Shown here: piece after piece, positions 1 through 14,339 of the stretch
Numbering within the stretch: position 1 is the stretch's first letter
How the letters are laid out: the number at the start of each line of letters is the position of its first letter
NCBI GenBank assembly: GCA_964014485.1
Contig: CAXHAT010000202.1
Coordinates: 1-14,339, forward strand
DNA length: 14,339 nt
Reading direction: 5' to 3'
Source: an uncultured Deferribacteres bacterium
Lineage (GTDB): Bacteria > Zhuqueibacterota > Zhuqueibacteria > Zhuqueibacterales > Geothermadaptataceae
The notes under the pieces: model-generated
Database searches by the model: none
What the model saw: only the letters and a program-made list of their open reading frames with translations
What the model was told of the DNA's origin: nothing
Translations under genes and position numbers: made by a program

Positions 1-162
1 GTCCCTCCGGGACAAGGTGCAAGTTATCCACAACCTTTTTATCGCGCGTGCGCCTTCTCGGGAATGACTGTGGGCAAGGGCTTTTACACTTGAAATTACT
101 TCGTAAAAAACCAACCCAGTCAATCGTGTTTATCCCGTCCGAAAACAAACTCCGTAAGTTCA

Positions 163-1362
163 ATGCTTTCCTATAAAACAGATTTCTTAAAATTCATTTG
201 TCAGACTTCAGACGAACCGATGGGGCTGGACGTGGTTCGCGGCGAAGGACCGTACGTTTTTACCCGCGACGGACGGCGCTACCTCGACCTGATTTCCGGC
301 ATCGGCGTGGTCAATATCGGCCACGGGCGGCGTGAAATTATCAACGCAATTCGCGAGCAATCCGAGCAGTACTTGCACCCAATGGTTTATGGCGAGTTTG
401 TCATGAGTCCGCAAGTCGCGTATGCCAAAGTACTGGCGGAAATCCTGCCCGGCGAGATCGACAATATTTTCTTCTGTAACAGCGGCGCCGAGGCGGTGGA
501 AGGCGCGATCAAAACCGCTCGCAAATTCACCGGACGAAAGCGCGTTTTTAGTTTCGACGGTTGCTATCACGGCGACACGTTCGGCGCGCTGTCGCTGCAA
601 TCGGAGTCGAACTACAAAACGCCGTTTGAGCCTTTGCTGCCCGAAACGGCGTCGTTAAAATGGCATTCCTTCGAAGCGCTCTCTCAGATTGATGAACAAA
701 CTGCAGGCGTGGTCATCGAGCCGATTCAAGGCGAAGGCGGCGTGCGCATCCCAGGCAAGGAATTTATGATTGCCTTGCGAGATCGCTGCACGGAAACAGG
801 CGCGCTGCTGATTTTCGACGAAGTGATGACCGGTTTTGGCCGAACGGGGAAGCTTTTCGCGGCGGAGCATTTTGATGTCACGCCGGACGTCATTGTGCTG
901 GCAAAAGCCTTGGGCGGTGGATTGCCGTTGGGCGCTTTCGCTGCCCAGAAAAACGTGATGAAAACGCTGTCTGAAAATCCGCCCCTGGCGCACGTGACGA
1001 CTTTTGGCGGCAATCCGCTTTGCTGCGCCGCCGGTCACGCTGGATTGAAAATTTTGCTTAAAGAAAAGCTGGCGGAAAATGCGGTAAAGATTGGGGCGCG
1101 CTTCAACGCAGGTTTTTCAGAGCTGCGCAAGATGTTCGATTTTCTCAAGGAAATCCGCCAAATTGGCTGCTTCATCGGCGTTGATTTTGAACGAGGCGAG
1201 CAAACCATGAAATTCGCCAAGAATTGTCTGGAAAACGGCTTGATCGTCGGCTGGACGCTGCATCATTCAAACATTCTGCGCATGGCCCCGCCGCTGATTT
1301 TAACAAACGACGAAATTGACGACGCGCTTGAAATCATGAAATCGGCGCTCCGAAAAATTTGA
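163..1362 (+). CDS. Class-III PLP-dependent aminotransferase (acetylornithine/putrescine aminotransferase-like)
   Basis: 399-aa ORF with the family motifs YLDLISGIGVVNIGH, FFCNSGAEAVEGAIK, YHGDT, VIEPIQGEGG, LIFDEVMTGFGRTG, PLP-lysine motif LAKALGGG, TTFGGNP and LRMAPPL. Substrate (ArgD vs PatA vs other) cannot be resolved by eye. Confidence 0.92.
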   Translation: MLSYKTDFLKFICQTSDEPMGLDVVRGEGPYVFTRDGRRYLDLISGIGVVNIGHGRREIINAIREQSEQYLHPMVYGEFVMSPQVAYAKVLAEILPGEIDNIFFCNSGAEAVEGAIKTARKFTGRKRVFSFDGCYHGDTFGALSLQSESNYKTPFEPLLPETASLKWHSFEALSQIDEQTAGVVIEPIQGEGGVRIPGKEFMIALRDRCTETGALLIFDEVMTGFGRTGKLFAAEHFDVTPDVIVLAKALGGGLPLGAFAAQKNVMKTLSENPPLAHVTTFGGNPLCCAAGHAGLKILLKEKLAENAVKIGARFNAGFSELRKMFDFLKEIRQIGCFIGVDFERGEQTMKFAKNCLENGLIVGWTLHHSNILRMAPPLILTNDEIDDALEIMKSALRKI

Positions 1363-1399
1363 AAATTGACGGCATTAAACGAATCAAAAGGCCTCAGAA

Positions 1400-1720
1400 T
1401 TGAAGGGACTATCTGTTCGTCATATTTTCGAAAATGAAATCGAAGCCTACTGCGCGATGCGCCTGCGTCTCTGGCCTGAGGGAACAATGGACGAGTTTAA
1501 GGGCGAGCTTGACCAGATGCTCAAAATGCCGGAAATGTTCGCTATGCTTGTTTGCGTCACCAAAAGCGGTGAGATGATCGGCTTTATCGAACTGGCGCGG
1601 CGTGAAGAATCGACGGAACTGCCCATCCGTCGTATCGGCTATATCGAGGGTTGGTATGTCGAACCGGAATATCGCAAAAAAGGCGTCGGGCGAGTGCTGG
1701 TAGTGCTTTGTCAATCCTGA
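1400..1720 (+). pseudogene. GNAT acetyltransferase, AAC(6')-I-like, C-terminally truncated by IS630 fragment
   Basis: Motifs MRLRLWP, GEMIGFIEL and GYIEGWYVEPEYRKKGVGRVLV (motif A). The normal C-terminal part is missing; after ..CTG GTA (TA at 1701-1702) the sequence switches to IS630-type end sequence and stops at 1720. Confidence 0.75.
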
Positions 1721-1830
1721 ACTTTGGGTGCTGTCTTTTTAGTTTAATTCGCGCGTCTTTCGTTTGAAATCTCCAATCGACGGCTTTGTTTTTTTCGTTT
1801 CTTTCTTTGTACCAGACCATCTCTAACGTC
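1701..1830 (-). mobile_element. IS630-family transposase 3' remnant with terminal inverted repeat
   Basis: Minus-strand translation WYKERNEKNKAVDWRFQTKDARIKLKRQHPK matches the IS630 C-terminal signature (W..ERN....V.W.F.T.DARIKLK.LYP). It ends in TA-GTGCTTTGTCAA (1701-1714), consistent with a TA target and IS630 end. The catalytic portion is absent. Confidence 0.8.
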
Positions 1831-1831
1831 A

Positions 1832-3472
1832 AAATGCATCCTCACGATCTTATCCATATTCGCAACAACCCTTTTTCGCCCAGTAAACGGACGACCGCGG
1901 CGGCGTGCAACCCCGCGAACCAGCTCCGCCGCCCGTAGTCAAGGGCGCTGAAATCGTCGGGAAGCGCACGCTGGACAGTAAAACCTGGTTCAATCCCAAC
2001 AGCAACACCGTCACCATTGAAACGAGCACCGGCTACATGCACTGGCGCGATCAAGCGGGGCGATTCCATGAAATCGACCGCAACATCGCGCTCAAGCCTG
2101 ACAGCTCCGGCTATGCAGCGCGGCCAAAGGACTTTACAAATCCGAATTTGCTTTCGACCTGACAAGCGAAGAGTGGCCAGTCGTTTTTCAAACCCACGAC
2201 AGCGCTTTTTTTCGTGCAAGATTTAAGGGCTTCGCCTACTACAACAGCGCCAACAAAAAGCTGGAGATTATTTACGACGCACAACCTGCACAAGCGCAAG
2301 CCGAAGGCAACAAAATTCGCTACACGAATGCCGTTGCCAACTTTGATCTAGAGTATACCTACCACGATGACCGCTTGAAACAGTGGGCTTATTTGAAACA
2401 AGGATTTAGAGACGTCCTGCCTTCAGCGCCGCGAGGCTGGAAAGCTGATAGAACCTGGCTCATGATGCTCTCAGAAATTGAGGTGGAAGGCGAACTGGAG
2501 TCCTTTGTTGATGACACGCTTGTTTCGGAGAAGAAAAACGGCAAAAAACTGAAACTTGAATTCGAAGGCAAGAAACGACTGCGTTTCAGAGACGAGGCTG
2601 GTAAAGACAAATTTTCCTTGCCCAAAGACCTTGCCTTCCATTCCGCGCGCGATCAGGCAACAACGGAAATGCACCGTTTTTTCTATGAGAATGACGGCAA
2701 GAGCTACATGATCACCGGCGTTTCGCTTGAGTGGCTCAACGACCAGCCCGCCGGAACCATCGTCCTCGATCCGACCATCGAACTCGCCCAGGCTTCGGAT
2801 GACGTCTGGATTGAACACAACAAAACCGCCACCTTCGACGGCAATAGCGAAATCCGCATTGGCCGCAACGGATCGTCCGATTGGAAACGCAGTCTGGTTC
2901 GCTTTGATCTCGCTGACATTCCTTCCGGCGCGGAAATCACCAGCGCCAGTCTGCAGCTCTACTTCTACGGCGTAGACGGAACGCCGGTCAATCGCACCGT
3001 GAATTGCTACCAGGTGCTGAAAAACTGGGAAGAAGGCGAAGCCAATTGGGAAGAACGCAAGGAAGAAATCTTCTGGGGAACTTTCGGCGTAGGGCTGGAT
3101 GACGTTGACGCCAAAACAACCGCCGAAGACGCGCAAGACTGGGACGACGAATACCCGACCTGGAAAAGCTACGATCTCACCGACCTGACGCAAATGTGGC
3201 TCGACGGCACGGAAAACAACTACGGCGTTGCCCTTTGGGCCACCAATGAAGACGACTACACCGACAAAGACGAAAAGCTCATTTACTCTTCCGAATATAC
3301 CGGCGATCCCAGCCTGCGCCCTAAGTTGGTCGTGAGTTATACGCTCAACCCATTGGCTGAAATCGCCTACGACGAACTCAGGAGACCGACTTCGATCACC
3401 TTCGCCAACGGCGTGGTTGAGACCACTTCTACTCCCCGACTTCAAAATAGCCGTCGCGTTGATGCATTTTGA
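1832..3472 (+). pseudogene. Degenerate secreted DNRLRE-domain protein, N-terminal part of an RHS/YD-repeat-type gene
   Basis: Signal-peptide-like KCILTILSIFATTLF(fs)AQ* at 1832-1886. Frame of 1905: EIVGKRTLDSKTWFNPNSNTVTIETSTGYMHWRDQAGRFHEID, typical of wall-associated RHS N-termini. One-base frameshift near 2113-2125 into a frame open 2102-3472 (KGLYKSEFAF...IVLDPT). Then a DNRLRE-type domain (RSLVRFDLADIPSGAEITSASLQLY, WEEGEANW, DLTDLTQMWLDG..NYGVAL, SSEY..DPSLRPKLVVSY) and one YD-like repeat start (YDELRRPTSITFANGV) before truncation. Confidence 0.75.
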
Positions 3473-3500
3473 TCAGCTAAATTGAACTCAGCGGAGTTAC

Positions 3501-3529
3501 TTGACTTTTCGCCGAATGAAGGTTATTTT
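3501..3529 (+). promoter_or_regulatory. Putative sigma70 promoter for the DUF4178-led cluster
   Basis: TTGACT (3501-3506), 17-nt spacer, TATTTT (3524-3529). About 105 nt upstream of the ATG at 3635, which has the SD GAGGAG (3623-3628). Confidence 0.55.
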
Positions 3530-3634
3530 GAGCAGATTTCAATAAGCAAAAGAAAGAATAAGAACGTCTGGTTTCACCGAAACATCATCCACGTTCCGGC
3601 GTAGGGTCTCGGGGAATTTATTGAGGAGAATAAA

Positions 3635-4174
3635 ATGGCTTTGATGGATTTTTTTAAGAAAGACGAGAAAGAAGAATTTGATCCGCTGGCCGACCTTGAA
3701 TTGTCCAAGCTCAAGGTTGGCTTTTTTTTGGATTATGACATGAAAACCTGGGAAGTCACCGCCTGGAACAAGTACGATCTTGACGGCGACATTGTCAACG
3801 AATGGGAGTTGACGTCCGGGCGCGAAAAATGGTATTTAGAACGCGCCGAAGACGACGACGTCGAATGGACGTTTTCAAAAAAAGTTCCGTTTGGCATGCT
3901 TGGCTCCGGCGTTCGGCAGCATATTATTGACAATGAAGATCCGCCCGAAGAAATTACATTAAAAGATACAACCTACTATCTTGACGAGTCCGGCCCCGGA
4001 CAACTCTACGCCAATGGCCGCGGCGTTCCGAAGCCTTTTGTTTATTGGACATTCATCGATGAAAACGATGAGAAATTTGTCACCATTGAGCAGTGGGGCG
4101 AAGAAGAGTTTGAAGCGGCCGCCGGGACATATGTCGAAGAGTACCAGTTTACCAATATTTTGCCGGCGGCCTAG
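3635..4174 (+). CDS. DUF4178 domain protein
   Basis: 179-aa acidic protein with LKVGFFLDYDMKTWEV..Y, EWEL, WYLE..EDDD.EW, PPEEI...YYLDESG, YW.F.DE..KFVTIEQWGEEEFE. Strong SD. Context next to DUF350, spermidine synthase and PspA fits the family. Confidence 0.8.
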   Translation: MALMDFFKKDEKEEFDPLADLELSKLKVGFFLDYDMKTWEVTAWNKYDLDGDIVNEWELTSGREKWYLERAEDDDVEWTFSKKVPFGMLGSGVRQHIIDNEDPPEEITLKDTTYYLDESGPGQLYANGRGVPKPFVYWTFIDENDEKFVTIEQWGEEEFEAAAGTYVEEYQFTNILPAA

Positions 4175-4278
4175 AAATCAGAGAGCTTTGAAATTTTTGA
4201 GTGTTAGATCAATGGGAAGATCGTTCTGCGATTGAATCAATCCAACACTCCGTTTTCAAAATTAGAGGAGTCTGAGTC

Positions 4279-5016
4279 ATGAAAAAATTAACTGTTTTTG
4301 GCGTGTTCTTCGCTTTGTTTTTGGGCGCTTGCGGTGCTGATACGCCGGTGAAACGGTTGCAAAGCGATCTTGATAGCTTTCCGGAATACAGCATCGTACT
4401 CCAGGACATGAAAGAAGAAGGCAATTTCTTTTCGGACTATTTTCACCGTTACAAAGTCATCACCGGCGAAAAAGTTGACGGTGCAGACAGCGTGAGCTAT
4501 CGTACGGAAATTCTAGAGTGGGAGCAGGTCGAAGAAAAATTTTACAAGGACCACGCAAACTATTTAGGGATGGTTTTGGCTTCCAAAGGCCCGGACGGCA
4601 AGGTGAGCGATTCGAAGGAACCCCCGGGCTATCAATACGTCGGCAATCCGCAATACGGAACATGGCGAACCGATAACAGTGGCAACTCGTTTTGGGCTTG
4701 GTACGGCAAGTACGCGATGATGAGCAGCGTTTTCGGCATGTTTAACCGCCCAATTTACCGCAACGATTTTGATGACTATCGCAGCTATCGCCGCAGCGGG
4801 CGGCCGTATTACGGCAGCAACAATCGGTACGGCACGAGCGGCAGTTACACACAACAATCCAACAAGTCTTTCTATGACCGGCGTGTTGCGAAAGAGACCG
4901 CAAAAAAGCAAAGTTTCGCCGAAAAAGTAAAACAGCGCTCCCGCAAAACCAATACGCGTACTTCTCGCAGCAATATGAGCAGCGTCCGCAGCCGCAGCAG
5001 CCGAGGAGGGAAGTAA
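4279..5016 (+). CDS. Uncharacterised lipoprotein with Tyr/Gly-rich middle and Arg/Ser-rich basic tail
   Basis: Signal peptide with lipobox LGAC (Cys18), PPGYQYVGNPQYG.W...FWAWYGKY motif, tail ..SSVRSRSSRGGK. SD GAGGAG upstream. Confidence 0.8.
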   Translation: MKKLTVFGVFFALFLGACGADTPVKRLQSDLDSFPEYSIVLQDMKEEGNFFSDYFHRYKVITGEKVDGADSVSYRTEILEWEQVEEKFYKDHANYLGMVLASKGPDGKVSDSKEPPGYQYVGNPQYGTWRTDNSGNSFWAWYGKYAMMSSVFGMFNRPIYRNDFDDYRSYRRSGRPYYGSNNRYGTSGSYTQQSNKSFYDRRVAKETAKKQSFAEKVKQRSRKTNTRTSRSNMSSVRSRSSRGGK

Positions 5017-5067
5017 ACAGTAGCATGTAAGCAGTGTATTGCTCGCTGCTTACAGCTCACTGTCTAC
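5013..5067. repeat. Intergenic imperfect palindrome
   Basis: GTAAACAGTAGCATGTAAGCAGTG (5013-5036) pairs with CGCTGCTTACAGCTCACTGTCTAC (5044-5067). Confidence 0.6.
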
Positions 5068-5140
5068 GAAAAATAGAACCGCTCATTCCGAAAAGTTTAC
5101 TTCACAAAAAGCCGCCTGGCTTATATTTCCGGAGGGTAAA

Positions 5141-5983
5141 ATGTCACTCGACCAAATCATTACCGCGTTGGTTTATCTTGCCGCCGTGTTTTTTGTTTTC
5201 ATCATCGGAAAGTTCGTTTTTGATAAAATAAACCGACGCTTCGATCTCAAACATGAGCTTTTGCAGAACGATAATTTCGCGTTGGCGCTGACTGTTGTCG
5301 GCTATTATTCCGGGCTGATTTTCGCGCTTGGAGGCGTGCTTTACGGCGACTCAGCCGGGCTCGTTAACGATCTCATTGATATCGTGCTTTATGGCCTGAT
5401 GGCGATCATTCTGCTCAATTTGTCAGGTATTATCAACGACAAGATCGTCCTGCACACTTTTGATAACACCAAAGAAATTATCGACGACCGCAATGCGGGC
5501 ACCGGCGCTATTGAAGGGGCGAATTATCTGGCGTCTGGCCTCATGATTTCCGGGGCCATTTCGGGCGAAGGCGATGTGGTGACGGCGCTGGCGTTTTGGG
5601 CTCTTGGGCAAGCCGCCATCGTTGTCGGCAGCAAAATCTACAATCTGATCACGCCGTTTGATGTTCACGCCGAAGTGGAAAAAGACAATGTCGCGGTTGG
5701 CGTGGCTTTCGCAGGCGTTTTGGTGGCGATTGGCAACGTTGTGCGCGTCGGCGTTTCCGGCGATTTTGTCTCCTGGAGCGAAAATCTGGCTGTCTTTATC
5801 GTAGTCGTTGTGTTTGGCTTCATCCTGCTGCCAGTCGTGCGATACATCACCGACAAAATGCTTTTGCCGGGAGAAAAACTGACCGATGAATTGATCAACC
5901 AGGAAACGCCCAATGTCGGCGCTGGGGCGATTGAGGCATTTTCCTACGTCGCGGCGTCGTTTCTTATCGGGTGGGTGATATAA
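5141..5983 (+). CDS. DUF350 family multi-pass membrane protein
   Basis: Likely start is ATG 5141 after SD GGAGG, rather than 5039. About 8 hydrophobic helices and four repeats of (F)D..xE...N.A.G/A (FDLKHELLQNDNFALAL, FDNTKEIIDDRNAGTGA, FDVHAEVEKDNVAVGV, EKLTDELINQETPNVGAGA). Confidence 0.88.
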   Translation: MSLDQIITALVYLAAVFFVFIIGKFVFDKINRRFDLKHELLQNDNFALALTVVGYYSGLIFALGGVLYGDSAGLVNDLIDIVLYGLMAIILLNLSGIINDKIVLHTFDNTKEIIDDRNAGTGAIEGANYLASGLMISGAISGEGDVVTALAFWALGQAAIVVGSKIYNLITPFDVHAEVEKDNVAVGVAFAGVLVAIGNVVRVGVSGDFVSWSENLAVFIVVVVFGFILLPVVRYITDKMLLPGEKLTDELINQETPNVGAGAIEAFSYVAASFLIGWVI

Positions 5984-6076
5984 TTTACGATTGCCCCAAT
6001 TAGTTTTTTGATGAAACTGCAGCGCGTTCGGCCTACTTGTTTAGGGTGATGAATTCAAAATTATCAATCAACATGT

Positions 6077-6106
6077 TGTAGGGGTTCAATATTTTGAACC
6101 CCTACA
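6077..6106. repeat. GTAG-type REP-like palindrome
   Basis: TGTAGGGGTTCAA-TATT-TTGAACCCCTACA, a perfect 13-bp stem with GTAG/CTAC ends. Confidence 0.75.
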
Positions 6107-6506
6107 TTTGGTATGCCGGTCACTCAGAGCCTATGTTTTTGAACAGCTCCATAAATTCCTAAATTTAGGACGAACAGCTCGCGATTCTCATAAATGAGAT
6201 TTCGGGTGCCAAGCTCACCCGAACAAAAACAATTTAAATAACGAAATCTCAGCTCAATTCTGCTAAAACCCCGCCTACAGCTTTTCTCCCGTTTACGGTA
6301 CTATAGTTGCCCATACTCTTGCCAACCTTTTCCAAATAATCGAAAAATCATTTATCGAAGGTTTACCGACAAGCCTTTTTTGAATTTGTGGCGAACGCCG
6401 GCGAATTCAAGACGACAATTCTGAAGTTCTCAAAGAAACCCCAATTATATAGATTTCATTGTTCAGTAGCATTGTTTCTGTTAACATTTGACGGAGGAGA
6501 TTTGTT

Positions 6507-7079
6507 ATGAGAAACCGCAAATTGCTCGTCTTGTTCTCATCGGCCATCCTGATTTTTTTTCTTAATTCATGCGGCGATATGAGAGAACAATCCGATGACG
6601 CGCTATCTGGTGGAACAGAGTTCAAATCCAATCATGGGCAGGCTGGAGTGATTGATGACGTTTCCGAAAAGAATATTTTGCAGATAGCTGTCGGTTCCGC
6701 CGATCATACGACTCTTGTTGCTGCTGTGAAAGCCGCTGGTTTGGAGAATGTCTTGGTCAATCCCGGCCCATTGACGGTTTTCGCGCCAAACAATGCTGCA
6801 TTTGAGAAGTTACCTGCGGGGACAGTTGAAGAACTGCTGAAACCGGAAAACAAGGGAAAGCTGGCTACAATCGTAACTTCACACGCGTCGCCTGGAACAT
6901 TTATGGGAGATCTTCTGGCTGACGGAACAAAGATTTATCTGGCGACAGGTCAATATGTAGATGTAGTAGTCAAAGACGGCGATACTTACATTAACGGCGC
7001 AAAAATACTCGGTACTGTTGACGCTTCCAATGGCGTTGTTCATGTCATCGATCAGGTTTTTCTGTTTCCTGAAAAATAA
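6507..7079 (+). CDS. Fasciclin (FAS1) domain lipoprotein
   Basis: Lipobox LNSC. FAS1 motifs TTLVAAVKAAGL, GPLTVFAPNNAAF (H1) and ASNGVVHVIDQV (H2). SD GGAGGAG upstream. Confidence 0.93.
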   Translation: MRNRKLLVLFSSAILIFFLNSCGDMREQSDDALSGGTEFKSNHGQAGVIDDVSEKNILQIAVGSADHTTLVAAVKAAGLENVLVNPGPLTVFAPNNAAFEKLPAGTVEELLKPENKGKLATIVTSHASPGTFMGDLLADGTKIYLATGQYVDVVVKDGDTYINGAKILGTVDASNGVVHVIDQVFLFPEK

Positions 7080-7136
7080 AAGCGCAGGCCGGCTCTAAAA
7101 TACAGTTATCGTTTGACTCTGACTTTGAGCGTTGGA

Positions 7137-7176
7137 AACGACAAAAGGGAATCAAAATGGATTCCCTTTTGTCGTT
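7137..7176. terminator. Intrinsic (probably bidirectional) terminator after fasciclin gene
   Basis: Perfect 17-bp stem AACGACAAAAGGGAATC / GATTCCCTTTTGTCGTT with a 6-nt loop and A- and T-tracts flanking the core stem. Confidence 0.75.
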
Positions 7177-7439
7177 AATCCTCATATGCTGCGATTTCTC
7201 ACATCTATTCACCTTACCTCTTTTACGGGGCTTGCTTTAGGATTTATGAATCCGGCAATGGTTAGTCGTGCTCATTTCGCCAATGTTTACGCGCAAAAGC
7301 GATCAAAAAATTCTTCAATAAAAATTGCCGCATCAATAGTTGTTTTCATAACACAGGCCGTCTCTAAATTCGTTGTGTTTAGTTCCATATTTTGCTACTG
7401 TATTTTGCAACGAATGAACGGCGGCTATGACGATAGAGA

Positions 7440-7482
7440 AAATTTCATGAAATTTGAACCCGCCTCAACATTTTTCCATAAT
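7440..7482 (+). promoter_or_regulatory. Putative sigma70 promoter with overlapping 16-bp palindromic operator
   Basis: TTGAAC (7454-7459), 17-nt spacer, CATAAT (7477-7482). Perfect palindrome AAATTTCATGAAATTT at 7440-7455. Confidence 0.5.
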
Positions 7483-7487
7483 ATTTT

Positions 7488-9062
7488 GTGCAAATATCCT
7501 CAGACGTCTCTTTTAGCGTAGCTCAAAAGCGCCAAACTACGATTTTAAAGGCGTGCATTTTCGCGACCGGACTTGCCGGAATCGTGGCGGAATATGTGAT
7601 GTCTACGCTGGCGAGTTACTTGCTCGGCAATCCGGTTGTGCAGTGGACGATCACCATCTCGCTCATGTTGTTCGCAATGGGCTTGGGAAGCCGTTTGAGT
7701 AAGTTGGCCGAGCGCGCCTTGCTAGATTTTTTCATTACCATCGAACTCGCCCTTTCGCTGCTCTGCGCCATGAGCGCCACTTTGATCTATTTTCTTACCG
7801 CATTTGTACAAAGCATCGATTTCTTTATCTACCTGATTTCCATTATGATCGGCCTGCTGATCGGGCTCGAGGTGCCGCTGGTCACGCGCTTGAACAGTTA
7901 TTTCGAAGAGTTGCGCGTCAATATCAGTTCGGTGATGGAAAAAGATTACTACGGGGCCTTACTGGGCGGCCTGCTCTTCGCGTTTGTCGCGCTGCCTTAT
8001 CTCGGCCTGACTTACACGCCGATTGCGCTGGGAGCAGTAAATCTCGCCGTTGCCGCTGTGTTGTTTTTTCAGCATCGTCAACAATTGCATTATCGACGCA
8101 GTTTGTCCGCCGGTTTCGCGATTTTGCCCGTTTTGCTTATTTCTCTCGCTGTTTTTGCCAAACCCATCGTGCTTTTCGGAGAGCAGCAAAATTACCGCGA
8201 CAAAGTGATTTACGAGCAGCAAACGCCCTATCAAAAAATTGTGCTGACGAAGTGGAAAAACGACTTTTGGCTTTATCTCAACAACAGCCAACAATTCAGC
8301 ACCTACGACGAAGAAAAGTATCACGAACCGCTCGTGCTCCCGGCCATGCTTGCCAGCGCCGCACGAAAAAATATCCTGATTCTGGGAGGCGGCGACGGTT
8401 TGGCGGTGCGCGAAACGCTCAAATTCAATGAGGTCGAGAGCATCACTTTGGTGGACATCGATCCGGCGGTTACGAAGCTCGGCAAAAGCAATCCGTTATT
8501 TCTCAAGGCAAACGAGGGCGTTCTTGAAGATTCGCGCGTTGAAATCGTGAATCAAGACGCCTTTACTTTTCTCGCGAACGAACGCCGCATTTTTGATGTT
8601 GTCATCATCGATCTCCCCGACCCGAAATCGCTCGGCTTGTCTCGCTTATATTCAAAACAATTTTACGAAACTATCAAAAAACGCCTCTCGCCCGGCGGCG
8701 TTGTAGTAACGCAGGCGACGAGCCCGTTTTTTGCGCAAAAGGCATTTCTGTGCATCTTGAAAACCATGGGTGCGGCTGGCCTCAATGCGCAGGCTTTTCA
8801 CAATCATATCCCAACGATGGGCGAGTGGGGTTGGGTGATCGGCATGAACGCCGGAAGCTTTTCTACAGTCGATTTGAAATCACGGCTCTTAAAACTTGAC
8901 TTTAGCGGTCTCGAAACGCGATTTTTAAACCATGAAGCGATGCGCGGCATGTTAAGTTTTGGCAAGGGCATGATGGAGCAGATTCCAGACATTGAAGTCA
9001 ACGACGAATTCAACCTCACGCTTTTTCAGTACTACACCAGCGGCGCTTGGGATTATTATTAG
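7488..9062 (+). CDS. speE: Membrane-anchored polyamine aminopropyltransferase (spermidine synthase-like)
   Basis: N-terminal multi-TM domain (ATGLAGIVAEY..LLGN, GLEVPL, DYYGALLGG) fused to a spermidine synthase domain (QTPYQKI, QFSTYDEEKYHEPLV, ILILGGGDGLAVRE, VDIDP, IIDLPDP, LYSKQFY, IPTMGEWG). Confidence 0.9.
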   Translation: MQISSDVSFSVAQKRQTTILKACIFATGLAGIVAEYVMSTLASYLLGNPVVQWTITISLMLFAMGLGSRLSKLAERALLDFFITIELALSLLCAMSATLIYFLTAFVQSIDFFIYLISIMIGLLIGLEVPLVTRLNSYFEELRVNISSVMEKDYYGALLGGLLFAFVALPYLGLTYTPIALGAVNLAVAAVLFFQHRQQLHYRRSLSAGFAILPVLLISLAVFAKPIVLFGEQQNYRDKVIYEQQTPYQKIVLTKWKNDFWLYLNNSQQFSTYDEEKYHEPLVLPAMLASAARKNILILGGGDGLAVRETLKFNEVESITLVDIDPAVTKLGKSNPLFLKANEGVLEDSRVEIVNQDAFTFLANERRIFDVVIIDLPDPKSLGLSRLYSKQFYETIKKRLSPGGVVVTQATSPFFAQKAFLCILKTMGAAGLNAQAFHNHIPTMGEWGWVIGMNAGSFSTVDLKSRLLKLDFSGLETRFLNHEAMRGMLSFGKGMMEQIPDIEVNDEFNLTLFQYYTSGAWDYY

Positions 9063-9074
9063 ACGGCGGATACA

Positions 9075-10082
9075 TTGAGAACGCGAATTTACAGGTTTTT
9101 TCGTTTATTACAGCGCGAGAATTTTTTCAAGCTTCTGGCAACTATCGCGGTTTTAATGTTTGTCAGCGCCGCCGGCGTGTCATATTTTGAAGGCGACTGG
9201 GCATATTACGATTCACTGTGGTGGAGCATCGTTACGCTAACAACGGTTGGGTATGGCGATATCTCGCCGTCTTCGCTGGGCGGACGTTTGATCGGCATTA
9301 CGATTATGCTGCTTGGCATTGGCATTTTGGGGATGCTCACCGCTTCTATTGCCAGTATTTTTGTGGAAAGAAAAATGAAGGAAGAACGCGGCATGAGTTC
9401 GTTTGATTTCAACGAGCATATTATTATTTGCGAATGGAATTCCAGAGCGCGAGCGATACTTGCGGAACTGCGCCGAGACGTTCGGAGCGCTGAAAAGCCT
9501 GTCATCCTGATTGCAAATCTGGATATTAAACCGGTCGAGGACGATGATCTGTTTTTTATCAAAGGCCGCGTTAATGAAGAAAATTTACAGCGCGCTCATC
9601 TCCAAAAAGCCGCGACCGTCATCATTTTAGGTAATGACAATTTAGACGAAGATGCCAGCGACGCCCAGGCGGTGCTCGCGGCTCTGACCGTGGAAAGCAT
9701 AAACCGGGCCGCTTATTCCATCGTTGAGCTGTTCAATGAATCCAACGTTCGCCATTGTCAGCGCGCCGGGACGGACGAGATCATCATCGGGTCCGAATTC
9801 AGCAGTAAATTGATCACGCGGGCGGCGCTCGATCACGGTATAACAAAGGTGATGTCTGAGATACTAAGCTCGAATTTCGGCAATGACTTGGTGAAAGTTT
9901 CGTTGCCGGAAGAACTTGTCGGAAAAGAATTTATTGAAGTGATGACTGAGATGAAACGTCAGCGACAAGCGACCGTATTAGGCGTGCAGAAAAACGGCGA
10001 CGTTATCTCGAACCCGCCGAGTGATTTGATCACCGAAGCGGGCGACGACCTTATCGTCATCGCGCCGCAGCGCCCGACGTAA
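9075..10082 (+). CDS. Two-TM potassium channel with RCK (TrkA-N/TrkA-C) domains
   Basis: Pore helix and filter WWSIVTLTTVGYGDISP between two TM helices, followed by a Rossmann-like RCK region (HIIICEWN, LQRAHLQKAATVIIL, AGTDEII) and TrkA-C (SNPPSD...GDDLIVI). Confidence 0.92.
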   Translation: MRTRIYRFFRLLQRENFFKLLATIAVLMFVSAAGVSYFEGDWAYYDSLWWSIVTLTTVGYGDISPSSLGGRLIGITIMLLGIGILGMLTASIASIFVERKMKEERGMSSFDFNEHIIICEWNSRARAILAELRRDVRSAEKPVILIANLDIKPVEDDDLFFIKGRVNEENLQRAHLQKAATVIILGNDNLDEDASDAQAVLAALTVESINRAAYSIVELFNESNVRHCQRAGTDEIIIGSEFSSKLITRAALDHGITKVMSEILSSNFGNDLVKVSLPEELVGKEFIEVMTEMKRQRQATVLGVQKNGDVISNPPSDLITEAGDDLIVIAPQRPT

Positions 10083-10096
10083 AATGGAATGAACCC

Positions 10097-10456
10097 ATGT
10101 CCGTGTTCTCAAGAATGTACGACATCCTGAAATCGAATATCAGCGACCGTTTTGGCCGCGACGAGCAGGATGATTTTGATCTTTATGATTTTCTCAAGCA
10201 AGAGCGTCAGCCCAACGCTCCCAGAAACGGCCGCAAGCAGCAGAACCGAGACCCGGAACTGGCCAAATTCTACGCGAATCTCGAAACGCCCTATGGCTCC
10301 GACTTGGCGACTGTCAGAAAATCTTATAAACGGCTCATGAGAAAATATCATCCGGACTTGCACTCGAAAGACCCGCGTAAAACGCAAATTGCCAATGAGA
10401 TTGTGCAGGGCTTAAATCAGGCTTATTCAGAACTTGAAAAAAGATTAGCGAATTGA
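10097..10456 (+). CDS. Small class-C J-domain (DnaJ-like) protein with C-terminal J domain
   Basis: YANLE...VRKSYKRLMRKYHPDLH...LNQAYSEL with intact HPD. N-terminal amphipathic helix and polar linker. Confidence 0.9.
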   Translation: MSVFSRMYDILKSNISDRFGRDEQDDFDLYDFLKQERQPNAPRNGRKQQNRDPELAKFYANLETPYGSDLATVRKSYKRLMRKYHPDLHSKDPRKTQIANEIVQGLNQAYSELEKRLAN

Positions 10457-10464
10457 GCTGAAGG

Positions 10465-10538
10465 TTTTTAGGCTGTAGGCTGATAGCATATTTCTCAAAA
10501 GCTAATAGCCTAAAGCCCAAACCCCTACAGTCTAAAAA
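10465..10538. repeat. Palindromic heptamer-repeat intergenic element
   Basis: TTTTTAGGCTGTAGGCTGATAGC (TAGGCTG units) faces GCTAATAGCCTAAAGCCCAAACCCCTACAGTCTAAAAA (reverse-complement units). Confidence 0.65.
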
Positions 10539-10563
10539 TAACAATTATTTAGGAGGACAAAAA

Positions 10564-10959
10564 ATGTCGGAAAACCTGGAAAGGGTCAAGGGATACTTGC
10601 TCGATCTTGACCTCAATATTACGCACGAAGACGAACCTGAAGAACTCGTCGTTGTAGAAGATGAAGAAAGCGGGATTCAAAATCTGGTCATCGATTGCGA
10701 AGCGCCGATCGTCATTCTCGAACAACAAATTATGACTGCTCCCGATGACGTCGGTGATTTTTTCAAACGCTTGCTCCAAATCAACCGCACGCTCGTGCAC
10801 GGCGCTTTTGTTCTGGACGAGGAAGGCAAAAACGTCATCTTTCGCGATACGTTGCAATTGGAAAATCTGGACTTGAACGAAGTGGAAGGCTCAATTTCAG
10901 CGCTCTCGTTGGCGCTTGCCGAAAATGCTGATGAACTTTTGGCTTACGCTAAAAAATAG
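10564..10959 (+). CDS. YbjN / CesT(Tir)-chaperone-like protein
   Basis: 131-aa acidic protein with VIDCEAPIVILEQ, KRLLQINRTLVHGAFVLDE.G..VIFRDTLQLENLD.NE. SD AGGAGG. Lies directly upstream of PspA. Confidence 0.8.
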   Translation: MSENLERVKGYLLDLDLNITHEDEPEELVVVEDEESGIQNLVIDCEAPIVILEQQIMTAPDDVGDFFKRLLQINRTLVHGAFVLDEEGKNVIFRDTLQLENLDLNEVEGSISALSLALAENADELLAYAKK

Positions 10960-11031
10960 TTGCGCGATCCAGTCGGTGCAATGTTCAAAAGAACAAAAGA
11001 GAAAATTATAAACTCATTTGGAGGATAAAAC

Positions 11032-11745
11032 ATGAGCGTATTTAGCAGGATTTTTAAAGTCGGGCAGTCGCACGCCCATTCCGTCGTGGACAAAATGGAA
11101 GACCCGATTAAGATGACCGAGCAAGGCATTCGTGATCTTAAAAAAGATTTACAAGCGGCGATGCAAAGCTTGGCTCAGGTTAAAAGTCTGGCCATTCGTA
11201 TGAAGCGGGATCACGACGATCAGAAGAAGATTGCCGGCGATTATGAGAGAAAAGCGATGCTGTTGCTGCAAAAAGCGCAAGGCGGTGAAATCGACCCGGC
11301 TGAGGCGGACAACCTTGCGACGCAGGCGCTGGTTAAAAAAGAAGAAGCTGACACGCGCGTCACGAGCCTTTCCACGGATTATCAGGCGCAGCAAAAAATG
11401 TCCGATCAATTGCAGGGCAAAGTTGAGAAGTTGAAGCAGACGATTTCAAAATATGAAAATGAATTGATTACTTTGAAAGCGCGTGCGAAAACAGCAACGT
11501 CCATGCGAAAAATCAACCAGCAATTGACAAACGTCGATTCTTCAAGCACGATTTCCATGCTTGAAAAAATGAAAACCAAGGTGAATGAAGAAGAAGCCCT
11601 GGCGGAAGCTTACGGCGACATCGGCCAGATCGGCGGCACTGTGGATGATGACATCGACAAAGCGCTGGCGGGTTCTGAACAAGTCGCTGCGTCGGATTCT
11701 CTCGCAGCGCTCAAAGCAAAAATGGGCGTCTCCGGCTCCAACTAA
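11032..11745 (+). CDS. pspA: PspA/IM30 (Vipp1/ESCRT-III superfamily) protein
   Basis: MSVFSRIF..., MEDPIKMTEQGIRDLKKDL, long coiled coil, LKARAK.A, LEKMK.KV...EA.AEA, C-terminal DSLAALKAKMG. SD GGAGGA. Confidence 0.93.
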   Translation: MSVFSRIFKVGQSHAHSVVDKMEDPIKMTEQGIRDLKKDLQAAMQSLAQVKSLAIRMKRDHDDQKKIAGDYERKAMLLLQKAQGGEIDPAEADNLATQALVKKEEADTRVTSLSTDYQAQQKMSDQLQGKVEKLKQTISKYENELITLKARAKTATSMRKINQQLTNVDSSSTISMLEKMKTKVNEEEALAEAYGDIGQIGGTVDDDIDKALAGSEQVAASDSLAALKAKMGVSGSN

Positions 11746-11750
11746 CGCTC

Positions 11751-11830
11751 GAAGTATTGGATTAATGGAGTATTGGATTGTCGCTGTTTACGGCTTCCAA
11801 TACTCCCCAAATCTTTCACTCCATTATTCA
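11751..11830. repeat. Palindromic octamer-repeat element between convergent genes (possible terminator)
   Basis: Units GTATTGGA/TTAATGGA/GTATTGGA face reverse-complement units. GGAGTATTGGA (11767-11777) pairs perfectly with TCCAATACTCC (11796-11806). Confidence 0.65.
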
Positions 11831-12585
11831 ACTCTTCTGGCGCGTACGCCGAAATCCACGTTATCCTTCACCCAGGCAAAATATTTTTTCTGTTCTTCAA
11901 TCGGCGTCTCCGGGTGAAAAATCTTCGGGTCCTTCCACGTCACCATTACTTCATCGTCCTGCGTCCAAACTTTTACACGCCTGCGAGGCACGCGCGTCTG
12001 CCAGTTCTTTCCGACAACAGCATTGGTATAAAGCAGACGCAGCGTCACGTTTCTGGAAATCGTTTCGAGCGGCTTGAGTTCCAGGCTGCGAAAATCGGTT
12101 TTGCCGTTCTTTTTGACGTCCGGCACGCCGTCGCTGAGCATAACGATTGAGACGGGACGGAGCACCAGATTTCTGTTCTTCACCGTCATCGCCACTTGCT
12201 CAAAAAACGCGTTGTAGTCTGTGAACGGATTCAATTTTTTCTTCGGGAAAATCTCACGCAACCGCGCTTCGATTTCTTCAACGGACTTATCCTGAAAAGT
12301 TTGAATCGGGTAAAAAGTCTTTACTTCATCCGCTTTTGCCCCGCCAATGGAGCCAACGAACAATGCGTTCGGTTGTTCTAAACCGCCAAGCCCGTTCATG
12401 TGCGAATAAAGATAGTGCGCCAGAAAATTGATCGAGTCGTCAAAATGTCCGCCTTTGACGAATGAACCGCTGATATCCACGCCGATAAACATCGTCAATC
12501 TCGGCTTGGGTGCGTCCCGAAAACCACAGCCGGAGATGACCGCCGCGGTCAACAAGAGAATGAGTAAACTTTTGAAATTCTTCAT
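11824..12585 (-). CDS. vWA-domain lipoprotein with MIDAS motif
   Basis: Lipobox ISGC. MIDAS elements FIGVDISGS (DxSxS), FTDY (T) and IVMLSDG (D). Confidence 0.8.
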   Translation of the reverse strand: MKNFKSLLILLLTAAVISGCGFRDAPKPRLTMFIGVDISGSFVKGGHFDDSINFLAHYLYSHMNGLGGLEQPNALFVGSIGGAKADEVKTFYPIQTFQDKSVEEIEARLREIFPKKKLNPFTDYNAFFEQVAMTVKNRNLVLRPVSIVMLSDGVPDVKKNGKTDFRSLELKPLETISRNVTLRLLYTNAVVGKNWQTRVPRRRVKVWTQDDEVMVTWKDPKIFHPETPIEEQKKYFAWVKDNVDFGVRARRVE

Positions 12586-12621
12586 TTATATTCTCCAGAA
12601 AAATCTGTGCATGAGTTTTTG

Positions 12622-12649
12622 GTAGAGACGCGATGCATCGCGTCTCTAT
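12622..12649. repeat. GTAG-type REP-like palindrome
   Basis: G-TAGAGACGCGATGCATCGCGTCTCTA-T: a perfect 26-bp palindrome (12623-12648) in a 78-nt intergenic gap. Confidence 0.8.
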
Positions 12650-12663
12650 AATTTGCATTACTT

Positions 12664-13926
12664 CTACCGGCTATACGCCTTCTGCCCGCTGGGCTCGTAT
12701 CGATTCTGCATCTTCACTGGCCGCTGCGGTTGATGGTTTTGACTCGAAGCGCGTTGTAAAAGCATGGTCGAATCGAGGATTTCCTGGAAGTTTTTAAACG
12801 GCAGTTTGAACAAGTGCGCGCCGCTGATGAGCAGGGTGCAGAAATTGATCGAAGCCGCGATGATTTGCAGTCCTGGAAGCATGAATGAGCCAAGCAACTC
12901 CTGCCCGCGATGTTTGAACCACGCCATGTCCGCCTTGACTTGATCGATCAATGTCGTTGAAGTTTTAGTTTTAACTGGTCTGTGCTCATACTCGCTGCGA
13001 TCAAGCTCAACGCCTTTACCCTTGATGATGGCGAGAATCGTTGGCGTGCCGTCGGCGGCGAACAAGAACCACGAGACGCTGCGAATGCCAAACCAGACGA
13101 ACGCCGCGATGGACAGAATGCCAAAAACGCCCAATTCGAAGTTTGAAGAATACTGCGCCAGCCAAGGCACGAGCGAATCGACGAATTCGCGATAGAGAAA
13201 CAGAACTTCCACGCCCATAACCACGAGTTCGATGATGGTCACGCCAATGATCGCACCGACGTTTTTGCTCTTGACCGCCGTAACGAAATTCGAAAGCACG
13301 GCGTAGCTGCCGAGCGCTATAAAAAACAGGAAAATGCCAAGGGGAATGCGGATCGCGTATTCGCTAAAAGTTTCGCCCGTAAGGTTTGAAAATGTATCGA
13401 GAACGAGCGGGGTCATCACATAAGTAAAGATGACGGTTTCGATGATACACCAGGTCAGCGTGAGAATGACGGCCAGCCAAGGCACGTTCGAATTCATGAC
13501 GCGCTGGCCCATGTTGCTCAGAAAGCGCAACGGCACAAGCAAAAGCTCCAACAGCACCGTCCAAACGCCGACGATGATAATTTTGGCGAATTCAAAAAGC
13601 GTGATTCCGAGATGAATGACGAAGTGAAAAATGCCGCCCCAGAACGCGACGATGGATTTCCCCAAGTCCCACCAGGTGATAAAGAGCGCGTTGATAAATT
13701 CGCGCCGGTTTTTTCGAAAGATTACGGTCAATAAACAGCCAATGCTCATCCAGAGCGCAAAAATGACAGCCATCGCGGGTAGCAAAAGAAAAAGCCTTTT
13801 CGCAACCATCAGCAGGGTCACGTCGGCAGCGCCCCAAACGTACGCGACCACCGCGCCCTGAAATAACATTGGAAAGGTCAACACCGCAACGGCGGCGTTC
13901 AGTAATTGATTGAGATCGATTTGCAT
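12664..13926 (-). CDS. Uncharacterised multi-pass membrane protein
   Basis: 420-aa ORF with many hydrophobic segments, a strong SD (GAGGAGGT) before the ATG and a polar C-terminal tail. No family recognised. Confidence 0.8.
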   Translation of the reverse strand: MQIDLNQLLNAAVAVLTFPMLFQGAVVAYVWGAADVTLLMVAKRLFLLLPAMAVIFALWMSIGCLLTVIFRKNRREFINALFITWWDLGKSIVAFWGGIFHFVIHLGITLFEFAKIIIVGVWTVLLELLLVPLRFLSNMGQRVMNSNVPWLAVILTLTWCIIETVIFTYVMTPLVLDTFSNLTGETFSEYAIRIPLGIFLFFIALGSYAVLSNFVTAVKSKNVGAIIGVTIIELVVMGVEVLFLYREFVDSLVPWLAQYSSNFELGVFGILSIAAFVWFGIRSVSWFLFAADGTPTILAIIKGKGVELDRSEYEHRPVKTKTSTTLIDQVKADMAWFKHRGQELLGSFMLPGLQIIAASINFCTLLISGAHLFKLPFKNFQEILDSTMLLQRASSQNHQPQRPVKMQNRYEPSGQKAYSR

Positions 13927-14121
13927 TTGGATACCTCCTCATCGTGTAAAATATGCAATCTCAACAGCATGACACGAGAAAAGGCAAAGGGTGGGCCAGT
14001 GATAGGGCGGGTAACTTTTTTGAGGTAAAATTAAAAATCGGAGGAGAATGAAAGCCAGTTTTCTCAGGGAAAATTTCTGAGACGCGTAAATATTACATAA
14101 CAAAAGATAGATTTTATCATT

Positions 14122-14339
14122 CTAATTTTCTCGAAGGCTTTCTATATCGGCGAGGTCTCGATGCCGCCCTGAAGATTCTTTGTTTTTAACAATATCTCTC
14201 TTCGAAATGATTGAGATTTCGATTCCTTCAACTGTCACTTCGTTGCGTCTCGTATAGCAATCTTCGAATTGAATGCGGGAAGCTTCGTTGATAACTGATG
14301 TTACGCGCAGTAAAGCATTTCCGAGACTCAACCGTAAAC
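14122..14339 (-). CDS. 3' part of a nucleotidyltransferase-like protein (runs off window end; possibly degenerate)
   Basis: The frame is open to the window edge. C-terminus FEDCY.RR.....GIEI.IISK.D...NK..SGRHRDLADIE.L is typical of the small 'GR.KD..D' nucleotidyltransferase-like family. Confidence 0.6.
   Translation of the reverse strand, partial: LRLSLGNALLRVTSVINEASRIQFEDCYTRRNEVTVEGIEISIISKRDIVKNKESSGRHRDLADIESLREN

Follow-up and report, generated by a model that had tools for sequence, protein, structure and literature searches.

It was recognised in 2021 that the membrane-repair protein PspA and Vipp1 are bacterial members of ESCRT-III. In archaea and eukaryotes ESCRT-III is remodelled by Vps4, whose recruitment is of the MIT-MIM type. 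Among J proteins, DjlA is a membrane-anchored class-C representative of Proteobacteria. In the portions available of two studies, the ATPase for PspA/Vipp1 polymers is described as unclear and none is assigned (PMC8281802; PMC11237479), in agreement with a first-pass annotation of the DNA studied here, according to which bacteria have no generally assigned Vps4-like disassembler. The sole Hsp70 link reported in the available text of PMC8281802, PMC11237479 and PMC12798727 is that of the chloroplast, where CDJ2-HSP70B-CGE1 acts on VIPP1 and drives its assembly as well as its disassembly (PMC12798727, in part); the action of CDJ2 and HSP70B on VIPP1, stated in the annotation, is therefore in print. 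The same holds for alpha0 as the membrane-binding element of these polymers: the available part of a preprint reports that the alpha0 peptide binds anionic membranes and that, in Synechocystis PspA, alpha0 residues R6, R9 and K12 contact lipid head groups, R6 and R9 being critical (bioRxiv 10.1101/2025.06.13.659447). A short operonic J protein, AtcJ of Shewanella oneidensis, binds AtcC by means of its C-terminal 21-aa tail, as given in the available text of PMC6715715. Finally, the CesT/Tir-PspA polyamine operon was presented as a 'second major group' by Ravi et al. 2024 (PMC11237479). We describe here a locus of this operon type that contains, in addition, a gene for a J protein with a PspA-like N-terminal helix.

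Gene neighbourhood of the J gene

The window (the whole stretch of DNA analysed, 14,339 nucleotides; all features given below are on the + strand) contains at positions 10097..10456 an ORF for a class-C J-domain protein of 119 aa, recognised by PF00226 and by its homologues. This gene is the first of a conserved three-gene unit, in which it is followed by a gene for a CesT/Tir-like (YbjN-like) chaperone-fold protein of 131 aa (10564..10959; PF22550 E 9.6e-52, PF10722 E 3.3e-7) and by a gene for a YjfJ-type PspA, a bacterial ESCRT-III protein of 237 aa that starts MSVFSRIFKVGQSHAHSVV (11032..11745; PF04012 E 2.3e-47), whose closest PDB relatives are Vipp1/PspA and whose own alpha0 is encoded by codons 1-20 (11032-11091). 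The PspA gene had already been placed two genes downstream in the first-pass annotation. Upstream of the unit were located genes for a DUF4178 protein (3635..4174; PF13785 E 2.4e-22), a lipoprotein with a lipoprotein-like N-terminus and no Pfam hit (4279..5016), a DUF350 (YjfL-family) membrane protein (5039..5983; PF03994 E 7e-51), a membrane-domain-fused spermidine/spermine synthase (7488..9062; PF01564 E 5.5e-39; NF002956 569 bits) and a K+ channel with an RCK/TrkA-N domain (9075..10082; PF07885, PF22614 and PF02254), the stop codon of which precedes the J gene by 14 nt.

The gene set DUF4178, lipoprotein, DUF350, membrane-fused spermine synthase, CesT/Tir-like and PspA is that of the operon of Ravi et al. 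2024 (PMC11237479). As in that operon, a CesT/Tir-like gene (PF22550) was found directly upstream of a YjfJ-type pspA (PF04012) in the window, and the cluster also contains PF01564, PF03994, PF13785 and a lipoprotein without Pfam hit, which may correspond to the 'Ctha_1186 domain' of the paper. In contrast to the operon described there, the locus has the J gene and its helix as additional elements; the terms DnaJ, J domain, Hsp70 and DnaK were absent from the main text and one supplementary file of PMC11237479. This PspA operon type, described without the J gene, thus gains a component. No description of a helix-J fusion was found in the literature searched, which included PMC11237479, PMC9239133 and PMC10410713, with subscription journals and some supplements lying outside the search; the same had been stated in the first-pass annotation.

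In order to compare neighbourhoods, the best 80 of 138 J relatives were examined, a sampling centred on the J gene. The J-CesT-PspA triad was present in 73 of these 80 loci, with the same order and strand in all 73, median gaps of 41 nt (J-CesT) and 23 nt (CesT-PspA), and a CesT-like gene between J and PspA in every case. As a rule the three-gene unit closes the known polyamine/DUF350/DUF4178 PspA operon: homologues of the DUF4178 protein were found in 59/80 loci, of the lipoprotein in 54/80, of the DUF350 protein in 54/80 and of the synthase in 62/80, and a channel homologue was directly upstream of J, on the same strand, in 39 of the 73 triad loci. In seven triad loci the flanking sequence retrieved contained none of the other operon genes, and therefore the J gene goes with the CesT-PspA dyad and not with the channel or polyamine genes. 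Among the seven loci lacking the triad, two end 153 and 278 nt past the J gene and five contain orphan J genes with unrelated neighbours; PspA is encoded elsewhere in all five orphan-J genomes, two of which carry CesT-PspA dyads without an adjacent J gene.

The J-CesT intergenic spacer can be folded as RNA into a long imperfect hairpin (10457..10531; -30.4 kcal/mol, z -2.9), equalled by 4 of 200 shuffles, which is not a T-run terminator. A promoter and terminator scan of positions 9000-12000 gave nothing convincing between genes, and Rfam gave zero matches over the whole window. Among public sequencing runs, no RNA set was listed for the window; four marine-metagenome DNA rows, from two studies, were.

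Architecture of the J protein and likeness of its helix to alpha0

The architecture of the protein was confirmed to be an N-terminal helix of 17-20 residues, a variable disordered linker and a C-terminal J domain. The alpha0-like, PspA/Vipp1-type helix, MSVFSRMYDILKSNISDRF, constitutes the N-terminus and is encoded by codons 1-19 (10097..10153); an AF2 helix, profile searches, hhalign and an invariant R6 support it, the AF2 model placing the helix at residues 3-17 with low confidence (pLDDT ~53). The linker (codons 20-51; 10154..10249) is charged and predicted to be disordered, with AF2 disorder at 18-50 and pLDDT <50 at residues 18-32, 38-42 and 44-47, and it differs in length and sequence from homologue to homologue. 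The J domain (codons 52-119; 10250..10453) was modelled confidently at 53-118 (pLDDT ~90), with helices at 53-61, 70-88 and 93-118. PF00226 (DnaJ) matched residues 58-114 with 35.4 bits (cut-off 27.8) as the sole Pfam domain, and matched 45/45 members of the J family; the HPD motif (codons 10349-10357) is intact, H85, P86 and D87 being invariant across 45 sequences. Pfam and AF2 gave no G/F region, zinc finger or DnaJ C-terminal domain, as expected of class C. The protein has 45 close homologues, and 82 clusters were retrieved at E<=1e-30 from a library of 1.84 billion proteins.

Like DjlA, the protein has its J domain at the C-terminus and an N-terminus predicted to be membrane-associated, and DjlA NF006948 was its top NCBIfam match, at a sub-threshold 35.4 bits (cut-off 162) confined to the J-domain part; unlike DjlA, it has no transmembrane segment or TerB-like domain according to Pfam and hydrophobicity. 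Its score against AtcJ NF050028 was 20.6 bits, under the cut-off of 150. In the text available, AtcJ also derives partner specificity from a peptide of ~20 aa outside the J domain (PMC6715715), which is C-terminal in AtcJ, whereas the helix of the J protein is N-terminal. With PspA/Vipp1 alpha0 the helix shares the extreme N-terminal position, the motif M-[SG]-h-F-x-R-h-x-[RK]-h-h-[RK]-A-N-h-N and basic positions 6, 9 and 12; unlike in PspA/Vipp1, it is followed by the disordered linker and J domain, the alpha1-alpha5 ESCRT-III hairpin core being absent from the AF2 model, which consists of helix 3-17, linker and J domain only.

PF04012 (PspA_IM30) matched 0/45 whole J-family proteins at E<=10, that of the window included, and among 30-aa N-terminal peptides it recognised 0/14 from J proteins and 3/3 PspA controls. 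Therefore, the likeness is limited to alpha0 and excludes the EDP/alpha1 part. After PF04012 had seen no J protein, a purpose-built N-terminal profile (residues 1-24 only, 64 J-protein homologues) and hhalign were used. The profile was searched against 177,635 distinct PDB sequences: ranks 1-7 were all PspA/Vipp1, which made up 11 of the 17 matches at E<=10, with E. coli PspA (4whe, E 9.4e-4), Synechocystis Vipp1 (E 1.3e-3) and Synechocystis PspA (7abk, E 0.021) as the best, and the matches began at the target's native residue 1 or at most one residue off. hhalign of the whole J family against 58 cognate PspAs gave a single match, of J 1-20 to PspA 1-20 (E 7.2e-4, probability 26%). With a sister subfamily, B, only the N-termini were aligned to these PspAs (E 1.3e-3, probability 18%), and an origin of its motif LSDEELEAEL from the PspA C-terminal ...DELAALKA... 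thereby gained no support and was abandoned. Among the 60 matches listed of the 72 obtained with the subfamily-B profile, the sole non-J-domain protein was E. coli PspA, and the likeness of subfamily B to PspA runs on through ...ANLNALLEKA..D..DP. Judged by these sequence comparisons, the resemblance of the helix to PspA alpha0 is not due to chance. The first-pass annotation had reported a PspA-type helix that tracks the N-terminus of E. coli PspA and had suggested a comparison of residues 1-25 with PspA_IM30: the helix and its E. coli likeness were borne out by the architecture and the PDB search, and the PspA_IM30 comparison failed with the Pfam model and succeeded with our own profile and hhalign.

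The 8.4-Mb genome of the organism was also scanned in six frames with the N-terminal profile. Both of its PspA genes were matched exactly at Met1, with 12.5 bits (rank 4, E 0.45) and 9.0 bits (rank 11, E 6.1), neither being significant alone. The J helix scored 20.7 bits on classical PspA/Vipp1 alpha0 against 9.0 bits on the alpha0 of its own neighbour. The J protein and PspA both start M-S/G-h-F-x-R-h-h, and the J helix continues with R12-A13-N/E14-L/I15, like classical PspA/Vipp1; the residues K9, Q12, S13, E14, A15 and H16 of YjfJ-type alpha0 are not common to it. Among the 58 cognate PspAs, R6 and H16 were invariant and F4, F8 and K9 at least 90% conserved. At the sequence level, the six residues identical in the J protein and PspA of the window, to which the first-pass annotation had drawn attention, overstate the specific pairing. 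Its statement that they do not reflect a recent DNA duplication was upheld, since five of the first six codons differ (ATG TCC GTG TTC TCA AGA in J; ATG AGC GTA TTT AGC AGG in PspA), with 10 of 18 bases identical.

The N-terminal helix was found to be conserved among homologues, the first-pass annotation having named its absence as grounds for rejection. At least 8 bits were reached with the N-terminal profile by 153/189 J-family proteins, 144 of them within the first five residues, the profile having been built from sequences that partly overlap those scored. At the positions of lipid contact in PspA, the J family has R at position 6 in 64/64 homologues, R/K at 9 in 32/64 and R/K at 12 in 54/64; residues 2-19 have a mean net charge of +2.1 and a mean hydrophobic moment of 0.45. 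The amphipathicity of the helix was found to be only moderate, the mean z against shuffles being 1.2 and z exceeding 1.64 in only 39% of the J family, versus 90% for cognate PspA alpha0. In the window protein the moment is 0.31 and D replaces R/K at position 9. Mean hydrophobicity of residues 2-19 is near zero (-0.06 in the J family, -0.09 in the window protein) and therefore the segment is amphipathic and not membrane-spanning.

Distribution of the J family and its association with PspA

The loci examined are labelled with roughly eight phylum-level groups, including Calditrichota, KSB1, Acidobacteriota, Latescibacterota, Nitrospinota, Gemmatimonadota, Chlorobi-like bacteria, Planctomycetota and Myxococcota. 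In a sample of 61 genomes of the window's own phylum, PspA was above the cut-off in seven; the J family (E<=1e-12) was detected in the same seven, and the two genes were adjacent in all of them. Sister subfamily B, from the Polyangia class, has an N-terminus even more PspA-like than that of the window subfamily; pspA was within 1.5 kb in 0/25 of its loci, and the J gene stands alone in all 25. Polyangia-class genomes were distributed as 34 with both J and PspA, one with J only, 15 with PspA only and 11 with neither (Fisher p = 1.6e-4, a value that ignores kinship and genome size). As subfamily B and the five orphans among the 80 loci are unlinked to pspA, the client may be something other than the neighbouring PspA. 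The linkage to pspA on which the first-pass annotation had staked its proposal was thus observed in the window subfamily (73/80 loci and the same 7/61 genomes), whereas the term 'dedicated' that it had applied to the co-chaperone goes too far for the entire family, because subfamily B is not adjacent to pspA and 5/80 loci are orphans.

Possible roles of the J protein

We infer that the J protein binds membranes and recruits DnaK, with PspA as the client. The best explanation, which has a roughly even chance of being right, is that an alpha0-helix J protein operates at PspA-type membrane sites, with DnaK acting there on the PspA polymer. The alpha0-type helix would bring the protein to those anionic or stressed patches of the inner membrane that PspA alpha0 also binds, beside or under PspA assemblies; through the flexible linker, the J domain could reach DnaK-ATP and trigger hydrolysis, and DnaK would then clamp PspA, which may be free, in polymer form or bound to the CesT-like protein. 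In this way ATP would drive the PspA polymer to assemble, disassemble or be recycled, in a bacterial counterpart of the action of chloroplast CDJ2-HSP70B-CGE1 on VIPP1 and a functional analogue of that of Vps4 on ESCRT-III. The first-pass annotation had proposed that the fusion senses the same stressed membranes or docks on PspA rods and recruits DnaK to disassemble them, an interpretation that the present analysis partly supports.

By analogy, the protein would resemble Chlamydomonas CDJ2 as a specialised J protein directing Hsp70 to a polymer of the PspA (ESCRT-III) family. In contrast to CDJ2, it has only ~120 aa and is operonic with its putative client, and its targeting would rely on a copy of the alpha0 helix that belongs to the client family itself. 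As with Vps4, an ATPase would be brought to an ESCRT-III-superfamily polymer for remodelling, but it would be an Hsp70 and not an AAA+ protein, and the adaptor would be a J protein bearing the polymer's own membrane helix. A wider reading, to be held tentatively and with somewhat less than an even chance, is that DnaK/Hsp70, recruited by the alpha0-bearing J protein, takes the role of Vps4 and remodels bacterial ESCRT-III (PspA) polymers at the expense of ATP; on this view a classical PspA gene was the source of alpha0, which would have been joined to a J domain as a portable targeting module.

The sequence likeness found with the PDB search and hhalign would equally fit a helix that mimics alpha0 and docks on PspA itself, at the alpha0 packing site, and not on lipid, so that the J protein joins or caps the polymer and brings DnaK to it. 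We consider this unlikely. The tight coupling of the three genes speaks for it, as does the reported contact of Vipp1 alpha0 with the rod wall via basic residues, yet in membrane-bound rods PspA alpha0 is without protein contacts (both from the available part of 10.1101/2025.06.13.659447), the J helix fits classical alpha0 better than that of its YjfJ-type partner, and neither subfamily B nor the orphan genes are linked to pspA. It is more doubtful still that the protein is a general membrane-tethered J protein, DjlA-like with a peripheral anchor, which serves non-PspA clients (the channel, the synthase, DUF350 or membrane proteins generally) and has only regulation in common with PspA. The sub-threshold match to the C-terminal J domain of DjlA, the K+ channel directly upstream in 39/73 loci and the solitary genes of subfamily B are in its favour; it is opposed by the retention of the triad without other operon genes in seven loci, by the occurrence of J and PspA in exactly the same 7/61 genomes, by the presence of PspA in 34 of 35 J-positive Polyangia-class genomes, and by an anchor that in the PDB search was specifically PspA-type and not a generic amphipathic helix.

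Type-III secretion chaperones bind N-terminal regions of effectors, and the constant position of the CesT-like gene between J and PspA, together with the common pattern of both starts, would be compatible with binding of the CesT/Tir-like protein to the N-terminal peptides of both, leading to bridging or competition. Cognate PspA alpha0 is indeed conserved beyond what amphipathicity needs, up to the invariant H16. This is nevertheless only a weak rival, and quite improbable, because the YjfJ-specific alpha0 residues are missing from the J helix; moreover, CesT-PspA dyads occur without an adjacent J gene in two orphan-J genomes. A complex prediction of PspA and two copies of the CesT-like protein with the J protein as partner gave a score of 0.00, which speaks neither for nor against any of these readings. 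Least probable of all, and by our estimate hardly credible, is a convergent or incidental resemblance with no targeting role, as a feature of folding, stability or translation start. The shortness of the segment, its invisibility to Pfam and the low hhalign probabilities would agree with it; against it, the matches are locked to the N-terminus and top in the whole PDB, the helix is kept in several phyla, whereas the linker varies freely, and in subfamily B the likeness extends beyond the helix motif.

Returning to the preferred reading of an alpha0-helix J protein with DnaK acting on PspA, the J family lends independent support, from genomes, to a partnership of Hsp70 and PspA in bacteria that are not photosynthetic. 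It makes Hsp70 a candidate motor for the remodelling of bacterial ESCRT-III polymers and suggests that alpha0 may serve as a transferable address tag for membranes or PspA. The genome of the window encodes one full-length DnaK and only two other J proteins. With ~120 aa and three separable modules, the J protein is a compact, testable system, and the carriers found include one in culture, Sulfidibacter corallicola M133 (locus L062).

Architecture of the J protein and alpha0 likeness of its N-terminal helix

The only Pfam domain of the 119-aa J protein (10097-10456, plus strand) is PF00226 (35.4 bits, residues 58-114), with the HPD motif at residues 85-87. AlphaFold2, run on an alignment of 45 homologues, predicted a low-confidence helix at residues 3-17 (pLDDT about 53), disorder from there to about residue 50, and a J domain modelled with confidence over residues 53-118 (pLDDT about 90). 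In sequence, the J domain shows every feature expected of a functional DnaK partner, and the protein qualifies as a class-C J protein. Membership of the PspA family, DjlA or AtcJ was ruled out, since the profile tests for each failed. The linker carries a short acidic-aromatic element (10175-10210; residues about 27-38) that is common to close relatives (DDFDLYDFLKQ in the window protein, FDDEDFQDIFSKN or ESFYEEYLRKK in others); the model draws residues 30-37 as a low-confidence helix, and possibly the element is another short linear motif.

Besides 45 close homologues, the set included 144 cluster representatives drawn from 1.84 billion proteins by a profile search, which gave 82 clusters at E<=1e-30. 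The N-terminus is conserved across the family, with the consensus MSxxxRLxxxxRAxL, and the linker is free in length and sequence. R6 is at least 90% conserved among the close homologues and was found in all 64 N-termini aligned over residues 1-24. A profile made from residues 1-24 of locus-derived sequences, some of them also among the proteins scored, reached at least 8 bits in 153 of the 189 family members, in 144 of them within the first five residues. Many of the 36 low scorers have a visible, weaker motif; about a dozen have none or look truncated. Conservation of the helix among homologues, which the first-pass annotation had named as a test, was confirmed for the window's subfamily.

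The decisive test of helix likeness was a comparison of the 24-column J profile with all 177,635 distinct PDB sequences. The seven top matches were all PspA or Vipp1, aligned from the native N-terminus, and included E. coli PspA (4whe, E 9.4e-4), Synechocystis Vipp1 (E 1.3e-3) and Synechocystis PspA (7abk, E 0.021); PspA and Vipp1 made up 11 of the 17 matches at E<=10. When the complete J family was compared with 58 cognate PspAs by hhalign, a single match came out, residues 1-20 on 1-20 (E 7.2e-4, probability 26%). A six-frame scan of the own genome with the J profile matched both PspA genes at Met1, at ranks 4 (12.5 bits) and 11 (9.0 bits), neither individually significant. The Pfam family PspA_IM30 matched none of 14 J-protein N-terminal peptides and all three PspA control peptides, whose scores are owed largely to the EDP/alpha1 start that is absent from J proteins of the window's subfamily. 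From these profile comparisons, we read the N-terminal segment as a genuine alpha0-type helix, and as no other part of PspA.

The N-termini and codons of the J protein and PspA are exactly as the first-pass annotation gave them, and the six-residue identity it had pointed out is present. This identity is in part coincidental: the J helix lies nearer to the classical PspA/Vipp1 alpha0 (20.7 bits; MGLFDRLGRVVRANLN... and MGIFSRFADIVNANIN...) than to the YjfJ-type alpha0 of its neighbor (9.0 bits; consensus MASIFQRxFKVxQSEAHS), so the shared residues partly reflect a chance agreement between two variants of one motif.

Gene context and linkage to pspA

The plus-strand row of the window encodes a DUF4178 protein (3635-4174), a lipoprotein outside any Pfam family (4279-5016), a double DUF350 membrane protein (5039-5983), a fasciclin-domain protein (6507-7079), a membrane-fused spermidine/spermine synthase (7488-9062), a K+ channel with an RCK domain (9075-10082), the J protein, a CesT_Tir_1/YbjN-like protein (10564-10959) and PspA (11032-11745). 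Minus the fasciclin, channel and J genes, this row is the CesT/Tir-PspA operon of the 'second major group' of Ravi et al. (2024; PMC11237479). GGAGG ribosome-binding sites are present at the CesT-like and PspA genes and absent at the J gene, which would fit a sub-stoichiometric, catalytic partner.

Scanning one genome per species yielded 138 J relatives, and the best 80 loci of these 138 were analyzed by searching their ORFs with the window's proteins, start codons being assigned from the motif and the alignment. Going by their record titles, these loci came from Calditrichia/Calditrichaeota, KSB1, many orders of Acidobacteriota, Latescibacterota, Nitrospinota, Gemmatimonadetes, Chlorobiales, an Anammoxibacter, Polyangia and others, with one cultured strain (Sulfidibacter corallicola M133). 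The J, CesT-like and PspA genes followed each other on the same strand in 73 of the 80 loci, with median gaps of 41 and 23 nt, which bore out the expected linkage to pspA. Two of the seven exceptions stop 153 and 278 nt past the J gene. The other five are true orphans with unrelated neighbors; four of them keep the helix, all five genomes encode PspA elsewhere, and two contain a CesT-PspA dyad to which no J gene is adjacent. In seven loci, the triad stands without any other operon gene within the flanks analyzed, indicating that the J gene goes with the CesT-PspA dyad and not with the channel or polyamine genes. Among 61 genomes sampled from the own phylum, PspA exceeded the cut-off in seven, and the J family (E<=1e-12) occurred in the same seven, always adjacent; as the sampled genomes are mutually related, this co-occurrence is descriptive and not a clean statistic. 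In each of the locus pairs L055/L057 (about 250 kb apart on one contig) and L063/L081, the same MAG carries the triad twice. The J and PspA N-termini do not differ between the copies, and the doubling may be genuine or may stem from the assembly.

Several minor features of the window were also recorded. The 107-nt spacer between the J and CesT-like genes contains a long imperfect hairpin (10457-10531; -30.4 kcal/mol, z -2.9) with no T-run after it, which might keep J expression apart from that of CesT-PspA. The fasciclin gene has no counterpart in the 80 related loci and is followed by a perfect 17-nt inverted repeat (7137-7176); together they suggest that a local insertion, carrying its own terminator, split the operon in this genome. 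The region 5984-6506 (~520 nt) has no plus-strand ORF of at least 60 aa and no Rfam match, and includes a pair of 24-nt direct repeats (6141-6164 and 6172-6195, 71% identical). Upstream of the operon, a 365-aa protein (2375-3472) matches the Pfam families Disaggr_repeat, CBM96 and TGFb_propeptide and has no homologue among the 80 loci. Convergent with pspA on the minus strand (11824-13926), a 253-aa lipoprotein and a 420-aa multi-pass membrane protein have neither a Pfam family nor a homologue in those loci.

A sister subfamily with the same helix

Some distant members of the J family begin MSI(T/G)(K/R)RLxDLA(R/K)(S/A)NLNALL(D/E)(R/K), in some cases followed by EKAADYTDP; by sequence, this start is a PspA N-terminus up to the alpha0-alpha1 junction. 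In their alignment (A5), the helix is followed, after about 10-15 residues, by a nearly invariant LSDEELEAEL(R/K)RR motif (D33, L36, E37, E39, R42 and R43 at >=90%), an extended linker of low complexity and finally the J domain; carriers include proteins P0030-P0043 and P0161-P0168, among others, and the locus L068:6767-7225. The only protein without a J domain among the 60 matches listed, of 72, to the A5 profile was E. coli PspA (E 1.3e-3). Hhalign placed A5 on residues 2-27 of the cognate PspA (E 1.3e-3) and found no likeness to PspA in the LSDEELEAEL(R/K)RR motif. This subfamily occurs in 35 of 61 genomes of the class to which L068 belongs, Polyangia according to its record title, and in none of the 25 loci examined did PspA or CesT-like genes lie within 1.5 kb. 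PspA was present in 34 of the 35 J-positive versus 15 of the 26 J-negative genomes (Fisher p = 1.6e-4, a value that ignores kinship, genome size and completeness). Together with the linked triads, these results indicate that the helix-J design exists both in and outside pspA operons.

A possible role in PspA turnover

According to a preprint (bioRxiv 10.1101/2025.06.13.659447), the Synechocystis PspA alpha0 peptide (residues 1-22) binds anionic membranes and becomes helical upon binding, R6 and R9 are critical, lipid head groups are contacted by M1, R6, R9 and K12, and the alpha0 of Vipp1 makes contact with the rod wall as well. Besides the invariant R6, the 64 J-family N-termini have R or K at position 9 in 32 and at position 12 in 54; over residues 2-19 the mean net charge is +2.1 and the mean hydrophobic moment 0.45. 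The window helix is a weaker example (D9, moment 0.31). The own genome encodes one full-length DnaK and only two J proteins besides that of the window. Given the basic positions, the J-domain marks and this DnaK, a membrane-tethered J protein with a part in PspA turnover appears most likely. The alpha0-type helix would place the flexibly tethered J domain at membrane sites of PspA action, the J domain could load DnaK on PspA, or on PspA held by the CesT-like protein, and DnaK would then drive polymer turnover. We consider the chances of this DnaK-recruiter role about even, every step beyond the alpha0 type of the helix being an inference. The same action on VIPP1 rods is reported for CDJ2-HSP70B-CGE1 (PMC12798727), and the specificity of AtcJ, a short operonic J protein, comes from a peptide of about 20 residues (PMC6715715).

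The J helix might instead mimic alpha0 directly on the PspA polymer; the rod-wall contact of the Vipp1 helix is of this kind, and we regard such mimicry as unlikely. Less probable still is a general, DjlA-like membrane J protein with clients other than PspA. A CesT-binding epitope shared by the N-termini of the J protein and PspA is quite improbable, weakened as it is by the absence from the J helix of the distinctive YjfJ-type residues K9, Q12, S13, E14, A15 and H16, the last invariant in the cognate alpha0. That the likeness is incidental, with PspA and Vipp1 filling the top of the PDB search, seems very unlikely. The recruiter reading remains the one we prefer.

In the open full-text literature searched, neither the presence of a J protein in PspA operons nor an alpha0-J fusion was described. 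The terms DnaJ, J domain, Hsp70 and DnaK do not occur in the main text of the comparative-genomic PSP papers PMC11237479 and PMC9239133, nor in one supplementary file of the former; PspA, Vipp1 and ESCRT do not occur in the large J-protein survey PMC10410713. We regard the protein as a candidate J-domain adaptor whose targeting module is new and was taken over from the likely client.

The own genome encodes another PspA, of the classical type (MKLFKRASELLKANINHLLDQAEDP...), at contig C395:840-1526 (locus L002). This locus is a 3,026-base contig end that extends no more than about 840 bases to one side of the gene, and no J or CesT-like gene was found in it; of the seven genomes with PspA in the phylum sample, four have a second copy of this kind. 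In addition to the canonical DnaK, the genome has an atypical Hsp70 relative on contig C14 (38081-39241), an 870-aa open frame matched as Hsp70-like over two separate stretches at 203.5 and 29.8 bits.
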